From Escherichia phage vB_EcoM-UFV11: DNA of 64,000 bases. Positions 1 through 64,000 of this stretch are shown here, piece after piece. Every line of letters begins with the position of its first letter. Positions within the stretch are counted from its first letter, which is position 1. Under the pieces are notes generated by a model. The model was not told the DNA's origin. It did no database searches and saw nothing but the letters and a program-made list of their open reading frames with translations. Made by a program: the position numbers and the translations under genes. Location: sequence record OP555982.1; one strand, written 5' to 3'.

Positions 1-272
1 ATCCTAAAATTAGACCACCAATGTCTAAAGAACACAGAAATAATATCTCAAACGGGCTTAAAGCAATCGTTCTTGAAGAAACATCCTGCGAATTCTGCGG
101 AATGATAGGCAAGAAATGCGTTATCGCAGCGCATAGAAATTTCTGCAAGAAAAATCCAAATGGACGCAAGAAAACTGAAAAGACTGGTACTTGCGTCCAT
201 TGTGGTAAAGTTACCACTTTCGGAAATTTATCAAGATGGCATAATGATAACTGTAAATATAAACTTAGCTAA
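1..272 (+). CDS. 3' fragment of a plus-strand ORF (5' end outside window); Cys/His-rich tail with two CxxC...H...C repeats, possibly a nuclease/homing-endonuclease-like DNA-binding tail
   Basis: Frame is open from position 3; residues CEFCG..AAHRNFC and CVHCG..WHNDNC form two zinc-finger-like repeats; opposite orientation to all neighbours. Confidence 0.3.
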   Translation, partial: PKIRPPMSKEHRNNISNGLKAIVLEETSCEFCGMIGKKCVIAAHRNFCKKNPNGRKKTEKTGTCVHCGKVTTFGNLSRWHNDNCKYKLS

Positions 273-1953
273 TCTTAGCTAAACTAAATCTACCAACTTT
301 TTCCATCTGAATATGCTGACCATATTCTTGTGGGTCATGGTCTTTATGTGAAATTATGAAGAAGTTGGTATCCTTCAAACCATCTAAAATTTTAGCTACA
401 TTTTTAATACCTTCAGCATCAAATGCACCGTCATACACTTCATCAAGAAATAAACAACTTATTTTAACACCTGAAACTTTTTCAGCAATATCACGCCAAG
501 TAAATAAAAGAGCAATATCAATTCGCGCTTTTTCACCTTGACTGAATGAAGCATAACTAAAATCTTCACGACCACGGGATTTAATTGTCTCATTAAATTC
601 TTCATCTAATGTAAACACATAATCCGCTTCCATTATTTTAAGATAATGGTTAATCTGCTTATTAAATAATGGAATGTACTTTTTAATAATAGCACCTTTA
701 ATACCAGAATCTTTGAGCATATCAGTCAAAATTCCTCGGTGGTATTTTTCCATTACTAAATTAGTTTTTGTCTTAACAATTTTATCAAGTTCTTCTTGAA
801 GCAGTGCTATTTCATCAGCATGGTCAATAAACTCAGAAGATGCTTTTTCTATAGCCGCTTTAACCTTTTTAGCTTTATCTACTGCTGCGATCAGAGATTG
901 CTTTTTATTGCGAATATCATTTGCCAACGACTGCTGGGTTTTAATATTATCTCGGTATTCATCAACAAGAACTTTTAAATTATCACGATGTGTTGAAAGA
1001 TGTTCAAACGAATGCGTGCATTCAGAAACTTTATCTTTAATTTTAGAAACAACTTTATCACCGGAACTTAATTGTGACAAACAGGTTGGACATAATCCAC
1101 CTTCGTGATACATATTAATGACTTTATTATACGAGTCAATTTTTGATTTAATTAAAACTGCTTCTTGACCGATTTTATTAAATGCATCAGTCGGGTCTTC
1201 ATCTAAAACAATATTAACTAATCTTTCATTAGCTTCTTCTATTTCCGATTTTAGCGTTCTAGCTTCTTTTGCCAAATCATCATACATATTTTGAAGACGA
1301 GTAAGGTTGTCACCCGTTAATTTTTTCTGGCGTTCAACGTTATCATTATATATTTTAATTTGTTGGATAATACTATCTTTTTTAACATCAAGCACTTGGT
1401 TTTGTGAATTTAATTCACGTATTAGTGCTTTATTAAGCTTATCCATTTCAGCTAATGTTCCTACCTCGAGCAGGTCTTCCACAAGCTTTCTTCGCGCAGG
1501 GGTCGACAAACCCATGAAAGGGGTATACCCTGCTGTACCAAGGACAACAATCTGCTTGAAACTGGCATATGACATTCCGATAAGCTGTTCAAATTCTGCT
1601 TGGAAATCTTTACTGCTGGCAGATTCATTAAGACGTGTACCGTTAACGGTGATTTCGAAAACGTTTGGTTTTTGTCCTCTTTTGATATAATACTTTTTCT
1701 CATCATATTCCATCCACAGTTCAACTAAAAGTTCTTTCTTATTTGTGCTGTTTATTAATTGACCTTTCTTTACATCACGAAATGGCTTGCCAAAAAGCCC
1801 AAATGTGATGGCTTCTAACATAGTAGACTTACCACCGCCATTTCGTCCAGTAATAAGAGTTTTTTGAACCTTATCTAATTGAATGTCAATAGGATTTCCA
1901 CCTACTGACATTATATTTTGATACCTAACTCGGTTTAGTTTAAAATTCTTCAC
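265..1953 (-). CDS. 46: recombination endonuclease ATPase subunit gp46 (Rad50/SbcC-like)
   Basis: 562-aa ORF; Walker A GRNGGGKST near N-terminus, long central coiled coil, C-terminal LFLDEV region; adjacent to gp47; length as T4 gp46. Confidence 0.9.
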   Translation of the reverse strand: MKNFKLNRVRYQNIMSVGGNPIDIQLDKVQKTLITGRNGGGKSTMLEAITFGLFGKPFRDVKKGQLINSTNKKELLVELWMEYDEKKYYIKRGQKPNVFEITVNGTRLNESASSKDFQAEFEQLIGMSYASFKQIVVLGTAGYTPFMGLSTPARRKLVEDLLEVGTLAEMDKLNKALIRELNSQNQVLDVKKDSIIQQIKIYNDNVERQKKLTGDNLTRLQNMYDDLAKEARTLKSEIEEANERLVNIVLDEDPTDAFNKIGQEAVLIKSKIDSYNKVINMYHEGGLCPTCLSQLSSGDKVVSKIKDKVSECTHSFEHLSTHRDNLKVLVDEYRDNIKTQQSLANDIRNKKQSLIAAVDKAKKVKAAIEKASSEFIDHADEIALLQEELDKIVKTKTNLVMEKYHRGILTDMLKDSGIKGAIIKKYIPLFNKQINHYLKIMEADYVFTLDEEFNETIKSRGREDFSYASFSQGEKARIDIALLFTWRDIAEKVSGVKISCLFLDEVYDGAFDAEGIKNVAKILDGLKDTNFFIISHKDHDPQEYGQHIQMEKVGRFSLAKIS

Positions 1954-2213
1954 AAAAGATTCCTTTTAATGTATCTTTTAGACCATTCTATCATATCATC
2001 ATAATCTAAAAAGTATTCATCAAATTCAGCCATGCAAACAACACCTTGTGCTGCTTTTGATGTGATATAAATTATTCCAACATATCTAGAATCTTCTTCG
2101 GTATAATCAATATTTGCTATGAATTCATCATTAATGTCAAATGTCGAAAACTTCACAGTATGCATCCTTAATACAAGATACAGCCATATCTTGTAATGAT
2201 TTAGGTGTATCAT
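1950..2213 (-). CDS. small hypothetical protein between genes 46 and 47 (start uncertain)
   Basis: 87-codon ORF, stop overlaps gp46 start; overlaps next ORF in another frame so the true start is probably internal. Confidence 0.35.
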   Translation of the reverse strand: MIHLNHYKIWLYLVLRMHTVKFSTFDINDEFIANIDYTEEDSRYVGIIYITSKAAQGVVCMAEFDEYFLDYDDMIEWSKRYIKRNLL

Positions 2214-2400
2214 TATCTAAAATGTTGAAGTTAAAAGATACAGCCCAATCTGTACAGACCGTAACCTTTTTAATACAATTATCTTCAACCTCTAACGGTT
2301 CAAACCAATATTCAATAATTTCTTTATGCCCAATATCATCTTTTACTTCGCATTCAAAATGCTGACTCATCATAACATTTTTAAATTCATCAAAAGTCAT
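2137..2400 (-). CDS. small acidic hypothetical protein
   Basis: 87-aa ORF immediately downstream of gp47 with overlapping stop/start. Confidence 0.45.
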   Translation of the reverse strand: MTFDEFKNVMMSQHFECEVKDDIGHKEIIEYWFEPLEVEDNCIKKVTVCTDWAVSFNFNILDNDTPKSLQDMAVSCIKDAYCEVFDI

Positions 2401-3416
2401 TGTGTTGCCTCTACATATAGCTGGTTTGCATATTGAATAAGTGCTTCACGATCAGAATCAGTGATGTCTGGAATTGCATTAATGTATTCTTCCATCAACG
2501 TCTGAAGAGATTGAACTTCAACTTCTTCACTGTCATCTGACTCGACAGAGTTATCAATTTTTGACACAACTCGTAATGAATGCACAACTTTTTCTAGTTC
2601 AGATTCGAACTTCGTCAGATTTTTGTCTACTTCAGTTACTATAACACGTACTGATAGATTTGTAAAATCTTTATAGTCAATTTTTCCTTTAAATGGATAA
2701 TGAATTCTACGATGCCAGGTAGTATTGTTTGGAATAAATTCCATTCGTTCTGTTTCTGTATCAAACATCCAGAACCCACGAGGGTCATTCTCGTCACCTG
2801 CAGTTAGTGTCCATGGTGTCCCAATATATCTGACGTTAGCAGCCTCAGAGATAGTATGGAAGTGACCAGACCACACTTCTTTATAAGTCTTAAGGAAATC
2901 AGGTTCAAGACCATGAGATTTCATTCCTTTATAAAAATAAAATCCGTTCAGTTCCCAGTGACCGACGCAAAAAGAAGCAGATGAAGTTTTGATGTGCTCA
3001 AGAATTTCACCAGTATTTTCTTCACACATCCAAGGAATTAAATCAATTAAACATCCGTCAAAATCTACTGTAGTAGGCTTATCATATACTTTAACATTAG
3101 GATATTTAGCCAAAAGCTCAGTAGAAGCATTTGGATGCATTACATTTTTATAGTGGAGATCGTGATTTCCTACAATAGTATGTAGGGTAATACCAGCATC
3201 ATCAAGCATTTGAACTATTTCACGGGCAAACTCCATAGTTTTATGCGTGATCGCTTTTCGCACATCAAAAATATCACCGTATTGAATCCAAGTAGTAATT
3301 CCATTTTTCTTAGAATATTCTATCGCTTGCTTAATTCCATCAATTTGAATACCGCGAATCCACTCATCATCGGCTTTAACGCCTAAATGCCAATCACCTA
3401 AATTTAAAATTTTCAT
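2397..3416 (-). CDS. 47: recombination nuclease subunit gp47 (Mre11/SbcD-like phosphoesterase)
   Basis: 339 aa; calcineurin-like motifs GDWHLG, GDIFD, GNHD, GHxH; partner of gp46. Confidence 0.9.
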   Translation of the reverse strand: MKILNLGDWHLGVKADDEWIRGIQIDGIKQAIEYSKKNGITTWIQYGDIFDVRKAITHKTMEFAREIVQMLDDAGITLHTIVGNHDLHYKNVMHPNASTELLAKYPNVKVYDKPTTVDFDGCLIDLIPWMCEENTGEILEHIKTSSASFCVGHWELNGFYFYKGMKSHGLEPDFLKTYKEVWSGHFHTISEAANVRYIGTPWTLTAGDENDPRGFWMFDTETERMEFIPNNTTWHRRIHYPFKGKIDYKDFTNLSVRVIVTEVDKNLTKFESELEKVVHSLRVVSKIDNSVESDDSEEVEVQSLQTLMEEYINAIPDITDSDREALIQYANQLYVEATQ

Positions 3417-3568
3417 ATATCAAGAACCGTCATTGAAATGCAAAATAAAATTATTGAAATAAAACCATCTGGAGTACTAAAGAATCCAACCCAACACGCT
3501 CTAGTGAAAAGATAAAACGCGAGAAAAAGTATCACATATCCAAGAAATATCATTATATCAAACTCCAT
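3413..3568 (-). CDS. small hydrophobic membrane peptide (51 aa), 47.1-like position
   Basis: ATG at 3568..3566; stop TGA overlaps gp47 ATG (ATGA); translation MEFDIMIFLGYVILFLAFYLF...; below ORF-track cutoff. Confidence 0.4.
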   Translation of the reverse strand: MEFDIMIFLGYVILFLAFYLFTRACWVGFFSTPDGFISIILFCISMTVLDI

Positions 3569-3576
3569 ATAAAGCT

Positions 3577-3594
3577 AAAGGGCCGAAGCCCTTT
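3577..3594 (-). terminator. GC hairpin (GGGCUUCGGCCC on transcript, UUCG tetraloop) at 3' end of a-gt
   Basis: aaagggccgaagcccttt perfect inverted repeat overlapping a-gt stop; weak U-tract, may act as stabiliser/partial terminator. Confidence 0.45.
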
Positions 3595-4795
3595 ATTTTG
3601 TAATAATGTCAAACTGCTCTTTAAAGCAGAAGCTTGAATCTTGGTGCTGATACAAAAATTCATAAGCTTTTTCGCGTTCACGGTCATAAAGAGTTCGGTC
3701 AGATGACAGTTCTTTAATACGTTCAAATGTTGATTCCATGTCATTTTCATCAAACCAAATGATACCGCTATCATGCGAGGTCAAAGGAGTATTATCAACA
3801 CGGAATTTTAAATTTTCGCCTGTAGATTTCCAAAATACCGGAATTGTTCCACATGCACCAAGCTCGAGATGAGTATATTCTAAAGAACGTTGTAGATATT
3901 TTTTGTCCAACTTACTCAGCTGATAACCAAATCCGGATTTACTCATGCGTTCAAGCATTTCGCTATTTACATAACGGTCAAGAATTTGCGTTGGCAAATT
4001 AGGAGCAATTTTAATTTGGTCTACTTGATGAAGACGATAATACTCGTATGGAATTCCTTTTTCTTTAATAGGAATGAACGCTGGAGAACGTTCCAGACCT
4101 TCCATAATAGTACTTAGTCCTGCAGGTTTAAGATGTTTTTCATGAAAATCAAACATCTGATAAAAACCTTTCCACGTAGTAGTACGACCAATCCAACGAT
4201 TGATATTCATGTTAATTTCAGAAACATCTTTCCAGTAGGTTGATCGAACCTTTGCAATATCCATCGGAGGCTGAAAGTTATATACTGTCGGTGCTTCTTC
4301 AATATCATCAAACAGAGAAACTGTTTCAGGATACCATTCTTTCATCAGAACTTTATTAAAATCGCCATTATCAGAATGGCTAAAAATAACATCAGCTCGA
4401 CGAACAGTTTCTTCTAATCCCAAATTTCGACGCAAAGAAAGAGAAGAATGGTCATGTTGATAAACTACAACACGAACAGAAGGTTTAATGTTATCAATAA
4501 TTTTTTTATAGTTATTAATAGTGTCTTCTTCAACTGAAGTAGCAGGAACTGAATTGATAATTAGAATATCACAATCATTTACCAGCTTAAGTGTTTTATC
4601 GTATTCTTTTGCCAATAAAACCGGAATTGAAAATGATTTATAATCATGCGCGCAATTACGAGTAAATGATTTATCTTTAGCATAAACCAAAGTTACTTCA
4701 TGACCATTTTTAATAAACCAATCACGTTGCTCAAGAGAAAATTTAGTTACACCACAACCTTCAAGACCTCGAGCCATAAAAATACATACTTTCAT
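3593..4795 (-). CDS. a-gt: DNA alpha-glucosyltransferase
   Basis: 400 aa, length and sequence character of T4 Agt (hydroxymethylcytosine alpha-glucosyltransferase); position between 47 and 55. Confidence 0.85.
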   Translation of the reverse strand: MKVCIFMARGLEGCGVTKFSLEQRDWFIKNGHEVTLVYAKDKSFTRNCAHDYKSFSIPVLLAKEYDKTLKLVNDCDILIINSVPATSVEEDTINNYKKIIDNIKPSVRVVVYQHDHSSLSLRRNLGLEETVRRADVIFSHSDNGDFNKVLMKEWYPETVSLFDDIEEAPTVYNFQPPMDIAKVRSTYWKDVSEINMNINRWIGRTTTWKGFYQMFDFHEKHLKPAGLSTIMEGLERSPAFIPIKEKGIPYEYYRLHQVDQIKIAPNLPTQILDRYVNSEMLERMSKSGFGYQLSKLDKKYLQRSLEYTHLELGACGTIPVFWKSTGENLKFRVDNTPLTSHDSGIIWFDENDMESTFERIKELSSDRTLYDREREKAYEFLYQHQDSSFCFKEQFDIITK

Positions 4796-4862
4796 TTAAT
4801 ATCCTCTTTGTTTTGGTTTATTTTACCAAAAATTTATAAAGCAATATAGGAGCCGAAGCTCC

Positions 4863-5032
4863 TATCCGCATAATACACCATACAAAGGCTCATTAGAGCT
4901 TCTAAATTTTATGCGCTTATATGTTATAGTTCCTTCTGCTTTAGCTTTATCATGAGACTCTTTAAAGCGTCTCATCATTTCCTTTTTAGAGGAACGAATT
5001 TTATAATCTATTTCAGAAGTCTGGGTGTTCAT
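4863..5032 (-). CDS. small basic hypothetical protein (56 aa)
   Basis: ATG 3 nt after stop of upstream ORF (TGA AAG ATG); followed by hairpin ataggagccgaagctcctat at 4846-4865; below ORF-track cutoff. Confidence 0.3.
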
Positions 5033-5035
5033 CTT

Positions 5036-5242
5036 TCATAACTGCCACCATTTTTTGACTTGATAAGAATCAACCCACACTTTCATATTAGGGTCTGCTC
5101 TTACAATAGGAGGATTAACTTCTTTAATTGAACTATCATGGTATTCTTTTTCAGAAATTTTCACACAAAGATGACCATTCAAAGATTCAGTAAATCCTGC
5201 ATTAATTTTAAGACGCTTGAATTTTACGTGTGTAAGCATCAA
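5036..5242 (-). CDS. hypothetical protein (a-gt/55 intergenic cluster)
   Basis: 68-aa ORF in tight tandem array. Confidence 0.4.
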   Translation of the reverse strand: MMLTHVKFKRLKINAGFTESLNGHLCVKISEKEYHDSSIKEVNPPIVRADPNMKVWVDSYQVKKWWQL

Positions 5243-5525
5243 TCATATCCTCAATCTGCGATCTAGTAGTCTTCCAAAGAATACTAATGAGTTCATCGTT
5301 ATATGGCTGTTTTAGAATATCCCGACTTTTCTTGATAGCATATTCGTATTGAGCAAAATTATTATTTTCAGCTGCAATCTGAGCGTGCTTATAAAGACGA
5401 TTCAGTTCGCGTTTGTTTTTAGACAATAACTTATTTGCTTTTCTTTCTGCTTCAAGACGGTTCTTTTCTTCAATAGAAGAAATAAGCTTTTCCACTTCAT
5501 CATTAATTTCGGGTTTATCAGTCAT
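5208..5525 (-). CDS. hypothetical coiled-coil protein
   Basis: 105-aa ORF, lysine/glutamate-rich helical sequence. Confidence 0.5.
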   Translation of the reverse strand: MTDKPEINDEVEKLISSIEEKNRLEAERKANKLLSKNKRELNRLYKHAQIAAENNNFAQYEYAIKKSRDILKQPYNDELISILWKTTRSQIEDMIDAYTRKIQAS

Positions 5526-5526
5526 A

Positions 5527-5745
5527 TTATTTCTCTAATATAAAATAAAAATCATCATCTGTTAAATGATACCGATAGTTTAATTCTACACCATTAGATT
5601 TAAAAGCGGTATCATACGGATTTTCTGGATCAATATCAATGTCAAGAGCTAAAACTTCCCTGAGATACATTTTAAGTAAATAGGGAATAGCTTCAACTTC
5701 AGGTATTTCTTCCAAGAATCCGGAGAGGTTAATCGTTAGCCTCAT
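5527..5745 (-). CDS. hypothetical acidic protein
   Basis: 72-aa ORF; stop overlaps neighbouring gene start. Confidence 0.5.
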
Positions 5746-6286
5746 ATAAAAAATCCAAACTAGGAGAATCGTCTACAACACTTTTCTTTTCAGCCCCCGG
5801 TGTTCTATAGGTTGATTCTTCGTAATGCGTCATTTTATCGTAGATGTCTTGAATAAAAGTTTCATCTACTAACGCAACCATATCGTCGTCACGGCTGTCA
5901 TAGACATTGTGAACGAAGTAACTATATTTCTTTGCAACTTCCTTACGTTCTTTTTTAATACGTTGGACGAATGCATTAAAACAAGCTTGAGTTATATACG
6001 CATGTGGGTTTTTATATTTCGTTTCATCAAAATTATGAAGCCCCTTAATAGAAGCTTCTATACCATCTGCAATCATTTCTTGTTTCCAAGATTGGGTGTA
6101 TCCTGAAAAGTTGAAACGTTTAGATAAGCCTTCTGCAATAAGCATAATGGCTAATCCGATAGTATCATTCTGACGAACTACTTTATTTGGGTCTTTATTA
6201 TTTGCTAATTCTGTTTTCCAATCAATAATAGCTTGTAAAAGCTCTTTATTGTTTACGTAATTATATTTAGGCTTAGTTTCTGACAT
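5729..6286 (-). CDS. 55: late-transcription sigma factor gp55
   Basis: 185 aa from [17 protein letters not shown]...; matches T4 gp55 length and sequence as recalled. Confidence 0.9.
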
Positions 6287-6364
6287 TTTCACCTCTTAGC
6301 TCAATTCATAGATCTATTATATCATAATATTTGAAGATCTATCTTAAAGCATAGAGGATATCAG

Positions 6365-6634
6365 TTATCTAAGTAAACAGTATGCTTGGAACACTTTCTC
6401 CATCATCTTTTTAAATTCATGAATATCTATATAATGACTAGTTAGATCAGCATGATATAAAAAGTCTAAAAACTTTTCATGTGTACTAACATATTCGCTT
6501 TCATTTAATTCAGAAACATGGCTTTCCCAATATCCAACACCAGTCTTATTTGGGAAAAATGAAATTTTCATGTATTGGTCAACATAGAAAATGCCATAAT
6601 TTTCAATAGTAATAGAAATATTAATAAATTTCAT
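6365..6634 (-). CDS. hypothetical protein (55.x region)
   Basis: 89-aa ORF. Confidence 0.45.
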   Translation of the reverse strand: MKFINISITIENYGIFYVDQYMKISFFPNKTGVGYWESHVSELNESEYVSTHEKFLDFLYHADLTSHYIDIHEFKKMMEKVFQAYCLLR

Positions 6635-6846
6635 ACATTCATCAACTTAGCCGCTTCAAGAGCTGCATCTAGTGAATCAAATTGGTCAACATATTCAATC
6701 AATTCGCCGTAATTAGCGTATAACCACCATTGACTGAATTCATATTCAAGGATAAATCCATTTCCCTCAATTTGAGTTAAACCATTGCCGTTTGTATTTA
6801 CTTCATATCCGGCAAGACGCAAATCGTTAATAAGAGCTTCGTTCAT
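6631..6846 (-). CDS. hypothetical acidic protein (55.x region)
   Basis: 71-aa ORF, overlapping stop/start with neighbours. Confidence 0.5.
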   Translation of the reverse strand: MNEALINDLRLAGYEVNTNGNGLTQIEGNGFILEYEFSQWWLYANYGELIEYVDQFDSLDAALEAAKLMNV

Positions 6847-6848
6847 AA

Positions 6849-7175
6849 TTATACCTTAGTAATTTTCAGGTCTGCAAATTTTTTCTTGCGTTGATTTTTC
6901 ATGCGACGAATAGTTTTATCGGAAATTTCATGCTTTTGATAAGCTTTAGATTCTACACCGAAAGCTTTAACATCAAATTCTGACAAGATATATTGAACCA
7001 ACAATTCGCGGATAGTGTTGCGTCCAATCTTCTGATCATTCTGTTTCATCGTCTGATGAAGCTCTTTTTCCCATTTATCCAAAATTTGAGGAGTTACAAT
7101 ATCGCCTTTTTCTAACAAAGAAACTACTTTATCATATGCGTAAGAATTGATGGCGTTTTTAATTTGAATAGTCAT
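6849..7175 (-). CDS. hypothetical basic protein (55.x region)
   Basis: 108-aa ORF. Confidence 0.5.
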   Translation of the reverse strand: MTIQIKNAINSYAYDKVVSLLEKGDIVTPQILDKWEKELHQTMKQNDQKIGRNTIRELLVQYILSEFDVKAFGVESKAYQKHEISDKTIRRMKNQRKKKFADLKITKV

Positions 7176-7214
7176 ACATTATCCTCAATTGCATTAAAAT
7201 TTTATTATCCAAAA

Positions 7215-7230
7215 AAGGGCCGAAGCCCTT
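7215..7230 (-). terminator. intrinsic terminator hairpin with UUCG tetraloop
   Basis: aagggccgaagccctt followed on the minus strand by UUUUGG; overlaps stop of ORF 7229-7429. Confidence 0.6.
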
Positions 7231-7429
7231 AGCTAAACTTTTTGGCACCCTTCCAGCCTTCGTACATCATTGCGGCTGATATTAATATTGCTCCTGAGCA
7301 ACTTGAATATTTGTGATTCCAAAACCAGTTTAGAAAAACTTCGTCATCAATACCTTGGGCTATCATATTTTCAAAGAACTGACGACGAGATTCGGCAATT
7401 CGTTGCGATAATTTAGATTCAGGATTCAT
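7229..7429 (-). CDS. hypothetical protein
   Basis: 66-aa ORF. Confidence 0.45.
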   Translation of the reverse strand: MNPESKLSQRIAESRRQFFENMIAQGIDDEVFLNWFWNHKYSSCSGAILISAAMMYEGWKGAKKFS

Positions 7430-7645
7430 TTAAATTTTCCAGTTACCATTTTCATCAATAAATTTAATCCAGTCATTTACTGACCACTTAGTTGTATCAC
7501 CTTTTGGAGTAACATTTAAAGTATATAACCCCTGCTTAAAAAGCATTCGTTTGATATTCATATTTTCCTCAGCTGTAACGATAACACTCGTTTGATTTAC
7601 GTTTAGCAACTCGTTGAGAAGTATTATAATCAAAATCATCGTCAA
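7430..7645 (-). CDS. small hypothetical protein (start probably internal, about 7561)
   Basis: ORF overlaps upstream gene; internal Met MNIKRMLF gives a non-overlapping 43-aa product. Confidence 0.35.
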   Translation of the reverse strand: MTMILIIILLNELLNVNQTSVIVTAEENMNIKRMLFKQGLYTLNVTPKGDTTKWSVNDWIKFIDENGNWKI

Positions 7646-7862
7646 TGTAAACTGATTTTTTCAACTTTCTTACTTCACCACGCAGTTGACGATTTAACTC
7701 ATCTTTAACTTCTGAATCAATACCTTTCATTCTACGCCATTTATCTGAGCGAAAAATGTTTTCAACCATATCTTTATGACTTACACCATCAGGAGCTTTA
7801 CGCTTTCCGAAATAGTCATAATCACGTACTTTTAAATCTCTACGACGATACGTTTTACCCAT
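7569..7862 (-). CDS. Arg/Lys-rich hypothetical protein
   Basis: ATG MGKTYRRRDLKV... overlaps stop of upstream micro-ORF (ATGGGTAA); the ORF track's longer GTG extension is probably not used. Confidence 0.5.
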   Translation of the reverse strand: MGKTYRRRDLKVRDYDYFGKRKAPDGVSHKDMVENIFRSDKWRRMKGIDSEVKDELNRQLRGEVRKLKKSVYIDDDFDYNTSQRVAKRKSNECYRYS

Positions 7863-8031
7863 GGAGTTTAATTTCCTTAGCAACTGAACTAAATACAGCA
7901 CGGTCACAAATCATACGTTTGTTCCATTTAATCACGGTATAATGAACATCTAAATCATCGACTGCTGTGACAATAACGATATGTCCGTTAACACGATAGT
8001 ACTGGTCAATTTTAATCTCTTTATCAACCAT
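7855..8031 (-). CDS. small hypothetical protein (58 aa)
   Basis: GAGGA Shine-Dalgarno 7 nt before ATG; first gene downstream of early promoter 8062-8091; below ORF-track cutoff. Confidence 0.4.
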   Translation of the reverse strand: MVDKEIKIDQYYRVNGHIVIVTAVDDLDVHYTVIKWNKRMICDRAVFSSVAKEIKLHG

Positions 8032-8061
8032 ATCAATTCCTCAAAGGTAATTCATATGTTA

Positions 8062-8091
8062 ATAATACCACGGTTTGAACTTGTTGTAAAC
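8062..8091 (-). promoter_or_regulatory. T4-type early promoter (GTTTAC -35, 18-nt spacer, TATTAT -10)
   Basis: minus-strand GTTTAC at 8091..8086 and TATTAT at 8067..8062. Confidence 0.55.
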
Positions 8092-8171
8092 AACTTTGTG
8101 AAAAATATTTTATGGAATGATAAGAAAGGAACGATAGCTTACAATGGTAATATACAGAATGTGAGAAAGAA

Positions 8172-8186
8172 GGGCCCAGAGGGCCC
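8172..8186 (-). terminator. GGGCCC-AGA-GGGCCC hairpin terminator downstream of nrdH
   Basis: perfect 6-bp GC stem followed on the minus strand by a U-rich tract. Confidence 0.55.
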
Positions 8187-8189
8187 GTC

Positions 8190-8513
8190 TTAGTCTTCTA
8201 TGATATCTCTATCATATCCAAGTGAAATGAGAGTTTCTTTGAAGTGTTTAATGTTCTTTTGTCTAGAATCATTAATGAAAATGACAGGATACCGAATATT
8301 AAGAGATGTGAATCCGGCGCGTTTGGCAAGAGATACAATCAGTGGACGATCATACTCAATCTTACCATTATTAGTAAGAACTTTATAGAAAGTAAAAGGA
8401 GCATTGAGCTCCTTTAGAAGTTTTGTAACTGATTGACATCCAGGACAACGACCTACTTCATCTGGAATTCCATAGACTTCAATCTTATTCTTTAAGTTCG
8501 AGTTTTGTTCCAC
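8190..8513 (-). CDS. nrdH: NrdH-like glutaredoxin (start codon uncertain)
   Basis: conserved part KIEVYGIPDEVGRCPGCQS... with CPGC redox site; ORF-track N-terminal extension overlaps upstream gene; GTG at 8513 or non-canonical start near 8483. Confidence 0.7.
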   Translation of the reverse strand: MEQNSNLKNKIEVYGIPDEVGRCPGCQSVTKLLKELNAPFTFYKVLTNNGKIEYDRPLIVSLAKRAGFTSLNIRYPVIFINDSRQKNIKHFKETLISLGYDRDIIED

Positions 8514-8796
8514 GAGAAATAATTCCTTGGTAAGCCCAATAAGGAGGATTAACAGAATCCTCACCAGAGTTTTCTTCAGGAAAATAAACCTGGATAACGA
8601 AGCCGGATTCATCAAAGGTGAAATAAGTAGTAGGCAGTTCACCTAACAAATCGGCACGAGCATTAATTTCTTCGAGGTCTTGTTCACGTCCAACCCAGAA
8701 GCTTGGGTTCAGACTACATTCATAGAAATAATAGTCATTACCGAACATATCAAAACCATTCCAACTCTCTACTACATACCGCTCAAAACTAATCAT
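8485..8796 (-). CDS. hypothetical protein
   Basis: 103-aa ORF. Confidence 0.5.
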   Translation of the reverse strand: MISFERYVVESWNGFDMFGNDYYFYECSLNPSFWVGREQDLEEINARADLLGELPTTYFTFDESGFVIQVYFPEENSGEDSVNPPYWAYQGIISRGTKLELKE

Positions 8797-8798
8797 AA

Positions 8799-9014
8799 TT
8801 AAGCCTTTTTATCAAGAACAGCATTCAGCTTGTTAGTAATTTTATCCAGACGCTCATTGAACTCACTAGAAGATAAGCCCTTTTCTGGAGAAATTAAACT
8901 AATAACGAAAAATACAACAATAAAAGGAATAAGGAAAATAGCTCCAACTGCCATAAACAGAAAGAATGTTACAGTTGTAAGAAAATCAGCTAAACCTTTA
9001 CGAAATTTATACAT
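8799..9014 (-). CDS. small membrane protein
   Basis: 71 aa with long hydrophobic segment FLTTVTFFLFMAVGAIFLIPFIVVFFVISLI. Confidence 0.5.
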   Translation of the reverse strand: MYKFRKGLADFLTTVTFFLFMAVGAIFLIPFIVVFFVISLISPEKGLSSSEFNERLDKITNKLNAVLDKKA

Positions 9015-9129
9015 ATTTTACCCTTAATTGATTAACCAAGCATTGATAAACACTAAACTATATTGGGAATAAAATTCTGGACCAAAATGAAAAATCATAT
9101 CATTTATAGTATCCATAATGTAATTCAAT

Positions 9130-9600
9130 TTAATCATGTTTCCACACCCCATCGGTATTTGACCAAAGTCGCTGATTATCTGATCCTCGCCACAGCTTTT
9201 TAGTCGGAAGATTTTTCTCATACTTCCCATCAATAATAACATCAACATATTTAAGCATTTCTAGTTGTTTAATATCTTCAAACTTATATCCTGTCCACAA
9301 CCAAATGCTTTTATTAGGATAAAGATTTTTAATAGTTTGAACCACAGAGTGAATCACGTCTCTGTTATCAGGATAGAGAGGGTCACCTCCAGTTATAGTT
9401 AATCCTTCTATATAATCATTATTCAAACATTCAATTAATTGTTCTAGTGTTTCACCAGTGAATGGAACGCCATTTCTAGCATTCCATGTTGATTTATTAT
9501 AACACCCTTCACATTTATGCAAACAACCTGTAACGAAAAGAACGACCCTGCATCCAGGGCCATTCACAAAATCACAGGGATAAAATCTATCGTAATTCAT
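9130..9600 (-). CDS. nrdG: anaerobic ribonucleotide reductase activating protein (radical SAM)
   Basis: 156 aa; CxxxCxxC cluster motif in GCLHKCEGCYN. Confidence 0.9.
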   Translation of the reverse strand: MNYDRFYPCDFVNGPGCRVVLFVTGCLHKCEGCYNKSTWNARNGVPFTGETLEQLIECLNNDYIEGLTITGGDPLYPDNRDVIHSVVQTIKNLYPNKSIWLWTGYKFEDIKQLEMLKYVDVIIDGKYEKNLPTKKLWRGSDNQRLWSNTDGVWKHD

Positions 9601-11414
9601 TGGTGTTTAACCCTATGCATGATTTCTTTATTTTTGCCGAGATTAAATCCGCGTTCGTTCGGATTTCCCAAATAACCACATGTTCTTCTTATTGTGTTCA
9701 TCTTTTTAGGATCAGTTTCTCCACAAATAGAACAAACAAATCCGTTTTCAGTAGGAGTCATTTCATGGGTACTTCCACATGTAAAACATTTATCTACTGG
9801 CATATTAACACCAAAATAATCTAAATGTTGTGCAGCATAATCCCATACGGCCTCAAGACCCTTTAAGTTATTTTTCATATCAGGAAGTTCAACATAAGAA
9901 ATGTGGCCGCCTGTCGCAATGAAATGATATGGTGCTTCGCGAGAAATCTTTTCAAACGGAGTAATATTTTCTTCTACTGAAACATGGAAACTGTTAGTGT
10001 ACCAACCTTTATCGGTAACATCCTTTACACTTCCATATTTTTCGGTATCAAGTTTACAGAAGCGATAACAAAGGTTTTCAGCAGGAGTAGAATACAAACT
10101 AAAAGCAAACCCAGTTCTTTCAGTCCACTGTTTAAGACGAGCATTCATTTTAGTTAAAATTTCCTGTCCAATATCACGACCGACAAGAATATTCAATTCG
10201 TGAATACCAATGTATCCTAGAGACACTGAACTTCTGCCATTTTTAAATAACTCAATTATATCGTCATCAGGTTTAAGACGAACCCCGAATGCACCTTCTT
10301 GATAAAGAATAGGAGCAACAGTCGCTTTAACTCCTTTTAAGGAACTAATTCTACACATCAAAGCTTCAAAACATAAATCCATTCGTTCATTGAATAATTC
10401 AACAAATTTCTGTTCATTGAACTGTGTTCCAATATAAGAATCTAATGCGATACGAGGAAGATTCAGTGTTACAACACCGAGATTATTACGTCCATCAAGA
10501 ATTTCATTGCCAGTCGAATCTTTCCATACGCTCAAGAAACTACGACAACCCATTGGAGAAACAGGAATAGATGAGCCGGTGATAGCTTTATTGTTCTTAG
10601 CCGAAATAATATCAGGATACATTCTTTTGCTTGCGCACTCTAGAGCAAGCTGTTTAATATCATAGTTCGGATCGTCTTTATAAAGATTAACACCTTCTTC
10701 AACGAACATAACAAGCTTAGGGAAAATAGGAGTTATCCCATCACGACCAAGACCTTTAATACGATTTTTCAGAATTGCTTTCTGAATCATTCGTTCAGTC
10801 CAGTCAGTTCCTGTACCAAATGTAATTGTTACAAAAGGTGTTTGTCCGTTTGAGCTAAAGAGAGTATTTACTTCATATTCATAAGCTTGGAATGCATCGT
10901 ATACATCTTTTTCTGTTTTAGATTGAGCATAATTCAACGCATCAGCGATTTGCCATTTTTCTGCATCCTCAATATGTTTTGCATAGGTGCGTTTAACATA
11001 AGGAGAAAGTACTTTATCTACATTAGCAAAAGTCGTTCCGCCGTATTGATGGGAAGCAACCTGTGCAGTAATTTGTGCCATAATTGCAGTAGCAACACCG
11101 ATTGATTTAGGAGTTTCAATCTGTGCATTACCAAGCTTAAATCCGTTCTCAAGCATTCCTTTTAAATCTACTAAACAACAATTAGTAAATGGAAGAGCAG
11201 GGGAATAATCAATATCGTGGAAATGAATAATTCCGCTTTCATGCGCTTTCATAATAAAAGACGGGACCATATTTTTGGCAATGTGTTTAGACACAATACC
11301 AGCCATAAGGTCCCGTTGAGTTGGAAAAACACGAGAATCTTTATTAGCATTCTCGTTTAAAAGGTCTTTATTAGTTTTATGAATCAATCCTTCAATTTCT
11401 TTTTCAATTGTCAT
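9597..11414 (-). CDS. nrdD: anaerobic ribonucleoside-triphosphate reductase (glycyl radical enzyme), uninterrupted
   Basis: 605 aa; C-terminal glycyl-radical motif RRTCGYLG and Zn-ribbon CFTCGS...CSICG; continuous ORF (no intron). Confidence 0.95.
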   Translation of the reverse strand: MTIEKEIEGLIHKTNKDLLNENANKDSRVFPTQRDLMAGIVSKHIAKNMVPSFIMKAHESGIIHFHDIDYSPALPFTNCCLVDLKGMLENGFKLGNAQIETPKSIGVATAIMAQITAQVASHQYGGTTFANVDKVLSPYVKRTYAKHIEDAEKWQIADALNYAQSKTEKDVYDAFQAYEYEVNTLFSSNGQTPFVTITFGTGTDWTERMIQKAILKNRIKGLGRDGITPIFPKLVMFVEEGVNLYKDDPNYDIKQLALECASKRMYPDIISAKNNKAITGSSIPVSPMGCRSFLSVWKDSTGNEILDGRNNLGVVTLNLPRIALDSYIGTQFNEQKFVELFNERMDLCFEALMCRISSLKGVKATVAPILYQEGAFGVRLKPDDDIIELFKNGRSSVSLGYIGIHELNILVGRDIGQEILTKMNARLKQWTERTGFAFSLYSTPAENLCYRFCKLDTEKYGSVKDVTDKGWYTNSFHVSVEENITPFEKISREAPYHFIATGGHISYVELPDMKNNLKGLEAVWDYAAQHLDYFGVNMPVDKCFTCGSTHEMTPTENGFVCSICGETDPKKMNTIRRTCGYLGNPNERGFNLGKNKEIMHRVKHQ

Positions 11415-11884
11415 TTTAAACTCTTTCTAAGCTGCTTCTTAAATGAAGCTATTAATTGTGTTTTAGTGTCAGATTCATTATATTCAAATCCTCTTTGAAG
11501 CATCTCGGCCATCATTTCCTCTTTTCCCAAACGAGAAAATTCCTTTGATTTATCTCCAACAAAGTTAGGGTGAATATTATTTTGGGTGTAATCGGATTTT
11601 AAATAAGTAAGTAAATTTTCTAACCATTCAAGATAATCAACACCTTGTCCCTTTAAGCCAGAACGATTAAATTTATGCTTCATTTGACCTTCTGCGGCAT
11701 TACAGAGATTACAAAGCAATCCACGCACCTTTCCTGCTTTCGGTCCATTTAATTCATGGTCATGGTCGAGGTGATTAGCTTGAACATCAGGATTTAGTTC
11801 TCGTTGGCAAATTAAACATTTACCATTTTGTGCATCATAAAATTTCTGTTTTTCTTCTTTGTATAATTTGCCAGTCAATAACAT
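11411..11884 (-). CDS. 49: endonuclease VII (Holliday junction resolvase)
   Basis: 157 aa, essentially the T4 gp49 sequence (MLLTGKLYKEEKQKFYDAQNGKCLICQREL...). Confidence 0.95.
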   Translation of the reverse strand: MLLTGKLYKEEKQKFYDAQNGKCLICQRELNPDVQANHLDHDHELNGPKAGKVRGLLCNLCNAAEGQMKHKFNRSGLKGQGVDYLEWLENLLTYLKSDYTQNNIHPNFVGDKSKEFSRLGKEEMMAEMLQRGFEYNESDTKTQLIASFKKQLRKSLK

Positions 11885-11925
11885 AATAAACCCTTACCTT
11901 AAATAGATAAGGGTATTTATTATTT

Positions 11926-12102
11926 TCAAGTATTGTAAAAGGCTCGATGCAATCGCTTATACTGCCGAATCATCTTTTTAGTAGGACGAGAATAAGTTCC
12001 TACACAAGTGGTCATATTAGGGTCGGTAGGACTTCCTTTAATAAAAAGTTTCCAAACCTTACCACCATTTAACTTTTCAGTATAAATCAATTCAGTTTTC
12101 AT
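11926..12102 (-). CDS. small basic hypothetical protein (58 aa)
   Basis: ATG overlaps stop of upstream ORF (TAATG); translation MKTELIYTEKLNGGKVWKLF...; below ORF-track cutoff. Confidence 0.35.
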   Translation of the reverse strand: MKTELIYTEKLNGGKVWKLFIKGSPTDPNMTTCVGTYSRPTKKMIRQYKRLHRAFYNT

Positions 12103-12566
12103 TAAAACGCTCGGTCAGAAAAAGATTTTTGGGTTTCAAGCCATTCAATATATTCTGCCGCAGCTTGCATCAAATTTCCTTCATAGCCATCGTTATTTTC
12201 TTGTGCAGCTAATTTAGCCAATGCGTATGAAATACGTTCACCTTGAAAATCAGCTTTAGGCTTCTGGACAACTTGATTAGTTCGCTCTACAACTTCTTCA
12301 ATTTCGCCATTTTCGACTGATTCAGTATTCCACAAGCACCAATACGTAATTGGCTTATCGTAGATGTTAATAATCTTTCCATCAGAAAGTTCAATTTCAA
12401 TAATTCCAGTGTCAGGCTCTATATCATCTTCACATTCTTTTGCAAGTTCACGAACTTTAAAGACAGTACCTGCACTAAGTTCCGGCCAGTAATTACATAG
12501 CCCTGTATCAGCACGATTAATTCTAAACCACTTATCTACTGTAATCATGTCCCATCTCCATATCAA
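12102..12566 (-). CDS. hypothetical acidic protein (occupies the pin/49.x position)
   Basis: 154-aa ORF. Confidence 0.5.
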   Translation of the reverse strand: MIWRWDMITVDKWFRINRADTGLCNYWPELSAGTVFKVRELAKECEDDIEPDTGIIEIELSDGKIINIYDKPITYWCLWNTESVENGEIEEVVERTNQVVQKPKADFQGERISYALAKLAAQENNDGYEGNLMQAAAEYIEWLETQKSFSDRAF

Positions 12567-12671
12567 TTAAGTCATTTATCGTTGGTTCATTATATACTGT
12601 TTCTTCATCAGTGTAAACCGGTTCTTCCGGCTCTGGCTCTACAGTTTCCCATCTAGCCGCCCACCAAGGTT

Positions 12672-12992
12672 TTATAGCGTAATCCATTCTCGTACTATCT
12701 GAGTTACTACACGTTCACGGGGCTCGACTAGTTCAACAGTCGGAACTGCATAATACCAGTCAGAATGATAGGAACCTGACCGAGATTCATTTACAGCCAC
12801 ATGTACATTATGTTTTGGACTAAAGTAAACACACTGACGATATTGGCATTTACCATCTTGCACCCAGTCTTCTATTTCGATAGGTTTAAGATAATCGGAA
12901 AAATCGAAATCATAGTTTTCCGAAAATGCATCATGGTCTTCAATGATTTCGCTCAGAACTGCATCAACATCTAATTTATTTTCAATAGTCAT
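12672..12992 (-). CDS. hypothetical protein
   Basis: 106-aa ORF. Confidence 0.5.
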   Translation of the reverse strand: MTIENKLDVDAVLSEIIEDHDAFSENYDFDFSDYLKPIEIEDWVQDGKCQYRQCVYFSPKHNVHVAVNESRSGSYHSDWYYAVPTVELVEPRERVVTQIVREWITL

Positions 12993-13175
12993 TTTTCACC
13001 AATTAATTTCGCAATTTATTAAGTTCTTCATCATCAATCCAGGATTCTAATCCTGATGGCAGGGCACATTCAATTTCCCAAAGAAGTTCTTCAATTTTCT
13101 GAAGACGATCTAGTTCTTCGGCTGGAATAGTAACCATTGACGGAGCTCGTGATACATTAATATCGTAAATCATAT

Positions 13176-13391
13176 TTACCCCAATTTAACCATACAATCG
13201 CCGTATTTCCACTTAGAAATAGACTTTTCACCATTAGAATAATAAACTTCGAGTTTAGCACGATTATTTTTAATTTGAATAACCTTTGCTGTCATCAAAG
13301 TTCCATACCCATAATAAACTGCAACTTCATCACCTACATATACCGCGCTTCCGCGGTAATCATGGATATAATCAGTTCCTTCGAGAATCAT
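13176..13391 (-). CDS. hypothetical protein
   Basis: 71-aa ORF; a further 55-aa coupled ORF follows at about 13006-13173. Confidence 0.5.
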   Translation of the reverse strand: MILEGTDYIHDYRGSAVYVGDEVAVYYGYGTLMTAKVIQIKNNRAKLEVYYSNGEKSISKWKYGDCMVKLG

Positions 13392-13651
13392 TTAAAGTAT
13401 TCTCGCAGTTGGTCAAATCCACCAATATGACTTCCATCAGGAGCAAATACCTGAGGCATTGTCAAGCCGATTTGAGTATCACGACTTAGTTTAGTCAGAA
13501 GCTCAGCGATTTTCTCATCATCAAAAACACCTTTTTCCGGCATAATGTTGATAAATTCAAACGGCTGTTTCTTCACGGTCAAAAGACGTTTTGCATTATC
13601 ACAATACACACATTTATGGATGTTGCTATCATAACCATATAATTTAAACAT
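13388..13651 (-). CDS. nrdC: thioredoxin/glutaredoxin for ribonucleotide reductase
   Basis: 87 aa; CVYC redox site; matches T4 NrdC nearly residue for residue as recalled. Confidence 0.9.
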   Translation of the reverse strand: MFKLYGYDSNIHKCVYCDNAKRLLTVKKQPFEFINIMPEKGVFDDEKIAELLTKLSRDTQIGLTMPQVFAPDGSHIGGFDQLREYFK

Positions 13652-13652
13652 A

Positions 13653-13931
13653 TTATTCCTTAATTCCTAGTACTTGTTTAAAAGTCTCGTCGTAATCAAG
13701 ACTTTGGCCCGTTTGTTCTTTATGTTTGTATATAATATCACTTACTTCTGATAGCATATTTTTATATGAACGAGTTAAAGCAGATTTAAGCACGCTGTAT
13801 CTATCAGGAAATTTACCGTGTTCATTATAATAAGCTATTGCTAATTCACGGACTGCCTTTTCAGCAGCCTCCATATATTCTTTACGCTTGGTCATTTTAA
13901 TCCAAAATATTATTAGGCATTGGTTGAACAC
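13653..13931 (-). CDS. hypothetical protein (nrdC.1-like; start possibly at 13895)
   Basis: 92-aa ORF overlapping upstream gene; internal Met avoids the overlap. Confidence 0.5.
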
Positions 13932-14286
13932 TCACAAGTTCTTTAAAGAACTCAGTAGAGTCAGGCAATTTAACCATTTCCGGAGCATGCTTACTGAATT
14001 TATGTTTACATTGACGGCATTTATATTCAAGCTCTGGTTTACGCCAGTTAATCAATTGAACTTGTTCAGTACCGCATTCAGGGCAATTAGGAACGTTTTT
14101 AGAAGCTCTTTCACGTCGTTCAACCATAGCCATAATAGCATCCCATGCTGGAGGTTTAAAATCTAAATCGTCGCAGCCGTGAATCTTTCCACGCATTTCC
14201 ATATCATCTTCCTCACCAGCCATAATAATTTTAATTAGACTAGAATTACTTGAAGCTGCAATGTCTTCTAATAAACGCTTTTTCAT
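13897..14286 (-). CDS. zinc-ribbon hypothetical protein
   Basis: 129 aa; CPECG...CRQCKHK four-cysteine ribbon. Confidence 0.55.
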
Positions 14287-15209
14287 TTCAATACCTCAAT
14301 AGCATTACGTAAACCATTTGCTTTTGCGTTAAGAGATTTTAACAATTTGGTGTGTTCTGCAATTTGGGCTTCAACTTCAATCAAACGGGCATTGAGATAT
14401 TCGCGTTCTTCTTTCATAGTATCATTCCCATGATTGGGTTTTGGTGCAGATTTAAATTCACTAGGGTCCTTTAACTTAATAACAAATTTAGTTTCAAACA
14501 GTGAAAGACCATAATTCGTATTATCATCAAAGGATTTAACTACATCCATATTAGATAATAACTCATGCAAATTATAAGACAAAGAACTAATAGTTTCATT
14601 GTGTTTATTAGCTTCGCGTGGTTTCATATACGGAAGATTTTTATATATCTCATGCGGAGCACAAATGATAATTGACAATTCAAATTGTCCATTCTGGGAC
14701 GATGGAGTGAATTTAGCCGTAACCCAGTCTTTTACATTCACATTAATAGTACGGTTATCACCATGACAAAACAATCTACGAGAATGCTTAAAAAGCATAT
14801 TCACGTTATTATTGAATTCGTGTGAAAATTCACTGGCAAATTTTTCTTTACTATCTTTAGAAAACCATTCTTCTAAATAAGTTCTTTTCACGTCGTTAAT
14901 AATATTAAATGTAACAACATTAGCATTTGATACATTAGTCTCAATGTAGCTTGGATACATAAATTTTTTAACATTATTAACAGCTATCACAGAAGATAGT
15001 AATCGGGAACGTTTGAACCACTCGAGCAAAGAACCAAGAGAATGTGAATACGCGTTTTGCGTATCTTTACAAATATGGTTTTCCCATCCAATATAGTCTA
15101 AAAAATCACGAAGAATATTATTGATTACTGCTCTGTGTCCTATCTGATAATTACGATGTTTAGTAATAAGACTGTCAAAATAATCAATATAATGTTTACG
15201 AGTTTTCAT
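14283..15209 (-). CDS. paralog-family protein A (N-terminal globular domain + C-terminal coiled coil)
   Basis: 308 aa; C-terminal ~45-aa heptad-like helix [42 protein letters not shown]. Confidence 0.6.
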   Translation of the reverse strand: MKTRKHYIDYFDSLITKHRNYQIGHRAVINNILRDFLDYIGWENHICKDTQNAYSHSLGSLLEWFKRSRLLSSVIAVNNVKKFMYPSYIETNVSNANVVTFNIINDVKRTYLEEWFSKDSKEKFASEFSHEFNNNVNMLFKHSRRLFCHGDNRTINVNVKDWVTAKFTPSSQNGQFELSIIICAPHEIYKNLPYMKPREANKHNETISSLSYNLHELLSNMDVVKSFDDNTNYGLSLFETKFVIKLKDPSEFKSAPKPNHGNDTMKEEREYLNARLIEVEAQIAEHTKLLKSLNAKANGLRNAIEVLK

Positions 15210-15263
15210 GTTCTTCTCACTTGGTTAATGATTTATACTCCGAGCCATCCTTGGCTTTAAATT

Positions 15264-16265
15264 TTACTTAATTAACTGTAAAGCTTGTTCAAGACGATCA
15301 AGACGATTAACGGATTCTTCCCAAATCTTTTTAGCCTTCTCATATTCTTTCTGTGCTTTATTAGAAATTTCTAGAGCTCCTTTATAAGCTTTTTCTAATG
15401 CAATAATTTCTGGACGAATTTCTACCGGTTCAGGCGAATCATCAAGATTATCCATTAGTTCCTCAAGGGTAGTTTCTTCTTTAGGGGTATTCACAATTTC
15501 TTCGCATTTTTGTTGGTAAATTTCTTTATCAGTCGGTGAATACGCACATTTCACTTCACGAAGACTAACTACAATTTTGTATCCTTCCCAACCACACATA
15601 TTCTTAAAAGGATATGTATGAATATTTTCTACTGTTTCCATACAAAGTAATGCAGTCTCTAACTGACGAGTTATAGTGCTAGCAATTGAGAAAAATTTAT
15701 TAATATTCTTTTGGTTAGCGTTTGGTGTAAAAAATCCATAATTCACAAAAATAGCTACTTTATTTTCGTCAAGCTCATATTCTTTTACGATAATCATATC
15801 AGAAGCCAAAGGATGAATTTGACGATAATCGCCATAACATAATTTAGAAGCTGATTTTAGAATTTGTCCTTTGAAAAGTCTGAAATTACTAATCCAACGA
15901 CGAGTAAAAATATTCTCAGGGTCTTCTTTATTATTAAGATGATAAGAATTAACATCACCGAACCAATTGTATCCTACTACATTTTTAGTTCGTTTAATTT
16001 CTTTCCCAAATTTACCAAGAATATCTCTGTTAACTAAATATGAAAGAAGACGAGACCCTTTAAAGGTTTCCTTAATATCATCTTTATCTGCACGACTAGA
16101 AATTTTATGAACTTCATGAATAAATTTGCTGGAAGAAACAATGCTTGCATCAGTATTATTGAGCCATTGATTGATAATAGAAATAACACTATTCTGACTA
16201 GACATAGGTTTAACTTTATCATCAATAACGCTATTGAATGATTTGATATATTCGTTGCGAGTCAT
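15264..16265 (-). CDS. paralog-family protein B (C-terminal coiled coil)
   Basis: 333 aa from MTRNEY; GAGGAG Shine-Dalgarno; ORF-track extension to 16295 reads through the promoter. Confidence 0.6.
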   Translation of the reverse strand: MTRNEYIKSFNSVIDDKVKPMSSQNSVISIINQWLNNTDASIVSSSKFIHEVHKISSRADKDDIKETFKGSRLLSYLVNRDILGKFGKEIKRTKNVVGYNWFGDVNSYHLNNKEDPENIFTRRWISNFRLFKGQILKSASKLCYGDYRQIHPLASDMIIVKEYELDENKVAIFVNYGFFTPNANQKNINKFFSIASTITRQLETALLCMETVENIHTYPFKNMCGWEGYKIVVSLREVKCAYSPTDKEIYQQKCEEIVNTPKEETTLEELMDNLDDSPEPVEIRPEIIALEKAYKGALEISNKAQKEYEKAKKIWEESVNRLDRLEQALQLIK

Positions 16266-16293
16266 ATTAATCTCCTCAGTAGAAAGTAAGAAC

Positions 16294-16323
16294 ATTATAC
16301 CACATCCTTGTGGCGAAGTAAAC
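16294..16323 (-). promoter_or_regulatory. T4-type early promoter (GTTTAC-N18-TATAAT)
   Basis: minus strand GTTTAC 16323..16318, TATAAT 16299..16294; palindromic spacer CCACAAGGATGTGG. Confidence 0.6.
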
Positions 16324-17342
16324 TAGTTTAGTGCATTTAGTGCATTGTTCAATTTAGAACGTTGCTTTGTCAGATTTTGAACCCTTGACTGAGCTTGTTC
16401 TAACACCTTTTCAGCTTCTAGCACTTCATTGGTCGCTTTAATGAGTTCAGCATCTACTGCCTTAAGAGACTTCTCAATCGCGTCAGCGTGCCATTTTTCT
16501 ACAGGTTTAAAATTTGAATTTTCAGTAGGAAGAAAATTCACTTTATTAAATTTCCATGCATCTTTATTACCTGAGCTATACATCCAAAATTTAGGATCGT
16601 TTGATGAGCAATTAGATAAATTTAAGTTATCTTGTACTTCCTGCTTTTTCTCTTGCGGGACTTCATCCTTTCTCAAAAAATCGTATTTAAATGAAACGAT
16701 CATATCAAGTTCATACGTTGTTGTATGTTCCCAATTTCGCTCAAAATGAGGTAAAATCTTAGACTGAACAGCGGCAACAACATCCATATACTTAAATGCT
16801 TCTGTCAACTGTGATTTAAGGCATTCACAAATTGAAAGAGAATTTTTTGTATTAGGCTTAAAGCTAATTCGTGCAGTTCTATTATTTTCTTTTAACGGTC
16901 TTACTTCCATCTGAAGAGTATAACCATCAAATTTCAGGTTCTTTAAGTTAATGTCAGAACCTTTTAATCGACTAGCAGTAGACAAAATTTGCTTTAATTG
17001 TTTACGGAATAAAGCAATAAATCTCCATTCAAGACGATAATGATTTGGATTAAAAAATCCTGTTGATAAATCAACCTTACTCTGACCAACGCCTTGAACA
17101 AATAGAGGATTTTTATAATCAATAGTTTTACAGAAATCGGTGAGCTGCTCACGAGCAGTCATTTGTGTAATATATCCCGCTTTACTAAAATGACGTAACC
17201 ATTCACTGCTATTCATATACTTAAAGTGAATGGAACTATTAACTCTATCAGGGTCTAAATTATTTTGGCACAAAAATGTCATAACATTACGGGTATAGCT
17301 AGCATTACGAACCATATCTTCAATTTGAGAACGAGTTTTCAT
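16323..17342 (-). CDS. paralog-family protein C (C-terminal coiled coil)
   Basis: 339 aa; starts MKTR like protein A; C-terminal helix KAVDAELIKATNEVLEAEKVLEQAQSRVQNL. Confidence 0.6.
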   Translation of the reverse strand: MKTRSQIEDMVRNASYTRNVMTFLCQNNLDPDRVNSSIHFKYMNSSEWLRHFSKAGYITQMTAREQLTDFCKTIDYKNPLFVQGVGQSKVDLSTGFFNPNHYRLEWRFIALFRKQLKQILSTASRLKGSDINLKNLKFDGYTLQMEVRPLKENNRTARISFKPNTKNSLSICECLKSQLTEAFKYMDVVAAVQSKILPHFERNWEHTTTYELDMIVSFKYDFLRKDEVPQEKKQEVQDNLNLSNCSSNDPKFWMYSSGNKDAWKFNKVNFLPTENSNFKPVEKWHADAIEKSLKAVDAELIKATNEVLEAEKVLEQAQSRVQNLTKQRSKLNNALNALN

Positions 17343-17350
17343 AGTGTTCC

Positions 17351-18259
17351 TTAAGATTTAAGTAAATCAACAATTTTAATTAATTTTTCACGCTCAGATT
17401 TAGCTTTACTACTCAATCCAGATAGTCTGAAAATTTCATCGTCATACTGTTGAATAGAAATATTTAGCTCTTCAATTTGCTTATTAAAATAATCAATTTG
17501 CTCAGAATGTTTTTCATTACTGCGAACTGGTATAGGGTTTGTAGGCAATTTAGTTGAACTAGATTCATCCGGGCGATAAATTAAAATACAACTTGAACCA
17601 ATTGGACATTTTGCACCAGATGAATATTCTAATGTTCCGGCTTCTTTTAAAACTTCAAAAGCTAAACAGAGATGATGCCCCATATTAACATAATCTGTAG
17701 AGCGAGCTCTGATGTAATAATCATCTCCGCGAATACTAAATTTAAAGCATTTAAGGTCTTCTGTATTATTGGTCTTAAAAATCATTTGTTTATCTAGACC
17801 TTTAGCTAATCGAGCGCCTAATGCTAATAATCGTCGTTGATTTTCCCACAAATCTGCGATCATTTGGTCAAATGATAATTTCGGCATTAGTCGACCATAA
17901 AGGTCATATCCTTTATTATAATTACGAAGGATTTCACTCGCGTTAATACGAGACAATGCTCCAATTTTATTAAGGGCTTTCATAATGCGATTAGATAAAC
18001 CCATTCCAGACCCGTTTGTTCGCTGCAAATGTTTTTCTAATCCAAATCCAATATCAACTTTAAACTTATCTAAAATTTCTGCATGAACATCTCTGTCAAT
18101 AACATTCAAATCCAAAGTTGGGTTAAATCTATGAAAAAATTTATCTGGCTCTCCACGACGAAGTACAGTCCATTCATTCATTTTTTTATTAACTAAAGAT
18201 TTAATTACTGTATTGACATTATTAATTACTACTGACATATTTTCCTCACTCAATTTCAA
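17351..18259 (-). CDS. paralog-family protein D (C-terminal coiled coil)
   Basis: 302 aa; C-terminal helix EQIDYFNKQIEELNISIQQYDDEIFRL. Confidence 0.6.
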   Translation of the reverse strand: MKLSEENMSVVINNVNTVIKSLVNKKMNEWTVLRRGEPDKFFHRFNPTLDLNVIDRDVHAEILDKFKVDIGFGLEKHLQRTNGSGMGLSNRIMKALNKIGALSRINASEILRNYNKGYDLYGRLMPKLSFDQMIADLWENQRRLLALGARLAKGLDKQMIFKTNNTEDLKCFKFSIRGDDYYIRARSTDYVNMGHHLCLAFEVLKEAGTLEYSSGAKCPIGSSCILIYRPDESSSTKLPTNPIPVRSNEKHSEQIDYFNKQIEELNISIQQYDDEIFRLSGLSSKAKSEREKLIKIVDLLKS

Positions 18260-18653
18260 TTTTACTAAATATACAGAATATGATGGAAAAGACTATATAA
18301 GCACCACAAACAGATTGAACTAATACCATTCCAAAGAACCAAACAATATTATCAAACCATGTCTGTTTTACGTCGAAAGGACGTAAACTTACAGTAATAT
18401 TATCACCTTTTTCTATTGAAGAATACATCTCTGGGGAAATATATTCACTAAATCTATAACCGTCTTTGAGTTCATATACAGCAATAAACGATAAACTAGA
18501 CCCCTTTCCTTGTGTTCCTGTAATAGTATTAACTACAGTAACATCATAATCTTTATAATGCATATAATCATTAATTGCGTAATAACCATATGCAACTACT
18601 ACACATAAACAACATATCAATAAATTCAATCTTTTAATTATCAACTGTTTCAT
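18246..18653 (-). CDS. membrane protein (2 predicted TM helices)
   Basis: 135 aa; hydrophobic segments LLICCLCVVVAYGYYAI and FFGMVLVQSVCGAYIVFSIIFCIF. Confidence 0.55.
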   Translation of the reverse strand: MKQLIIKRLNLLICCLCVVVAYGYYAINDYMHYKDYDVTVVNTITGTQGKGSSLSFIAVYELKDGYRFSEYISPEMYSSIEKGDNITVSLRPFDVKQTWFDNIVWFFGMVLVQSVCGAYIVFSIIFCIFSKIEIE

Positions 18654-18708
18654 AATAATCTCAATTAAAAGGGCTTAGAACCATTATACCATCCTTGGTA
18701 TAAAGCGG

Positions 18709-19236
18709 TTATGCGAGTACCGTCTTTAACCGTTCTTCAAACTTCCGAAGAGTATTCTGGCGTTCAGCTCTTTGCTTTTTGTAAGTTTCAATACGCTCTG
18801 AAATGAGAGTGTATCGTTCATTTACTGATTCTTTCATAAAATCAGGAATTTCACGAGAAGCTTTAATCTCGTCAAATTTATCAATAACAGCTTGCTCTTC
18901 AGCAATTAAGTTATCATACATCAAAATATCTTTCTTGATGAACTCAATATCTTCTTGAGTTACACGAGATAATTTAAATGCTTTATCCTTTTTGTACTGT
19001 TCGTTAGTATCACGAGACCAGTGTAATGTACGATTTTTATTCGTATTCTTATAAATTTCTACAATACCAATATCATCAATAATAACGATCCAATTCCAAC
19101 GGGATTTGTAAATTTGTCCTCCATCAACTGTGATTTCACCTCCGATTGAGATGTCATTAAAGAACTTGCTTTGTGCTTCTGATTTAAATTTACCATCGTT
19201 GTAATTTACCAAGTTGAAAATATCTTTAGCGTTCAT
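18709..19236 (-). CDS. hypothetical protein (175 aa)
   Basis: ATG MNAKDIF at 19236; ORF-track extension to 19296 is read-through of the promoter. Confidence 0.55.
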   Translation of the reverse strand: MNAKDIFNLVNYNDGKFKSEAQSKFFNDISIGGEITVDGGQIYKSRWNWIVIIDDIGIVEIYKNTNKNRTLHWSRDTNEQYKKDKAFKLSRVTQEDIEFIKKDILMYDNLIAEEQAVIDKFDEIKASREIPDFMKESVNERYTLISERIETYKKQRAERQNTLRKFEERLKTVLA

Positions 19237-19264
19237 TTTCTGTTCCTCCGTAGTTGATAGTTGT

Positions 19265-19294
19265 ATAGTACCACAGAGGAACAGTCTTGTAAAC
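19265..19294 (-). promoter_or_regulatory. T4-type early promoter (GTTTAC-N18-TACTAT)
   Basis: GTTTAC 19294..19289, TACTAT 19270..19265; conserved leader block caactatcaac downstream. Confidence 0.55.
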
Positions 19295-19296
19295 AA

Positions 19297-19611
19297 CTAA
19301 AAGAAACTTCTTTCACAATTTTTTCCACTGAACCACGCGCTCACTGCTTTCTTAGTCTCAGGAGCAGTGTTATCCATAAACCATTCAAAGGCAGCCTTTT
19401 TATGATTCTGGAGGGCTTCTCGGGCTTTAATCTGCTCACGGTCTATTAACACTAACATATGAGCCTTTCTTGTCACCATGGGCTTCTTATGATTTTTTGA
19501 ATATTCCCAATCATTTGTCCATCGCATCGTTGTTGCGAATTGAAGTACAGCTTCTTTAATTTTAGTTTCGTAAATTTCACGAGCCTTTGAGTATAACATT
19601 ACTACCTCCAT
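19297..19611 (-). CDS. hypothetical protein
   Basis: 104-aa ORF. Confidence 0.5.
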   Translation of the reverse strand: MEVVMLYSKAREIYETKIKEAVLQFATTMRWTNDWEYSKNHKKPMVTRKAHMLVLIDREQIKAREALQNHKKAAFEWFMDNTAPETKKAVSAWFSGKNCERSFF

Positions 19612-19700
19612 TTACCAGTTTAATTCTAGTCATCTTTTTGATGGCAGTCCATATAATCTATTTCTGAACTGCCTTTTTATCTTAGAAGGCCTCTTATGAA

Positions 19701-20669
19701 TTATTTCAGAAGAGTAACCTCAGCGATTTCTTCCCAACCGTTTTTGTCGGTCATAATAAAGTCAGCAAGATAAAGAGCAGTACGCAGTGAAACATTGCGT
19801 AAACGATTAACATTGACTTTCATCCATGATAATGCTTTATAAGTTTCTTCATCAGAAAGACCGCGCTTTTGCATCATGTCAGTTGAAAGAATAACATCTT
19901 CAACCCTGACCATAATTTCTTCATTAGTGTGAACACCCAAATCCAAATAAACTGAGCGGGACACTAATGCTTGTAAATGTGGAGCAAGTTTAGTACCACG
20001 GTCTAATTCGCGGTCAATGTCAACGTTTGTGATAAAAACAATCGTTCCTTTAAATTCAAACTCACGCTCAATGCCTTTTTCTTCTAAGTAAGAAGATGCA
20101 GTGCTCCAGCAGACTTTACGGGTCTCTCCAGTGTCCAGAGCAGCTTTCAGAAGATTAAGAATGTCCATATCAGAGAAAACATCCACATCATCAATCAAAA
20201 GGACAGAATTCTCTTCACGATTATTCCAAAGCTGCTCATAAAGACCAATACCAGAGATTTTACCATTAATGCTTTTATATTCAATGTATCCAATATCATT
20301 TGCTTTATTTAAAGCTTTATCTAAAGAATACGTTTTACCAATACCCGCCGCACCAGAGATAATTAATGAACGAATGTTTCCGTTAATAATACCATTCGTC
20401 ATCATTCCCATAACATTAAATCTTTTATTAATGCGGGTTTTCATATCTTCATATGATTCTTTAACTTCTTCAACTTTTACACCATCATATGAAATGTCTG
20501 ATTTGTAAACCCAAACACCGCGACGTTTACCGTCAATTTCAACAAAAACTTTACCATCTCCTTGTGCATCTACTGGGGCATTATCAGGGAACCACTCACC
20601 TAAGAGTTCAAAAGTTCCAGAGATTTCTTTGCCAAAGTAGATACCCTTATTGATAGTTACAGTTTTCAT
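19701..20669 (-). CDS. AAA+/P-loop ATPase
   Basis: 322 aa from MKTVTINKG; Walker A GAAGIGKT, Walker B VLLIDDVD, sensor-like FITN; own early promoter upstream. Confidence 0.65.
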   Translation of the reverse strand: MKTVTINKGIYFGKEISGTFELLGEWFPDNAPVDAQGDGKVFVEIDGKRRGVWVYKSDISYDGVKVEEVKESYEDMKTRINKRFNVMGMMTNGIINGNIRSLIISGAAGIGKTYSLDKALNKANDIGYIEYKSINGKISGIGLYEQLWNNREENSVLLIDDVDVFSDMDILNLLKAALDTGETRKVCWSTASSYLEEKGIEREFEFKGTIVFITNVDIDRELDRGTKLAPHLQALVSRSVYLDLGVHTNEEIMVRVEDVILSTDMMQKRGLSDEETYKALSWMKVNVNRLRNVSLRTALYLADFIMTDKNGWEEIAEVTLLK

Positions 20670-20703
20670 TTTATTCTCCAAATCCGTATCAGTTGATAGT
20701 TGT

Positions 20704-20733
20704 ATAGTACCATAAAGCTTTATGCTTGTAAAC
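20704..20733 (-). promoter_or_regulatory. T4-type early promoter (GTTTAC-N18-TACTAT)
   Basis: GTTTAC 20733..20728, TACTAT 20709..20704; drives the AAA+ gene. Confidence 0.55.
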
Positions 20734-20764
20734 TGTTTTGTGAAAAAATTTTTGAAATAAAAAA

Positions 20765-20782
20765 GGGAGCCCGAAGGCTCCC
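20765..20782 (-). terminator. intrinsic terminator (GGGAGCC-UUCG-GGCUCCC + U-tract)
   Basis: gggagcccgaaggctccc perfect 7-bp stem, followed on the minus strand by UUUUUUAUUU; 3 nt after the nucleotidyltransferase stop. Confidence 0.65.
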
Positions 20783-20784
20783 TA

Positions 20785-21798
20785 TCATTTATAATAACTT
20801 CGGTGGTTTTCAAGATAGACCTTCTCAAGGAAGTCATCCCAGAAACCCATGTCTACTTTTTGCTGCATACCGTTCTTAGAAGCTTCAGTAGATGCTGCTT
20901 CTACTTGATCGACCACATCTTCCAAAAACTCTTGAACTGTTTTAAATGGATGTTTACCCAACTTCACGTCGAGAATAAATGGAGCGTCTTGAAGTGGATA
21001 AACTAAGTCACCAGTTTTGTAAATTTCCAATAGTTGAAGTCCACCACGACAGGCATGGCTCAGAGCTTTCCAGTCAATACCTTCATTGGCTTCGGCCTTA
21101 CGAGCACGTTCACCATATTCAGCATCTAATTTGTTCAGTGACTGCTTAAGCTCAATAAGAGAAAGCGTTGTCTGATATTTACGACCCAACACAGTGTAGA
21201 ACGTTTGTGGGCCTGTTTTCTCATGATTATGGAACACCCATTCACAGAATTCGTTTTCTGGAAGACGATGCTTAATATCTTCAATTTTAGTGCGACGTTG
21301 TCCTTGTGTTCCATCTTCTCGGTAGACATTCCGTTGATCAGGAATTTGATTAACTACTTTCAACACATCACGTAATGCAGCCAAACGAGAACCCTTGACA
21401 CCGTATTTAGAAGCTTGCTTGCGAACATATCCTAAATAGGATTTCATGTTAGTCGTATAAAAACGAGAACGATTGTCTTGAATAAACTTCCACACATCAG
21501 GCAAATCAGATTTAACCACTAGTTCAGGTGGAGTGTGAAGCATATCCAATGCTACAGTTTCACCATCTGCTGCTAATTTAAAGAAATACTTAAGACTATA
21601 CAATTCGTGGTCAATATCATCTTTAGTGTTTTTAGATGATGTGTTGTTAGTGTTTTTACTCATGTGCTCTTTGACATTTCCAATAAGAATATCGCGAGCA
21701 GGAGGAACAAAGATTTCTTTAAAATCTACATCAGATTCTGGAGTAGAAGTTCCATAAAGATGACTACCAAAATAGCTTTTCATTACTGTTTTCATCAT
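20785..21798 (-). CDS. Pol-beta-superfamily nucleotidyltransferase with helical C-terminal domain
   Basis: 337 aa; N-terminal GSHLYGTSTPESDVDF (G[GS]-x9-13-DhD) plus downstream acidic strand VALDML; ATG overlaps stop of upstream TM gene (ATGA). Confidence 0.6.
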   Translation of the reverse strand: MMKTVMKSYFGSHLYGTSTPESDVDFKEIFVPPARDILIGNVKEHMSKNTNNTSSKNTKDDIDHELYSLKYFFKLAADGETVALDMLHTPPELVVKSDLPDVWKFIQDNRSRFYTTNMKSYLGYVRKQASKYGVKGSRLAALRDVLKVVNQIPDQRNVYREDGTQGQRRTKIEDIKHRLPENEFCEWVFHNHEKTGPQTFYTVLGRKYQTTLSLIELKQSLNKLDAEYGERARKAEANEGIDWKALSHACRGGLQLLEIYKTGDLVYPLQDAPFILDVKLGKHPFKTVQEFLEDVVDQVEAASTEASKNGMQQKVDMGFWDDFLEKVYLENHRSYYK

Positions 21799-22256
21799 TC
21801 AGCCTTATATTCAATAACAGGACATACTTTAGCTTTACGGGCTTTTAAAAATTCGACGATAATAGATTTCTTGGGTTGAATAGGAGGTAAACCTTTATAC
21901 GCCCTATCAATATTTTCTACATGTAAAGCATAATCCTTTTTCCATTTATAATCTTTATATTTTTCATGCAGTTGTGCAGGAATAACAAATGAACCAATAA
22001 TAAGTAAAACAAGCAAAATGGCAAGTATAAATGCCGATGGAATAAGAGTCCATAAACTACCAAAAATAAGCCATTTCTGTATGATTTCTGCGCAGATAAT
22101 AGTTAGACCTGCGAGTATAGTACATCCGAAAAAAGAAACGAAAAATGTAGGGATAACAATAGACCAAAAGTATGCACACAGTGTCTTAGGTCGTTTCCAT
22201 TCGTCGTTAAACAGTTTGAATAATTTATAGTGCCAAGAGTTTTCATTAATAATCAT
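21795..22256 (-). CDS. small integral membrane protein (about 3 TM helices)
   Basis: 153 aa; hydrophobic spans CAYFWSIVIPTFFVSFFGCTILAGLTIICAEII and LIFGSLWTLIPSAFILAILLVLLIIGSFVI; coupled to downstream NTase. Confidence 0.55.
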   Translation of the reverse strand: MIINENSWHYKLFKLFNDEWKRPKTLCAYFWSIVIPTFFVSFFGCTILAGLTIICAEIIQKWLIFGSLWTLIPSAFILAILLVLLIIGSFVIPAQLHEKYKDYKWKKDYALHVENIDRAYKGLPPIQPKKSIIVEFLKARKAKVCPVIEYKAE

Positions 22257-22258
22257 AA

Positions 22259-22780
22259 TTATCCTTTCATTGAAGGTGTAACAGTTGTTAAATACTTAAT
22301 CATAGCTTCAGCTTCTGATTTTGATAATGAAATTTCTCCATTGTTTTGACGAATAGAAATAAAATCCGGATGACGGTCACCACCAGCTTTTAAAACACAC
22401 ATATAAGTATCAGTTTCATCTTCAATATCTGAAATGATTGAAGCAGTTCCGCATGAATGTGGTTTTTGATAAATCAATACAGCTTTTCTTCCACCATTTG
22501 ACTGTTCATAGGCTTTTAATACATCAAACAAATCAGTTCTTTTATCAATAGCTAAAATGTTATTTTCATCTTCAATGTTAAATCCTTCGGATACTTCATA
22601 AAGTGTTACCCATAAATCACCGATGTCAATAACAGCATTTCCTTTTCCACGACTTTCAAGAATATGACAAATTTTCTTTATTTCGTCATAACTCATTTTA
22701 ATAATATCATCTCCTTGAATAAGGAAGATGTCATTTTTAAATTTAACGCGAATTAAACCGCTTTCACTAGAAATAAACAT
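22259..22780 (-). CDS. hypothetical protein, tandem paralog 2
   Basis: 173 aa; C-terminus ISLSKSEAEAMIKYLTTVTPSM aligns with paralog 1. Confidence 0.55.
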   Translation of the reverse strand: MFISSESGLIRVKFKNDIFLIQGDDIIKMSYDEIKKICHILESRGKGNAVIDIGDLWVTLYEVSEGFNIEDENNILAIDKRTDLFDVLKAYEQSNGGRKAVLIYQKPHSCGTASIISDIEDETDTYMCVLKAGGDRHPDFISIRQNNGEISLSKSEAEAMIKYLTTVTPSMKG

Positions 22781-22786
22781 ATTTCC

Positions 22787-23344
22787 TCACTTTGAAATCA
22801 TAGTTGGAATAACAGAATCAAGATAAGTTTTTAGTGCAATAGCTTCGTCTTTGTTTAATGTAATGATATGTGATCGAAAATCGTCAATTTGACGAATAGA
22901 TACTACATCTCCCTCTTCATAGCATTTTGAAACATTTAAAATAGTTTCATCATTCTGATTACAGGAGTTAGTAATAATAGCATTACATTTTTTAAACCAT
23001 TTTAAATTATGTTTTCTTTTAGTAGAATCATAAAAATATTTAATGTTAGTTATAAAATTATCCCAATTATTAATTGATAAGCACATTGACTCGCTTTTAA
23101 TATTAAATCCTGGGCATGAAGAATAAAAATGAATTTTATGCTCATCATTAATGCTTACAATTTTATCAGTGTAAGCATATTCAATTTGGGTTAAACGAAC
23201 AATTTCACTAGGCGTAAAATATAACATGTCGTCTTCTTGCGTCAAACGATACATGTTATTTACTTTTTCGATCGCTAATTCACCAAAAAGCACACTATCT
23301 TCTAATACTAATCGTTTCATATTGATTCTCTTCGACTCACTCAC
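22787..23344 (-). CDS. hypothetical protein, tandem paralog 1 (start GTG 23344 or ATG 23320)
   Basis: C-terminus ITLNKDEAIALKTYLDSVIPTM aligns with paralog 2; shared ISIRQ/VSIRQ motif. Confidence 0.55.
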   Translation of the reverse strand: MSESKRINMKRLVLEDSVLFGELAIEKVNNMYRLTQEDDMLYFTPSEIVRLTQIEYAYTDKIVSINDEHKIHFYSSCPGFNIKSESMCLSINNWDNFITNIKYFYDSTKRKHNLKWFKKCNAIITNSCNQNDETILNVSKCYEEGDVVSIRQIDDFRSHIITLNKDEAIALKTYLDSVIPTMISK

Positions 23345-23346
23345 AA

Positions 23347-23451
23347 TTACATACTCCTCTGAATCATATCAATAATGTTGTTCACCAGATTATAAGTAAA
23401 CATTGGGTAATTATATTGAATCATCACATACACAACAAACAAAACTTTCAT
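23347..23451 (-). CDS. hydrophobic micro-ORF (34 aa)
   Basis: AGGAGA Shine-Dalgarno then ATG; MKVLFVVYVMIQYNYPMFTYNLVNNIIDMIQRSM; first ORF after promoter 23480-23509. Confidence 0.3.
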   Translation of the reverse strand: MKVLFVVYVMIQYNYPMFTYNLVNNIIDMIQRSM

Positions 23452-23479
23452 TCTCTTCTCCTTGGCAGTTGACAAGATT

Positions 23480-23509
23480 ACTATACCATAACCTTGCCAA
23501 CTTGTAAAC
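23480..23509 (-). promoter_or_regulatory. T4-type early promoter (GTTTAC-N18-TATAGT)
   Basis: GTTTAC 23509..23504, TATAGT 23485..23480. Confidence 0.55.
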
Positions 23510-23511
23510 CA

Positions 23512-23784
23512 TTAAATGACGTTTTCAATAAAATTCTGAAGCTTTGTGTGAGCATCAACCATGATTTTCATTTCTTCTTTGGCGAAAGCTGTACCTCTTT
23601 CCCGAGAAGAACACTCATAGTCAGAAACTGCATTAGCATATTCTTCAATTAGTTTCATTAAAAACATCTGCTTTTCAGTTTTCATTATTCCACCTAATCC
23701 CCGAGAAGAACACTCATAGTCAGAAACTGCATTAGCATATTCTTCAATTAGTTTCATTAAAAACATCTGCTTTTCAGTTTTCAT
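23512..23784 (-). CDS. small hypothetical protein carrying an in-frame 33-codon N-terminal duplication
   Basis: MKTEKQMFLMKLIEEYANAVSDYECSSR occurs twice in the 90-aa translation; second Met at 23685 would give the unduplicated 57-aa product. Confidence 0.5.
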   Translation of the reverse strand: MKTEKQMFLMKLIEEYANAVSDYECSSRGLGGIMKTEKQMFLMKLIEEYANAVSDYECSSRERGTAFAKEEMKIMVDAHTKLQNFIENVI

Positions 23785-23798
23785 TATTCCACCTAATC
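23601..23798. repeat. perfect 99-bp tandem direct duplication (2 copies)
   Basis: 23601-23699 and 23700-23798 identical by direct reading; duplicates the ribosome-binding site, start codon and first 28 codons of ORF 23512-23784 plus the 3' end of the upstream ORF. Confidence 0.85.
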
Positions 23799-23968
23799 AT
23801 TTCAAGATATTGAACTAACTTAGCTTTAGATTTATCCAAATCCTTTTTAGCTGCTTCTATACCGTCGTATGAATATCCTTCACAATGCTCAACTGCTAAT
23901 TGATATGAATCTATTTCAACATCACGTGCTAATTTAATGATTTTTTCAAACTGTTCGTGTGTCAGCAT
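23774..23968 (-). CDS. small hypothetical protein
   Basis: 64-aa ORF; stop overlaps downstream start. Confidence 0.5.
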   Translation of the reverse strand: MLTHEQFEKIIKLARDVEIDSYQLAVEHCEGYSYDGIEAAKKDLDKSKAKLVQYLEMIRWNNEN

Positions 23969-23970
23969 AC

Positions 23971-24174
23971 TTAAACTCTCGTATTGTGATCGATAATTTC
24001 ATCAAGAAACATATCTAAAGCTTCCACAGCATTATCAACTTTAGCTTCAAGTTCATCAATACCTTTATTTGCAATGCCTGACGAAAACCAAGCAAAGTCG
24101 CTAAGTTCCTCATCTGCTTTACGAATTAAAGCTACCAATTCCTTAATTTTATCCGCTTGTTCGATACTAATCAT
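23971..24174 (-). CDS. small acidic hypothetical protein
   Basis: 67 aa from [13 protein letters not shown]; ATG overlaps upstream stop. Confidence 0.5.
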   Translation of the reverse strand: MISIEQADKIKELVALIRKADEELSDFAWFSSGIANKGIDELEAKVDNAVEALDMFLDEIIDHNTRV

Positions 24175-24362
24175 TATTCCACCACATATGAAAGAGAGAA
24201 TATTGCACATGCCATGTGAGTTGCAACTTCATCACACATATTATAACGTTTCTTAAGAAGTTCTACAAGTTTTTCACTAGTAACTTCATCCATGTTGACG
24301 AAAAAATCACCATTAATGATGACGTAGATATTTCCTTCTTGATTGAGTGCTTCAATTTTCAT
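24174..24362 (-). CDS. small hypothetical protein
   Basis: 62 aa from [10 protein letters not shown]; ORF-track extension reads through the promoter. Confidence 0.5.
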
Positions 24363-24390
24363 GATGTTCTCCTCTTTATCCGATAGTTGT

Positions 24391-24420
24391 ATAGTATAAC
24401 AGCTCAAACGGAAAGTAAAC
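24391..24420 (-). promoter_or_regulatory. T4-type early promoter (GTTTAC-N18-TACTAT)
   Basis: GTTTAC 24420..24415, TACTAT 24396..24391. Confidence 0.55.
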
Positions 24421-24435
24421 CGGTAAAATGAAAAA

Positions 24436-24453
24436 AGTCTCCCGAAGGAGACT
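24436..24453 (-). terminator. intrinsic terminator (AGUCUCC-UUCG-GGAGACU + U-tract)
   Basis: agtctcccgaaggagact inverted repeat followed on the minus strand by UUUUUCAUUUU. Confidence 0.6.
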
Positions 24454-24457
24454 AATG

Positions 24458-24844
24458 TTATTCGAGGGAAAGAAGATACTTACTCTGGTAAAACATCCCA
24501 GTAATATCATCTATCGTGCTTTGGATGGCTGGAGGCATTTCTTTATAAATGCTGTTAGATTGGTCTAGTATGCGATCAATCATTTTAATTGTGTCGGTAG
24601 GAAGTTTACTGGCATCTGGAATTGAAGGCGTGTATTTTCTACCAGAATACCCCAAATATTGCTCACCAAATTTATCAATCAAATCTGGCAACTCGGAAAA
24701 AATAAAATCGTATGCTTTGTGTCTAGCATAACTTTTAGTTTCAAAATGTGCAGAATGAAAATAAGCTTGTGCAGCCATTAATAAACCTAAGTATTCATCT
24801 GCCTTTGAAGGTTTTCCACTTTGTGAAAAGTCGCTGAATTTCAT
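24458..24844 (-). CDS. hypothetical protein (rI.-1 position)
   Basis: 128-aa ORF directly downstream of rI. Confidence 0.55.
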
Positions 24845-25134
24845 TCAGTCTCCAATTTAATGTTCATAATTCTAGCGTATGATTGTGCCATCTCCGCGCC
24901 TCGTTCTATACATTCAAAATCAGAAGAGCACGGGTCATTTTTATAGGTCGTTCTCATAAAACTATAGAATTGTTCAGACGATTCTACGCTTTTATTTTCA
25001 AAAAGTGTATAAACGTGCCTAATACCAGATTCCATAAATTTATCAAAATGAGGATCGACATTCGCTTCAATTGATGGAGATAAAACAAATGACAATCCTA
25101 GCATGGCAAAAAGTGCCGTTGCTTTTAAGGCCAT
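24841..25134 (-). CDS. rI: lysis-inhibition regulator rI (periplasmic antiholin)
   Basis: 97 aa; signal/anchor MALKATALFAMLGLSFVLSPSIEA; matches T4 RI as recalled. Confidence 0.85.
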   Translation of the reverse strand: MALKATALFAMLGLSFVLSPSIEANVDPHFDKFMESGIRHVYTLFENKSVESSEQFYSFMRTTYKNDPCSSDFECIERGAEMAQSYARIMNIKLETE

Positions 25135-25146
25135 AAAGGCCTCCTA

Positions 25147-25359
25147 TCATTTTTGTCCTGTATTTACTTTATGCCGATGCACGGCCTTAACTTTATCAAG
25201 GTATTTTTCAAAATTTCGCAATCTAGTATAGTCTGCCGGAGATTGGTTGAGTGATACTTCTCGACGCAAAGCTGAAATGATATTTCCAACTTCCCTACGA
25301 ATTTCATCTAATTGAAGCACAGTAAGATTGCGAAGTTGCTTTTCAGTTAATTGTAGCAT
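25147..25359 (-). CDS. hypothetical protein (rI.1 position)
   Basis: 70-aa ORF; late promoter immediately upstream. Confidence 0.5.
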
Positions 25360-25384
25360 ATATACCCCTTTAGTTAGATAAACC

Positions 25385-25392
25385 TATTTATA
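25385..25392 (-). promoter_or_regulatory. T4 late promoter TATAAATA
   Basis: exact TATAAATA on minus strand about 25 nt upstream of the ORF starting at 25359. Confidence 0.5.
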
Positions 25393-25401
25393 ACTTTTGC
25401 A

Positions 25402-25983
25402 CTAACCGAGCTTTTTAGTTAATTCATTCCAATGTTTTCTACACAAAGAAACATAAATTTCATCACCAATACAGATTTGATTACCTTCTTTAACTGGTGT
25501 TCCATCTTCCATTAATCGAGCTGTCATAATCGCTTTTTTACCGCAATGACAAACTGCCTTTAGTTCAATAAGTTTATCTGCAATCGCTAAAAGTTCTTTA
25601 GAACCTTCAAACAATTTTCCAGCGAAATCAGTCCTTAATCCATAAGCCATAACAGGAACATTATATGTATCAACAATTCGACTTAATTGATGCACCTGTT
25701 CAGTTTTTAAAAACTGAGCTTCATCTACAAATACGCAATGAATATCTTTTTGTGCTTCAGCCCATTTATAGAACTCGAAAATATCCATATCATCTGTAAT
25801 AATATTCGCTTCCTGTTTAATTCCAATGCGAGAAACAACTTCACAGACAGAATCGCGAGTATCAATAGCAGGCTTAAGAACTAATACACTCATTCCACGT
25901 TCTTTATAATTATGTGCAGCAGTCAAAAGAGAAGCAGATTTTCCAGCATTCATTGCTGCATAAGTAAAAATTAAACTCGCCAT
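25402..25983 (-). CDS. tk: thymidine kinase
   Basis: 193 aa; P-loop NAGKSAS, Zn-binding cysteines near C-terminus. Confidence 0.9.
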   Translation of the reverse strand: MASLIFTYAAMNAGKSASLLTAAHNYKERGMSVLVLKPAIDTRDSVCEVVSRIGIKQEANIITDDMDIFEFYKWAEAQKDIHCVFVDEAQFLKTEQVHQLSRIVDTYNVPVMAYGLRTDFAGKLFEGSKELLAIADKLIELKAVCHCGKKAIMTARLMEDGTPVKEGNQICIGDEIYVSLCRKHWNELTKKLG

Positions 25984-25992
25984 ATCACCTTC

Positions 25993-26178
25993 TTAAAGCG
26001 TATTCACATAAGCTATTAATTCATTTTCTTTCTTATCAAACCGATCAGCAAATTCTTCCTGCTGCTCGGGAGATAGCGGGCCGTATTCATCATAAAAGGT
26101 GTTTGCTTCTATATGCTCATCTAGAAGTTCATGGATAAGCTCAAACAATTTATCTTTTTGTTCTTTGCTTAGACTCAT
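25993..26178 (-). CDS. small acidic hypothetical protein
   Basis: 61-aa ORF. Confidence 0.45.
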   Translation of the reverse strand: MSLSKEQKDKLFELIHELLDEHIEANTFYDEYGPLSPEQQEEFADRFDKKENELIAYVNTL

Positions 26179-26344
26179 ATATTAATTTCCAGGAGTTTTA
26201 AAATAATTCGCTTTTGCTTAAATATTTCCATAGTTAAATGACCAGTATCTTTTTGACCGATTCCAATGGCAAAACCTTTATTAACAGCGAGTTCAATTAA
26301 ATTATCAAGCTCACGTAACACTTCGTATTGTAACTCAAAACTAT

Positions 26345-26572
26345 TCATTTTGGTTTACCTTCTTTAACGAAATCAGGATAAGGGTAAAATCCTGAATAAA
26401 ATCCTTCACCTTTATGATTGATGCATCCTTTATTAGAACAATAGCACCAATAATCGAAATCACAAGCCATTTCATCGTTGCATAAAGCAAAAACAACCGG
26501 CCACTTACACTTTTCACAGTGGGCATTTTTAAGAATACTAGTTTGGCTCATAACCATGTAACCTTTAAGCAA
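26345..26572 (-). CDS. cysteine-rich small protein
   Basis: about 70 aa with multiple Cys/His (CEKCKW..CNDEMACDFDYWCYCSNKGC). Confidence 0.45.
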   Translation of the reverse strand: MLKGYMVMSQTSILKNAHCEKCKWPVVFALCNDEMACDFDYWCYCSNKGCINHKGEGFYSGFYPYPDFVKEGKPK

Positions 26573-26760
26573 TATTCTTCTACATGTTGTTTACGACCTT
26601 TCTTATCAATAAAGGTATATTCAACGAATGTTCCAATGTAGTCTTTATCTACATCATGTGGACTATTAATTGGACATTTAGTACGGCAAATGCGTTCCCA
26701 TTGACGAATAATTTCCACTTTGTTTTTAGGATCAAACGGATGTGGGTAATGTACTTTCAT
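26548..26760 (-). CDS. hypothetical protein
   Basis: 70-aa ORF. Confidence 0.45.
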   Translation of the reverse strand: MKVHYPHPFDPKNKVEIIRQWERICRTKCPINSPHDVDKDYIGTFVEYTFIDKKGRKQHVEEYCLKVTWL

Positions 26761-27211
26761 AATCCACCACTATTAAATCAATATCAGGAGTAAACATGTC
26801 GATTAATTTAGAAACCTTATCCCAATCGCCGCCAGCAATACCACAACCTATGCGTGGAATGTAAATTACTGGTTTAAACAAAAGGGTTTCTGCCTGTAGA
26901 TTTAATTCTATCATGCAGTTTACTAAAGCACCATAATCAAGATTAGGACCTGGTTCGTATTGCGTATACAAGTTATAACATATGCCAAAACCATTAGGTT
27001 TATGTTTAAAAACAATAGACATATCGCCTAATTTATCACGAGAACCGTACTCGGTAGTGGTTTTATCTATTTCTAAAATTTTGGGATAGGCTCTTGCTAA
27101 TTGACCAGCTACACCACTGCCCATTGTATGAAAACAATTGCACCCGTGCGCAATAATATTACCTTCAAGAAAGAGGGCGACAATATCGCCCTTGATATAT
27201 TTTACAATCAT
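26732..27211 (-). CDS. macro-domain-like protein (putative ADP-ribose binding/processing)
   Basis: 159 aa; N-terminal KGDI...NxxxxG...GSGVAGQL and C-terminal IGCGIAGGDW resemble the macro-domain glycine-rich loops. Confidence 0.5.
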   Translation of the reverse strand: MIVKYIKGDIVALFLEGNIIAHGCNCFHTMGSGVAGQLARAYPKILEIDKTTTEYGSRDKLGDMSIVFKHKPNGFGICYNLYTQYEPGPNLDYGALVNCMIELNLQAETLLFKPVIYIPRIGCGIAGGDWDKVSKLIDMFTPDIDLIVVDYESTLPTSV

Positions 27212-27555
27212 CTAGTACTCAATCCTCGATTATAAGAATCTACCAAACGGTCAACCATTGAATGACAAGCGGCTTTATCTTTCTCCTCCGCAACTGAACA
27301 TTCTAAGGTATTCCACTTTTTAGCATATCGTTTTAATAATGTATCGTTTTTGTATCTGCTTGATTTATCTCTTTCTCCGTCTTTATATGCATATATTAAT
27401 TTCTGCGCAAATTCAGCTTGGCATGCTTTATTTTTCCCACAATAATCTGCCGCAGTGCGGTTCACATACTCCCTAATTTCAGTATATGATGTATCTGCTG
27501 ACGCATAAGCAGAAAATGAAATTAATCCTATACATAAAACCAAAATTTTAGTCAT
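27208..27555 (-). CDS. secreted/periplasmic hypothetical protein
   Basis: 115 aa; N-terminal signal peptide MTKILVLCIGLISFSAYASA. Confidence 0.55.
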   Translation of the reverse strand: MTKILVLCIGLISFSAYASADTSYTEIREYVNRTAADYCGKNKACQAEFAQKLIYAYKDGERDKSSRYKNDTLLKRYAKKWNTLECSVAEEKDKAACHSMVDRLVDSYNRGLSTR

Positions 27556-28093
27556 TTACTATTTCCAAAAGTTTATTATTTTTAAGGTAGTTAGCCTTTT
27601 CTAGGACTTCAGAAGCATATTTAGAACCTGCTTTAACATTCCATCCCGAATTATAAGAGGATATTGCTTTTCTTATATCGCCCTTATGTATATTTAACCA
27701 ATAAGAAAGTTCAATGTACGCCCAGGAAGCTGAATTGGATCGTTTATTCAACATTCTTTTTATTTCAGCATCGGTCATATTATAACCAAGTTCCTTAACT
27801 CTTGCTCGCATAGTAGGCAAATAATTTTGGAACATTCCATAAGCGTGATGCTTTGGTTTAGATTTTAAATTAACTCCGCCAGAGCTTTCTTGCCATAAAA
27901 TAGCAGCCATTATATGACCTAATCCGCTCTTGTGGATATTTTTATGTGTTTTATATTTTCCATCCTTAGAAAACTGTTCCCCGAATTGATACGCGTAACG
28001 CATGTTATCGAGTTGGACATTACTGAAAGTATGCTCGGAGCTATGTGCCATCATTGAAATGGCCAATAGACCAGCGAGTAGTGCTTTTCTCAT
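27548..28093 (-). CDS. periplasmic lytic transglycosylase-like protein (SLT domain)
   Basis: 181 aa; signal peptide; SLT motifs ILWQESSG, YGMFQ, SYNSG. Confidence 0.7.
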   Translation of the reverse strand: MRKALLAGLLAISMMAHSSEHTFSNVQLDNMRYAYQFGEQFSKDGKYKTHKNIHKSGLGHIMAAILWQESSGGVNLKSKPKHHAYGMFQNYLPTMRARVKELGYNMTDAEIKRMLNKRSNSASWAYIELSYWLNIHKGDIRKAISSYNSGWNVKAGSKYASEVLEKANYLKNNKLLEIVND

Positions 28094-28100
28094 GCTTACC

Positions 28101-28562
28101 TCATTGAGTTTTAATTACTGCTTTAGAAGCCTTTCCTGGTAAACGACGACTGTTAATAATTGCCATCCTGCATTGAAGCGACGGGTCTTTGAACTTCGCA
28201 TTAGGTTTACAAACTGTAAATCCAAGCCAAAGATTTCCATCTGTGATTTCTAAACGTCCAGGACGATATTCAACCCCATCAATAAAATCCTCGTCAATGT
28301 CAGGACGCGGAGGCATACTCAGGAATTCATTAACTTCTAAAACATGGTCTTTTATTTTATGGAATAATTCAAAAACGTATGTCTCATCAATCTCCCGTTG
28401 AATTGCGCGATCAAGAAGATGTTGAGAATATTTTAGATGAAACGATGAGACCCCTGCTGCTTTTGATGCCTCACGAATCTCATTGTTAATTTGACGAAAC
28501 TCCGACTCAAAGTGACGACGAAGCTTATTTCGACGGATAAAAACTTCTGTGTTGATAGTCAT
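28101..28562 (-). CDS. regB: RegB site-specific endoribonuclease
   Basis: 153 aa; sequence and length as T4 RegB; early promoter upstream. Confidence 0.85.
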   Translation of the reverse strand: MTINTEVFIRRNKLRRHFESEFRQINNEIREASKAAGVSSFHLKYSQHLLDRAIQREIDETYVFELFHKIKDHVLEVNEFLSMPPRPDIDEDFIDGVEYRPGRLEITDGNLWLGFTVCKPNAKFKDPSLQCRMAIINSRRLPGKASKAVIKTQ

Positions 28563-28589
28563 GTTATTCTCCTCTTAACTGATAGAAAA

Positions 28590-28619
28590 ATTATACCACA
28601 GTCAAGAGGAAAAGTAAAC
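28590..28619 (-). promoter_or_regulatory. T4-type early promoter (GTTTAC-N18-TATAAT)
   Basis: GTTTAC 28619..28614, TATAAT 28595..28590. Confidence 0.6.
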
Positions 28620-28621
28620 AG

Positions 28622-28900
28622 TTATTCTTTAAATCTAATCAATTTATTCATAGACTTTGAAACTTCTGTACGAACCTCATGTAGATTTTTGAGTTGTTCA
28701 AGACGCTGCGTATAGTAAGCAATTTCATCTTCTTCGAGACAGTCCTGTGAATCTTCTTTAAGATAGCGTGCATAGTCCTGGAAAGCGTTACGGATTACTT
28801 CCTGGAAATCATCAAGACTTTGAATTTTCTTAGGAGCAGCAGATACACGACGAGGGGCAGTATAATACTCATAACCAAACCCTGCGCTTAATTGAGCCAT
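28622..28900 (-). CDS. hypothetical protein (vs.x region)
   Basis: internal ATG MAQLSAG overlaps upstream stop. Confidence 0.45.
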
Positions 28901-29166
28901 TAGTATTTTTCCTCTGGTTGGAACACAGCACGACAAGCCCACATACTGGCTTCTTTGAGTTTCGTTTTAGCAATAGTTAACTGATCGAGGCTTTCGGCGT
29001 AATTCTTCGCGAGTTCATCATCTTCACAGCTATCAAATGCTTCCCAAAATTCATCGTATAAAGCATCAAAGATAAGTCCTAAACGAACTTCAGCGTCTTT
29101 AATAGCATTTACTTTACCGATTTTTTCGTCGGTATGTGGCTTATAACCTTTAATATCTTCAATCAT
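28900..29166 (-). CDS. small helical hypothetical protein (88 aa); position compatible with T4 vs.4
   Basis: [45 protein letters not shown]...; start 4 nt after upstream stop. Confidence 0.45.
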
Positions 29167-29380
29167 ATTTGACTTCCTCACCAGTACATAAATCGTATTC
29201 AACTAAACGAATAGGTTCATGAATGCCATATCCCTGAACAGAAATTTCTGTCGTAGGATAAATTCCATCAATATCACCCATATTCCAGGCTTCGTTAAAT
29301 TGCTGTTCGCCTGAATTACTAAACCACTCGGCGAAAGCATTTAGCACATCTTTAGAACCTTCAATAATTATCTTTGCCAT
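29159..29380 (-). CDS. small acidic hypothetical protein
   Basis: 73-aa ORF, start overlaps upstream stop. Confidence 0.5.
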   Translation of the reverse strand: MAKIIIEGSKDVLNAFAEWFSNSGEQQFNEAWNMGDIDGIYPTTEISVQGYGIHEPIRLVEYDLCTGEEVKYD

Positions 29381-29742
29381 TACAAACTCTCGGTAAAGGT
29401 ACGAGCGATAACGTCGCGCTGCTGTTCCGGAGTCAGAGAGTTAAAGCGAACTGCATAACCGGATACACGGATGGTCAGCTGCGGATATTTTTCCGGATGC
29501 TTAACTGCATCTTCCAGAGTTTCACGACGCAGAACGTTAACGTTCAGGTGTTGACCACCTTCAATTTTAACTGTAGGCTGTTGCTCAATTTCAATTTCAC
29601 GGGCATGCAAACCGTAGAAAATTTCTGGGTCTACAAAAGAGTCCTCTTTAAAAGTTTTAGAGACAATAATTCGTGCTTGAATACCATCTTCAAAATAAAT
29701 AGTACCTTTATGCGTGCCTTCAAGAATTTGATATGCTTTCAT
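29380..29742 (-). CDS. autonomous glycyl-radical cofactor (GrcA/YfiD-like)
   Basis: 120 aa; C-terminal about 60 aa [59 protein letters not shown] matches E. coli GrcA as recalled; local GC near 50%. Confidence 0.8.
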
Positions 29743-29749
29743 ATAAACC

Positions 29750-30079
29750 TCAATTAGAAAATAAATTTATCCAAGATTGTTCTTTAATTAAAAATGGCTC
29801 AGAATCATATGCCATTAAACTCTGCGTGATTAGTCCTTTAAAAGGTCCATCAATAAATTCCATGGTAAAATATGGAATTTTATTCATTAGCCGTGCGTTA
29901 GGAGCAGTACATAAAACTCTGCATCCTTTGAATACGCCTTTTTGTAATTTGTATTGCTTAGGATAAAATTCGCTCAAGACGTTGTTATTTGCCAAAATTT
30001 CAAAATGATTCACCAATTTATTTTTAATAGTTTTTGGCGAAAAATAAAGATATTCGAAAAGTTGCGTGTCTGTCATCAT
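29750..30079 (-). CDS. hypothetical protein translationally coupled to upstream P-loop gene
   Basis: ATG ATG overlaps stop of the upstream ORF (CAATGATGACA); about 109 aa. Confidence 0.5.
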
Positions 30080-30615
30080 TGCATTCCGATTATGAAAAAC
30101 TGTGGACGAGTAATACCACCAATGCAACATTTAATATTACAGCAGCAGTGTACAGTTTCAATATGGACACTATAAATCTTATCCATATCAGGAGATTTGA
30201 CAGGTTCATCAATTATATACAAAATTCGCGAAAGCGATAAACCTCTGAACTTGCTTCCTTTATTACCAATAAAACTGCGCACAGAATCAGCAAATAAACG
30301 AAAACGTATATCATCATTAGAATAACGCGAAAATTCCTTTTTAATGTTATTTGAAGAAATTTTAGCGTAAGCTGAAGTATTAGAAAGAACAATAACTGTT
30401 CCGCCATCATACAACCAATTAGCGGCAAAATTAGTTACTGCAGTTGATTTACCGGATTGACGTCCACCATCTAGTCGAAGTGTGCAATACTGCTTAAGTA
30501 AGTCTTCAAATGGTGGGATATAATCGTTTTTACAAATTTCTTCTACTCTAGCGTCAGAATGGTGTGTAAAAGCATTCATCAGGGATAGATAAGGACCAGT
30601 TAAAAATGTTCTCAT
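30076..30615 (-). CDS. P-loop NTPase (small ATPase/kinase-like)
   Basis: about 179 aa from MRTFLTGPY; Walker A DGGRQSGKST, Walker B-like ILYIIDEP, C-terminal Cys cluster HCCCNIKCC. Confidence 0.55.
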   Translation of the reverse strand: MRTFLTGPYLSLMNAFTHHSDARVEEICKNDYIPPFEDLLKQYCTLRLDGGRQSGKSTAVTNFAANWLYDGGTVIVLSNTSAYAKISSNNIKKEFSRYSNDDIRFRLFADSVRSFIGNKGSKFRGLSLSRILYIIDEPVKSPDMDKIYSVHIETVHCCCNIKCCIGGITRPQFFIIGMQ

Positions 30616-30768
30616 TTTATTCTCTCTAAATTTGGGCCATTCCATGGCGCATGAATTGTCCATTTCTGTATTTACCCATTACCGCACTTGGGCTCGACCT
30701 TATTACAGGTTGGCGGGAATCCCTCACAGAATCATGAGGTCCAGCTTGTTCCCATATTTCTTATTTGC

Positions 30769-31242
30769 TTATTTGAATGATTTAACGTACTGAATAGAAC
30801 CTTTACTATTCACAAAGGCAATTTTACCATTTTTGTTATACATAGTAGCAGTACGTTGATAGCCATAAGTTTGTTTACCAGATTGATAACCAACTAATGC
30901 GAAATTATCTTCACCCATTTTATTCTGTTTAGCGCGAATGCGTTCATGACCATGTGCCATAAGAACCTTAGCATCACCAGTTGCAATGGACCGACGAGTT
31001 TTTTCATCTTCAACTGTATTAACAAAGTCGTCAAATGAATCAAATTTAGCATGAGATTTATTATACAGTTTTCCATCTACTGCATAATTATATCCTTGTA
31101 CATCCATCTCAACTTCTGTACCATCATCTAATACCGCAGTAATTTTCTGTCCTTTTTTAAATTTCAAAAGATCAGTAAAAGATTCAGCAATAATTTGAGA
31201 ATTAATAGCTGCTTCAGTAATAAATTCTTTATACGTTTTCAT
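30769..31242 (-). CDS. internal (head-packaged) protein with capsid-targeting leader
   Basis: 157 aa; N-terminus MKTYKEFITEA (T4 internal-protein leader, prohead-protease site after ITE). Confidence 0.65.
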   Translation of the reverse strand: MKTYKEFITEAAINSQIIAESFTDLLKFKKGQKITAVLDDGTEVEMDVQGYNYAVDGKLYNKSHAKFDSFDDFVNTVEDEKTRRSIATGDAKVLMAHGHERIRAKQNKMGEDNFALVGYQSGKQTYGYQRTATMYNKNGKIAFVNSKGSIQYVKSFK

Positions 31243-31258
31243 GTGTATCCTTTAATTT

Positions 31259-31576
31259 TTATTCTTTAGGGAAGTTTTTAGAATATGCATCATAAAGCTT
31301 ATTTCCAATACGGCGGAAAACTCTAGCCGCAAAACGATTTTCTGGGTTTTTAATCATGATTTGCATCATATAAGTACCCGCGTCAGAAAGAGCTTCTTCA
31401 TAGTACCCGTTAATTTCTTTAAGAGTCCTACGTTTACCACCAGGACCATCAACAGTGATTTTCCATTTACCTGTAGAAGTGCGACTTGGCGGTTCAACTT
31501 GTTCAATCCAGATATAACCGCCTTCTACACGCTGTCCTGCAACAGATTCTGCAATAAATTCTTTATACGTTTTCAT
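31259..31576 (-). CDS. internal (head-packaged) protein with capsid-targeting leader
   Basis: 105 aa; N-terminus MKTYKEFIAES. Confidence 0.65.
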   Translation of the reverse strand: MKTYKEFIAESVAGQRVEGGYIWIEQVEPPSRTSTGKWKITVDGPGGKRRTLKEINGYYEEALSDAGTYMMQIMIKNPENRFAARVFRRIGNKLYDAYSKNFPKE

Positions 31577-31613
31577 GTGTTTCCTTTAAATATTTTAATT
31601 AGTAACTGTGAAT

Positions 31614-31643
31614 ATACTATCACAGTTTTAGGAGAAAGTAAAC
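31614..31643 (-). promoter_or_regulatory. T4-type early promoter (GTTTAC-N18-TAGTAT)
   Basis: GTTTAC 31643..31638; -10-like TAGTAT 31619..31614. Confidence 0.45.
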
Positions 31644-31647
31644 AACT

Positions 31648-32616
<969 letters not shown>

Positions 32617-32635
<19 letters not shown>

Positions 32636-32958
32636 TCAGTGATAAAGTTATTTAAATTTTGAGTGTATTTCTTTTCATCAAAAATCTTTTGTTGTCTGCG
32701 TAGCCGCCATGGCATTTCAATGAACGTGTACCATATCCCAGATAATATTGCTGCTGTAAAAATATTAACAAGTATGGTTAAAAGAATCCAATCTCCTATT
32801 CTGTCCATTGGATTTTTTATAAAAAAGTAAAATACGAATGATGTCACAGGACCTATTAATACATCAGTAGGAATTAGCTGACGCTTTAGTTCATACTTCA
32901 CAGGTTCACTTGGAAGGTATAGTGATGGCTTTGACATATTCTCTACATTCCTTAACAA
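32617..32958 (-). CDS. membrane protein
   Basis: two hydrophobic helices (VTSFVFYFFI and WILLTILVNIFTAAILSGIWYTFI). Confidence 0.5.
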
Positions 32959-33511
32959 ATTTTTCTAATAATAAATCGCTTTCAAAATTGGGATTTTCCA
33001 CGAATTTATCAAAAAGATCATCAACAATAGTTAAGATATTCTTTTTACTAAGAATACACTTATTTTCATGCTTCGTTTCAGAATCAACTATAAGAGTAAA
33101 GAAATATTTCTTGCCCTGAAATTTTACAGTAGTATCAATATAGAATAAATTTGACTTTTGTAAATTACGTTTAAACCATGCATCACTTAAACTATAAACG
33201 CCAAGATAATCATAATCGTCGTTTAAATAACAGACCGTCCATTCAGGAGAAACAAAATCAGTAAATTCAACGTCAAAATCGCATGTTAATGAATGAATTG
33301 ATTCAATACTGTTAATAAGTATTCCAGGACGTATTAAAGACTTTTTACCTTTATAAAATCCAGAAAGACTTTCATCAGTTTCATATGAAGAACCCCAATA
33401 ATAATTACGTCCTTCTGCCATACGTTTAAGAGCATTTAATAATTGATCTGGAACATCAACCTGTCTTTGGAACTCTTCAAACATTGAATTGAAATCACTT
33501 TGCATTTTCAT
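32906..33511 (-). CDS. hypothetical protein
   Basis: 201-aa ORF. Confidence 0.55.
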   Translation of the reverse strand: MKMQSDFNSMFEEFQRQVDVPDQLLNALKRMAEGRNYYWGSSYETDESLSGFYKGKKSLIRPGILINSIESIHSLTCDFDVEFTDFVSPEWTVCYLNDDYDYLGVYSLSDAWFKRNLQKSNLFYIDTTVKFQGKKYFFTLIVDSETKHENKCILSKKNILTIVDDLFDKFVENPNFESDLLLEKFVKECREYVKAITIPSK

Positions 33512-33552
33512 TCCTACTTACTTCAAGTAATAGGGGCCGAAGCCCCTTATCA

Positions 33553-34146
33553 TTATTTCAGAGAATTAATATATTCCTGAACATCGGCAGAGGTAGTTTC
33601 AACCCCGGAAATATTACCGTTAAAGGTTTCAACTCGAGCAAGAGTATCTTCAATATCAACCTTAGTCAGTGCTGCAATTTCAACTACATCATCAGCAGTA
33701 CTAATTCCGAGGGCATTCGCGGCGCGAGTTTCACGGATATATTCCAATTTAACTGCAAGTTCTTGGCGAGCATCATCCAATTCAACTACTTTCTTGGCGA
33801 TTTCAATTCGCATTTCAGCATACCCATCAGCTTTAGTAGTTAACTGCTCAGCTGTTCGACGATATAGCAAGCCGAGTTTAGCATGCATTGTTACATCTTG
33901 ACCTTCGGAAAGAAGCTTGCGAATTTCACGCTCTTTTGATTCGGCCTGTCGATTCTTTTCGATAACAAGTTCACGAATACGTTTTTCTTCATTAATAGAT
34001 TTAACAGAAGCAGTTTTTAAATCTTTAATTTTATCAAGTAGTTTTGCTGCTGCAGCAGTATACTGTTCTTCAACAGATAGATTTTTAGCCATAGCAGAAC
34101 CAAGTTTAGTGCGAATAAACTCAACAATTTTCTTCAGTGTGTTCAT
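33553..34146 (-). CDS. coiled-coil protein, PspA/IM30-like by composition
   Basis: 197 aa, almost entirely helical heptad-like sequence; DTLARVETF segment resembles PspA. Confidence 0.45.
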
Positions 34147-34434
34147 AGTATTTCCTTAGGTTGATTAAGATTTAAAATCCGTGAGAGTATTATACTCCGG
34201 ATAGTTTGTAAACTATTTCAACATCGCCTTTTGCTGCTTTATAACCTTCAGCCCAAGATATAACCGAGTTTTTATCCGAAGATTCAAATTCTGGCATTGG
34301 GCTTTCGCCAATGTTCACGCAGTATGTTTCTTCATTTTCGTCAAACCAAATAATTAAAGTAGTCATTTATTTCTCCGTTTCTGTATTTGTTTTGATAAGT
34401 CTATAATAACACCGTCCTTGGTGTTTGTACACAA

Positions 34435-34710
34435 TTATTTCATATTATTGAAATATTCTTCTGCAATTTCGTCGTTATCATGGTAAACTTTAGAAGACAG
34501 TTTAACATAACCTTCAGCAGTGAACATGTTAATCACAACCTTTACAGTATACCACTGACCATCTTCATTACCCATTACTGCGTAAGTTTCAAACATCGGA
34601 TGATCAGGACCGATAACTTTAATATCATTCACTGTACGACCAAAATCTTCTGAAACACATTTCATAAAGAAGTTGAACAGTTCGCCGTAATTATCCATTT
34701 CATTCTCCAA
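34435..34710 (-). CDS. hypothetical acidic protein
   Basis: 91-aa ORF downstream of early promoter. Confidence 0.5.
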   Translation of the reverse strand: MENEMDNYGELFNFFMKCVSEDFGRTVNDIKVIGPDHPMFETYAVMGNEDGQWYTVKVVINMFTAEGYVKLSSKVYHDNDEIAEEYFNNMK

Positions 34711-34740
34711 GTTGTTTTCTGTATCAGTAGTTGATAGTTG

Positions 34741-34770
34741 TATAGTACCATAGAAGAACAGGGATGTAAA
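34741..34770 (-). promoter_or_regulatory. T4-type early promoter (GTTTAC-N18-TACTAT)
   Basis: GTTTAC 34770..34765, TACTAT 34746..34741. Confidence 0.55.
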
Positions 34771-34904
34771 CAGTTTTGTGAAAAATTTTTTAAAAAGTTT
34801 TGGGGAATTCTAGGGCAAGGAGGGGAAATTAAAGGATAGGATAATATATTATAAAGGGTAGAAACTAAATGATGCCTAGAGAGGCCTGGAAAGGCTTAGA
34901 TACC

Positions 34905-34932
34905 AAAAAGCCCCAACCTTTTGGTCGGGACT
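34905..34932 (-). terminator. intrinsic terminator (10-bp stem, AAAA loop, U-tract)
   Basis: minus-strand AGUCCCGACC-AAAA-GGUUGGGGCU then UUUUU; 8 nt after stop of the internal-protein-like gene. Confidence 0.7.
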
Positions 34933-34939
34933 AAGAATG

Positions 34940-35413
34940 TTATTTGATTTGTTTAGCAGACCAAATGCGGTCTTTAATAATTTTTTGGATGTCTTCAACA
35001 TACTCAAGAGAATGAGCATGTGGGTTATCTTTAAAGCTATGAGCACGAGCTAGCTTTTGGCCTTCAGTTTTGATTACTAAAAGCTCTTTAAGGATAGCTT
35101 CATATTTGGAGATAATTCCTTTAACGATATTTTTTTCTTGTGCGACTTTAGGATCTGCTTTAGGAGCAGGTTTACCCGAAGCCTTTGCAAAAGCAGCGCC
35201 AGTAGCAACTAAACTTTTCCAGGCCATACTAACTGCATTTCCCGTAAATCCTTCCGCTTTCATGTCGCGTGCGAACTGGAATCGTGATTCATCAGAAGCA
35301 TCTTTGTAAGAATATTTACCCGCTGCAATGGCTGCTTTTGCGACAGCTTGAATTTCGGTGCTAGATGCTTCATTTAACACCGCTTCATTTAAAAATTGAG
35401 TATATGATTTCAT
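34940..35413 (-). CDS. internal-protein-like gene with capsid-targeting leader, in its own late cassette
   Basis: 157 aa; N-terminus MKSYTQFLNEA (L-x-E cleavage context); Ala/Lys-rich; late promoter upstream and terminators on both sides. Confidence 0.6.
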   Translation of the reverse strand: MKSYTQFLNEAVLNEASSTEIQAVAKAAIAAGKYSYKDASDESRFQFARDMKAEGFTGNAVSMAWKSLVATGAAFAKASGKPAPKADPKVAQEKNIVKGIISKYEAILKELLVIKTEGQKLARAHSFKDNPHAHSLEYVEDIQKIIKDRIWSAKQIK

Positions 35414-35449
35414 CTTATTTCCTGTTTTAATTCGTGGATTTAATATACT

Positions 35450-35457
35450 TATTTATA
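35450..35457 (-). promoter_or_regulatory. T4 late promoter TATAAATA
   Basis: exact TATAAATA on minus strand about 36 nt upstream of the ATG at 35413. Confidence 0.6.
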
Positions 35458-35459
35458 CT

Positions 35460-35487
35460 AAAAAGCCCCAACCTTTTGGTCGGGGCT
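35460..35487 (-). terminator. intrinsic terminator, near-identical copy of 34905-34932
   Basis: AGCCCCGACC-AAAA-GGUUGGGGCU + U-tract on the minus strand; immediately followed by the late promoter. Confidence 0.7.
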
Positions 35488-35489
35488 AA

Positions 35490-35795
35490 GCCTTGCGGCA
35501 ACCTTGTCGGGGTTCCACCTGCTAAGGCAAGTGTTTGTACGAAACGCCGGGATTCGAACCCGGTTATTAAGCAGTTGACGCTACTCAATATTTTTAAAAG
35601 GCCATATCTCGACCATATCCGAACGTTCCGTCAAAAACGCTACTCGGCTTACGGCAAAGATATTTCCTCGAATCGATAATTCGGTGCGCCGTTTCTGCTG
35701 TGATAGTAAAGAGCCAGAACACAGTAAAACTGTGGGAGGAAACTATACTCCAGGGAACATCAGTCCGACGACTTACCGGTAGCGACCCGGTTTCT
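35490..35795 (-). ncRNA. structured non-coding region, candidate stable small RNA(s) (T4 species 1/2-like position)
   Basis: no ORF; GC-rich paired segments; contains tRNA-like T-arm CCGGG-UUCGAAU-CCCGG (35546-35562) without a full cloverleaf. Confidence 0.35.
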
Positions 35796-36145
35796 TAGTA
35801 TTCTTTTAAAGCATCAATTTGTTCACGGCGTTTACGCCATAAATCAATTGCTTCATAAGCAGATTCAGCATTTCGAATTAGCCGACATTTATATAAAGAC
35901 TTGTGATTTTGGTATTGCGTAGATAATGGAATTTTATCTAAAAGGTCTTTGCGTTCAAAGTATTCGTAACCATCTAAACCAAATGAACGATTTTTGAGAA
36001 ATTGCCAATGACCATATTCGTTTTCGACATAAACATAATCTGCATGCTGATAAAGCAAATTAATTACACGTTCAGAAATAACAGTATCATTATGATTAAA
36101 ATAGAATGTTAAATCATGAACTACTAAATAAACATTACCTTTCAT
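35795..36145 (-). CDS. hypothetical protein adjacent to tRNA cluster
   Basis: 116-aa ORF. Confidence 0.5.
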   Translation of the reverse strand: MKGNVYLVVHDLTFYFNHNDTVISERVINLLYQHADYVYVENEYGHWQFLKNRSFGLDGYEYFERKDLLDKIPLSTQYQNHKSLYKCRLIRNAESAYEAIDLWRKRREQIDALKEY

Positions 36146-36163
36146 ATTTTCCTCACTTATAAT

Positions 36164-36239
36164 TGGTCGAGGCAGTAGGGATCGAACCTACGACCCAGGA
36201 CTTAGAAGGTCCTTGCTCTTCCTTCTGAGCTATGCCCCG
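36164..36239 (-). tRNA. tRNA-Arg (anticodon UCU)
   Basis: manual cloverleaf: acceptor CGGGGCA/TGCCTCG, T-loop GGTTCGATCC, anticodon loop CUUCUAA, encoded CCA. Confidence 0.8.
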
Positions 36240-36243
36240 TAAT

Positions 36244-36319
36244 TGGGGTGACCGATGGGAGTCGAACCCATGACTACGAGAATCACAATCTCGAGTTCTA
36301 CCAACTGAACTACGGCCAC
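36244..36319 (-). tRNA. tRNA-His (anticodon GUG)
   Basis: acceptor GTGGCCG/CGGTCAC, T-loop GGTTCGACTCC, anticodon loop ATTGTGA, encoded CCA. Confidence 0.7.
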
Positions 36320-36433
36320 ATTAATACCTACTCCAACAATCATGATGTCTTCACACGAAATTAAGAGAAGAGTGATCAGTTCAACCCCTATAATCGCGTC
36401 AAGTAGATATTAATGTGACAGTTGTCACAAATT

Positions 36434-36508
36434 TGGCGGACGTGATAGGATTCGAACCTATAACCAATCGCTTAACAGGCGATCGCTCTGCCATTGAGCT
36501 ACACATCC
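36434..36508 (-). tRNA. tRNA-Asn (anticodon GUU)
   Basis: acceptor GGATGTG/CACGTCC, T-loop GGTTCGAATCC, anticodon loop CTGTTAA, encoded CCA. Confidence 0.75.
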
Positions 36509-36512
36509 AAAT

Positions 36513-36599
36513 TGGTGGGGAGTGATGGAGTCGAACCACCCGAGTCGCAATGACAATGAATTTACAGTCCACACCGCTACCTCTACGGGATAACTCCCC
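36513..36599 (-). tRNA. tRNA-Tyr (anticodon GUA), class II with long variable arm
   Basis: 87 nt; acceptor GGGGAGT/ACTCCCC, anticodon loop CTGTAAA, T-loop GGTTCGACTCC, encoded CCA; anticodon stem has G-U pairs. Confidence 0.6.
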
Positions 36600-36605
36600 T
36601 TAATT

Positions 36606-36680
36606 TGGTGGCCCTGGGTGGAATTGAACCACCATCTGGCGATTATGAGTCGCTTGCTTGAACCTTCCAGCTACAGGGCC
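36606..36680 (-). tRNA. tRNA with CAU anticodon (Met, or Ile if position 34 is modified)
   Basis: acceptor GGCCCTG/CAGGGCC, anticodon loop CTCATAA, T-loop GGTTCAATTCC, encoded CCA. Confidence 0.7.
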
Positions 36681-36681
36681 T

Positions 36682-36757
36682 TGGTGCTGATTGACGGAAT
36701 CGAACCGCCGACATCCTCATTACAAGTGAGGTGCTCTACCTACTGAGCTAAATCAGC
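36682..36757 (-). tRNA. tRNA-Thr (anticodon UGU)
   Basis: acceptor GCTGATT/AATCAGC, anticodon loop CTTGTAA, T-loop GGTTCGATTCC, encoded CCA. Confidence 0.8.
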
Positions 36758-36762
36758 AAAGC

Positions 36763-36852
36763 TGGCGGAGGCGATAGGATTTGAACCTATGAATCGCCGG
36801 AGCGACTGCCGGTTTTCAAGACCGGTGCATTAAACCACTCTGCCACGCCTCC
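36763..36852 (-). tRNA. tRNA-Ser (anticodon UGA), class II
   Basis: 90 nt; acceptor GGAGGCG/CGCCTCC, anticodon loop CTTGAAA, long variable arm, T-loop GGTTCAAATCC. Confidence 0.8.
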
Positions 36853-36854
36853 AG

Positions 36855-36928
36855 TCTCCATACAAGGATTTGAACCTTGGACCTCCTGATCCCAAATCAG
36901 GCGCTCTACCAAACTGAGCTACACGGAG
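36855..36928 (-). tRNA. tRNA-Pro (anticodon UGG)
   Basis: anticodon loop TTTGGGA, T-loop GGTTCAAATCC; CCA not encoded. Confidence 0.75.
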
Positions 36929-36938
36929 TAAATTAAAT

Positions 36939-37012
<74 letters not shown>

Positions 37013-37017
37013 AAATT

Positions 37018-37104
37018 TGGTGCGAGAAGTGGGACTCGAACCCACAAGGAAATCATTCCGCAGCATTTTAAGTGCTGTGCCTTTACCAATTTGACCATTC
37101 TCGC
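37018..37104 (-). tRNA. tRNA-Leu (anticodon UAA), class II
   Basis: 87 nt; acceptor GCGAGAA/TTCTCGC, anticodon loop CTTAAAA, long variable arm, T-loop GGTTCGAGTCC. Confidence 0.8.
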
Positions 37105-37105
37105 G

Positions 37106-37178
37106 CTGGGAATAAAGGATTCGAACCTTTGCATCTAGCAGTCAAAGTGCTATGCCTTACCAACTTGGCTAATTCCCA
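37106..37178 (-). tRNA. tRNA-Gln (anticodon UUG)
   Basis: acceptor TGGGAAT/ATTCCCA, anticodon loop CTTTGAC, T-loop GGTTCGAATCC. Confidence 0.75.
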
Positions 37179-37264
37179 ATTATTAACAAAGGCTCTTTAG
37201 CAAGAACCCTTGATGATAGAGGGTATTAATCAGTGCGGTATGAGTTAATAATAACAAATAATTC

Positions 37265-37789
37265 TTAAAGCAAATTAAACATTTTAACAGTCGGCAAAAC
37301 AATTTCTTTTTCTATATAAGAGTATTTAACACTCTCAACTACACGCAAAAAATCATAATCATAATACTCAGAAGCACTGCCTAAAATATTAATAAGTCCT
37401 TCAAGCACTTTATTACCATTCACAAAGAATAAGTCAAATACACGTTCTTCGTCTTCTTCGGATTTATTACCAAGGTCAACTTCTATGTCAAAGACCTTTT
37501 TAATGAATTCTGGATAAAGTTGTTCTGAGAACAGTCCTTCAACCAAGTATTCATAAATAAAAAGCGATTGCTCGCTGAACAAGCCATTACCACAATAACG
37601 TTCAGCTTTAGTACTAGAATGTCTGCTTTTAAACTTCTTTAAAAGATATTGGAATTGTAAGATTTCATGCTCTTCTACGCCAAACAGTGTTTTAGTTTTA
37701 TAGTTGTCACCATCATTTTCCCAGGTAGTGACATCAATTACGTAACCCTGTGGAATTGTAGTACCTAAACAAATATTCATTTTCACCAC
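37265..37789 (-). CDS. hypothetical protein
   Basis: 174-aa ORF upstream of tRNA cluster. Confidence 0.55.
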   Translation of the reverse strand: MVKMNICLGTTIPQGYVIDVTTWENDGDNYKTKTLFGVEEHEILQFQYLLKKFKSRHSSTKAERYCGNGLFSEQSLFIYEYLVEGLFSEQLYPEFIKKVFDIEVDLGNKSEEDEERVFDLFFVNGNKVLEGLINILGSASEYYDYDFLRVVESVKYSYIEKEIVLPTVKMFNLL

Positions 37790-38073
37790 GCTGCATTAAT
37801 ATACGTTTTCTGAATGCATTCAAGACCTAAAGGATTCTTGAAAATATCATATTCAAGAGGACCTTTTTCTGTTTCAATAAAGAAATCAAAATTTACTGTA
37901 TTAAATTTACGGTCTTCCTTCACTAATTTAACTTGAGAAGATGAACGGTCAACATAAACCTTTTCAACTTCAAAACATGTTAAAACGCCATAATCATCAA
38001 TCAAGGCTTTAGCCGCGTCTTGATCATATTTATATCCATTTTCAATGGATGATACTTTCGCATAAAGAATCAT
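37783..38073 (-). CDS. hypothetical protein
   Basis: 96-aa ORF. Confidence 0.55.
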   Translation of the reverse strand: MILYAKVSSIENGYKYDQDAAKALIDDYGVLTCFEVEKVYVDRSSSQVKLVKEDRKFNTVNFDFFIETEKGPLEYDIFKNPLGLECIQKTYINAAW

Positions 38074-38075
38074 TA

Positions 38076-38480
38076 TTAACCTTTATCAACAATAGTATGT
38101 GTATGGGCATTTACGATTTGCCACCAGTCAAAACTATCGCCAAATCGTTTTGATTTATTGTCTTCAATAATTTGGCGTAATTCATCTTCTGTTTCAGCAT
38201 ACGCAATCAAATCATCATATCCACCGCAAGGATAGTAATTATCGCCTGCGAACAAAAGAAAATTTACTTTAGATGGGTCTACATAATAATGCTCTTTAGG
38301 ATATTTAGTTCCTTTCCAATCAGTTACTTCAACATAACGATAAGAAAATCCATTTTTACTTTCAACCCAACTCCACGCTTCAAAAGGAGTATTAAAAACT
38401 CTATCAGGTATTAAATTACCTTCAAAATGAGAAGGATTTGCATAATCCCCAGCATAAACATAATATTCGTTAATATTCAT
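38076..38480 (-). CDS. hypothetical protein
   Basis: 134-aa ORF, Tyr/Trp-rich. Confidence 0.55.
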   Translation of the reverse strand: MNINEYYVYAGDYANPSHFEGNLIPDRVFNTPFEAWSWVESKNGFSYRYVEVTDWKGTKYPKEHYYVDPSKVNFLLFAGDNYYPCGGYDDLIAYAETEDELRQIIEDNKSKRFGDSFDWWQIVNAHTHTIVDKG

Positions 38481-38666
38481 TTATTCACCTTTAGAAATTT
38501 TATCCATAACAATAGCGATTAAACCAATTAAAAATGCTACTACAAGTGAAAAAACATTTTCTGCTGTAGTCAATAATCCGCATATAAATCCAACAAACAT
38601 TGAAAAACTAAAAGCGGAAGCAGAAATTGCAATAGCAACATTTCGAATTAATTCACAACGTTTCAT
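38481..38666 (-). CDS. small membrane protein
   Basis: 61 aa, two hydrophobic helices; first gene after early promoter 38695-38724. Confidence 0.5.
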   Translation of the reverse strand: MKRCELIRNVAIAISASAFSFSMFVGFICGLLTTAENVFSLVVAFLIGLIAIVMDKISKGE

Positions 38667-38694
38667 TTTATTCTCCTCGGTAGTTGATAGGGTA

Positions 38695-38724
38695 ATAGTA
38701 TCACAACTAAAACCCTATGTAAAC
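38695..38724 (-). promoter_or_regulatory. T4-type early promoter (GTTTAC-N18-TACTAT)
   Basis: GTTTAC 38724..38719, TACTAT 38700..38695. Confidence 0.55.
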
Positions 38725-38742
38725 AACTTTGTGAAATATTTA

Positions 38743-39027
38743 TTACAAAAGATTTTTAGCAATAATTTTAAGCTGAGCTACTGAAATATGCTTGGCTTTA
38801 AACAAAGCAGTTTCTTCAGCAGGGGAGATAACGATTGTAGCACCATCTTTCTTAGCGGACCATCCATCACCCAGGTAAACAGTACCTTTGACTTCTTCGC
38901 CATCAACCAGGCTAATCATCGGTTTACCTTCACGTCCTTTGTTTGCTTTAATAACTTCAGAAGTAAGGGTCGCTTCAGTCAAAGTAGAAGCGTTAGTGGT
39001 TGAAGTGAATTCTTGATAAGTTTTCAT
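38743..39027 (-). CDS. internal protein at the ipI locus (capsid-targeting leader)
   Basis: 94 aa; N-terminus MKTYQEF; located between 57B and tRNA region as T4 ipI. Confidence 0.65.
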   Translation of the reverse strand: MKTYQEFTSTTNASTLTEATLTSEVIKANKGREGKPMISLVDGEEVKGTVYLGDGWSAKKDGATIVISPAEETALFKAKHISVAQLKIIAKNLL

Positions 39028-39057
39028 TTTATTTTCCTAATTAATTTTGATGAGGTA

Positions 39058-39087
39058 ATAGTATCACTACCTCATCAGCATGTAAAC
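39058..39087 (-). promoter_or_regulatory. T4-type early promoter (GTTTAC-N18-TACTAT) flanked by a 10-bp inverted repeat
   Basis: GTTTAC 39087..39082, TACTAT 39063..39058; tgatgaggta / tacctcatca inverted repeat brackets the -10. Confidence 0.5.
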
Positions 39088-39099
39088 AACTTTGTGAAA

Positions 39100-39796
<697 letters not shown>

Positions 39797-39797
<1 letters not shown>

Positions 39798-40510
39798 TAT
39801 AGTACCTTTAGTGTATTTTTAATTTTAGAAAAAAGTTCTTCAAGAGAACCATCGTTTGTAATTACTAAATCGCCATCACGAATTGGCAATCCAGCTTCTG
39901 TAATATGTGTATCATTGGATTTTTGACCAGGACGAACTACATGAATTACTGTAGCACCCATCGCCCTAGCCGCATCCATTTCATGATCTTGACGAGTATC
40001 AGGAACGATATAATAATCATAACCTGAGTTAAATTTATCAAGATAATCTAAAGCAAATAATTTTACCCAATACATGCGGTCGAAGTTATTAACAATCAAA
40101 TCCGTACCTAGGGCTTGCATCAGACGACGGACTGACCATTGATCTTCAATATTATTTATAACGTCAGCAATCTTGTTAAATGCTACGAAATTAACTGCGT
40201 CATCAAAAACAAACACACCTTTAATTGGGCTTTTACCATTAAGATAGCAAAATGCTTGTTCCATAATCGTGATTACTTCTAATTTAGTCAGATTTAAATT
40301 AGTCTCACGATCATAGTCAATTCCTTCAAACTCTTTACGAGTTAAGCAAGGATAGCCAGTGTTTGCTGCAAATACACCCCATGCATAAGCCAATGCATCC
40401 TTAATAGGACCAGCAAGTTGGTATTTAACTGCAGAATAATTGCTCATGATAAAATCAGCAGTAGTATCTTTTCCACTACGCTTTACACCACTTAAAAAGA
40501 TTAGTTTCAT
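39797..40510 (-). CDS. 1: deoxynucleoside monophosphate kinase gp1
   Basis: 237 aa from MKLIFLSGVKRSGKDT (P-loop); ORF-track TTG extension probably not used. Confidence 0.85.
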
Positions 40511-40559
40511 GTGTTTCTCCTCAAATTTAATTAAGATTATAACACACAAAACTGAAGCA

Positions 40560-41087
40560 TTAAACTTCTGCTATAATTTTTCCATCTTTTTCTACTTGAA
40601 AATAGGTGTAAGGAATCGTTGCAGTACATACTAAAGCCGGGTCTGAATCTTCCGTATAGCTAAATTCTACTTCAGATAGGTCAGAAACCCAAGGCTTATA
40701 AAAATTTATTGACATCACGATTTCAGTTTTGCTATTATCTAAGATGTAAAGCGTAATGTACTCAGGACCTGTTTTTTGGGCAGTATTTTCACCTGTAAGA
40801 TAGTTGCTAGTTCCTAGCATCCATTCATACATTCCTATCCATGACTTAAGTTCTTCATCAACTATAAATCTCACAATGAGTGGATCATACTCAAATGTAA
40901 CACCTGGACGTTGTGCTCGGCCCAGTCCAAACGGCCCAGTCACGGTATCAGTAACAGGTATCCTAATTCCCGGAATAGGAACTGACTGAGCATTTAAAGT
41001 AAAAGCAGATGTAGTATTACTATGCGGTATTGATACTACAAAGTTAGTTGTATTTGCTTGGTTAAAAATTTGTTGTAGTGCTTGCGA
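40560..41087 (-). CDS. 3: tail completion / tail tube terminator gp3
   Basis: about 175 aa from MSQALQQIF; gene order 1-3-2-4. Confidence 0.8.
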   Translation of the reverse strand, partial: SQALQQIFNQANTTNFVVSIPHSNTTSAFTLNAQSVPIPGIRIPVTDTVTGPFGLGRAQRPGVTFEYDPLIVRFIVDEELKSWIGMYEWMLGTSNYLTGENTAQKTGPEYITLYILDNSKTEIVMSINFYKPWVSDLSEVEFSYTEDSDPALVCTATIPYTYFQVEKDGKIIAEV

Positions 41088-41196
41088 CATATATTCCTCA
41101 TAATGCTTCATAAATGTTGGTGGTATAATGGGTCTAAGTCCCTTCCATTCAATTCCAATTAGAACAAACAATAGAAAAGAATGGAAGATAATAGAA

Positions 41197-42021
41197 TTAA
41201 ATATTTGACCAGACTTTGTTTGCAGAGAAACGTTTTCCTTTTGAAACGAACTGCTGAAGTGGCATCAACACAACGTTCGCCCAGTCTTTCGGGGCGATTT
41301 CAACAAGGCTACCCATAATATTACCGGGTATATATGCCTTAATCATTTGGTCTGCACCCCTAAATCCTTTCACTTGACTCCAATCAATTTTTAATTTCGT
41401 TTTATTAGTAATAGTAGGTGTATTTGAGTATTGCTTTAAAAGCTCTTCTAGAAATTGCTGACGAGCTTTAGGTGGAATATAGTGCAAGTTTAATCCGTAC
41501 ATTAAATTATGCTTACCTAAACCAAGGTAAATTATCAAAGGAAATTTATCCCAGTAAGGAAGAGTTTCCTTGTGTTTAGCATCATAAGCAAAAGCATATA
41601 TTCGTCCCGGCTGCGGGCGAACAACTTTATGTCCTTTTACTTGCTTAATAGTTTCAGCAAACCATTTTCTGGTTTTATTATTAATTGCTGCGCCTTCATT
41701 ACGAATTTTATCACGCAATGTTTGTCTGAATGAATTTATCATAAGCAGTTGTCTTTCTTGCTTATTGAGCTTATTCATTGGTTTTGATTCAAGCTTTTGA
41801 ATCTTTTCAGCTGTTTTAATTCCTGAAGCATATTTTGACATTGCCGAAGTAAACGTAGAGTATTTGATTCCTCTTTCTTCAGCAAATTGTTTTCCTGTCA
41901 TTCCTTTTGCTTTGGCCTTTTTATATTCAAGACCTATTTGAATCCATTTCTTTTCGTTTAATGATTGCTTAACCTTTGGAACTTGGGGAGTGCTTTCATT
42001 AATTATTTGAAAAATAGCCAT
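41197..42021 (-). CDS. 2: DNA end-protector protein gp2
   Basis: 274 aa, length and order as T4 gp2. Confidence 0.85.
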
Positions 42022-42473
42022 TATGCCCCCTTAAAGCCAAGAGCTCGTAATCCATCTTCTGTTAGAATTCTAAATTTTATTCCACGCTTTTCAGCTAAAG
42101 CTTGCGCTGCTTTCCATTTGTCAGTGTTCACAGACCAGGTATAAATTTCATTCATAAATCTTTTCTTCGCTGCGGTTGTTAGATGTGCTGGTTTAACTGG
42201 TGGTTGTGTTTCTTTTTTAGGCTTTATTTCAATAAAAAATTCTTGTCCAGAAGAATCTTTCATCCAAATATCCATGAAGTATCTACGTTTTTTCCCTTCG
42301 GCATTACAAAAATAAGGAATTACTGCTGTTTCACTACCCCATGCAATAATTTCTGGATTTTTATCTAACCATTCAAAAAAGAATTTTTCCCAATTTGATC
42401 TATACGTAATTTTTTTAGGGTCACCTCTATACTTTGATATATTTTTAGGAACCCATTTTCCAGAATATGCCAT
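42021..42473 (-). CDS. 4: head completion protein gp4
   Basis: 150 aa; TAATG coupling with gene 2; late promoter upstream. Confidence 0.85.
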
Positions 42474-42484
42474 TGGATTCTCCT

Positions 42485-42492
42485 TATAAATA
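42485..42492 (+). promoter_or_regulatory. T4 late promoter TATAAATA for gene 53
   Basis: exact TATAAATA 29 nt upstream of the gene 53 ATG, followed by AGGAGG. Confidence 0.65.
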
Positions 42493-42499
42493 GATAATA

Positions 42500-42507
42500 T
42501 ATTTATA
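42500..42507 (-). promoter_or_regulatory. T4 late promoter TATAAATA for genes 4-2-3 (divergent from the gene 53 promoter)
   Basis: exact TATAAATA on minus strand about 27 nt upstream of the gene 4 ATG. Confidence 0.65.
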
Positions 42508-42520
42508 AACAGGAGGGCCC

Positions 42521-43111
42521 ATGCTCTTTACATTTTTTGATCCGATTGAATATGCGGCCAAAACGGTGAATAAAAACGCGCCGACTATTCCTATGACAGA
42601 TATTTTTAGAAACTATAAAGACTATTTCAAACGTGCTCTTGCGGGATACCGCTTACGTACTTATTATATTAAAGGTTCACCTCGTCCCGAAGAATTAGCA
42701 AATACTATATATGGAAATCCACAGTTGTATTGGGTTTTATTGATGTGTAATGATAATTATGATCCATATTATGGATGGATTACTTCACAAGAAGCTGCTT
42801 ATCAAGCATCTATACAAAAATACAAAAACGTAGGTGGAGACCAAATAGTATATCATGTAAATGAGAACGGTGAAAAATTTTATAATTTAGTATCATACGA
42901 TGATAATCCATATGTTTGGTATGACAAAGGTGATAAAGCTAGAAAATATCCTCAATATGAAGGAGCACTTGCTGCTGTTAATACGTATGAAGCTGCTGTT
43001 CTTGAAAATGAAAAACTTCGTCAAATAAAAATAATAGCAAAATCAGACATCAATTCATTTATGAACGACCTTATACGTATAATGGAGAAATCTTATGGAA
43101 ATGATAAGTAA
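42521..43111 (+). CDS. 53: baseplate wedge protein gp53
   Basis: 196 aa; first gene of the plus-strand late block. Confidence 0.85.
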   Translation: MLFTFFDPIEYAAKTVNKNAPTIPMTDIFRNYKDYFKRALAGYRLRTYYIKGSPRPEELANTIYGNPQLYWVLLMCNDNYDPYYGWITSQEAAYQASIQKYKNVGGDQIVYHVNENGEKFYNLVSYDDNPYVWYDKGDKARKYPQYEGALAAVNTYEAAVLENEKLRQIKIIAKSDINSFMNDLIRIMEKSYGNDK

Positions 43112-44822
43112 TAACCTTAATTGGTTTGTTGGTGTTGTTGAAGATAGAATGGACCCATTAAAATTAGGTCGTGTTCGTGTTCGTGTGGTTGGTCTGCATC
43201 CACCACAAAGAGCACAAGGTGATGTAATGGGTATTCCAACTGAAAAATTGCCATGGATGTCAGTTATTCAGCCTATAACTTCGGCAGCTATGTCTGGAAT
43301 TGGAGGTTCCGTTACTGGACCGGTAGAAGGAACTAGAGTTTATGGTCATTTTTTGGACAAATGGAAAACTAATGGAATTGTTCTTGGCACGTATGGTGGA
43401 ATAGTTCGCGAAAAACCGAATAGACTTGAAGGATTTTCTGACCCGACTGGGCAATATCCTAGACGTTTAGGAAATGATACTAACGTACTAAACCAAGGCG
43501 GAGAAGTAGGATATGATTCGTCTTCTAACATTATCCAAGATAGTAACTTAGACACTGCAATAAATCCTGATGATAGACCACTATCAGAGATTCCAACTGA
43601 TGATAATCCAAATATGTCAATGGCTGAAATGCTTCGCCGTGATGAAGGATTAAGACTAAAAGTTTATTGGGATACCGAAGGATATCCGACAATTGGTATT
43701 GGTCATCTTATCATGAAGCAGCCAGTTCGTGATATGGCTCAAATTAATAAAGTTTTATCGAAACAAGTTGGTCGTGAAATTACTGGAAACCCAGGTTCTA
43801 TTACAATGGAAGAAGCGGTAACTTTATTTGAACGCGATTTGGCTGATATGCAACGTGACATTAAATCACATTCTAAAGTAGGACCAGTCTGGCAAGCTGT
43901 CAACCGTTCTCGTCAAATGGCATTAGAAAATATGGCATTTCAGATGGGTGTTGGCGGTGTAGCTAAATTTAACACAATGTTAACTGCTATGTTAGCAGGA
44001 GATTGGGAAAAAGCATATAAAGCTGGTCGTGATTCATTGTGGTATCAACAAACAAAAGGCCGTGCATCCCGTGTTACCATGATTATTCTTACGGGGAATT
44101 TGGAATCATATGGTGTTGAAGTGAAAACTCCAGCTAGGTCTTTGTCGGCAATGGCTGCTACTGTGGCGAAGTCTTCTGATCCAGCTGACCCTCCTATTCC
44201 AAATGACTCAAGAATTTTATTCAAAGAACCAGTTTCTTCATATAAAGGCGAATATCCTTATGTGCATACAATGGAAACTGAAAGTGGACATATTCAGGAA
44301 TTTGATGATACCCCTGGGCAAGAACGATATAGATTAGTTCATCCAACTGGAACTTATGAAGAAGTATCACCGTCAGGGAGAAGAACAAGAAAAACTGTTG
44401 ATAATTTGTATGATATAACCAACGCTGATGGTAATTTTTTGGTAGCCGGTGATAAAAAGACTAACGTCGGTGGTTCAGAAATTTATTATAACATGGATAA
44501 TCGTCTTCACCAAATAGATGGAAGCAATACAATATTTGTACGTGGCGATGAAACTAAGACGGTTGAAGGTAATGGAACTATCCTAGTTAAAGGTAATGTT
44601 ACTATTGTAGTTGAAGGTAATGCTGACATTACAGTTAAAGGAGATGCTACTACGTTAGTTGAAGGTAATCAAACTAATACAGTAAATGGAAATCTTTCTT
44701 GGAAAGTTGCTGGGACAGTTGATTGGGACGTTGGTGGTGATTGGACAGAAAAAATGGCATCTATGAGTTCTATTTCATCTGGTCAATACACAATTGATGG
44801 ATCGAGGATTGACATTGGCTAA
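43095..44822 (+). CDS. 5: baseplate hub/central spike protein gp5 with lysozyme domain
   Basis: 575 aa; internal lysozyme domain MAEMLRRDEGLRLKVYWDTEGYPTIGIGHL; C-terminal VxGxxxxx beta-helix repeats. Confidence 0.9.
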   Translation: MEMISNNLNWFVGVVEDRMDPLKLGRVRVRVVGLHPPQRAQGDVMGIPTEKLPWMSVIQPITSAAMSGIGGSVTGPVEGTRVYGHFLDKWKTNGIVLGTYGGIVREKPNRLEGFSDPTGQYPRRLGNDTNVLNQGGEVGYDSSSNIIQDSNLDTAINPDDRPLSEIPTDDNPNMSMAEMLRRDEGLRLKVYWDTEGYPTIGIGHLIMKQPVRDMAQINKVLSKQVGREITGNPGSITMEEAVTLFERDLADMQRDIKSHSKVGPVWQAVNRSRQMALENMAFQMGVGGVAKFNTMLTAMLAGDWEKAYKAGRDSLWYQQTKGRASRVTMIILTGNLESYGVEVKTPARSLSAMAATVAKSSDPADPPIPNDSRILFKEPVSSYKGEYPYVHTMETESGHIQEFDDTPGQERYRLVHPTGTYEEVSPSGRRTRKTVDNLYDITNADGNFLVAGDKKTNVGGSEIYYNMDNRLHQIDGSNTIFVRGDETKTVEGNGTILVKGNVTIVVEGNADITVKGDATTLVEGNQTNTVNGNLSWKVAGTVDWDVGGDWTEKMASMSSISSGQYTIDGSRIDIG

Positions 44823-44832
44823 TATACTTCCA

Positions 44833-45351
44833 ATGAGCGCTGATTTAGGAGAATCCATGGAAGGTTCTTCTATCGACGTCACCTTTACCGCTCAATTAGA
44901 AACAGGTGAAACGTTAGTATCTATAAATATAACTAGTTACGAAGAAACTCCTGGGGTTTTAGTAGAAGAAAGTCGCTTATATGGAACATATGAATCTGTA
45001 TTTGGTTTCGGAAATGACGCGTTGAAATATCGTTTAGGTGATGAATTTAAAACTGCTGCTTCATGGGAAGAACTTCCTACTGATTCTGACACCCAGTTGT
45101 ATTTGTGGAAAGCTCCTCAAAATCTCCAGAAGACATTCACTTACGAAGTAACATTAATATATGACTACCAAGAACAAAGTGAATCTGGAGGTTCTGGCAG
45201 TAATTCTAGGTCATCTTCTGATACTACTGAACCGACAGATCCTCCTGCTCCGGTAAGAAAAACTCTAGTTAAAAATTATACTAAAACTATAGTTGGAAAT
45301 TGGAGTCGTTGGGCTAATAAATTAAGAAGCTATGTGTATGAGAGGTCATAG
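44833..45351 (+). CDS. hypothetical baseplate-region protein (5.1-like)
   Basis: ATG MSADLGE just after the gp5 stop; ORF-track start at 44794 overlaps gp5. Confidence 0.55.
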   Translation: MSADLGESMEGSSIDVTFTAQLETGETLVSINITSYEETPGVLVEESRLYGTYESVFGFGNDALKYRLGDEFKTAASWEELPTDSDTQLYLWKAPQNLQKTFTYEVTLIYDYQEQSESGGSGSNSRSSSDTTEPTDPPAPVRKTLVKNYTKTIVGNWSRWANKLRSYVYERS

Positions 45352-45645
45352 ATGTCAGGATTAAGTTATGATAAATGTGTTACTGCTGGTCATGAAGCAT
45401 GGCCTCCAACAGTTGTGAATGCTACACAAAGTAAAGTATTCACTGGAGGAATTGCTGTTCTAATAGCAGGCGATCCAATTACAGAACATACAGAAATCAA
45501 AAAGCCATATGAAACACATGGCGGAGTGACACAACCTAGAACTTCTAAGGTATATGTCACAGGAAAGAAAGCTGTTCAAATGGCTGATCCAATATCATGC
45601 GGTGATACTGTGGCTCAGGCATCATCTAAAGTATTCATTAAATAG
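45352..45645 (+). CDS. 5.4: spike-tip protein gp5.4 (PAAR-like)
   Basis: 97 aa; length and position as T4 gp5.4. Confidence 0.8.
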
Positions 45646-45653
45646 GATTTAAA

Positions 45654-47636
45654 ATGGCAAATACCCCTGTAAATTATCAATTAACAAGAACAGCAAATGC
45701 TATTCCCGAGATATTCGTCGGGGGTACGTTTGCTGAAATAAAACAAAACCTCATTGAATGGCTTAATGGCCAAAATGAATTTTTGGATTACGATTTTGAA
45801 GGCTCAAGATTAAACGTTCTGTGCGACCTTTTAGCTTATAATACATTGTACATTCAGCAGTTTGGTAATGCTGCTGTGTATGAAAGCTTTATGCGTACTG
45901 CTAACTTACGAAGTTCAGTTGTTCAGGCTGCACAAGATAATGGATATTTACCTACTTCAAAATCCGCTGCACAGACCGAAATTATGTTAACGTGTACAGA
46001 TGCATTGAATAGAAATTACATTACTATTCCTCGCGGTACTCGCTTTTTAGCATATGCAAAGGATACTTCTGTTAATCCATATAACTTCGTTTCTACCGAA
46101 GACGTTATTGCTATTCGTGATAAAAATAACCAATATTTTCCACGATTAAAATTAGCCCAGGGACGTATAGTAAGAACTGAAATCATTTATGATAAATTAA
46201 CACCTATTATCATTTATGACAAAAACATAGATAGAAACCAAGTTAAACTATACGTTGATGGAGCAGAATGGATTAACTGGACAAGAAAGTCAATGGTTCA
46301 TGCTGGTTCTACATCAACAATTTACTACATGCGTGAAACTATTGATGGAAACACTGAATTCTATTTTGGCGAAGGTGAAATTTCTGTTAATGCGGCAGAA
46401 GGAGCTCTAACTGCTAACTATATTGGAGGTCTTAAACCTACCCAGAACTCTACTATTGTTATTGAGTACATCAGTACTAACGGTGCAGATGCGAATGGTG
46501 CAGTCGGATTTTCATACGCAGATACATTAACAAATATAACTGTCATCAATATTAACGAAAATCCAAATGATGACCCAGATTTTGTTGGGGCAGATGGCGG
46601 TGGCGATCCAGAAGATATTGAGCGTATTCGCGAATTGGGTACTATTAAACGCGAAACCCAGCAACGCTGCGTAACTGCGACCGACTATGATACATTCGTC
46701 TCAGAAAGATTCGGTTCTATTATTCAAGCTGTTCAGACTTTCACTGATTCTACTAAACCTGGTTATGCATTTATTGCTGCTAAACCTAAATCAGGACTAT
46801 ATTTAACTACTGTGCAACGTGAAGATATTAAAAATTATCTCAAAGACTATAATTTAGCGCCTATTACACCGTCAATTATTTCTCCTAATTATCTTTTTAT
46901 TAAGACTAATTTAAAAGTCACATATGCTTTAAATAAACTACAAGAATCCGAACAGTGGCTTGAAGGTCAAATAATTGATAAAATTGATCGCTATTATACC
47001 GAAGATGTAGAAATTTTTAACTCATCTTTTGCCAAGTCTAAGATGTTAACTTACGTAGATGATGCAGATCATTCTATCATTGGTTCATCAGCGACTATTC
47101 AAATTGTTCGTGAAGTACAAAACTTCTATAAAACGCCTGAAGCAGGTATTAAATACAATAATCAAATAAAAGATCGTTCTATGGAATCTAATACGTTTTC
47201 ATTTAATTCTGGACGAAAGGTTGTAAATCCTGATACCGGTTTAGAAGAAGATGTATTATATGACGTTCGTATAGTATCAACAGACCGAGATTCTAAAGGA
47301 ATTGGTAAAGTTATTATTGGTCCATTTGCTTCTGGCGATGTTACAGAAAATGAAAACATTCAGCCGTATACAGGCAACGATTTTAACAAATTAGCAAATT
47401 CTGATGGACGCGACAAATACTATGTTATCGGTGAAATAAATTATCCAGCTGACATGATTTATTGGAATATCGCTAAAATTAATTTAACATCTGAAAAATT
47501 TGAAGTTCAGACTATTGAATTATATTCTGACCCAACCGATGATGTTATCTTTACTCGCGATGGTTCACTGATTGTATTTGAAAATGACTTACGTCCACAA
47601 TACTTAACTATCGATTTGGAGCCTATATCACAATGA
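45654..47636 (+). CDS. 6: baseplate wedge protein gp6
   Basis: 660 aa. Confidence 0.9.
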   Translation: MANTPVNYQLTRTANAIPEIFVGGTFAEIKQNLIEWLNGQNEFLDYDFEGSRLNVLCDLLAYNTLYIQQFGNAAVYESFMRTANLRSSVVQAAQDNGYLPTSKSAAQTEIMLTCTDALNRNYITIPRGTRFLAYAKDTSVNPYNFVSTEDVIAIRDKNNQYFPRLKLAQGRIVRTEIIYDKLTPIIIYDKNIDRNQVKLYVDGAEWINWTRKSMVHAGSTSTIYYMRETIDGNTEFYFGEGEISVNAAEGALTANYIGGLKPTQNSTIVIEYISTNGADANGAVGFSYADTLTNITVININENPNDDPDFVGADGGGDPEDIERIRELGTIKRETQQRCVTATDYDTFVSERFGSIIQAVQTFTDSTKPGYAFIAAKPKSGLYLTTVQREDIKNYLKDYNLAPITPSIISPNYLFIKTNLKVTYALNKLQESEQWLEGQIIDKIDRYYTEDVEIFNSSFAKSKMLTYVDDADHSIIGSSATIQIVREVQNFYKTPEAGIKYNNQIKDRSMESNTFSFNSGRKVVNPDTGLEEDVLYDVRIVSTDRDSKGIGKVIIGPFASGDVTENENIQPYTGNDFNKLANSDGRDKYYVIGEINYPADMIYWNIAKINLTSEKFEVQTIELYSDPTDDVIFTRDGSLIVFENDLRPQYLTIDLEPISQ

Positions 47637-50600
47637 CAGTAAAAGCACCTTCAGTCACTAGTCTCAGAATTTCCAAGTTATCCGCTAATCAGGTGCAAGT
47701 ACGCTGGGATGACGTTGGTGCTAATTTCTACTATTTTGTAGAAATCGCTGAGACAAAATCAAACTCGGGAAAAAATCTCCCGAGTAATCAATATCGTTGG
47801 ATTAATTTAGGATATACAGCAAATAATAGTTTCTTTTTTGATGATGCTGATCCATTGACATCATATGTTATTAGAGTAGCTACAGCTGCGCAAGATTTTG
47901 AGCAGTCTGATTGGATTTATACCGAAGAGTTTGAAACTTTTGCTACAAATGCTTATACATTTCAAAACATGATTGAAATGCAATTAGCCAATAAATTCAT
48001 TCAGGAAAAATTTACTCTTAATAATTCTGATTATGTTAATTTCAATAATGACACAATAATGGCTGCGTTGATGAATGAATCATTTCAGTTCAGCCCATCG
48101 TATGCTGATGTCTCATCAATCAGTAATTTTATTATTGGTGAAAATGAGTATCATGAAATACAAGGTTCTATTCAGCAAGTATGTAAGGATATTAACCGAG
48201 TTTATTTGATGGAATCAGAAGGAATTCTATATCTTTTTGAGCGCTATCAACCTGTAGTTAAAGTATCCAATGATAAAGGACAAACCTGGAAAGCTGTAAA
48301 GCTCTTCAATGACCGTGTAGGATATCCTTTATCTAAGACTGTATATTACCAATCTGCAAACACAACATACGTTCTAGGATATGATAAGATTTTCTATGGC
48401 CGTAAATCGACTGACGTTAGATGGTCAGCAGATGATGTCAGATTCAGTTCGCAGGATATAACATTTGCTAAATTAGGAGACCAACTTCATTTAGGATTCG
48501 ATGTTGAAATCTTCGCTACTTATGCGACTTTACCAGCGAATGTATATCGTATAGCTGAAGCCATCACTTGTACGGATGATTATATCTATGTTGTTGCCAG
48601 AGATAAAGTTAGATATATAAAAACGAGTAATGCACCTATAGATTCTGACCCGTTATCACCAACATACTCGGAAAGACTTTTTGAACCTGATACAATGACT
48701 ATAACTGGAAATCCTAAAGCTGTATGCTATAAAATGGATTCTATCGGTGATAAAGTTTTTGCTCTTATTATTGGTGAAGTTGAAACATTAAATGCTAATC
48801 CTAGAACATCAAAAATAATTGATTCTGCTGATAAAGGAATATATGTTTTAAATCACGACACAAAAACGTGGAAAAGAGTTTTTGGCAACACCGAAGAAGA
48901 AAGAAGACGTATTCAACCTGGATACGCAAACATGTCAACTGATGGTAAATTAGTTTCTCTGTCTTCGAGTAATTTTAAATTTTTAAGTGATAACATTGTT
49001 AATGACCCTGAAACTGCTGTAAAATACCAGTTAATCGATGCTGTTAAATATGAATTTCCTCGCGAATGGTTAGCTGATAAACATTATCATATGATGGCGT
49101 TTATAGCGGATGAAAAATCTGATTGGGAGACTTTTACTCCTCAACCGATGAAATACTACGCAGAACCGTTCTTTAATTGGTCTAAAAAATCTAACACTCG
49201 TTGTTGGATAAACAACTCTGATAAAGCTGTTGTAGTTTATGCAGATTTGAAATACACCAAAGTTATTGAAAATATTCCAGAAACGTCACCAGATAGATTA
49301 GTACATGAATACTGGGATGATGGCGATTGCACTATAGTAATGCCAAATGTTAAATTCACTGGATTTAAAAAATACGCATCAGGAATGCTTTTTTATAAAT
49401 CTTCTGGTGAAATAATTTCTTATTATGATTTTAACTATCGTGTGAGAGATACAGTAGAAATTATTTGGAAGCCGACTGAAGTATTTTTAAAAGCATTTTT
49501 ACAAAACCAAGAGCGTGAAACTCCTTGGTCACCAGAAGAAGAACGTGGATTAGCTGACCCTGATTTAAGACCATTAATTGGCACAATGATGCCTGATTCT
49601 TATTTGTTACAAGATTCTAATTTTGAGGCATTTTGTGAAGCATATATTCAATATCTTTCTGACGGATATGGAACTCAGTATAACAATTTACGAAATTTAA
49701 TTCGTAACCAATATCCACGAGAAGAGCATGCGTGGGAATATTTATGGTCAGAAATATATAAAAGAAACATTTATTTAAATGCTGACAAACGCGATGCTGT
49801 TGCAAGATTTTTTGAATCACGTAGCTATGATTTTTATTCTACTAAAGGAATTGAAGCATCATATAAATTTCTTTTTAAAGTTCTTTATAATGAAGAAGTT
49901 GAAATTGAAATTGAATCGGGAGCAGGTACTGAATATGATGTAATCATTCAATCTGATTCTCTTACAGAAGATTTAGTAGGACAAACTATCTATACTGCAA
50001 CTGGAAGATGTAATGTTACTTATATAGAAAGAAGTTATTCTAACGGTAAATTGCAATGGACCGTGACTATACATAATCTTTTGGGGCGGTTAATAGCAGG
50101 ACAAGAAGTTAAAGCAGAAAGACTTCCGGGCTTTGAAGGCGAAATTATTCGTGGGGTTAAAGGAAAAGATTTGCTTCAAAATAATATAGACTATATTAAT
50201 AGAAGTAGATCATATTATGTAATGAAAATTAAATCCAATTTACCTTCTTCCCGCTGGAAATCTGACGTTATTCGTTTTGTTCACCCAGTAGGATTTGGAT
50301 TTATAGCAATCACGCTTTTAACTATGTTTATTAATGTCGGTTTAACTCTTAAACACACAGAGACAATAATTAATAAATATAAAAACTACAAATGGGATTC
50401 TGGATTACCTACTGAATACGCAGACCGTGTAGCTAAATTGACTCCTACCGGTGAAATTGAACATGATTCAGTAACGGGTGAAGCAATTTATGAACCTGGT
50501 CCAATGTCCGGTATAGAATATCCTCTTCCTGGCGACTATAATACCGAAAATAATAATTCAGTATTTCAAGGTCAATTGCCGTCTGAACGACGTAAATTAA

Positions 50601-50731
50601 TGAGTCCTTTATTTGATGCATCTGGAACAACATTTGCACAATTTAGAGATTTAGTTAATAAACGTCTAAAAGATAATATAGGAAATCCAAGAGACCCTGA
50701 AAATCCAACACAGGTTAAAATAGATGAATGA
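47633..50731 (+). CDS. 7: baseplate wedge protein gp7
   Basis: 1032 aa. Confidence 0.9.
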   Translation: MTVKAPSVTSLRISKLSANQVQVRWDDVGANFYYFVEIAETKSNSGKNLPSNQYRWINLGYTANNSFFFDDADPLTSYVIRVATAAQDFEQSDWIYTEEFETFATNAYTFQNMIEMQLANKFIQEKFTLNNSDYVNFNNDTIMAALMNESFQFSPSYADVSSISNFIIGENEYHEIQGSIQQVCKDINRVYLMESEGILYLFERYQPVVKVSNDKGQTWKAVKLFNDRVGYPLSKTVYYQSANTTYVLGYDKIFYGRKSTDVRWSADDVRFSSQDITFAKLGDQLHLGFDVEIFATYATLPANVYRIAEAITCTDDYIYVVARDKVRYIKTSNAPIDSDPLSPTYSERLFEPDTMTITGNPKAVCYKMDSIGDKVFALIIGEVETLNANPRTSKIIDSADKGIYVLNHDTKTWKRVFGNTEEERRRIQPGYANMSTDGKLVSLSSSNFKFLSDNIVNDPETAVKYQLIDAVKYEFPREWLADKHYHMMAFIADEKSDWETFTPQPMKYYAEPFFNWSKKSNTRCWINNSDKAVVVYADLKYTKVIENIPETSPDRLVHEYWDDGDCTIVMPNVKFTGFKKYASGMLFYKSSGEIISYYDFNYRVRDTVEIIWKPTEVFLKAFLQNQERETPWSPEEERGLADPDLRPLIGTMMPDSYLLQDSNFEAFCEAYIQYLSDGYGTQYNNLRNLIRNQYPREEHAWEYLWSEIYKRNIYLNADKRDAVARFFESRSYDFYSTKGIEASYKFLFKVLYNEEVEIEIESGAGTEYDVIIQSDSLTEDLVGQTIYTATGRCNVTYIERSYSNGKLQWTVTIHNLLGRLIAGQEVKAERLPGFEGEIIRGVKGKDLLQNNIDYINRSRSYYVMKIKSNLPSSRWKSDVIRFVHPVGFGFIAITLLTMFINVGLTLKHTETIINKYKNYKWDSGLPTEYADRVAKLTPTGEIEHDSVTGEAIYEPGPMSGIEYPLPGDYNTENNNSVFQGQLPSERRKLMSPLFDASGTTFAQFRDLVNKRLKDNIGNPRDPENPTQVKIDE

Positions 50732-51728
50732 TTCAAGTGTTATCTATCGTGCGATAGTTACTTCAAAATTTAGAACAGAAAAAATGTTGAATTTTTATAA
50801 TTCAATTGGAAGTGGTCCGGATAAAAACACTATCTTTATCACATTTGGAAGATCAGAACCGTGGTCATCAAATGAAAATGAGGTGGGCTTTGCCCCACCT
50901 TATCCTACCGATTCTGTATTAGGTGTAACTGACATGTGGACTCATATGATGGGAACAGTAAAAGTTCTTCCATCAATGCTTGATGCTGTTATTCCTCGCA
51001 GAGATTGGGGAGATACTAGATATCCGGATCCATACACATTTAGAATTAATGATATTGTAGTGTGCAACTCAGCTCCTTACAACGCTACTGAATCAGGCGC
51101 AGGCTGGTTAGTATATCGTTGTTTAGATGTTCCTGATACCGGAATGTGTTCAATAGCATCTTTAACTAATAAGGATGAATGTCTTAAATTAGGTGGAAAA
51201 TGGACTCCTTCTGCTAGGTCAATGACTCCTCCTGAAGGCCGAGGAGATGCTGAAGGAACAATTGAACCTGGCGATGGATATGTATGGGAATATCTTTTTG
51301 AGATTCCGCCTGATGTATCTATAAATAGATGCACGAATGAGTATATTGTAGTTCCTTGGCCTGAGGAATTAAAAGAAGACCCGACTAGATGGGGGTATGA
51401 AGATAATCTCACTTGGCAGCAAGATGATTTTGGATTAATTTACCGTGTTAAGGCAAATACTATCCGTTTTAAAGCATATTTAGATTCAGTTTATTTTCCT
51501 GAAGCTGCATTGCCGGGAAATAAAGGATTTAGACAAATATCAATAATTACGAATCCTCTTGAAGCTAAAGCTCATCCAAATGACCCAAATGTTAAAGCTG
51601 AAAAGGATTATTATGATCCGGAAGATTTAATGAGGCATTCGGGCGAAATGATTTATATGGAAAATAGGCCACCTATTATTATGGCAATGGATCAGACAGA
51701 AGAAATCAATATTCTGTTTACATTTTAA
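50724..51728 (+). CDS. 8: baseplate wedge protein gp8
   Basis: 334 aa. Confidence 0.9.
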   Translation: MNDSSVIYRAIVTSKFRTEKMLNFYNSIGSGPDKNTIFITFGRSEPWSSNENEVGFAPPYPTDSVLGVTDMWTHMMGTVKVLPSMLDAVIPRRDWGDTRYPDPYTFRINDIVVCNSAPYNATESGAGWLVYRCLDVPDTGMCSIASLTNKDECLKLGGKWTPSARSMTPPEGRGDAEGTIEPGDGYVWEYLFEIPPDVSINRCTNEYIVVPWPEELKEDPTRWGYEDNLTWQQDDFGLIYRVKANTIRFKAYLDSVYFPEAALPGNKGFRQISIITNPLEAKAHPNDPNVKAEKDYYDPEDLMRHSGEMIYMENRPPIIMAMDQTEEINILFTF

Positions 51729-51733
51729 ATTAA

Positions 51734-51757
51734 GGGAGCCCATGGGCTCCCTTTTTC
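51734..51757 (+). terminator. intrinsic terminator after gene 8
   Basis: gggagcccatgggctccc perfect stem followed by TTTTT. Confidence 0.65.
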
Positions 51758-51759
51758 TT

Positions 51760-51767
51760 TATAAATA
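51760..51767 (+). promoter_or_regulatory. T4 late promoter TATAAATA for gene 9
   Basis: exact TATAAATA 25 nt upstream of the gene 9 ATG. Confidence 0.65.
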
Positions 51768-51791
51768 CTATAAACTCATAAGGAAACCGCT

Positions 51792-52658
51792 ATGTTCATT
51801 CAAGAACCAAAGAAATTGATTGATACCGGCGAAATTGGTAACGCTTCTACTGGTGATATCTTATTCGACGGTGGTAATAAAATTAATAGTGATTTTAACG
51901 CAATTTATAACGCGTTTGGCGATCAACGTAAAATGGCAGTAGCAAATGGCACTGGAGCAGATGGTCAAATTATCCATGCTACTGGATATTATCAAAAACA
52001 CTCTATTGCAGAGTATGCAACTCCAGTAAAAGTTGGCACTAGGCATGATATTGATACCTCTACTGTAGGTGTTAAAGTTATCATTGAAAGAGGCGAACTT
52101 GGCGACTGCGTTGAATTTATTAACTCAAATGGATCAATATCAGTTACTAATCCTTTAACGATTCAAGCTATTGATTCAATTAAAGGCGTTTCAGGTAATT
52201 TAGTAGTAACTAGTCCATATAGTAAAGTTACCTTACGTTGTATTTCATCTGATAATTCTACGTCGGTTTGGAATTATTCTATTGAAAGTATGTTTGGTCA
52301 AAAGGAATCACCTGCTGAAGGTACATGGAATATTTCTACATCTGGATCAGTTGACATTCCACTATTTCATCGCACTGAATACAATATGGCTAAATTGCTA
52401 GTTACGTGCCAATCAGTAGATGGAAGAAAAATTAAAACAGCAGAAATAAATATTCTTGTGGATACTGTTAATTCAGAAGTTATTTCTTCTGAGTATGCTG
52501 TCATGCGAGTTGGAAATGAAACAGAAGAAGACGAAATCGCTAATATTGCATTTAGTATTAAAGAAAATTACGTAACGGCGACTATAAGTTCTTCAACTGT
52601 CGGTATGAGAGCAGCAGTTAAAGTTATCGCTACGCAGAAAATCGGGGTGGCTCAATAA
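51792..52658 (+). CDS. 9: baseplate protein gp9 (long tail fibre socket)
   Basis: 288 aa. Confidence 0.9.
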   Translation: MFIQEPKKLIDTGEIGNASTGDILFDGGNKINSDFNAIYNAFGDQRKMAVANGTGADGQIIHATGYYQKHSIAEYATPVKVGTRHDIDTSTVGVKVIIERGELGDCVEFINSNGSISVTNPLTIQAIDSIKGVSGNLVVTSPYSKVTLRCISSDNSTSVWNYSIESMFGQKESPAEGTWNISTSGSVDIPLFHRTEYNMAKLLVTCQSVDGRKIKTAEINILVDTVNSEVISSEYAVMRVGNETEEDEIANIAFSIKENYVTATISSSTVGMRAAVKVIATQKIGVAQ

Positions 52659-54463
52659 TGAAACAAAATATTAATATCGGTAATGTTGTAGATGATGGTA
52701 CCGGTGACTACCTGCGTAAAGGTGGTATAAAAATAAATGAAAACTTTGATGAGCTTTATTATGAACTCGGTGATGGTAATGTTCCATATTCAGCCGGTGC
52801 CTGGAAAACTTATAATGCTTCATCTGGGCAAACATTAAAAGCTGAATGGGGAAAATCATACGCTATTAATACTTCGTCTGGAAGAGTAACACTGCAACTT
52901 CCTAAAGGAACTGTTAATGATTATAATAAAGTAATTAGAGCTAGGGATGTATTTGCAACATGGAATGTTAATCCAGTTACTTTAGTAGCCTCTTCTGGTG
53001 ATACTATCAAAGGATCATCGTCATCGGTTGAAATTAACGTTCAATTTAGTGATTTAGAGCTAGTTTATTGCGCTCCGGGTCGTTGGGAATATGTCAAAAA
53101 TAAACAAATTGACAAAATTATTAGTTCAGACATTAGCAATGTAGCTCGTAAAGAATTTTTAGTCGAAGTTCAAGGACAAACAGACTTTTTAGATATTTTC
53201 CGTGGAACTAGTTATAATGTTAATAACATCAGAGTAAAACACCGCGGTAACGAATTGTATTACGGCGATGTTTTTAGCGAAAACAGTGACTTTGGCTCTC
53301 CAGGGGAAAATGAAGGAGAATTGGTTCCTCTTGATGGATTTAATATTAGATTAAGACAGCCTTGTAATATTGGTGACACTGTTCAAATTGAAACATTTAT
53401 GGATGGTGTATCGCAGTGGAGAAGTTCATACACAAGACGTCAAATAAAAGTATTAGATTCAAAATTAACATCAAAAACTTCTTTGGAAGGAAGTATTTAC
53501 GTTACTGATTTATCGACAATGAAATCAATTCCATTCTCCGCATTTGGATTAATTCCAGGAGAACCTATTAATCCTAATTCTCTTGAAGTTCGTTTTAATG
53601 GAATTTTACAACAACAAGCTGGAACAGCAGGATATCCTCTGTTTTTATGTGAAGGCGCTAATTCAGATACACAAGAAGGATGTATATCTCTTGGTGGTGA
53701 ATGGAAAGAATCAAACACAGATTATTCTATAGAATATGAAGATGGAAAACCGATCAGTCTTTTATTTGATAGAAAATTTGAATCAGGTGATATAATCGTT
53801 ATAACATGGTTCAATAATGATTTAGGAACTCTTTTGGAAAAAGATGACATTATTGAATTAACTGATGAACGCTATGTTAGCAAAGGATCATCTACTGAAG
53901 TTACTGGTGATGTAGCCTTAACTGATTTTGATAAAATCGGTTGGCCAAATGTTGAAAAAGTTGATTCTTATACTAGAACATATAATTCAATATCATCTAT
54001 TTTCGATAGCATTTATCCCATTGGTTCAATTTATGAAAATGCTATAAACCCAAATAATCCGGTGACTTATATGGGATTTGGTTCATGGAAATTATTTGGT
54101 AAAGGACAAGTTTTAGTAGGATGGAATGATGATGTTACGGATCCAAACTTTGCATTAAATAACAATGATTTAGATTCTAGCGGAAATCCTTCGCATACTG
54201 CCGGTGGAACAGTTGGAACAACATCAGTGACACTTGAGAACGCAAATCTTCCTGCGACTAAAACTGATGAAAAAGTTTTAATTGAAGATGAAAACGGATC
54301 AGTTATTATTGGAGGTTGCCAATATGACCCAGATGAAACTGGTCCTATATATACAAAATATCGTGAAGACTACGCAACAACAAACTCTTCACATACTCCT
54401 CCTGCTAATATTAGTAATATTCAACCGTCTATTACTGTATACCGTTGGATAAGGATTGCATAA
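52658..54463 (+). CDS. 10: baseplate wedge protein gp10
   Basis: 601 aa. Confidence 0.9.
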
Positions 54464-55122
54464 TGAGTTTACTTAATAATAAAGCGGGAGTTATTTCCCG
54501 CTTAGCAGATTTTCTTGGTTTTAGAACTAAGAAAAATGATATTTCGGTTATGAATAATCAGCCGGTAGGTGCTGTAACAATTTCACAAATAGCAAAAGGT
54601 TTTTATGACCCAAATGTAGAATCTGCTATCAATGATGTTAGAAATATGGCAGAGCAACAGGTTGGAGCTGTATTAGTTAATATAAGTGGCGTATCTCCTA
54701 CCGGCGTGCAGCAAACAGACTATTGGTCATTTGAAGGAACTGTTACTGATACTTCAGCCAAACCAGGTGACCCAGTTATTGTTAATATGTTTGGCATTCC
54801 TGTTAAAGCTACTAATGGAATGACTTCAATCGAATTTACCAGTGCCGTTAGAACAGCTCTGCAGGAAATGGTTGCAAAATTTATTGCAATTGATTCATTT
54901 GAAGACCATCCTACCATAGGAAATAAAATACAAGTTAAGTATTTAGATAACCAAGAACATATCTTAGAACAATACTCTGATAAAGGAATTACTTTCAAAC
55001 AGGAAATAATTTCTCCTTCTAAACCTGGGTATGGAACTTGGCAATTATTAGGTGCGCAAACTGTTACGCTAGATAGTCACACCCAACCTACAGTATTTTA
55101 TTATTTTGAGAGAATAGCATGA
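54463..55122 (+). CDS. 11: baseplate protein gp11 (short tail fibre attachment)
   Basis: 219 aa from MSLLNNKAG; TAATG coupling to gene 10. Confidence 0.85.
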
Positions 55123-56669
55123 GTAACAATACATATCAGCACGTATCAAATGAATCAAAATACGTTAAATTCGATCCTGCAGGATCGAATTTTCCTGACA
55201 CTGTCACGACAGTGCAGTCAGCATTATCAAAAATAAGTAATATCGGCGTAAATGGTATTCCTGATGCAACTATGGAAGTTAAAGGAATAGCAATGATTGC
55301 ATCGGAGCAAGAGGTTTTAGATGGAACTAATAATTCTAAAATCGTTACACCAGCTACATTAGCAACAAGATTATTGTATCCAAATGCTACTGAAACTAAA
55401 TATGGATTAACGCGCTATTCAACAAATGAAGAAACTTTAGAAGGCTCAGATAATAATTCATCAATAACGCCGCAAAAACTGAAATACCATACTGACGATG
55501 TATTCCAAAATAGGTATTCATCTGAATCATCAAATGGAGTTATTAAAATATCATCTACTCCTGCGGCTTTGGCTGGTATAGATGATACTACGGCGATGAC
55601 TCCGTTGAAAACCCAAAAACTCGCAATAAAATTAATTTCGCAAATAGCTCCTTCAGAAGACACAGCATCAGAATCTGTTAGAGGTGTAGTTCAGTTATCA
55701 ACTGTCGCTCAAACTCGTCAAGGAACTCTCCGCGAAGGATATGCAATTTCTCCGTATACCTTTATGAATTCTGTTGCAACACAAGAATATAAGGGTGTTA
55801 TACGTTTAGGAACACAATCAGAAATTAACAGTAATTTGGGAGATGTTGCAGTAACAGGTGAAACATTAAATGGTCGAGGAGCTACCGGTTCTATGCGTGG
55901 GGTAGTAAAATTAACGACGCAAGCCGGTATTGCCCCTGAAGGTGATAGCTCTGGAGCATTAGCATGGAACGCAGATGTAATTAATACTCGCGGTGGACAA
56001 ACTATTAATGGTTCTTTAAATTTAGATCATTTAACAGCAAATGGAATTTGGTCGCGCGGCGGAATGTGGAAAAATGGCGATCAACCTGTTGCCACTGAAA
56101 GATATGCGTCCGAAAGGGTTCCAGTTGGAACTATTATGATGTTTGCTGGAGATTCAGCTCCTCCTGGTTGGATTATGTGTCATGGTGGAACCGTGTCAGG
56201 AGATCAATATCCTGATTATAGAAACACAGTTGGAACGAGATTTGGTGGCGATTGGAATAATCCTGGCATTCCTGATATGCGAGGTCTTTTCGTCAGAGGA
56301 GCTGGTACTGGTGGTCATATTTTAAATCAACGAGGGCAAGATGGTTACGGGAAGGATAGACTTGGTGTAGGATGTGACGGAATGCATGTTGGCGGTGTTC
56401 AAGCACAACAGATGTCATACCATAAACATGCTGGTGGTTGGGGAGAATACCAAAGACATGAAGCTCCATTTGGCGCGTCCGTTTATCAAGGATATCTTGG
56501 AACTGGAAAACATGCCGACTGGGATAATGCTTCATACTTCACTAATGATGGATTTGAATTAGGTGGACCGAGAGATGCCCTTGGTACACTTAATCGTGAA
56601 GGATTAATTGGTTATGAAACTAGACCATGGAATATATCATTAAACTATATTATTAAAATTCATTACTAA
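55119..56669 (+). CDS. 12: short tail fibre protein gp12
   Basis: 516 aa; repetitive N-terminal shaft; Zn-binding HxH-containing C-terminal knob. Confidence 0.9.
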
Positions 56670-56678
56670 GGATTACAA

Positions 56679-58136
56679 ATGATTGAATTAAAAGATTTAC
56701 CTTTTGTTGATAGCGTTCCTGACGAAGGTCAGGAGCGTATTTCATGGATTAAAAATGGTGAAGAAATACTAGGAGCTAGTACTAAGTATGGAAACGATGG
56801 ATCAATGAATAGACCAACTGTGTCCGTATTTAAAAATGTTGAGGTTCTTGATGAAAATATAGGAATTCTTAAAACTGCCGTTGAAACATCACAGGAAGAT
56901 ATTAAAACAATTCAAGGCATTTTGGATGTATCTGGAGATATCGAAGCACTATCACAGATTAGCGTTAATAAAAATGACATATCAAATTTAAAGACGCTTA
57001 CGAATGAACACACTGATATATTAAATGGTACAAATGCCACTGTTGACCGCATTCTTTCTGATATAGGTCCATTTAATGAACACGCAAATTCAGTTTATAG
57101 AACAGTTCGAAATGATTTGTTATGGATTAAAAGAGAATTAGGGCAATATGCTGGACAAGATATTAATGGTCTTCCTGTTGTAGGAAATAGCAGCACGGGT
57201 ATGAAGCACCGTATCATTAATAATACAGATGCTATAACTTCCCAAGGAATACGTCTAAGTGATTTGGAAGAAAAATTTATTGAATCTGATGTAGGTTCAC
57301 TGACAATTGAAGTTGGAAATCTTAGACAAGAACTTGGACAAAGACCATCTTCATTTAGTGAAAGCATATATTCACGTGTGCATAATTTAGATCAATCGCA
57401 GATTAATCTTAGTTCCGAAATTAAATCTATCAAAACTTCTATTGGATATCCAGGAAATACTTCAATAATCACAGATGTCAATGTCAATAGTCAAGAAATT
57501 TCAGCTTTAAATGATGAACTAAATAAAAGTGGCGGCGTTAAACAGCGATTAACTGTTATTGAAACATCGATTGGTTCAGATGATATTCCTTCTAGTATTA
57601 AAGGTCAAATTAAAGATAATACAACTTCTATTGAATCTTTAAATGGAATTGTAGGTGAAAACACCTCGTCCGGTTTAAGAGCTAACGTTTCATGGCTAAA
57701 TCAGATAGTTGGAACTGATTCTAGCGGAGGTCAACCTTCTCCTCCGGGGTCTCTTTTAAATAGAGTTTCAACAGTTGAAACCTCTGTTAATAGACTTAAC
57801 AATGATGTTCAAAACTTACAGGTTGAAATTGGTAATAACAATTCCGGAATTAAAGGGCAAGTTGTAACACTAAATAAATTAGTAAATGGAACAAATCCGA
57901 ATGGTTCAACTGTCGAAGAACGCGGATTGACTAATTCAATAAAAGCTAATGAGACTAACATTTCTTCAATTAATCAAGAGATTCGTAGTATTAAAGGTAA
58001 TGTGTCCTCATTACAGAGGGATGTCCAGACTTTACAAGAAGCTGGTTATATTCCTGAAGCTCCAAAAGATGGTCAAGCTTACGTTCGTAAAGACGGCGAA
58101 TGGGTATTGCTTTCTACCTTTTTATCACCAGCATAA
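56679..58136 (+). CDS. wac: fibritin (whisker antigen control protein)
   Basis: 485 aa coiled coil ending in foldon [27 protein letters not shown]. Confidence 0.95.
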
Positions 58137-58140
58137 CATG

Positions 58141-58154
58141 GGGCCGCAAGGCCC
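58141..58154 (+). terminator. GC hairpin with GNRA loop after wac (weak terminator/stabiliser)
   Basis: gggcc-gcaa-ggccc; no strong T-tract. Confidence 0.4.
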
Positions 58155-58167
58155 TAAAGGATTTTAA

Positions 58168-59869
<1,702 letters not shown>

Positions 59870-59910
59870 TAAATATTATAAACTAATTAAAGCCCAGATT
59901 AGGAGAAATC

Positions 59911-63051
<3,141 letters not shown>

Positions 63052-63079
63052 TATTAAAGCATATTAAAGAGGATTAAAA

Positions 63080-64000
63080 ATGACTTTATTATCTCCGGGC
63101 ATTGAGCTCAAAGAAACTACGGTTCAAAGCACCGTGGTTAATAACTCTACTGGTACAGCAGCTTTGGCCGGTAAATTCCAGTGGGGTCCTGCTTTTCAGA
63201 TTAAACAGGTTACAAATGAAGTAGATTTAGTTAATACTTTTGGTCAACCAACCGCTGAAACTGCTGACTATTTTATGTCTGCGATGAATTTCTTGCAGTA
63301 CGGAAATGACTTACGAGTAGTTCGTGCTGTTGATAGAGATACCGCTAAAAACTCATCTCCGATTGCTGGTAATATTGAATACACAATTTCTACCCCAGGT
63401 AGTAACTATGCAGTTGGAGATAAAATCACGGTCAAATATGTTTCAGATGATATTGAAACTGAAGGTAAAATTACTGAAGTAGACGCAGATGGAAAAATTA
63501 AGAAAATTAATATTCCTACTGCAAAAATTATCGCTAAAGCAAAAGAAGTCGGTGAATATCCAACACTAGGTTCTAACTGGACTGCAGAAATTTCTTCATC
63601 TTCTTCCGGTTTAGCTGCAGTAATAACTCTTGGAAAAATTATTACTGATTCCGGTATTTTATTAGCTGAAATCGAGAGCGCTGAAACTGCTATGACAGCA
63701 GTTGATTTTCAGGCAAATCTTGAAAAATATGGAATTCCAGGAGTAGTAGCTCTCTATCCAGGCGAATTAGGCGATAAAATTGAAATTGAAATCGTATCTA
63801 AAGCTGACTATGCGAAAGGCGCTTCTGCATTACTCCCAATTTATCCAGGTGGTGGTACTCGTGCATCTACTGCTAAAGCGGTGTTTGGATATGGACCACA
63901 AACTGATTCACAGTACGCTATTATAGTTCGTCGAAATGATGCTATTGTTCAAAGCGTTGTTCTTTCAACTAAGCGTGGTGAAAAAGATATTTACGATAGT
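63080..64000 (+). CDS. 18: tail sheath protein gp18 (5' part, runs past window end)
   Basis: MTLLSPGIELKETTVQSTVVNNSTGTAALAGKFQWGPAFQIKQVTNEVDLVNTFGQP... open to the end of the window. Confidence 0.9.
   Translation, partial: MTLLSPGIELKETTVQSTVVNNSTGTAALAGKFQWGPAFQIKQVTNEVDLVNTFGQPTAETADYFMSAMNFLQYGNDLRVVRAVDRDTAKNSSPIAGNIEYTISTPGSNYAVGDKITVKYVSDDIETEGKITEVDADGKIKKINIPTAKIIAKAKEVGEYPTLGSNWTAEISSSSSGLAAVITLGKIITDSGILLAEIESAETAMTAVDFQANLEKYGIPGVVALYPGELGDKIEIEIVSKADYAKGASALLPIYPGGGTRASTAKAVFGYGPQTDSQYAIIVRRNDAIVQSVVLSTKRGEKDIYDS

What the first reader, a model, noticed from the sequence alone, without database searches (positions are those of the whole stretch)
14283..18259. Four tandem paralogous genes, each with a globular N-terminal domain and a C-terminal coiled coil of about 45 aa
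Seen: four consecutive 300-340-aa ORFs on the minus strand with the same architecture; two begin MKTR, and all end in a heptad-like amphipathic helix. One has its own early promoter (16294-16323). Inference: a tandemly duplicated, diverging gene family in a hypervariable region, a common signature of host-interaction or exclusion proteins. T4 carries several uncharacterised 35-40 kDa ORFs in the equivalent nrdC region as far as I recall, so these may be conserved orphans rather than new genes.
Basis: partly seen in the sequence, partly recalled or inferred. Interest (0 to 1): 0.45.

Follow-up and report, generated by a model that had tools for sequence, protein, structure and literature searches.

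The report
T4 nrdC.3–nrdC.6 paralogue array
The four genes are this T4-like phage's copies of the long-annotated T4 genes nrdC.3 to nrdC.6. They are diverged copies of one fast-evolving protein design, and one of them (nrdC.5) is already known to defeat the bacterial Dsr1 defence, so the other three are good candidates for further anti-defence proteins.

Summary
The window is a Tequatrovirus, 100% identical to phage vB_EcoM-UFV09. The four minus-strand ORFs are orthologues (90-97% aa identity) of T4 nrdC.3, nrdC.4, nrdC.5 and nrdC.6.

Two starts need correcting: nrdC.4 starts at 16265 (333 aa) and nrdC.6 at 18238 (295 aa).

Each protein ends in about 45-55 residues with one unbroken, family-conserved heptad pattern. 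AlphaFold2 models this as a long helix in the two proteins I modelled.

Paralogy:
- nrdC.3 and nrdC.4: certain.
- nrdC.5 with these two: well supported (hhalign 90% probability, P 1.5e-6, 250 collinear columns).
- nrdC.6: weak by sequence. It is supported by alignments that agree with each other, matching secondary-structure order, and shared Foldseek matches.

A conserved T4-type early promoter sits before nrdC.4.

nrdC.3-5 evolve two to four times faster than their neighbours. nrdC.3 carries a swapped central cassette. Copy number varies from 1 to 4 between genera.

Srikant et al. 2022 showed genetically that T4 nrdC.5 overcomes the Dsr1 sirtuin defence. The most likely reading is an early-expressed array of anti-defence proteins built on one scaffold. 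That function is inferred for nrdC.3, nrdC.4 and nrdC.6.

The genes are known; the four-way relationship adds modestly to that. Interest is moderate.

The parts
14283..15209 (-). nrdC.3 orthologue, 308 aa (UniProt-style name Y04O/P family; Pfam PF26897 Phage_T4_Y04OP; phrog_1435)
   Evidence: 90% aa identity to T4 nrdC.3. phrog_1435 E 8.7e-100. dN/dS 0.24-0.37.
14424..14987 (-). Exchanged central cassette of nrdC.3 (aa 75-262, the beta-rich part of the globular domain)
   Evidence: Window against the RB3 allele: identity is 90-100% over aa 1-60 and the last ~30 aa (70% in the 61-80 block) but only 30-60% per 20-residue block in the centre. The RB3 centre is mostly 75-95% identical (55-95% per block) to Mosigvirus ST0. 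There are two allele classes among phage records, 90% or more and about 62% identity.
14286..14426 (-). C-terminal coiled-coil segment of nrdC.3 (aa about 262-308)
   Evidence: Best heptad window starts at aa 278. a/d positions are 0.79 hydrophobic against 0.24 elsewhere.
15264..16265 (-). nrdC.4 orthologue, 333 aa from the corrected start (PF26897; phrog_1435)
   Evidence: 90% identity to T4 nrdC.4. phrog_1435 E 2.6e-167. SD GAGGAG at 16277-16272, ATG at 16265. AF2 model pLDDT 80.8.
15816..16085 (-). Conserved core of nrdC.4 (aa 61-150): motif 1 FKGSRLLSYLVNRDIL..F and motif 2 W..F..QILKSASKL.YGD
   Evidence: This region carries the hhalign matches to nrdC.5 and nrdC.6. It has the lowest column entropy in the family.
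15267..15413 (-). C-terminal coiled-coil segment of nrdC.4 (aa 285-333)
   Evidence: AF2 gives a single helix 285-332. a/d positions are 0.80 hydrophobic against 0.26 elsewhere.
16294..16322 (-). T4-early-type promoter for nrdC.4 (GTTTACT, 17 nt, TGnTATAAT)
   Evidence: 10 of 12 consensus matches with the TG extension. It lies in the gap between nrdC.5 and nrdC.4. Both hexamers are invariant in T4, RB3 and KMB42. Srikant et al. call nrdC.5 an early gene. No transcript data were examined here.
16323..17342 (-). nrdC.5 orthologue, 339 aa (Pfam DUF7235 PF23882; phrog_2351); T4 orthologue counters Dsr1
   Evidence: PF23882 E 9.1e-119. 92% identity to T4 nrdC.5. Anti-Dsr1 genetics in PMC9391042. 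Its SD AAGGAA overlaps the nrdC.6 stop codon.
16953..17210 (-). Conserved core of nrdC.5 (aa 45-130): FSKAGYITQMTAREQLTDF and W.FIALFRKQLKQILSTASRLKGSD
   Evidence: Aligned in register with the nrdC.4 and nrdC.6 cores.
16326..16493 (-). C-terminal coiled-coil segment of nrdC.5 (aa about 284-339)
   Evidence: Best heptad window starts at aa 283; 0 of 200 shuffles reach it. a/d positions are 0.94 hydrophobic against 0.22 elsewhere.
17351..18238 (-). nrdC.6 orthologue, 295 aa from the corrected start (Pfam PF26899 Phage_T4_Y05B; phrog_2257)
   Evidence: phrog_2257 E 1.1e-152. 97% identity to RB3 nrdC.6. SD GAGGAA precedes the ATG at 18238. AF2 model pLDDT 78. dN/dS about 0.05.
17789..17995 (-). 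Conserved core of nrdC.6 (aa 82-150): LNKIGALSRINASEILRNYNKGYDLYGR and W.NQRRLLALGARLAKGLD
   Evidence: Aligned in register with nrdC.5 and nrdC.4. It is the most conserved block of the family.
17354..17515 (-). C-terminal coiled-coil segment of nrdC.6 (aa 242-295, with a break at SGLSS)
   Evidence: AF2 helices 242-271 and 277-294. a/d positions are 0.73 hydrophobic against 0.23 elsewhere in one register.

Best explanation
The four genes are the Tequatrovirus nrdC.3, nrdC.4, nrdC.5 and nrdC.6 genes. They are diverged tandem duplicates of one ancestral gene.

Each protein has three parts:
- an N-terminal helical region carrying two conserved motifs;
- a more variable beta-rich alpha/beta sandwich;
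- a conserved C-terminal heptad helix of about 45-55 residues, which most likely makes the protein a dimer or higher oligomer.

The genes are non-essential, and the nrdC.4 promoter and the published label for nrdC.5 point to early expression. The proposed mechanism is as follows. Each paralogue binds and neutralises a different host immunity protein, or a different variant of one. The variable globular part gives specificity. The coiled coil gives oligomeric avidity or a shared scaffold.

What is shown and what is inferred:
- Shown here: identity with the T4 genes, the architecture, paralogy of nrdC.3/4/5, the conserved promoter and the fast, mosaic evolution.
- Shown by others: T4 nrdC.5 restores plating on a dsr1-carrying host.
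- Inferred: direct binding as the mode of action, oligomerisation through the coiled coil, and any anti-defence role for nrdC.3, nrdC.4 and nrdC.6.
For: Identity:
- 100% DNA match to vB_EcoM-UFV09, and 508 phage records (nearly all named as T4-like coliphages) hold a match.
- The nrdC.3-nrdC.6 names come from the T4, RB3 and KMB42 records.

Paralogy of nrdC.3 and nrdC.4:
- BLASTP E 1.9e-4.
- Both fall in phrog_1435.
- hhalign 98.3% probability, P 2e-14.
- Pfam's own family name is Phage_T4_Y04OP.

Paralogy of nrdC.5 with nrdC.3/4:
- hhalign P 7e-6, rising to 90.2% probability and P 1.5e-6 over 250 collinear columns with enlarged profiles.
- Still P 2.5e-5 with the coiled coil removed.
- Reversed and block-shuffled controls give P of 0.025 or more.
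- Among 98 window ORFs, the best non-self hit of the nrdC.3/4 HMM is nrdC.5. The best non-self hits of the nrdC.5 HMM are nrdC.4 and nrdC.3.
- They share the N-terminal M(K)TR.EY motif.

Link of nrdC.6 to the others:
- hhalign to nrdC.5 gives P 3.7e-4.
- The three pairwise profile alignments agree with each other at 46 of 51 testable positions.
- DSSP states agree at 79 of 108 aligned positions, against 31-62 when the alignment is shifted.
- The nrdC.4 and nrdC.6 models hit the same uncharacterised 300-370-aa Straboviridae proteins in BFVD: PM2 at E 5.8e-7 and 1.2e-6, IME523 at 2.3e-7 and 3.1e-6, Acj9 at 4.3e-6 and 8.3e-5, and Cronus at 3.3e-5 and 4.6e-4. The nrdC.6 model also hits nrdC.3 of fPS-65 at 9e-3.

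Coiled coil.

Early promoter.

Function:
- T4 nrdC.5 expressed from a plasmid restores infection by a deletion phage on MG1655 carrying dsr1 from ECOR17. The deletion phage is viable on MG1655 (PMC9391042).

Arms-race signature:
- nrdC.11 stays 78-82% identical between genera. The array proteins fall to 22-56%.
- dN/dS is 0.14-0.37 for nrdC.3-5, against about 0.05-0.15 for most neighbours.
- nrdC.3 has an exchanged central cassette.
- Copy number is 4 in Tequatrovirus, 3 in Mosigvirus and Dhakavirus, and 1 in Gelderlandvirus, Jiaodavirus and Karamvirus.
- Natural deletion, split and duplication variants exist.
Against: - Only nrdC.5 has any functional data. Those data are genetic, from one host system, with no mechanism.
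- nrdC.6 is strongly constrained within the genus (dN/dS about 0.05). That looks less like an arms-race gene.
- The sequence link from nrdC.6 to nrdC.3/4 is not significant on its own (P 0.038-0.039). The nrdC.3/4 profile found no nrdC.5-like or nrdC.6-like protein among 1.84 billion representatives.
No named nrdC.5 entry appears in the top Foldseek lists.
- No gene shows gene-wide positive selection.
- Oligomerisation was not tested.
Confidence: 0.55

Rival explanations
1. Only nrdC.3, nrdC.4 and probably nrdC.5 are paralogues. nrdC.6 is an unrelated protein that happens to have the same size, the same position and a C-terminal amphipathic helix.
For: hhalign of nrdC.3/4 against nrdC.6 gives P 0.038-0.039, only just outside the shuffled range. 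With the coiled coil removed, the nrdC.6 HMM ranks none of the other three genes among its top hits. nrdC.6 has a very different selective regime.
Against: The alignments agree with each other at 46 of 51 positions. hhalign of nrdC.5 against nrdC.6 gives P 3.7e-4, against 0.053 or more in controls. The order of secondary-structure elements is the same: 79 of 108 states agree, and the global secondary-structure alignment scores 196.5 against a null of 97 +/- 36. Five BFVD targets are shared, and the hits are confined to Straboviridae proteins of the same size rather than generic coiled coils.
Confidence: 0.15
2. The proteins are host-takeover or housekeeping accessory factors, for example inhibitors or adaptors of ordinary host proteins, in the way that the nearby pin gene product inhibits Lon. 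On this view the nrdC.5-Dsr1 effect is indirect.
For: The surrounding region holds host-takeover and nucleotide-metabolism genes such as pin, nrdC, nrdD and endonuclease VII. nrdC.6 is highly conserved. No binding data exist for NrdC.5. Other phage counter-measures to NAD-depleting defences act indirectly by rebuilding NAD+ (NARP1/2, quoted).
Against: The genes are dispensable on MG1655. The family is confined to a few hundred closely related phages and only 10 cluster representatives out of 1.84 billion. Divergence between genera is extreme compared with the neighbours. There is no enzymatic domain or motif in Pfam, NCBIfam, PADLOC or PDB.
Confidence: 0.2
3. The globular domain is a tail-terminator or tail-completion-like fold used as a decoy. 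It would mimic a virion protein, made early, to occupy or mis-trigger defence sensors that recognise phage structural proteins.
Confidence: 0.07

Closest known systems
T4 NrdC.5 (anti-Dsr1 counter-defence gene; Srikant, Guegler & Laub, eLife 2022, PMC9391042)
   Same: The window's 16323-17342 gene is its orthologue, with 92% aa identity and the same neighbours. nrdC.3 and nrdC.4 are demonstrable paralogues of it, and nrdC.6 is a probable one.
   Different: Anti-Dsr1 activity has been shown only for the T4 protein in one assay. It has not been tested for this allele or for the paralogues. The mechanism is unknown.
Pfam PF26897 (Phage_T4_Y04OP), PF23882 (DUF7235) and PF26899 (Phage_T4_Y05B); PHROGs 1435, 2351 and 2257
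   Same: Each window protein is a full-length member of one of these families.
   Different: The databases treat them as three unrelated families of unknown function. The evidence here joins them into one superfamily that also includes uncharacterised 300-370-aa proteins of Karamvirus, Jiaodavirus, Pectobacterium, Erwinia, Serratia and Acinetobacter T4-like phages.
DSAD1 (anti-DSR2 protein of SPbeta-like phages)
   Same: It is a phage protein that counters a SIR2 NADase defence. For DSAD1 this is by direct binding (abstracts quoted). That is the mode of action proposed here for NrdC.5.
   Different: No similarity to DSAD1 was looked for or found. The target differs (DSR2, not Dsr1), as does the phage group. 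This is a functional analogy only.
T4 internal proteins IPI/IPII/IPIII and the T4 dmd-tifA-adfA 'anti-TA island'
   Same: These are clusters of non-essential, fast-evolving T-even genes, each neutralising a different host defence. They are lost in the same compensatory deletions.
   Different: Those proteins are small and unrelated in sequence. The internal proteins are packaged in the head, whereas the nrdC array shows early-expression signals (an early-type promoter before nrdC.4) and has no capsid-targeting sequence.
Phage tail terminator / tail completion proteins (lambda gpU-like fold)
   Different: Those are late structural proteins of about 130-180 aa that form hexameric rings. Here the protein is 300-340 aa, has extra helical and coiled-coil parts, lies in the early region and shows no sequence similarity.

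Membership tests
T4 nrdC.3/nrdC.4 family (PF26897 Phage_T4_Y04OP; phrog_1435) | Full-length match to the family profile | tested here: met
   Window nrdC.3 E 8.7e-100 and nrdC.4 E 2.6e-167 against phrog_1435. All nrdC.4 homologues carry PF26897. 90% identity to the T4 proteins.
DUF7235 (PF23882), the nrdC.5 family | Score above the Pfam gathering threshold over the full length | tested here: met
   396.9 bits against a cut-off of 30, covering residues 1-339.
PF26899 Phage_T4_Y05B / phrog_2257, the nrdC.6 family | Full-length match to the family profile | tested here: met
   phrog_2257 E 1.1e-152 over residues 8-302. All 105 homologues carry PF26899.
NrdC.5-type anti-Dsr1 counter-defence | Orthology to the T4 protein that was tested | tested here: met
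   Met for the 16323-17342 gene only: 92% identity and the same neighbours.
NrdC.5-type anti-Dsr1 counter-defence | Restores phage plating on a dsr1-carrying host | not testable with these tools
   Known only for T4 nrdC.5 (PMC9391042). Unknown for this allele and for nrdC.3, nrdC.4 and nrdC.6.
One superfamily joining nrdC.3, nrdC.4, nrdC.5 and nrdC.6 | Significant profile-profile similarity of the globular part | tested here: inconclusive
   Met for nrdC.3/4 against nrdC.5: P 1.5e-6 full length and 2.5e-5 without the coiled coil. Weak for nrdC.6: P 3.7e-4 to 8.5e-3 against nrdC.5 and 0.038-0.039 against nrdC.3/4. The alignments agree with each other at 46 of 51 positions.
One superfamily joining nrdC.3, nrdC.4, nrdC.5 and nrdC.6 | Shared three-dimensional fold | tested here: inconclusive
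   The nrdC.4 and nrdC.6 models share five BFVD targets at E 1e-7 to 1e-2 with TM 0.2-0.5, and have the same order of secondary-structure elements. No direct superposition was possible. nrdC.3 and nrdC.5 were not modelled.
Coiled-coil proteins | Uninterrupted heptad repeat with hydrophobic a and d positions, conserved across homologues | tested here: met
   Long helices in the AF2 models.
Coiled-coil proteins | Helix-helix oligomerisation | not testable with these tools
   No multimer prediction or experiment is available.
Tail terminator / tail completion proteins (gpU-like) | Fold match at a level that indicates homology; late expression in the tail module; about 130-180 aa | tested here: not met
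   [not shown]
Thioredoxin (the product name in many GenBank records) | Thioredoxin-fold domain | tested here: not met
   None of the four has a thioredoxin or glutaredoxin Pfam or NCBIfam match. The label is copied from the neighbouring nrdC gene name.

The most novel reading that the evidence does not exclude
The nrdC.3-nrdC.6 array is a multi-specificity anti-defence battery built on one scaffold. A conserved helical module and coiled coil hold an exchangeable beta-rich 'specificity cassette'. The cassette has already been swapped between genera in nrdC.3. Each paralogue or allele would disarm a different bacterial immune sensor or effector, with Dsr1 being only the first target found. A bolder version holds that the cassette is a tail-terminator-like decoy of a virion protein.
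Probability: 0.3. Interest if true: 0.6.

Novelty: new member of a known kind. Interest (0 to 1): 0.38.

Why it matters
T4 is the reference lytic phage, yet these four 35-40 kDa early proteins are still labelled 'hypothetical' or, wrongly, 'thioredoxin'. Linking them to NrdC.5, the only known counter to the Dsr1 sirtuin defence, has three practical consequences:
- It turns three orphan genes into specific candidates for anti-defence screens.
- It points to the part of the protein likely to carry specificity: the swapped central cassette.
- It points to the part likely to be common machinery: the two conserved helix motifs and the coiled coil.

It also shows that three separate Pfam 'unknown function' families probably belong together.

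Tried and rejected
- PADLOC, NCBIfam and Pfam scans gave no informative domain.
- Profile searches of PDB sequences with all three family alignments found nothing.
- An exhaustive HMM search of 1.84 billion representatives with the nrdC.3/4 profile returned only 10 proteins, all from the same family. No distant relatives and no link to nrdC.5 or nrdC.6 came from that route.
- nrdC.8 (18709-19236) also ends in a long helix and was tested as a fifth, truncated member. It was rejected: its heptad score is no better than shuffles (59 of 200) and hhalign gives P of 0.048 or more against every family.
- nrdC.7 (18246-18653) lies next to the array and T4 annotates its orthologue as a predicted membrane protein. 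It was not tested as a member.
- The 343-aa and 302-aa long ORF versions were rejected in favour of the annotated starts.
- The 'thioredoxin' annotations were rejected.
- Membership of the tail-terminator family was rejected. It is kept only as a fold-level lead.
- Literature searches for nrdC.3, nrdC.4, nrdC.6, DUF7235, the UniProt names and Dsr1 with Tequatrovirus found nothing beyond the 2022 eLife paper and incidental mentions.
- The single syntenic protein of Salmonella phage S16 could not be assigned convincingly to any subfamily (best P 0.0033).

Full report
**What the window is.** The 4.7 kb around the finding is 100% identical to Escherichia phage vB_EcoM-UFV09. It is 90-96% identical to several hundred T4-like coliphage records (508 records match; 461 cover at least 80% of the query). 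Records that use T4 gene names identify the four ORFs as nrdC.3, nrdC.4, nrdC.5 and nrdC.6. They lie between nrdC.2/nrdC on one side and nrdC.7-nrdC.11 on the other. Amino-acid identity to T4 or RB3 is 90%, 90%, 92% and 97% respectively. These are known, annotated genes.

**The observation.** Two starts need correcting.
- The ATG at 16295 lies inside a -10 box. The real nrdC.4 start is 16265, with SD GAGGAG, giving 333 aa as in T4.
- nrdC.6 starts at the ATG at 18238, with SD GAGGAA, giving 295 aa as in RB3.
- The SD of nrdC.5 overlaps the nrdC.6 stop codon.

nrdC.3 and nrdC.5 begin MKTR, and nrdC.4 begins MTRNEY. Dhakavirus nrdC.5-like proteins begin MNIKTRKEY. The motif is therefore shared by three of the four families.

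**The C-terminal helices.**
- In each protein the best heptad window lies in the C-terminus. It is matched by only 0-10 of 200 shuffles.
- In the family alignments, one register runs for 48-56 residues. Its a and d positions are hydrophobic in 0.73-0.94 of cells, against 0.22-0.26 elsewhere.
- AlphaFold2 gives a 48-residue helix in nrdC.4 (285-332, model pLDDT 80.8). In nrdC.6 it gives two helices (242-271 and 277-294, model pLDDT 78).
- All four proteins end in a similar L..A[LI]..L[KN] tip.
- Oligomerisation itself could not be tested.

**The promoter.** GTTTACT, 17 nt, TATAAT with an upstream TG lies at 16322-16294 in the gap between nrdC.5 and nrdC.4. GTTTAC is the characteristic -35 box of T4 early promoters (my own knowledge). 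The 91 nt aligned around the promoter (the spacer plus the adjoining gene ends) are 97% identical in T4, RB3 and KMB42, and both hexamers are invariant. Promoter-like matches over the whole region are not enriched over shuffles. The case for this site therefore rests on position, type and conservation. Srikant et al. call nrdC.5 an early gene.

**Are they paralogues?**

*nrdC.3 and nrdC.4:* yes.
- BLASTP E 1.9e-4.
- Same PHROG.
- hhalign 98.3% probability, P 2e-14.
- Pfam names the family Y04OP.

*nrdC.5 with nrdC.3/4:* well supported.
- hhalign P 7e-6 over 138 columns.
- With more diverse profiles this rises to 90.2% probability and P 1.5e-6 over 250 collinear columns.
- With the coiled coil removed it is still P 2.5e-5.
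- Reversed or block-shuffled templates never score below P 0.025.
- Among all 98 ORFs of the window, the best non-self hit of the nrdC.3/4 HMM is nrdC.5. The two best non-self hits of the nrdC.5 HMM are nrdC.4 and nrdC.3, again with the coiled coil removed.

*nrdC.6:* the sequence signal is weak. P is 3.7e-4 to 8.5e-3 against nrdC.5 and 0.038-0.039 against nrdC.3/4. Other evidence supports the link.
- The three independent pairwise alignments agree with one another at 46 of 51 testable positions.
- They place two motifs in register. Motif 1 is FKGSRLLSYLVNRDIL..F / FSKAGYITQMTAREQL..F / LNKIGALSRINASEIL..Y. Motif 2 is W..F..QILKSASKL.YGD / W.F..F..QILSTASRLKGSD / W.NQRRLLALGARLAKGLD.
- The DSSP strings of the nrdC.4 and nrdC.6 models agree at 79 of 108 aligned positions, against 31-62 when shifted. 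They are collinear end to end (score 196.5, null 97 +/- 36).
- Both models hit the same uncharacterised 300-370-aa proteins of other T4-like phages in BFVD: Pectobacterium PM2, Enterobacter IME523, Acinetobacter Acj9 and Erwinia Cronus. The nrdC.6 model also hits nrdC.3 of fPS-65 (E 9e-3). The significant hits are not generic coiled-coil proteins.

I rate four-way homology at about 0.7, and nrdC.3/4/5 homology at about 0.9. I could not model nrdC.3 or nrdC.5 (cap reached) or superpose models directly.

**How wide the family is.**
- The nrdC.3/4 profile finds only 10 cluster representatives among 1.84 billion proteins.
- tblastn finds nrdC.3-like genes in 656 phage records and nrdC.5-like genes in 580. 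The neighbouring nrdC.11 is found in 1503.
- Mosigvirus has three members, with no nrdC.4 type. Dhakavirus and Gaprivervirus have three, with no nrdC.3 type.
- Gelderlandvirus, Jiaodavirus and Karamvirus each have one gene of about 325 aa with a heptad tail at the same position upstream of nrdC.2.
- The Jiaodavirus protein matches the nrdC.3/4 profile (P 1e-5). The Karamvirus protein matches the nrdC.6 profile (P 4.7e-6).

**How it evolves.**
- Between genera nrdC.11 stays 78-82% identical. nrdC.3 falls to 56%, nrdC.4 to 46%, nrdC.6 to 32-49% and nrdC.5 to 22-25%.
- Within Tequatrovirus, dN/dS is 0.14-0.37 for nrdC.3-5, about 0.05 for nrdC.6 and about 0.05-0.15 for most neighbours. This means purifying selection, relaxed or partly diversifying for three of the four.
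- nrdC.3 exists as two allele classes, 90% or more and about 62% identity. The ends are well conserved (90-100% identity over aa 1-60 and the last ~30 aa). The centre (aa 75-262) is 30-60% identical per block, and in RB3 it is mostly 75-95% identical per block to a Mosigvirus gene. A central cassette has therefore been exchanged between genera.
- Within the nrdC.4 and nrdC.6 families, the motif-1 helices and the coiled coil are the most conserved parts (in nrdC.6 also motif 2); the beta-rich parts are among the most variable.
- Natural variants show the array in flux:
  - an nrdC.5::nrdC.3 fusion that has lost nrdC.4;
  - a split nrdC.5-like gene in SP18;
  - an 83-aa internal duplication in the nrdC.6 of Sf25;
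  - a 1-nt frameshift in the T4 reference nrdC.6.

**What it does.**
- No enzymatic or defence-system domain is detectable.
- No solved structure is related by sequence.

The decisive functional evidence is published. A T4 clone with compensatory deletions lost the ability to plate on ECOR17. Deleting dsr1 from the host restored plating. Cloned dsr1 protected MG1655 against that clone. Plasmid-borne T4 nrdC.5 restored infection (PMC9391042). The same paper shows that the deleted genes are dispensable on MG1655. A 2026 preprint reports that the TPR sensor domain of Dsr1 is triggered by a phage major capsid protein (PMC12803255). I found no paper on nrdC.3, nrdC.4 or nrdC.6, and none on the mechanism of NrdC.5.

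**Most likely mechanism.** The array encodes early, dispensable binding proteins built on one scaffold. NrdC.5 neutralises Dsr1, most simply by direct binding, as DSAD1 does for DSR2. The paralogues would do the same for other defence proteins or variants. The variable beta-rich part would give specificity, and the conserved coiled coil would make the protein oligomeric. Only the genetic nrdC.5-Dsr1 relationship is shown. Binding, oligomerisation and the roles of the other three proteins are inferred. The strong constraint on nrdC.6 is the main observation that fits this picture poorly.

**Verdict.** The genes themselves are already known, and one has a published function. What is added here:
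- evidence that three separate 'unknown function' families form one superfamily with NrdC.5;
- the cassette exchange in nrdC.3;
- corrected starts for nrdC.4 and nrdC.6;
- a conserved early promoter before nrdC.4.

Interest is moderate, with a clear and cheap experimental follow-up.

Noticed in passing
L002 (T4 NC_000866) about 10060-10100; window 17351-17470: The T4 reference sequence has a 1-nt deletion in nrdC.6 relative to the window (gagct-gatatt against gagctaaatatt). It shifts the frame near residue 258. T4 nrdC.6 is therefore annotated as 275 aa and loses most of the C-terminal coiled coil (RB3 and KMB42 are annotated at 295 aa). The downstream DNA is still almost identical, so this is either a recent lab-strain mutation or a sequencing error.
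   Followed up: yes
window 14424-14987 (nrdC.3 aa 75-262): nrdC.3 is a mosaic gene. Its ends are 90-100% identical to the RB3 allele (aa 1-60 and the last ~30 aa), but its centre is only 30-60% identical per block. The RB3 centre is mostly 75-95% identical per block to Mosigvirus ST0, which indicates cassette exchange between genera.
   Followed up: yes
L010 3570-4900 and L011 1931-3261 (metagenome contigs): A natural T4-like variant carries a 115-aa ORF in the position of the nrdC.5 N-terminal part, followed by a 299-aa chimera of nrdC.5 (aa 146-272) fused to nrdC.3 (from about aa 134). nrdC.4 is deleted. The junction lies at a short VN microhomology.
   Followed up: partly
L014 2456-3360 (Shigella phage SP18); P0122 (Shigella phage Sf25): In SP18 the nrdC.5-like gene is split into two ORFs. 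In Sf25 nrdC.6 is 378 aa because residues 176-258 are duplicated in tandem.
   Followed up: partly
window 13388-21798; many GenBank records: nrdC.1 to nrdC.11 are labelled 'thioredoxin' in many phage records although only nrdC is one. The label is a gene-name propagation error. None of the proteins scanned here (nrdC.2-nrdC.8) has a thioredoxin-fold match.
   Followed up: yes
window 13897-14286 (nrdC.2): nrdC.2 here is a 129-aa zinc-ribbon protein, as in KMB42. Its C-terminus differs from and is 25 aa longer than that of T4 and RB3 (104 aa).
   Followed up: partly
window 13003-13391: In place of T4 gene 49.3 the window has two small ORFs. One is identical to RB3_083, which the RB3 record annotates as an antitoxin. 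The other is nearly identical to RB3_084.
   Followed up: partly
window 15225-15262, minus strand: The spacer between nrdC.4 and nrdC.3 holds a small hairpin (AGCC-AAGGAT-GGCT) followed by TATAAAT, which resembles a T4 late-promoter core. Its function was not examined.
   Followed up: no
window 18709-19236 (nrdC.8): nrdC.8 (175 aa) also ends in a long charged helix. It shows no significant heptad pattern and no profile similarity to the four-gene family.
   Followed up: yes
[not shown]
   Followed up: partly

What the first reader, a model, noticed from the sequence alone, without database searches (positions are those of the whole stretch)
23601..23798. Perfect 99-bp tandem duplication spanning a gene junction (in-frame 33-codon N-terminal repeat)
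Seen: positions 23601-23699 and 23700-23798 are identical by direct reading. The unit contains the last codons of ORF 23774-23968, the ribosome-binding region and the first 28 codons of ORF 23512-23784, so the downstream ORF reads MKTEKQMFLMKLIEEYANAVSDYECSSR twice in frame and there are two equivalent start sites. A perfect copy implies a very recent event, either a genuine variant under selection or an assembly artefact.
Basis: seen in the sequence. Interest (0 to 1): 0.5.

Follow-up and report, generated by a model that had tools for sequence, protein, structure and literature searches.

The report
Assembly artefact: leftover 99-bp contig overlap
The perfect 99-bp tandem repeat is really in the sequence, but it is almost certainly a genome-assembly leftover (the overlapping ends of a circular contig kept when the sequence was rotated), not a biological duplication.

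Summary
Window 23601-23699 and 23700-23798 are identical, form exactly 2.0 copies, and are the only exact direct repeat of 30 bp or more in the 64 kb. The window is a T4-like phage (Tequatrovirus). After deleting one copy it matches Escherichia phage vB_EcoM-UFV09 (MZ291552.2) at 63,901 of 63,901 bases, and that record has one copy here. All 491 phage records containing the unit have one copy. The duplication junction is absent from three other public collections. Sibling assemblies from the same laboratory each carry their own perfect 99-bp tandem repeat at a different site. MZ291552.2 has one at 148775 in the long tail fibre gene. UFV10 has one at 11793 in an ADP-ribosyltransferase gene. UFV06 has one at 83384 in a baseplate wedge gene. 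Each of these is single-copy in the other assemblies. MZ291552.2 has rIIA at exactly the T4 reference coordinates, and two siblings start 11 bases later. This is what a de Bruijn assembler leaves when the k-base end overlap (k = 99) of a circular contig is not trimmed before the contig is rotated. The 90-aa "N-terminal repeat" protein is therefore not real. The true gene is the 57-aa mobD.2a-like DUF7438 protein. Interest is low, except as a curation flag for three GenBank records.

The parts
23601..23699 (.). Copy 1 of the 99-bp unit. On the gene (minus) strand this is the downstream copy. It is contiguous with the rest of the genuine 57-aa gene.
   Evidence: identical to 23700-23798.
23700..23798 (.). 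Copy 2 of the 99-bp unit. On the gene (minus) strand this is the upstream copy. It is contiguous with the end of the 64-aa mobD.3-like gene. One of the two copies is surplus. Deleting either restores the sequence of MZ291552.2.
   Evidence: the window minus one copy has 0 mismatches over 63,901 nt against MZ291552.2 32002-95902.
23680..23719 (.). The novel junction (23699|23700, ...CACCTAATC|CCCGAGAAG...). This is the only sequence that exists solely because of the duplication. It is inferred to be the place where the two ends of the original contig were joined.
   Evidence: The 40-mer gave 0 hits in viral contigs, metagenome contigs and genome contigs. In the phage collection, the 80-nt query centred on this junction (window 23660-23739) gave one place per record in all 487 records, and the 15 listed rows are two pieces spanning a single 99-nt stretch.
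23512..23784 (-). A 90-aa ORF created by the duplication: 28 aa, a GLGGI linker, then the normal 57-aa protein. It is judged not to be a real gene product.
   Evidence: ORF. Pfam DUF7438 is matched in 2 stretches, the full one at residues 34-88; no gene with exactly this product is on record in the assembly index.
23512..23685 (-). The genuine gene: a 57-aa mobD.2a-like protein of family DUF7438 (PF24219).
   Evidence: annotated as QWT76935.1, 57 aa, in MZ291552.2; residues 1-55 match profile positions 1-56 of 57, E=3.7e-15; named mobD.2a in the T6 and RB51 records.
23774..23968 (-). A 64-aa mobD.3-like gene, a DUF7438 paralog. Its last codons and stop lie inside the unit, and its protein is unchanged by the duplication.
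   Evidence: PF24219, E=6.6e-17. QWT76934.1; mobD.3 in the AR1 and RB51 records.
23971..24210 (-). The third tandem DUF7438 paralog, mobD.4-like by position. It is context only and not part of the repeat.
   Evidence: PF24219, E=1.6e-15; annotated from an internal start as QWT76933.1.

Best explanation
The second 99-bp copy is an assembly or finishing artefact. T4-like genomes are circularly permuted, so a de Bruijn-graph assembler returns the genome as a cycle, cut at an arbitrary point and written as a linear contig whose first and last k bases are identical. Here k = 99. The depositors then rotated the contig so that it starts at the T4 reference origin, without trimming the overlap. The two contig ends thereby became adjacent inside the record, giving a perfect tandem repeat of exactly k bases. 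In this assembly the arbitrary cut fell on the mobD.3/mobD.2a gene junction. Because 99 is a multiple of 3 the repeat is in frame, which fuses 33 extra codons onto the 57-aa gene and raises no frameshift warning. What is shown: the repeat itself, its absence from the same genome's current record, and same-length repeats at other sites in sibling assemblies. It is also shown that MZ291552.2 is at the T4 origin and two sibling records start 11 bases later. What is inferred: that 99 was the assembler's k, and that the window comes from an earlier or alternative assembly of UFV09, most likely MZ291552.1.
For: (1) The window minus one copy matches MZ291552.2 (phage vB_EcoM-UFV09) with 0 mismatches over 63,901 nt, and that record has one copy at this site. 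(2) All 491 phage records matching the unit have exactly one place in one piece. In one search the 40 listed records, including four 100% identical siblings, each span 902 nt against the 1001-nt query. (3) The junction 40-mer has 0 hits in IMG/VR, JGI metagenomes and GTDB genomes, and the 90-aa product is not on record. (4) Sibling assemblies hold perfect period-99 tandem repeats at other sites. MZ291552.2 has one at 148775/148874 in the long tail fibre CDS, which is 3969 nt against 3870 nt in UFV10, UFV06 and UFV05. UFV10 (OP555981.1) has one at 11793/11892 in an ADP-ribosyltransferase CDS, which is 702 nt against 603 nt, with flanks at 0 mismatches over 1801 nt. UFV06 (OP555980.1) has one at 83384/83483 in a baseplate wedge CDS, which is 1104 nt against 1005 nt. 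Each unit is single-copy in every other assembly that was examined at that site: the tail fibre unit in UFV10, UFV06 and UFV05; the ADP-ribosyltransferase unit in UFV09 v.2; the baseplate unit in the window and UFV09 v.2. (5) Subtracting 99 gives 165,760, 165,760 and 165,759 bp for UFV09 v.2, UFV10 and UFV06, which is one common unit length. (6) MZ291552.2 has rIIA at complement(12..2189), exactly as in T4 NC_000866.4, so it was rotated to the reference origin. UFV10 and UFV06 start 11 bases later, at the rIIA stop. (7) The four exact runs are 99, 99, 100 and 99 nt, so the junctions have no microhomology beyond one chance base. [quoted passage not shown]
Against: No reads were available, so the absence of junction-spanning reads is not shown. 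The assembler and k value used for these records are not stated in anything I could read; the one paper naming UFV09 has no sequencing methods. That 99 is a usual k value in SPAdes or MEGAHIT lists is my own background knowledge. The window's own source record is not in the searched phage collection, so its link to MZ291552.1 is inference. UFV05 shows no 99-bp excess at any landmark, so the pipeline did not leave an overlap in every case.
Confidence: 0.95

Rival explanations
1. A genuine, very recent tandem duplication in the sequenced phage stock. It would have arisen by replication slippage or illegitimate recombination and would give a DUF7438 (mobD.2a-like) protein with a duplicated N-terminal half, while the wild-type 57-aa protein is still made from the second start.
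For: The repeat is in frame, keeps both ribosome-binding sites and start codons, and leaves the upstream gene intact, so it would probably be tolerated. From my own knowledge, T4 is known to form tandem duplications.
Against: The current record of the same genome lacks it, with 0 other differences in 63.9 kb. All 491 relatives are single-copy. The junction is found nowhere else. Three sibling assemblies each have a perfect repeat of exactly 99 bp at an unrelated site, which independent biological events would not produce. There is no microhomology at the junction. The DUF7438 profile is a single 57-position domain covered end to end by the 57-aa form.
Confidence: 0.03
2. An artefact of another kind that is unrelated to an assembler k value. 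Examples are a manual editing or joining error, a circularisation tool adding a fixed 99-nt overlap, or reference-guided scaffolding.
For: The outcome would look the same: a perfect internal repeat that is absent from other assemblies. The assembler is undocumented. The small offsets between the sibling records (start points differing by 11 nt) show manual or semi-manual handling.
Against: A constant length of exactly 99 in four separate assemblies at arbitrary sites points to a fixed program parameter rather than hand editing. An odd number in the range of usual de Bruijn k values fits a k-mer overlap best. This rival differs from the best explanation only in the tool responsible.
Confidence: 0.1
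3. A real low-frequency subpopulation variant that the assembler happened to incorporate into the consensus.
For: None specific. Phage lysates are heterogeneous, and tandem duplications can be present at low frequency.
Against: The evidence is the same as for the genuine-duplication rival. It also does not explain the 99-bp repeats at three other sites in sibling assemblies.
Confidence: 0.01

Closest known systems
k-mer-length terminal overlaps of circular or permuted phage contigs from de Bruijn assemblers (for example the '127 bp artefactual DTRs' of SPAdes)
   Same: It is a perfect direct repeat of fixed, assembler-determined length. It arises because a circular or circularly permuted genome is written as a linear contig. 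It is absent from the real DNA and is routinely removed by careful curators (PMC5923482; PMC9331655).
   Different: Here the length is 99 rather than 127. The repeat is internal and tandem rather than at the two ends of the record, because the contig was rotated to the T4 origin before the overlap was trimmed.
Internal repeats of about 79 bp in short-read-only (Shovill) assemblies of przondoviruses, confirmed to be artefacts in most of the affected phages by Sanger sequencing (PMC10438801)
   Same: They are short repeats inside deposited-style phage assemblies, with a length typical of an assembler k value. They were not supported by read depth, were confirmed to be artefacts in most phages by Sanger sequencing, and were removed on re-assembly.
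   Different: Those lay near or within true direct terminal repeats of T7-like genomes. This one lies at an arbitrary point of a circularly permuted T4-like genome.
Genuine tandem duplications of phage T4 (for example rII-region duplications known from classical genetics; my own knowledge, not checked here)
   Same: Head-to-tail duplication in a T4-type genome.
   Different: As far as I recall, the classical cases are kilobases long, are selected genetically and are joined at short sequence homologies. This repeat is 99 bp, has no junction homology and is not reproducible between assemblies of the same phage.

Membership tests
Assembler k-mer end-overlap artefact (rotated circular contig) | The two copies are 100% identical and form exactly two copies. 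| tested here: met
   99/99 identical, 2.0 copies, no extension on either side.
Assembler k-mer end-overlap artefact (rotated circular contig) | The repeat is absent from an independent assembly or record of the same genome. | tested here: met
   MZ291552.2 is single-copy here, with 0 mismatches over 63,901 nt otherwise. UFV05, UFV06 and UFV10 are also single-copy.
Assembler k-mer end-overlap artefact (rotated circular contig) | Other assemblies from the same pipeline carry repeats of the same fixed length at different, arbitrary positions. | tested here: met
   period-99 perfect tandem repeats at MZ291552.2 148775, OP555981.1 11793 and OP555980.1 83384. Each is single-copy in every other assembly examined at that site. 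UFV05 shows none.
Assembler k-mer end-overlap artefact (rotated circular contig) | The genome is circular or circularly permuted, and the record was rotated to a chosen origin after assembly. | tested here: met
   rIIA is at complement(12..2189) in both MZ291552.2 and T4 NC_000866.4. The organism is a Tequatrovirus. That T4-type genomes are circularly permuted is established knowledge.
Assembler k-mer end-overlap artefact (rotated circular contig) | The repeat length equals the final k used by the assembler. | not testable with these tools
   The assembly method is not given in the only paper that names the phage, and the tool does not return record comments. 99 is odd and, from my own knowledge, a common k in SPAdes and MEGAHIT lists.
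Assembler k-mer end-overlap artefact (rotated circular contig) | No sequencing reads span the repeat junction with unique sequence on both sides. | not testable with these tools
   No read data are accessible.
Biological tandem duplication (slippage or illegitimate recombination) | Short homology at the duplication end points, so that the array is longer than two exact copies. | tested here: not met
   the array is exactly 198 nt, and the flanking bases differ from the unit's terminal bases.
Biological tandem duplication (slippage or illegitimate recombination) | Reproducible presence in the same phage, or presence in relatives. | tested here: not met
   (0 of 491 records). (junction absent from three collections).
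DUF7438 (PF24219) small proteins of T4-like phages (mobD.2a / mobD.3 / mobD.4) | A match to the Pfam profile above the gathering score over the full 57-position domain. | tested here: met
   the 57-aa form scores 56.5 bits (cut-off 25), residues 1-55 against profile positions 1-56 of 57; the 64-aa and 79-aa neighbours score 62.1 and 57.6 bits. The 90-aa form adds only a partial extra copy (2 stretches).

The most novel reading that the evidence does not exclude
The duplication is physically present in the phage stock that gave this assembly. That would make it a de novo in-frame 33-codon tandem duplication producing a mobD.2a-like DUF7438 protein with a doubled N-terminal helix, alongside the wild-type protein from the internal start. 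The 99-bp repeats in the sibling records would then be an unrelated coincidence.
Probability: 0.02. Interest if true: 0.2.

Novelty: not a real feature. Interest (0 to 1): 0.06.

Why it matters
There is no biological significance, because the 90-aa "N-terminal repeat" protein should not be believed. The practical value lies in curation. The same artefact sits in three current GenBank records and lengthens real proteins by 33 residues. These are the long tail fibre protein in MZ291552.2, an ADP-ribosyltransferase in OP555981.1 and a baseplate wedge protein in OP555980.1. Such insertions can mislead comparative or structural work on receptor-binding proteins. The case also gives genome scans a simple rule: treat a perfect tandem repeat of odd, k-like length (55, 77, 79, 99 or 127) in a circular or permuted genome as an assembly artefact until reads show otherwise.

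Tried and rejected
(1) I looked for the fused 90-aa protein in the assembly gene index. It is not on record. (2) I scanned IMG/VR, JGI metagenome contigs and GTDB genome contigs for the exact 40-nt junction. There were no hits in any of them, so there is no independent occurrence, and the window's own source is not in those collections either. (3) I looked for the assembly methods of the UFV phages. The only paper naming vB_EcoM-UFV09 (PMC8468216) has no sequencing section, and a search for the sibling names found only an unrelated cyanobacteria paper. The assembler and k therefore remain inferred. (4) I considered microhomology-mediated duplication and rejected it, because the array is exactly 198 nt. 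(5) I considered T4 biological terminal redundancy and rejected it, because from established knowledge that redundancy is kilobases long and has no fixed ends, whereas this repeat is 99 bp. (6) I considered a conserved family feature, meaning DUF7438 proteins with a doubled N-terminus. I rejected it because the family profile is a single 57-position domain that the 57-aa form covers end to end, and all 491 relatives are single-copy. I ran no further search on this. (7) I did not fetch UFV05 in full. Its landmarks show no +99 shift but several small indels.

Full report
THE OBSERVATION. Positions 23601-23699 and 23700-23798 are identical (direct reading; string comparison). Tandem Repeats Finder reports one array at 23601-23798 with period 99, 2.0 copies, 100% matches, no indels and score 396. 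The array is exactly 198 nt. The base before copy 1 is T whereas the unit ends in C, and the base after copy 2 is A whereas the unit starts with C, so there is no microhomology at the junction. It is the only exact direct repeat of 30 bp or more in the whole 64 kb window, so chance is not an issue. The gene anatomy is also right. All genes here are on the minus strand. The unit contains the last codons and stop of the 64-aa ORF 23774-23968, the ribosome-binding region, and the ATG plus 28 codons of the next ORF. The listed ORF 23512-23784 is therefore 90 aa, made of MKTEKQMFLMKLIEEYANAVSDYECSSR, then GLGGI, then the same 28 residues again and the rest of the protein. A second, equivalent start lies at 23685.

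WHAT THE REGION IS. The window is a T4-like phage (Tequatrovirus). A 1-kb query around the repeat hits 500 phage records at 90-100% identity. The ORFs are the mobD.2a, mobD.3 and mobD.4 genes, as named in the AR1, RB32, RB51 and T6 records. All three are small proteins of Pfam family DUF7438 (PF24219). On one side lie two y05I-like paralogs, and on the other lie a DUF5856 protein and the rI antiholin. The single-copy form of the affected gene is 57 aa and covers the 57-position DUF7438 profile end to end. The 90-aa form only adds a partial extra copy.

THE SAME GENOME WITHOUT THE REPEAT. The four best hits are Escherichia phages vB_EcoM-UFV09, UFV05, UFV06 and UFV10, all from one Brazilian laboratory. 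They are 100% identical to the query but span 902 nt of record against 1001 nt of query. I fetched MZ291552.2 (UFV09) and compared it base by base. The window with one copy deleted has 0 mismatches over 48,999 nt and over the full 63,901 nt, corresponding to record positions 32002-95902. In that record the gene is annotated as 57 aa (QWT76935.1). The window is therefore the same genome as a deposited record and differs only by the extra 99 bp.

RELATIVES AND OTHER COLLECTIONS. With the 99-nt unit as query, 491 phage records match, and every one has exactly one place made of one piece. With an 80-nt query centred on the novel junction, all 487 matching records have one place each. In the listed rows that place consists of two pieces spanning a single 99-nt stretch, so the junction itself is not seen in them. 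The exact 40-nt junction has no hit in IMG/VR, in the JGI metagenome contigs or in the GTDB genome contigs. No gene with the 90-aa product is on record in the assembly index.

THE DECISIVE RESULT. The coordinates of the sibling records did not add up. In UFV10, rIIA starts 11 nt earlier than in UFV09, but the mobD locus lies 88 nt later. That implies 99 extra bases upstream. Because the two records have the same total length, it also implies 99 fewer bases downstream. Scanning the fetched sequences for exact repeats confirmed both predictions.
- UFV10 (OP555981.1) has a perfect period-99 tandem repeat at 11793/11892. It lies inside an ADP-ribosyltransferase CDS of 702 nt, against 603 nt in UFV09.
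- MZ291552.2 has one at 148775/148874. It lies inside the long tail fibre CDS of 3969 nt, against 3870 nt in UFV10, UFV06 and UFV05.
- UFV06 (OP555980.1) has one at 83384/83483. It lies inside a baseplate wedge CDS of 1104 nt, against 1005 nt in UFV09.
Each unit is single-copy in every other assembly that was examined at that site, including the window for the UFV06 unit. With one copy removed the flanks are identical or nearly so: 0 mismatches over 1801 nt and 2 over 27,302 nt. Subtracting 99 gives 165,760, 165,760 and 165,759 bp for UFV09 v.2, UFV10 and UFV06. Counting the window, four assemblies of essentially one genome each contain one perfect tandem repeat of exactly 99 bp at four unrelated sites. 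The exact runs are 99, 99, 100 and 99 nt, so no junction has homology beyond one chance base.

MECHANISM. The length is fixed, the position is arbitrary and the identity is perfect. That combination points to a program parameter and not to biology. MZ291552.2 has rIIA at complement(12..2189), exactly as in the T4 reference NC_000866.4, so the depositors rotated their contig to the T4 origin. UFV10 and UFV06 start 11 bases later, at the rIIA stop. From established knowledge, T4-type genomes are circularly permuted and assemble as a cycle. A de Bruijn assembler writes such a cycle as a linear contig whose two ends share k bases. If the contig is cut at a new origin and the old ends are joined without trimming, the overlap becomes an internal tandem repeat of exactly k bases. 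[quoted passage not shown] Internal repeats of about 79 bp in short-read phage assemblies were confirmed to be artefacts in most of the affected phages by Sanger sequencing (PMC10438801). That the value here was k = 99 is inferred. From my own knowledge 99 is a usual entry in SPAdes and MEGAHIT k lists, but no methods were available to confirm it. Because 99 is divisible by 3, each repeat is in frame and raises no frameshift flag, which is probably why none was noticed.

WHERE THE WINDOW COMES FROM. Its own record is not in the phage collection searched, since only four records reach 99% identity or more and all are single-copy here. MZ291552 is at version 2. In v.2 the protein accessions run in descending order, so the record was reverse-complemented. 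The long tail fibre protein also has a newly issued accession (UXR08759.1), so that protein changed between versions. This fits a re-assembly in which the arbitrary contig break moved from the mobD.3/mobD.2a junction to gene 34. I therefore infer that the window derives from the first version, MZ291552.1, or from another assembly of the same phage. This is not shown.

RIVALS. A genuine recent duplication would be tolerated, since both start sites and the upstream gene are intact. It would, however, require the current record of the same phage to have lost it, and three other exactly 99-bp perfect duplications to have arisen independently in sibling phages. I put this at about 3%. An artefact made by some other tool or by manual joining would look the same and differs only in which program is responsible. 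A low-frequency subpopulation variant has no specific support.

VERDICT. The feature is not biological. Interest is low, apart from the curation point that three current GenBank records carry the same artefact inside real genes: the long tail fibre gene, an ADP-ribosyltransferase gene and a baseplate wedge gene.

Noticed in passing
L013 (MZ291552.2) record positions 148775-148972: The current GenBank record of UFV09 has its own perfect 99-bp tandem repeat inside the long tail fibre (gene 34-like) CDS 146712..150680. This makes the CDS 3969 nt against 3870 nt in UFV10, UFV06 and UFV05, so the annotated receptor-binding fibre protein UXR08759.1 is probably 33 residues too long.
   Followed up: yes
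L011 (OP555981.1, UFV10) positions 11793-11990: A perfect period-99 tandem repeat lies inside the ADP-ribosyltransferase CDS 11686..12387, which is 702 nt against 603 nt in UFV09. It is single-copy in MZ291552.2, with identical flanks.
   Followed up: yes
L019 (OP555980.1, UFV06) record positions 83384-83581: A perfect 99-bp tandem repeat lies inside the baseplate wedge subunit CDS 82615..83718, which is 1104 nt against 1005 nt. The unit is single-copy in the window (at 51493) and in MZ291552.2.
   Followed up: yes
L007 (OP572230.1, UFV05) positions 12-2196: In UFV05 rIIA is annotated as two CDS (12..1385 and 1438..2196) and the region is 7 nt longer than in UFV09. This could be a frameshifting insertion, either a real rapid-lysis rII mutant or a sequencing error. 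UFV05 also shows about +8 nt in 68-147 kb and +1 nt later on, and has no 99-bp excess.
   Followed up: no
window 44562-44693: TRF reports imperfect period-24/48 repeats. They lie in frame in the C-terminal part of the baseplate hub/lysozyme (gp5-like) gene and translate to octapeptide repeats VEGNGTIL VKGNVTIV VEGNADIT VKGDATTL VEGNQTNT. From my own knowledge this is the known VxGxxxxx beta-helix of the T4 cell-puncturing needle. It is ordinary.
   Followed up: partly
window 22259-24210 (minus strand): There are ancient tandem gene paralogy runs next to the artefact. Three consecutive DUF7438 genes lie at 23512-23685, 23774-23968 and 23971-24210. Two consecutive y05I-like putative transcription factor genes lie at 22259-22780 and 22787-23344. 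These are real, diverged gene duplications conserved across T4-like phages.
   Followed up: partly
L012 (MZ291552.2) record positions 118564 and 133872; the same pair in UFV06 at 118651 and 133959: A 54-bp exact dispersed direct repeat, 15.3 kb apart and outside the window, is present in both UFV09 and UFV06. It is probably a genuine repeated intergenic element. It was not examined.
   Followed up: no
MZ291552.2, OP555980.1, OP555981.1, OP572230.1 (whole records): Four phages deposited as separate isolates under separate taxids are essentially one genome. They are 100% identical over 24 kb, and UFV06 shows 2 mismatches in 27.3 kb against the window. Apart from assembly artefacts and start-point offsets of 11 nt, the remaining differences seen are these mismatches and a few small indels (UFV05; one nucleotide in UFV06).
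   Followed up: partly

Follow-up and report, generated by a model that had tools for sequence, protein, structure and literature searches.

Organization of the macro-domain locus

The window analysed in this study is the whole stretch of 64,000 nucleotides of Escherichia phage vB_EcoM-UFV11 DNA (record OP555982.1), and it belongs to a Tequatrovirus. The ORF listing of the window contains a 159-aa reading frame with an ATG start on the minus strand, exactly at the coordinates given in the original prediction, and the placement of this ORF in the tk-regB region was likewise found to be correct. The gene, its overlaps and its neighbours are as follows.

26732..27211, minus strand: macro-domain gene of 159 aa, positional orthologue of T4 tk.4 (adfM), assigned by profile, synteny and fold
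27208..27211, minus strand: ATGA shared by the stop codon of vs and the start codon of the macro gene, read from the sequence and the ORF ends
26732..26760, minus strand: 29-nt overlap of the 3' end of the macro ORF and the start of the tk.3 homologue, read from the ORF ends
25402..25983: tk, neighbour
between tk and the tk.3 homologue: tk.2 homologue and two small ORFs, neighbours
26548..26760: tk.3 homologue, neighbour downstream of the macro ORF
27208..27555: vs, neighbour upstream of the macro gene
27548..28093: vs.1, neighbour
28101..28562: regB, neighbour

The ATGA overlap between vs and the macro gene suggests translational coupling of the two genes in one operon, and the start of T4 tk.4 overlaps vs in the same ATGA arrangement. 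At the other end of the gene, the annotation of phage JLBYU24 shows the identical 29-nt overlap with tk.3, whereas the tk.4/tk.3 overlap of T4 is only 4 nt long. The order tk.3, macro gene, vs, vs.1, regB is the same in the window and in T4 (NC_000866), and the JLBYU24 annotation agrees with it. The promoter and terminator scan of the 25-30 kb region gave 15 promoter-like sites in comparison to 19.6 in shuffled sequences, i.e. no excess. A hairpin at 27174-27192 is conserved and has been annotated once as a terminator; its folding energy is locally unremarkable (z -1.0).

Identification of the macro domain

The ORF was found to be a genuine macro-domain gene. Its product matched the Pfam Macro profile (PF01661, gathering cut-off 22 bits) with 33.1 bits and an E-value of 6.2e-8 over profile positions 2-117 of 118, and it matched PHROG 335, a group which carries the label 'phosphatase', with an E-value of 1.6e-71. 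When the protein was compared with the PDB using phmmer, macrodomains were the only significant sequence matches, namely BT1257 (2afc/2fg1, 2e-10), Poa1p (6lfu, 1.8e-9), SCO6735 (5e3b, 8.6e-8), the macrodomain of M. tuberculosis DarG (5m3i, 1.4e-5) and TARG1 (0.009). A profile built from 59 homologues recovered the same five proteins with E-values of 1.4e-19 for BT1257, 1.4e-15 for Poa1p, 3.8e-15 for SCO6735, 9e-12 for MtbDarG and 9e-17 for TARG1.

The three dimensional structure predicted by AlphaFold2 from the alignment of the 59 homologues (mean pLDDT 94, pTM 0.89) has seven predicted strands and five helices in the three-layer alpha/beta/alpha arrangement of the macro fold. TARG1 was the best PDB match of this model in Foldseek (E 2.5e-10, TM 0.72/0.81), and further matches were Poa1p (6lfr, 2.9e-9), BT1257, TaqDarG (5m31, 1.7e-8), MtbDarG (5m3i, 3e-8), SCO6735 (5e3b, 8e-8) and the coronavirus Mac1 at about 1e-6. 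A total of 167 PDB matches had E-values of 0.001 or less, and the best 50 of these 167 were nearly all macrodomains or designed proteins based on macrodomains. A chance ORF and a non-macro fold are thus both ruled out by the Pfam, PHROG, PDB sequence and Foldseek searches. The original prediction had described the protein as macro-domain-like and had set two outcomes against itself, a non-macro fold in profile searches and a loss of the glycine-loop residues in a proper alignment. Neither was found, both loops are kept, and the macro-domain assignment is upheld by the profile, by the matches to solved macrodomains and by the fold.

By sequence and fold the protein is assigned to the ALC1-like class of macrodomains (TARG1, DarG, SCO6735, BT1257 and Poa1p) and not to the MacroD/YmdB class. 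With the NCBIfam equivalog model of YmdB, the O-acetyl-ADP-ribose deacetylase, the score was no higher than 16.7 bits (cut-off 291), and the top PDB matches by sequence as well as by fold were all of the ALC1-like class, which rules out a MacroD/YmdB-type enzyme. Hence E. coli YmdB, with which the glycine loops had at first been compared, was not the proper comparator, as it is MacroD-type and the true relatives are ALC1-like.

Motifs and residues of the predicted pocket

The motifs quoted in the original prediction are all present in the 159-aa protein: KGDI at residues 7-10, NCFHTMG at 25-31, GSGVAGQL at 31-38 and IGCGIAGGDW at 121-130. Two details of that description needed correction. The spacing given as NxxxxG is actually N-x5-G, and the second loop, which had been placed at the C-terminus, lies within the C-terminal third. 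Three segments are predicted to shape the ADP-ribose pocket or its catalytic position.

27098..27148, minus strand: residues 22-38, HGCNCFHTMGSGVAGQL, with the conserved His22 and Asn25 and the first glycine loop, predicted to bind the ADP-ribose phosphate
26960..26974, minus strand: residues 80-84, NLYTQ, with Gln84 at the position of the catalytic lysine of DarG (K80) and TARG1 (K84), by alignment
26822..26857, minus strand: residues 119-130, PRIGCGIAGGDW, second glycine loop of the predicted ADP-ribose pocket

Fourteen residues are invariant in the 59 homologues (H22, G23, N25, C26, G33, A35, D49, N80, Y82, Q84, P119, G122, G124 and W130), and in the same set conservation does not fall below 93% at N25 or at the named positions of G31-x-G33-x-A35 and G122-x-G124. 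A joint alignment was prepared in which MtbDarG, TaqDarG, SCO6735, BT1257 and TARG1 were taken from the PDB-search alignments and PhiKZ gp104 was translated as described in the methods section of its paper. Both glycine loops and the conserved asparagine fall on the corresponding loops in DarG, TARG1 and SCO6735; the N25 column contains N27 of SCO6735, N22 of TaqDarG and N23 of PhiKZ gp104, and G122/G124 align with G126/G128 of SCO6735. Mutation of this asparagine lowers the activity of SCO6735 (N27), TaqDarG (N22) and PhiKZ gp104 (N23) (PMC9411070, PMC5179494, PMC13309987).

Column 84 is glutamine in 59 of the 59 homologues. It is also glutamine in SCO6735 (Q85) and BT1257, whereas TARG1 (Lys84), DarG (Lys80) and gp104 have lysine in this column, and the lysine is essential in DarG, where K80A was inactive (PMC5179494). 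The second catalytic residue of TARG1, Asp125, is replaced by Ala126 in the window protein. The alignment therefore shows that the phage family lacks the lysine essential in DarG but has the glutamine/asparagine arrangement of SCO6735.

Comparison with T4 Tk.4 and distribution of the alleles

In T4 (NC_000866) the same slot is occupied by tk.4, which encodes 155 aa and is annotated as 'phosphatase; Tk.4; contains A1pp phosphatase motif'. Aligned without gaps over 155 of 155 residues, the window protein and T4 Tk.4 (AdfM, NP_049723) show 58% identity (E 4e-70), and the two genes have in common the slot between tk.3 and vs, the ATGA coupling and a single macro domain of 155-159 aa. By sequence and position, the ORF is considered the orthologue of T4 Tk.4 within the PHROG 335 group. 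All 14 family-invariant residues, including H22, N25 and Q84, are also present in T4 Tk.4. The differences are the second glycine loop, which is GCGIAGGDW in the window protein as in the family consensus whereas GAGIGKGNW of T4 Tk.4 departs from it, the four extra C-terminal residues of the window allele and its 29-nt instead of 4-nt overlap with tk.3.

The surrounding DNA is far closer to T4 than the gene itself. The tk.3 proteins of the window and T4 are 93% identical, and the nucleotide alignment, which runs from tk.3 past regB, shows about 92% identity overall, whereas within the macro gene the nucleotide identity is 70-100% in the first 150 nt and 30-73% thereafter. The sequence comparison therefore identifies the ORF as a divergent allele embedded in well-conserved surroundings, of an allele class distinct from that of T4.

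Over 2.1 kb around the ORF, Escherichia phage vB_EcoM-UFV09 and three of its siblings match the window at 100% identity, and many further Tequatroviruses match it at 98%. A tblastn search of 50,697 phage records detected relatives of the macro protein in 2773. Window-type alleles, with 90% or higher identity to the window protein, are present in 318 phage records, and T4-type alleles are present in 224 records at the same threshold, with another 159 at 80-90%. The window-type class is thus at least as common as the T4 allele among sequenced Tequatroviruses (318 vs 224) and, judged from its sequence, it is nearer to the family consensus. GenBank labels already in use for the gene in several records are 'putative macro domain protein', 'phosphatase' and 'Poa1p-like family protein', and the family also appears as 'A1pp'.

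Comparison with characterized ALC1-like macrodomains

SCO6735 of Streptomyces coelicolor (PDB 5E3B) and BT1257 (PDB 2AFC/2FG1) are stand-alone, glutamine-type ALC1-like macrodomains, as is the window protein, which is 25-27% identical to them and has them among its best PDB sequence matches. Common features are the glutamine at the lysine position, the asparagine locking this glutamine and the RIGCGxAGG loop. SCO6735 (Gln85) clears DNA of ADPr linked to thymidine and confers protection from DarT; on DarT-modified dT-ADPr DNA its Q85A mutant was inactive and N27S nearly so, and a water-mediated mechanism has been proposed in which the glutamine positions the distal ribose (PMC9411070). On the other hand, the phage family lacks the mobile loop of SCO6735, which is 5-6 residues longer and carries Lys89 and Lys94, and which has been implicated in DNA binding (PMC9411070). 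At this place SCO6735 has QHGMKTGSKGAPVRY whereas the phage family has the shorter QYEPGPNLDY with no lysines. Moreover, Gly23 of the phage family corresponds to Val25 in SCO6735, and SCO6735 and BT1257 are cellular, DNA-damage-linked proteins whereas the window protein is encoded by a phage gene.

The best defence-related profile for the window protein and also for T4 Tk.4 was DarG, in both cases only through its macro half. With the NCBIfam DarG model (NF048014, equivalog cut-off 250 bits) the window protein gave 27.8 bits (E 1.4e-6) over positions 2 to 142-146 of 338 and T4 Tk.4 gave an E-value of 2.5e-7; with the PADLOC DarG model the E-values were 4.3e-7 and 1.3e-9, respectively. The window protein resembles DarG (TaqDarG 5M31/5M3E, MtbDarG 5M3I) in the macro fold (TM about 0.73-0.76), in the conserved asparagine and in the presumed common substrate, dT-ADPr in single-stranded DNA. 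It differs in being only about 20-23% identical, in having Gln in place of the catalytic Lys80 of TaqDarG, and in lacking the C-terminal DarT-binding domain, an adjacent DarT and the PTKKHW motif. No DarT gene lies beside the macro ORF, where the neighbours are tk.3 and vs. A true DarG or a captured DarTG operon is ruled out by the absence of the C-terminal domain, the catalytic lysine and a DarT neighbour. A bacterial homologue from Pelagimonas, 40% identical, stands alone among unrelated housekeeping genes with no DarT neighbour; direct signs that the gene was captured from a DarTG operon are therefore absent, and the family is not visibly derived from one.

PhiKZ gp104, also named AdfM, is a stand-alone macrodomain countering DarTG2 (Cell Reports 2026, PMC13309987); it removes ADPr from DarT2-modified DNA in vitro and is imported into the phage nucleus (PMC13309987). 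It is DarG-type, with its lysine within an FPTKDNW motif, whereas the window protein is Gln-type. BLASTP between the two proteins gave just 23 bits over 23 residues, which rules out orthology; the two are analogous macrodomains instead.

The top fold matches, TARG1/OARD1 (PDB 4J5R/4J5S) and Poa1p (PDB 6LFQ-6LFU), have the His-x-x-Asn/Ser region and the RIGCG loop in common with the window protein. In TARG1 the Lys84/Asp125 dyad is found where the window protein has Gln84/Ala126. In case of Poa1p, H22 and T29 of the window protein align with H23 and S30, whereas Ala126 of the family stands in place of Phe152 and Poa1p has longer insertions.

Probable function and alternative explanations

The T4 orthologue has recently been connected with a host defence system. 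When a T4 transposon library was grown on E. coli with DarTG2, tk.4 was the single significant match, and a clean knockout of tk.4 made T4 sensitive to DarTG2, whereupon the gene was named adfM, for anti-DarT factor Macrodomain (bioRxiv 10.1101/2025.11.20.689424, 20 November 2025). The authors of this preprint noted the structural similarity of Tk.4 to MtbDarG and termed the removal of ADP-ribose from DNA 'likely' only; the evidence for DarTG2 resistance is from the T4 allele only and is genetic only (bioRxiv 10.1101/2025.11.20.689424).

In our judgement it is likely that the gene serves in the removal of DarT2-added ADP-ribose from phage DNA, by an enzyme orthologous to Tk.4. From the orthology we infer that the window allele acts as T4 Tk.4 does, and that it does so enzymatically; it would then probably be a DNA ADP-ribosylglycohydrolase resembling an orphan antitoxin. 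The countering of a host defence, one of the two roles in the original prediction, fits the requirement of T4 for tk.4 against DarTG2. The product would be a stand-alone, single-domain ALC1-like enzyme, transcribed with the neighbouring tk-vs genes, which would bind the ADP-ribose put by the host DarT2 on thymidine in single-stranded phage DNA and hydrolyse the ribose-base bond. Replicable DNA would thereby be restored and the DarTG2 abortive-infection system neutralised. It would act as an orphan antitoxin without the DarG C-terminal DarT-binding domain, and the DarG macrodomain alone has been found sufficient as an antitoxin (PMC5179494). The chemistry would probably follow the SCO6735 scheme and not the lysine scheme of DarG and TARG1, with Gln84, held by Asn25, positioning the distal ribose and water doing the chemistry.

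Besides the stand-alone Pelagimonas homologue and the purely genetic nature of the T4 evidence, three features apparent from the sequence speak against DNA ADP-ribose removal. The window allele shares no more than 58% identity with T4 Tk.4, and the second glycine loops of the two are different; it has neither the catalytic lysine of DarG and TARG1 nor the lysine loop of SCO6735; and its best sequence matches include Poa1p, an ADP-ribose 1''-phosphate phosphatase.

The last of these features bears on a small-molecule enzyme, i.e. a Poa1p-like ADP-ribose 1''-phosphate phosphatase or an O-acetyl-ADP-ribose deacetylase clearing NAD-derived by-products or signalling molecules, which we consider unlikely. 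The 'phosphatase' labels of T4 Tk.4 (in RefSeq, through the A1pp motif) and of PHROG 335 are in its favour, but such labels are transferred annotation with no assay behind them. Poa1p is among the best matches by sequence (6lfu) and by fold (6lfr), and the Poa1p residues matched by H22 and T29 are those picked for mutant structures according to the PDB entry titles; against this, the position of Phe152 of Poa1p is taken by alanine in the phage family. According to a review of viral NAD/ADPr systems, soluble derivatives of ADPr may be the preferred targets of phage Macro domains (PMC9503650). However, no KptA/Tpt1 or 2H phosphoesterase partner was found among the genes neighbouring the macro gene, and the sole recorded phenotype of the T4 orthologue is DarTG2-specific (bioRxiv 10.1101/2025.11.20.689424). 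A small-molecule role and a DNA role could also coexist in one protein.

It is very unlikely that the protection against DarTG2 is mainly non-catalytic, with DarT2 being bound and inhibited or the modified DNA being shielded. The catalytically dead Q85A mutant of SCO6735 does still inhibit DarT efficiently in vitro, beyond the DarG or TARG1 mutants (PMC9411070), and the T4 genetics do not separate catalysis from binding (bioRxiv 10.1101/2025.11.20.689424). On the other hand, the macro-only K80A protein of TaqDarG gave no inhibition of DarT (PMC5179494). The window protein has no counterpart of the DarG C-terminal DarT-binding domain, and the ADP-ribose pocket, N25 and Q84 included, does not vary at all among the 59 homologues, which argues for selection on catalysis.

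T-even phages encode the ADP-ribosyltransferases Alt, ModA and ModB; Alt and Mod modify arginine, and macrodomains are not known to cleave the Arg-ADP-ribose bond. The other role in the original prediction, which would make the protein an eraser or tuner of ADP-ribosylation or RNAylation of host proteins by these enzymes of the phage itself, is extremely unlikely and found no support: the ALC1-like TARG1 and SCO6735 do act on protein ADP-ribose as well (PMC9411070), but alt and modA/modB are absent from the neighbourhood of the macro gene in the gene orders of the window, JLBYU24 and T4, so that the gene is unlinked to them, and tk.4 was reported as a screen match in the DarTG2 condition only (bioRxiv 10.1101/2025.11.20.689424).

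Significance of the window allele

The finding in its general form is already known, since the macro/A1pp annotation in T4 is about two decades old and a 2025 preprint described a counter-defence function for the T4 orthologue. Macro domains have been described in about 41% of myoviruses (PMC9503650). Beyond DNA ADP-ribose removal as such, it may be asked whether the Tk.4-type macrodomains form a separate Gln-dependent DNA ADP-ribosyl hydrolase branch, distinct from gp104 and SCO6735, in which window-type and T4-type alleles are not interchangeable; we regard this proposal as rather unlikely. If it were true, the two diverged alleles (GCGIAGG and GAGIGKG) at one Tequatrovirus locus would be the outcome of an arms race against differing DarT2 variants, or else of a substrate range widened to, e.g., soluble ADPr signals or further kinds of ADP-ribosylated nucleic acid.

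Any effect of the window allele on DarTG2, and the chemistry of its glutamine, would bear on the prediction of phage host range and on the design of phage therapy. As regards nomenclature, the name AdfM is now borne by two non-orthologous phage macrodomains, T4 Tk.4 and PhiKZ gp104.

Allele classes of tk.4 and the intragenic hairpin

Two allele classes of tk.4 were found to coexist in the sequenced T-even phages, with 318 records of the window type (at least 90% identity to the window protein) and 224 of the T4 type at 90% identity or more, along with a further 159 at 80-90%. Comparison of window 26732-27211 with the T4 gene (3923-4390 of the T4 comparison sequence, L002) has shown that the similarity between the classes is far higher in the first 5' 150 nt than across the remaining gene, which suggests either that recombination has occurred within tk.4 or that the N-terminal motif and the hairpin listed below are more strongly constrained.

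27174-27192, minus strand: GC-rich perfect 8-bp hairpin AGGGCGATATTGTCGCCCT, followed by CTTTCTTG, within codons 7-13 of the macro ORF

Identical copies of this hairpin are carried by T4, JLBYU24 and ECML-123-2, and in the annotation of OL631480.1 it is marked as a rho-independent terminator. The local folding energy at 27174-27192 was found to be unremarkable (z -1.0). It is possible that the hairpin dampens read-through from vs, or that it influences how the macro gene is translated.

Divergence of the neighbouring segment

The tk-to-tk.3 segment (25993-26760) departs from T4, as tk.1 is absent from it, the tk.2 homologue has only 55% identity to that of T4 and two small ORFs are additional; the tk.3 homologue has 93% identity.

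26175-26348: small ORF, 57 aa, extra in comparison to T4, PHROG 3452
26345-26572: small Cys-rich ORF, about 70 aa, extra in comparison to T4, PHROG 2306
26548-26760 (3549-3761 in the JLBYU24 sequence, L001): tk.3 homologue, 70 aa, PHROG 2008

The tk.3 homologue and the macro ORF share 29 nt (26732-26760), which they read in different frames, whereas the tk.4/tk.3 overlap of T4 is 4 nt. Moreover, in comparison to T4, the window protein has four additional C-terminal residues (PTSV), for which the model confidence is low.

Names and labels

In JLBYU24, the tk.3 homologue is annotated as 'putative ABC transporter ATP-binding protein' and several small ORFs of the mobD region as 'molybdopterin-guanine dinucleotide biosynthesis protein MobD'; both labels look like annotation-transfer errors. 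Further, AdfM is one name on two non-orthologous phage macrodomains, given to T4 Tk.4 (bioRxiv 10.1101/2025.11.20.689424) and independently to PhiKZ gp104 (PMC13309987). The BLASTP match between the window protein and PhiKZ gp104 reaches only 23 bits, and T4 Tk.4 has Gln at the catalytic-Lys position, whereas PhiKZ gp104 is of the DarG type with Lys.

Follow-up and report, generated by a model that had tools for sequence, protein, structure and literature searches.

Evidence that vs.6 of Escherichia phage vB_EcoM-UFV11 joins an old phage grcA homolog to a glycyl-radical domain recently derived from its host

Escherichia phage vB_EcoM-UFV11 encodes a small protein that ends like the E. coli glycyl-radical cofactor GrcA (YfiD), which raises the question of where its gene comes from: is it an old phage gene, a recent copy of a host gene, or something of both? 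We addressed this question on a stretch of 64,000 nucleotides of the phage genome (OP555982.1), hereafter called the window. The gene as such, its similarity to YfiD and the biochemical activity of the T4 protein, Y06I, were already known. A preliminary description of the window had proposed that the gene is host-derived, and either relatively recent or strongly constrained. The best overall explanation, to which we assign a probability of roughly 0.9, is that the gene is the ortholog of T4 vs.6, that its product is a spare part for pyruvate formate-lyase (PFL), and that it forms a mosaic with a recent host core.

The open reading frame occupies positions 29380..29742 on the minus strand and encodes 120 aa, with an ATG start and a TAA stop according to the list of open reading frames and our reading of the sequence. 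A Shine-Dalgarno motif, GAGG (29748..29751, minus strand), lies 5 nt upstream of the start and overlaps the TGA stop of vs.7. Sequence and coordinates show operon-like packing, with a gap of 7 nt between vs.7 and vs.6, and the stop of vs.6 overlaps the start of vs.5 (TAATG). The gene order in the window (vs.8, vs.7, vs.6, vs.5, vs.4, vs.3, regB, vs.1, vs, tk.4) is the same as in T4, and the genes around vs.6 include T4 lysozyme e, nudE, regB, vs, vs.1 and tk.4. The gene thus has vs.7 and vs.5 on either side, within the vs-regB-(denV) early region, and its neighbours are unrelated small phage genes. At this very position the T4 reference genome carries vs.6, labelled 'autonomous glycyl radical cofactor GrcA' (NP_049730; UniProt P13316, GRCA_BPT4), whose product is identical to that of the window at 118 of 120 residues (differences Q54P and R73H). 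Judged by sequence and position, the frame is the Tequatrovirus ortholog of T4 vs.6 (Y06I/GrcA). The precedent that the preliminary description had cited from T4, a YfiD-like protein called Y06I, is this same protein and a validated PFL spare part (PMC8683613). The DNA of the frame is 100% identical in Escherichia phage vB_EcoM-UFV09, which marks the window as Tequatrovirus DNA, and the exact protein sequence is found on 167 public contigs.

Some further features of this region were recorded. An antisense frame with a TTG start (29374..29757, plus strand) was rejected as a mechanical open reading frame, with no evidence for a gene, and a promoter and terminator scan of 28000-31400 gave counts at shuffle expectation. 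Two genes downstream of vs.6, the vs.4 homolog (28900..29202, minus strand, 100 aa) contains a Pfam Acb2/Tad1 hairpin domain (E 1.4e-19) and looks like an anti-CBASS/anti-Thoeris nucleotide sponge. Unlike in T4, denV is absent between vs.8 and the internal-protein genes (30663..31576, minus strand). The place of ipII/ipIII is taken by two frames with the MKTYKEFI capsid-targeting leader, one at 30769..31242 (phrog_3155, internal virion protein) and one at 31259..31576 (phrog_3966).

The protein carries the Pfam Gly_radical domain (PF01228) at residues 60-101, with 67 bits against a gathering cutoff of 22.2 (E 2.5e-18). The NMR structure of GrcA (PDB 6OWR) matches with E 9e-42, the phmmer alignment reaching back to residue 22, and PflB (PDB 1H16/2PFL, residues 697-759) matches Vs.6 residues 58-120 with E 5e-26. 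Near the C-terminus the sequence RVSGY conforms to the radical-site motif RVxG[FWY]. From this sequence and the alignments to 6OWR and 1H16, the predicted radical-bearing glycine is Gly95 (codon at 29458..29460, minus strand), which aligns with GrcA G102 and PflB G734. Vs.6 fits the small size expected of GrcA (about 14 kDa) and stands alone rather than within a full glycyl radical enzyme, whereas the homologous PflB domain, for which the spare part substitutes, belongs to an 85-kDa enzyme. The claim that the C-terminal 60 residues are essentially those of E. coli GrcA proved exact: residues 61-120 of Vs.6 and 68-127 of GrcA are identical throughout.

Matters are different for the N-terminal half. 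Vs.6 shares with E. coli GrcA (P68066; 6OWR) the RVSGY motif and the layout of an N-terminal docking half followed by a C-terminal plug. Its N-terminal half, however, is shorter by 7 residues and has only 28% identity to that of E. coli GrcA, and Vs.6 is encoded by a virulent phage in an AT-rich context. The profile phrog_1209 covers the phage protein over its full length (E 5.7e-63, residues 1-120 on profile positions 1-121). The NCBIfam GrcA equivalog profile TIGR04365 scores it at 154.9 bits (residues 20-120), below the cutoff of 170 and against 233.9 for E. coli GrcA, because the N-terminal half has diverged. Vs.6 is therefore best described as a phage (Vs.6) variant of GrcA rather than as a strict equivalog. 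The preliminary description had called this half phage-specific. This applies to its DNA, since nucleotides 1-178 of the gene are essentially unalignable with host grcA, but it does not extend to a lack of relationship: hhalign joins the phage and bacterial N-terminal halves over 58 colinear columns (probability 89%, E 2e-6, 28% identity), a similarity that is weak yet runs from end to end. By this profile comparison the N-terminal half is an old, diverged GrcA homolog.

At the DNA level the gene falls into three parts, all on the minus strand. The 5' half (29565..29742; nucleotides 1-178 of the frame, residues 1-59/60) is old, phage-type and AT-rich. It is followed by a core (29393..29564; nucleotides 179-350, residues 60-117) that equals E. 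coli grcA at 172 of 172 nucleotides. The short 3' tail (29380..29392), which comprises part of the codon for Thr117, the last three sense codons and the stop, again carries phage-type synonymous variants: it reads ACC GAG AGT TTG TAA against ACT GAA AGC CTG TAA in the host, with 4 synonymous mismatches in 13 nt, and its variants differ by phage genus. The composition changes accordingly along the gene. GC content is 34.3% in the 5' half, 49.4% in the core block, 48.6% in the 3' half and 41.6% in the whole frame, with a window mean of 35.1%, while the two halves have a GC3 of 0.22 (5') and 0.44 (3'). Among the 185-nt segments of the window the 3' half has a GC z-score of 3.1, and 0.7% of segments are as high. 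The GC content of about 50% given in the preliminary description is hence right for the 3' half, but not for the whole frame or the 5' half. The T4 gene resembles that of the window in length, locus (vs.7-vs.5) and 5' junction with the host-like block, yet it has one non-synonymous change in the core, where the window holds a perfect copy, and other variants in the 3' tail.

These parts correspond to parts of the protein. In YfiD, residues 61-127 form the structured plug, which duplicates PflB 693-759, whereas residues 1-60 are disordered, yet needed for binding of cleaved PFL and for efficient installation of the radical (PMC8683613). The core encodes the structured glycyl-radical domain, and the host-identical residues 61-120 of Vs.6 coincide almost exactly with the plug; the 5' half is the counterpart of the disordered cPFL-binding half. 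In other words, the old phage DNA gives way to the host copy almost exactly where the docking half meets the plug. In comparison with Mosigvirus orthologs the 5' half has a pN/pS of about 0.1-0.24, and this purifying selection in phages indicates that it is functional. Taken together, vs.6 reads as a mosaic of an old phage grcA homolog and a recently host-derived glycyl-radical domain.

The source of the core can be narrowed down further. A match to the block is found in all 5426 complete E. coli genomes, of which 5156 match the core at 99% or more, and the sequence in the window is that of the majority E. coli grcA allele. When the 64-kb window was compared with E. coli by megablast, the core was the sole match to E. 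coli chromosomes, so that the resemblance is far beyond chance. A nucleotide alignment with host grcA, which the preliminary description had named as the comparison that could overturn its reading, shows 0 differences in 172 nt, about 44 synonymous sites included, and favours a recent origin from the host. As alternative donors pflB and tdcE were considered and rejected; pflB is only about 80% identical to the block at the nucleotide level, which leaves grcA as the donor. None of the phage records covers 80% or more of the host gene, so a phage with full-length host grcA was not found in the collection. A recent derivation of the core from E. coli grcA is supported by these comparisons, and the earlier proposal of a host-derived and relatively recent gene can be kept for the 3' half, but not for the gene as a whole, which is an old phage gene.

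The only other match of the window in the E. coli collection is a tRNA-Tyr-like segment at about 36510..36603, within a GC-rich tRNA cluster (35151..36990), which is about 89.5% identical to 264 E. coli plasmid records and to no chromosome. Two more short segments, 12596..12805 and 56221..56530, have a GC content of at least 0.47 and no match to E. coli DNA.

A block with such sharp boundaries and a composition unlike that of the phage might also arise from host contamination or chimeric assembly, or the transfer might have run from phage to host. We give next to no credence to these readings. The T4 reference genome has this in-frame mosaic too, as do about 500 independent phage records with an identity of 95% or more, and phage-type sequence flanks the block on both sides within a single frame. 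As for the direction, grcA divergence among enterobacteria is even along the whole length of the gene and tracks host relationships, and the host gene has native composition, whereas the phage block is a compositional outlier. This argues for transfer from host to phage.

A further alternative holds that grcA was acquired once, long ago, and that nothing but strong purifying selection on the glycyl-radical domain has kept it close to the host, without any recent transfer. Indeed, protein-level conservation of the domain is very high across all phages and hosts, grcA codons are strongly biased, and hosts of different genera are already 82-92% identical in the block. Nonetheless, we consider this explanation very improbable. 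The absence of any difference from E. coli at about 44 synonymous sites stands beside a 5' half of the same gene that is saturated. Moreover, in the E. coli phage RB49 a domain that looks working is encoded by DNA with only about 76% identity to E. coli grcA, and RB49 and other lineages keep the domain at only about 72-85%. Constraint on the protein in an E. coli host thus does not force nucleotide identity, and strong constraint, which had been offered as the alternative to a recent origin, does not account for the core.

Phylogeny points the same way. Similarity to vs.6 was found in 1515 phage records, with homologs occupying this locus in Tequatro-, Mosig-, Jiaoda-, Karam-, Slopek-, Pseudoteven- and Krischviruses. 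We built neighbour-joining trees of two partitions, the 5' half and the core, with 300 bootstrap replicates each. In the 5'-half tree all bacterial genes group together (300/300), as do all Tevenvirinae phages (299/300). In the core tree, by contrast, E. coli groups with the Tequatro- and Mosigviruses (300/300), and K. pneumoniae with the Klebsiella Jiaodaviruses (285/300). The two trees contradict each other with high bootstrap support (95-100%), which also speaks against a single ancient acquisition.

The Jiaodaviruses deserve a closer look. Their vs.6 lies at the same locus, has a 5' half orthologous to that of the window (72.5% nucleotide identity) and, in KPV15 and vB_KpnM_17-11, follows the same mosaic plan with the same block boundaries, but the core copies K. 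pneumoniae grcA. Jiaodavirus cores are 94.8%-100% identical to one K. pneumoniae grcA allele (97.6% in KPV15) and 86-88% to E. coli grcA. E. coli and K. pneumoniae differ at 22 sites of the core; of these, the window has the E. coli state at 21 and the Jiaodaviruses have the K. pneumoniae state at 16-18. A Jiaoda-type IMG/VR contig with a phage-type tail (L173) follows K. pneumoniae grcA without a mismatch over at least 146 nt, up to where the contig stops, and 80 phage records reach 95-99% identity to K. pneumoniae grcA. On these comparisons of sequences we regard at least two independent host-to-phage replacements, one in E. coli phages and one in Klebsiella phages, as established. Core polymorphisms among Jiaodaviruses also coincide with variants of Klebsiella and Raoultella grcA genes, which given the few third-position states we do not take as evidence. 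As a separate observation, the 5' half of KPV15 vs.6 has a one-base deletion relative to other Jiaodaviruses that would cause a frameshift, either a pseudogene or a sequencing error.

How often such replacement takes place is less clear-cut. One proposal is that the glycyl-radical domain is repeatedly overwritten by the grcA of the current host, through homologous recombination with the chromosome during lytic infection; to this we would give odds just short of even. The other is that transfer from host to phage took place only twice, E. coli and Klebsiella each being the donor once, and was followed by spread from phage to phage among Tequatro- and Mosigviruses, host conversion not being ongoing. 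This is a real possibility as well, though we would rather bet against it. It is favoured by the 5' junction at nucleotides 178/179, which is common to all Tequatro- and Mosigviruses. (A second junction in some Mosigviruses, placed by BLAST at host nucleotide 155 or 162, was dismissed after alignment as an extension through weak similarity.) In addition, Tequatroviruses isolated from Salmonella still have an E. coli-type core, and no phage core in the collection exceeds 95% identity to the grcA of Salmonella, Enterobacter asburiae or Citrobacter amalonaticus. Queries with the genes of these three hosts reached a phage maximum of about 92%, with E. coli-type phages as the best matches.

Three patterns lean the other way, though they are suggestive only. 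Where the host-identical tract stops at its 3' end depends on the phage (nucleotide 350 in the window, about 356 for T4 and about 353 for both RPN187 and pSe), and the tails are genus-specific. The identities of Jiaodavirus cores to one K. pneumoniae allele span the wide range given above. Finally, two Jiaodaviruses differ at 1 of 178 nucleotides in their 5' halves but at 7 of 172 in their cores (p = 0.03).

The age of the E. coli-type core can be judged from synonymous differences. Between the window and three of four Mosigvirus genomes these amount to 10-12 of 37 in the 5' half and 1-3 of 44 in the core (Fisher p 0.001-0.008). The fourth Mosigvirus, AV118, has 6 of 44 core synonymous differences from the window (p 0.10), and the contrast between 5' half and core is not significant for AV118, T4 and pSe_SNUABM_01. 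Since the core holds fewer synonymous differences than the 5' half, it is younger than the split between the Tequatro- and Mosigvirus genera. Such a young core means either repeated refreshing from E. coli or the spread of a converted allele between phages, and part of the pattern seen in E. coli phages could be due to one converted allele passing from phage to phage. Ongoing, frequent conversion is therefore plausible but unproven.

Outside these genera the picture differs. RB49 and other Krischviruses, Karam-, Slopek- and Pseudotevenviruses, T5-like Tequintaviruses and RaK2-type jumbo phages, all virulent phages of enterobacteria, encode small standalone GrcA-like proteins of 115-140 aa. Unlike in the window, no recent host copy is evident in these phages, with cores of at most 85% identity to sampled host grcA; for the Karam-, Slopek-, Pseudoteven-, Krisch- and T5-like phages this holds against every sampled host. 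De-replicated IMG/VR homologs are bimodal in the same sense: two groups are 97.6-100% identical to their host and the other lineages at most 85%, except for L127, an unclassified 19-kb contig with 91% identity to a Yersinia grcA. A set of IMG/VR contigs of about 90-154 kb (L117-L122 and L129), partly from human-associated metagenomes, encodes a 130-aa GrcA-like protein with about 60% identity to vs.6. In this uncharacterised phage lineage the core reaches only about 80% identity with any of the enterobacterial grcA genes sampled.

What the protein would do for the phage can be derived from work on its relatives. Y06I and YfiD are the sole two validated PFL spare parts, and both are activated by PFL-activating enzyme (PMC8683613). 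Knappe and co-workers found that activated YfiD or T4 Y06I binds PflB that has been cleaved by O2 at G734 and restores its activity, the in vitro restoration by T4 Y06I being reported by Wagner et al. 2001 (PMID 11444864), as cited in PMC8683613. The function of Vs.6 in the window is transferred from its T4 ortholog and this in vitro work, and the mechanism that we propose is as follows. The gene would be expressed from the densely packed leftward vs-regB block. Host PflA would then install a radical on Gly95 in RVSGY, and the C-terminal domain (residues 61-120) would plug into host PflB cut by O2 at G734, restoring the conversion of pyruvate and CoA to acetyl-CoA and formate; both steps have been demonstrated in vitro with the T4 protein, which is 98% identical. 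Docking on cleaved PflB, the task of residues 1-60 in GrcA, probably falls to the diverged N-terminal half. The benefit may lie in a maintained supply of fermentative energy and acetyl-CoA during microaerobic infections. Activase and PflB would come from the host, and the phage would add extra plug protein, or a plug with altered docking behaviour. As to its evolution, an old resident grcA homolog would recently have had its 3' half overwritten by homologous recombination (gene conversion) with E. coli grcA, with a parallel and independent replacement in Klebsiella phages from K. pneumoniae grcA.

A role other than PflB repair, such as a spare part for the O2-sensitive NrdD of the phage itself or a decoy that sequesters PflA or cleaved PflB and so redirects host metabolism, appears improbable to us. 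Both nrdD and nrdG, which the preliminary description had mentioned, are present in the same genome, at 9130..11414 of the window: nrdG (9130..9600, minus strand), the anaerobic activase of the phage, has Fer4_12 and Radical_SAM matches, and nrdD (9597..11414, minus strand), its anaerobic glycyl-radical enzyme, has the Pfam matches NRDD (E 1e-171) and Gly_radical. Furthermore, the N-terminal half combines its low identity to that of the host with purifying selection in phages, and the literature searched yielded no in vivo phenotype for the phage protein. The plug, however, is identical to that of GrcA and 80% similar to PflB at the nucleotide level, so it is not NrdD-like, and Y06I restores PFL activity in vitro (PMC8683613). 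The two nrd genes lie 18-20 kb from vs.6, and a functional tie beyond a shared anaerobic lifestyle would be conjecture.

One side observation concerns nrdD itself, which in the window is one uninterrupted frame of 605 aa with a full-length NRDD Pfam match. It appears to lack the group I intron that T4 nrdD (sunY) carries.

The phage-specific N-terminal half, on which purifying selection acts, offers a natural variant with which to study the GrcA N-terminus, whose role is still unexplained. Host-matched plugs in E. coli and Klebsiella phages are clean natural evidence of recombination between strictly virulent T4-like phages and homologous genes of the host chromosome. Should the repeated overwriting by current hosts be true, vs.6 would be a host-tracking gene whose plug is kept matched to the local PflB/PflA, and a natural, datable reporter both of conversion from chromosome to virulent phage and of the recent host genus of a phage lineage. 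We found no description of such repeated overwriting in the literature searched. The nucleotide-perfect core, the coincidence of boundaries and the host-genus-specific cores were likewise undescribed there, with the reservation that Wagner 2001, Bowman 2019 and Miller 2003 may mention them.

A comparable case comes from the sea. Zeidner in 2005 and Sullivan in 2006 are reported to have described host/phage mosaic psbA genes of marine cyanophages. By this analogy psbA is, like vs.6, a host-derived metabolic gene in T4-like phages with intragenic recombination between host and phage, although the pathway, the hosts and the gene are different.

Two records among the relatives of the window stand out for other reasons. 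In Salmonella phage Lv5cm (MZ150757.1; L179:1338-1523) the 5' end of vs.6 is partially duplicated in tandem directly upstream of the intact gene. The duplicate comprises the first 51 residues followed by a frameshifted tail, and represents a real duplication or an assembly artefact. Escherichia phage Av-05 (NC_025830.1, L004, 120,938 bp) is filed under Vequintavirinae, but its vs.7-vs.6-vs.5 layout is that of Mosigvirus AV118 and in alignments its vs.6 behaves as a Mosigvirus gene does, which suggests that the record is mis-classified or chimeric.

Follow-up and report, generated by a model that had tools for sequence, protein, structure and literature searches.

A vs.8/vs.7 gene pair beside the denV slot of a T4-like Escherichia phage and a conserved structured RNA element in its leader

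In bacteriophage T4, the genes vs.6 (coding for a GrcA-like protein), vs.7, vs.8, denV, ipII, ipIII and e follow one another in this order. Early RNA and early protein have been reported in T4 for both vs.8 and vs.7 (PMC9697503, supplements). The T4 vs.8 product has been described as an uncharacterised ATPase-like protein that is homologous to the terminase ATPase domain and is toxic on co-expression with the terminase sensor EcAvs2; in the same study, non-terminase activators of Avs2 are suggested to be possible anti-defence proteins, and the function of vs.8 is left open (bioRxiv 10.64898/2026.04.30.721860). A further protein encoded nearby, Vs.3, is the anti-Thoeris sponge TadIV-1 (PMC13243611).

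The corresponding genes of Escherichia phage vB_EcoM-UFV11 lie on the minus strand, as does the whole gene region of the window, by which we mean the complete 64,000-nucleotide stretch of DNA that was analysed. The features from which the preliminary description had started, a protein of about 179 aa with a Walker A motif, a Walker B-like motif and a Cys cluster, whose stop codon overlaps the start of a 109-aa ORF, are all present. The first ORF, vs.8 (30076..30615, minus strand), codes for a stand-alone, RecA-like P-loop ATPase domain of the terminase type with 179 aa; it is 89% identical to T4 Vs.8 (NP_049732, PHROG 1488) over 179 aa (tblastn E=5e-118) and matches PHROG 1488 with E=1e-78 over profile positions 2-177 of 177. 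The second, vs.7 (29750..30079, minus strand), codes for two N-terminal helices followed by a small SH3/KOW-like beta-barrel and matches PHROG 2049 with E=5e-54. Its product is 98% identical to T4 Vs.7 (NP_049731; PHROG 2049; Pfam PF26834), which also has 109 aa, occupies the same position and differs in nothing material; the PF26834 assignment is a precomputed one made on homologues, the local Pfam copy being without this model. The downstream neighbour that fixes the synteny is vs.6 (29380..29742, minus strand), coding for a GrcA-like glycyl-radical protein with 98% identity to T4 Vs.6 and a match to Pfam Gly_radical (E=2.5e-18). Over the 2-kb stretch 29300-31300, the DNA agrees to 100% with that of Escherichia phage vB_EcoM-UFV09 and of three sister isolates, an identity established for this stretch; the offset between window and record changes by 99 bp between the window ends. 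For PP01, AR1 and many further Tequatrovirus genomes, the identity over the same 2 kb is 96-97%. In PP01 and AR1 the locus is annotated as vs.6, vs.7 and vs.8, and the arrangement with vs.8 upstream of vs.7 and vs.6 and downstream of the internal-protein/denV segment recurs in T4, PP01, RB69, a Klebsiella phage and a Serratia phage. These data identify the pair as the orthologues of vs.8 and vs.7, two early genes of T4, in their usual vs.6-vs.7-vs.8 synteny, which agrees with the earlier suggestion of an uncharacterised vs.x-type pair. The pair is already known and ordinary: the two T4 families have been catalogued for decades, and this phage adds one more member to each.

The vs.8 start codon and a putative Shine-Dalgarno region occupy 30613..30627 on the minus strand (AGAGAGAAUAAAAUG), and the position of the start is kept in homologues. 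The product of the ORF opens MRTFLTG. Because M(R/K)(T)FLT opens the Vs.8 homologues of all genera, the 179-aa start is taken to be the right one, rather than that of an alternative reading of 195 aa from the ATG at 30663. At the other end of the gene, the TGA stop codon of vs.8 shares bases with the ATG of the 109-aa ORF inside GGAATGCAATGATGACAG; this ATGA stop/start overlap (30076..30079, minus strand; string CAATGATGACA) is read directly in the sequence and is of the kind that goes with translational coupling. An ATGA or TAATG junction between vs.8 and vs.7 is retained in most of about 42 loci across genera, and the coupling persists down to 34-37% identity. The Vs.7 core Y-x-F-x-x-GPF...EFI-x-GP-x-KG-x-x-x-x-SL-x-x-YD is present in family alignments; in other genera the N-terminal helices of Vs.7 are replaced or missing, with a core of about 55 residues retained. 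The partnership of Vs.7 with Vs.8 is not obligatory, since Gelderlandvirus-type loci and one further locus (L043) have no vs.7 downstream of vs.8.

Two other views of the pair concern its integrity and its position. The overlap lies at a run ATGATGA and the T2 copy of vs.8 looks split when viral models are searched with Foldseek, an appearance that argues for vs.8 being dispensable at least in the laboratory; both observations could suit a single gene disrupted by a frameshift, or remnants in decay. However, both frames are intact and co-linear from end to end with the T4 proteins, both proteins have been detected in T4 infection, and the two-gene layout with the same junction is kept across genera. 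A frameshifted single gene is ruled out by the intact frames and the conserved junction, which leaves this reading an extremely small probability and bears out the preliminary description, where the junction had been called an ordinary overlap. The same description had placed the pair where denV is expected and proposed that it may replace denV, which would make it a new UV or DNA repair module. What speaks for such a replacement is position, the pair coming first after the internal-protein genes, where denV was expected. Yet T4 has vs.7, vs.8 and denV side by side, so the pair sits beside the denV slot, at the usual place of vs.8 and vs.7, and not in it. RB69 and Serratia phage X20 likewise keep denV together with the pair, and similarity to DenV, the pyrimidine dimer DNA glycosylase of T4, is absent in both ORFs, the likeness to this enzyme being one of neighbourhood in T4 only. 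The co-occurrence in T4 refutes a replacement, to which we give hardly any credence. Two findings had been named in advance as ones that would tell against it: T4 homologues of both ORFs at this position, which exist, and a denV gene elsewhere in the genome, which did not turn up.

T4 DenV and denV gave no match in the window by tblastn (word size 2) or blastn, in agreement with the preliminary description, and none in the three loci covering the rest of the UFV09 genome, apart from a 49-aa stretch at the C-terminus of gp49, endonuclease VII (11426-11572; E=0.001). This stretch alone was returned by the tblastn check that had been proposed, and we take it to be not a denV gene but a local resemblance between DenV and gp49 known from the literature. 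A hidden or remote denV can hence be set aside for the window and for the remainder of the UFV09 genome. In an alignment of the window, T4 and PP01, T4 homology restarts exactly past the denV stop codon. Here, the junction at the place of T4 denV consists of 12 nt (30757..30768, minus strand) between the stop codon of an ipIV-like gene and the RNA element described below, and upstream of it the denV-ipII-ipIII genes of T4 are replaced by genes for ipIV-like (30769..31242, minus strand) and ip10-like (31259..31576, minus strand) internal head proteins. Both are so assigned from the PP01 annotation and, as a pair, from PF24183/DUF7412 and PHROG 3155 'internal virion protein'; their resemblance to T4 ipII and ipIII is limited to the N-terminal MKTYKEFI targeting peptide. 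The 2-kb query spanning this denV-less junction is matched over at least 80% of its length in at least 309 phage records, and the numbers of records for DenV, Vs.8 and Vs.7 are 1119, 1009 and 929, respectively. denV is absent here because the segment from vs.8 to gene e is variable and holds the ip10-ipIV cassette in this lineage, and the presence or absence of denV is ordinary cassette variation. For T2 and T6, the lack of the T4 v-gene function is long established, and the present locus bears out denV as a gene that T-even phages can dispense with and that varies among them; its absence predicts for this phage the UV sensitivity of T4 denV mutants.

Vs.8 consists of one RecA-like P-loop domain. 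In its Walker A motif, DGGRQSGKST (residues 49-58; 30442..30471, minus strand), the residues D49, G50, G51, R52, Q53, S54, G55 and K56 are invariant in 19 homologues, and in its Walker B motif, ILYIIDEP (residues 131-138; 30202..30225, minus strand), which contains the putative catalytic Glu137, I134, I135, E137 and P138 are invariant and D136 is found in at least 90%. Two arginines and a C-terminal F-F-x-I-G-x-Q are also invariant or nearly so in the family. The C-terminal Cys cluster pointed out in the preliminary description, HCCCNIKCC (residues 156-164; 30124..30150, minus strand), does exist, but as a lineage-specific, low-confidence loop and not as a conserved site: as relatives carry 0-5 Cys at this position, it is not a metal site of the family, and a Zn or Fe-S site is ruled out by this lack of conservation together with the low model confidence (AF2 pLDDT <50 at residues 160-168). 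The family is small, with 27 clusters among 5.8 billion proteins in one search and, in a profile search, 50 representatives at E<=0.001 among 1.84 billion; these are mostly stand-alone proteins of about 130-190 aa, two being longer and a few being fragments, and they come without names, as the library carries no annotation. The precomputed Pfam fields were empty for every match of the first homologue search. Foldseek against viral models returned mini-ATPases of a similar kind, 145-175 aa long, from many large phages.

By its sequence motifs, the closest relative of Vs.8 is the N-terminal ATPase subdomain of gp17, the T4-type large terminase. Vs.8 matches the large-terminase profile phrog_2 with E=2e-6, and in a profile alignment with the window's own, real gp17 terminase (61216-63048, 610 aa), GGRQSGKS is placed against SRQLGKTT, an RG segment against VRG, and ILYIIDEP against MIYIDEC. 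Vs.8 thus has, in common with gp17 subdomain I (PDB 2o0h), the unusual TerL-type Walker A motif with Arg-Gln in the P-loop (GRQxGKS/T and SRQLGKT), the RG segment and a Walker B motif with a catalytic Glu (IIDE and YIDE). Its C-terminal end, G-M/T/V-Q, presumably corresponds to the gp17 strand that bears the TTT coupling motif, a correspondence that is our own reading and lies outside the profile alignment. Against a terminase-type affiliation, the hhalign probability for the alignment is just 12%, Pfam Terminase_6N stays at 14.1 bits with a cut-off of 22, and Pfam AAA_14 and AAA_30 are sub-threshold only. No match was obtained in NCBIfam, a PDB profile search gave E>=0.06, and PADLOC returned nothing significant, PtuA alone being reached at E=0.004. 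An assignment as kinase, KAP, PhoH-like or AAA+ protein, families among which the preliminary description had proposed to search, is rejected, as no profile of Pfam, NCBIfam, PADLOC or the PDB set passes. Vs.8 ends at residue 179, just past the last core strand, and, in contrast to the 610-aa gp17 of T4, lacks both ATPase subdomain II and the C-terminal RNase-H-like nuclease domain that a functional terminase would need. It shows likeness to DEAD-box RecA1 domains, and is without the two tandem RecA-like domains with motifs I-VI of an SF2 helicase. Judged from these motifs, Vs.8 is expected to bind ATP and probably hydrolyses it, and it would be unable to package DNA.

The result that we find most interesting lies just outside the two genes. 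Upstream of vs.8, a non-coding leader of 150-250 nt is conserved in its nucleotide sequence even where Vs.8 itself is only 37-43% identical, and it contains a pseudoknotted RNA motif of 106 nt (30651..30756, minus strand; CM R1, 73.6 bits, E=3e-17), of which the CM finds a single copy in the window and the three UFV09 loci searched and, in some phages, tandem second copies. The core is nearly invariant (CCUGUAAYAAGGUC...GCGGUAA). The motif comprises helix H1 (30749-30753/30715-30719), helix X (30742-30744/30666-30668), helix H2 (30734-30739/30722-30727) and the H5 hairpin (30697-30710), all on the minus strand, and a small conserved hairpin, GCCAUGGAAUGGC (30636..30648, minus strand), kept in nearly all leaders, lies between the motif and the ribosome-binding site of vs.8. 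In a plain MAFFT alignment of 25 leaders, RNAalifold predicted H1, with compensatory changes in 4/4 pairs, and also the hairpin ACCU-GUAAYA-AGGU. A segment within H1 pairs over a long range with a segment past the core to form helix X, and hence a pseudoknot; cognate X/X' segments are far more complementary than non-cognate ones, a value reached by none of 5000 permutations. For the whole pseudoknot, 88.6% of the cells in the MAFFT alignment are paired and compensatory changes are seen in 11 of the 22 pairs, with a covariation score of 0.325 as compared with 0.133 after shuffling (reached in 0/500) and 0.03-0.10 with the partners slid. The model-based alignment of 44 hits raises the pairs with compensatory changes to 13/22, again including all four of H1, a helix that is outside the model. 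The G-U pairs place the RNA on the vs.8 strand. Folding of single sequences was uninformative (z=0.17). The leader was rejected as coding sequence: the 40 codons by which T4 Vs.8 is extended are in another frame here, with a stop before MRTF, as in other Tequatrovirus loci (e.g. L011), RB69 has a 1-nt indel in the leader frame, and the substitutions in the helices are compensatory. Rfam 15 gave no match overlapping the motif at E up to 1 for the window and the T4-like loci and at E up to 0.1 for distant loci, ARAGORN called no tRNA or tmRNA for the leader in five T4-like loci, a literature search for the core sequence found no paper, and simple sigma-70 and terminator scans of the locus remained at chance level. 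We are highly confident that the element at 30651-30756 is real and structured, and on balance we lean towards its being a real structured RNA that has not been described previously. Both the 219-aa model of T4 Vs.8 and a 33-aa ORF annotated in UFV09 read through this element.

In enterobacterial T4-like phages, the motif immediately precedes vs.8 in about 38 of 42 loci; in the four loci L027-L029 and L037 an ORF lies between the two, and the small hairpin stays by vs.8. In pattern scans, none of 185,579 genomes of bacteria and archaea contained a copy; metagenomes yielded 20, and viral contigs dozens. At least 23 copies come from other kinds of phage, among them a 360-kb contig (L110) and a Pseudomonas pf16-like contig, and none of these has Vs.8 or Vs.7 in the fetched flanks. 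All 23 satisfy a strict H1/X/H4 model with differing helix sequences, with scores of 26-40 as compared with shuffled-flank means of 3-15. Most of the distant copies share their strand with tRNA genes and lie within or next to tRNA clusters: in the 360-kb contig the motif begins about 38 nt past tRNA-Glu, and in L096 it starts a few nt past tRNA-Ser and is followed, as in L065, by a terminator-like hairpin with a T-run. The element could be thought to serve vs.8, either as an RNA to which Vs.8, with or without Vs.7, binds for autoregulation, as known for T4 gp32, gp43 and RegA, or as a riboswitch of the vs.8 operon, given its place next to vs.8 in most T4-like loci and the resemblance of Vs.8 to DEAD-box RecA1 domains. 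Of what marks a cis-regulatory element, a conserved structured domain with covariation is present, whereas a consistent 5' UTR position with an expression platform is not, the distant copies lying at tRNA clusters without vs.8. These copies weaken a vs.8-specific riboswitch, as do the terminator-like hairpins, the intervening ORFs and the finding of no obvious alternative structure that would sequester the Shine-Dalgarno sequence, and we regard autoregulation or a riboswitch as improbable. Hence, from the copies without vs.8, the motif is probably an independent, stand-alone RNA module and not a vs.8 riboswitch, a gene of its own in or beside tRNA clusters in distant phages that would have settled between the denV/internal-protein cassette and vs.8 in the enterobacterial T4-like ones. 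Its tRNA-cluster context and its anti-defence neighbourhood suggest that the RNA could be tRNA-related or act in counter-defence rather than regulate vs.8. It is this element that might lead to something new, as a widespread phage RNA with a tRNA-cluster association that is present in the best-studied phage as well.

For the proteins themselves, two roles may be considered, both tentatively. The pair lies directly upstream of vs.6-vs.3, next to the anti-defence genes vs.3 and vs.4, the latter of which we take to be Acb2. The real terminase is a late protein in T4, and Vs.8, an early one, would be a look-alike of its ATPase, with Vs.7 produced by translational coupling and probably serving as a stoichiometric partner or adaptor. 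As such, Vs.8 could be a decoy for host systems that read terminase-like ATPases, or could modulate them. This neighbourhood, the mimicry of the terminase and the toxicity with EcAvs2 point to a role of the pair in phage-host conflict, which is the one that we favour, though with a low probability: Avs2 activation would harm the phage, the argument is one from neighbourhood and mimicry only, and PADLOC contributed nothing significant. With a similarly low probability, Vs.8 and Vs.7 may instead make up a small ATPase that depends on nucleic acid, a 'half-helicase' in which an SH3-like subunit, as seen in RecD and Dda, would bind nucleic acid; it would act early on phage or host DNA or RNA in housekeeping or takeover and not in counter-defence. 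The recent relevance of Vs.8 comes from its triggering of the Avs2 sensor as a look-alike of the terminase, and its conserved coupling to Vs.7 makes both proteins worth studying jointly.

Among known systems, the small stable RNAs rnaC and rnaD at the end of the T4 tRNA cluster resemble the leader element in that they are likewise structured phage RNAs of 100-140 nt associated with tRNA genes. They are dissimilar in other respects: the CM finds nothing in the tRNA/rnaC/rnaD region of T4 even with filters off, so that by this measure there is no relation, and the motif of T4-like coliphages is several kb away from their tRNA genes. Ksap1 and Ksap2, non-terminase activators of Avs2, are small proteins of phages; their sheet is like that of the terminase ATPase, they have been reported, or are predicted, to fit into the sensor pocket of Avs2, and Vs.8 is listed alongside them (bioRxiv 10.64898/2026.04.30.721860), a grouping made by that listing. 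The nearest counterpart is T4 Vs.8 itself, which is annotated with 219 aa as compared with 179 aa here; the 40 extra residues read through the leader RNA and are probably an annotation artefact, enabled by a small T4-specific insertion. Neighbours, overlap with vs.7 and leader are the same for the T4 gene as in the present phage.

Upstream of vs.8, the first gene of the minus-strand vs.8/vs.7 pair, lies a pseudoknotted RNA motif (window 30651-30756, minus strand) that is conserved, shows strong covariation and has no family in Rfam. A single copy was found when the window and the three loci covering the rest of the genome of the close relative UFV09 were searched. Some T4-like phages carry two diverged tandem copies 5' of vs.8 (fetched loci L020:2213-2449, L031:2220-2455 and L064:307-543), and in distant phages the fetched flanks place the motif inside or adjoining tRNA clusters, without vs.8. 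Downstream of the motif and ahead of the ribosome-binding site of vs.8 comes a small conserved hairpin, GCCAUGGAAUGGC (window 30636-30648, minus strand). In the loci L027-L029 and L037 an ORF splits the RNA motif from vs.8, yet this hairpin still adjoins vs.8.

Two annotated reading frames run across the motif. The T4 Vs.8 protein (219 aa) has a 40-residue N-terminal extension that is translated through it (window 30616-30727; T4 locus L003 4794-4913), and the same is true of a small UFV09 ORF, UXR08741.1. Because a stop codon interrupts the extension frame in the window, as it does elsewhere in Tequatrovirus loci, and an indel breaks it in RB69, both the T4 extension and UXR08741.1 look like annotation artefacts. 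In phage T2, the vs.8 match falls into three pieces (PV958097.1, 43063-43595), and BFVD has two T2 fragments of 57 and 110 aa (A0A386KE76 and A0A2Z5WKZ0); vs.8 thus appears to be split or frameshifted in this phage.

The interval that holds denV between vs.8 and ipII in T4 is differently occupied here. Internal head proteins of the ipIV and ip10 types, rather than T4 ipII and ipIII, are encoded at window 30769-31576 (minus strand), and the N-terminal targeting peptide MKTYKEFI is all that they have in common with the T4 proteins. The loss of denV is the result of this swap of the internal-protein cassette. A DenV-like stretch is present in the C-terminal part of gene 49, which codes for endonuclease VII (window 11426-11572, minus strand), as a local similarity of 49 aa to DenV residues 56-101 with 41% identity (E=0.001); no other DenV-like stretch was found in the genome, for which the window and the rest of UFV09 were searched. 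The offset between the window and the UFV09 record MZ291552.2 changes from 32001 at the window start to 31902 at position 29300, that is, by 99 bp, which means either that the first 29 kb of the window contain an indel relative to UFV09 or that the window derives from a sister isolate.

Orthologues of T4 vs.3 and vs.4, the latter being Acb2, are encoded just downstream of the vs.8-vs.5 block (window 28622-29166, minus strand), and the vs.8/vs.7 pair therefore heads an anti-defence gene cluster. T4 vs.3 is TadIV-1, a sponge against type IV Thoeris (PMC13243611).

In the phage locus L114, an abiF RNA (RF03085; 3624-3655, minus strand), scoring 45.4 bits and above its gathering score, is located within a phage tRNA cluster near one copy of the RNA motif, which again hints at small RNAs with a role in conflict being encoded in the tRNA clusters of phages. 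The tRNA cluster of the window (36164-37178, minus strand) comprises 11 tRNA genes, whereas T4 has 8; the window adds those for His, Asn, Tyr and Met, while that for Ile is found in T4.
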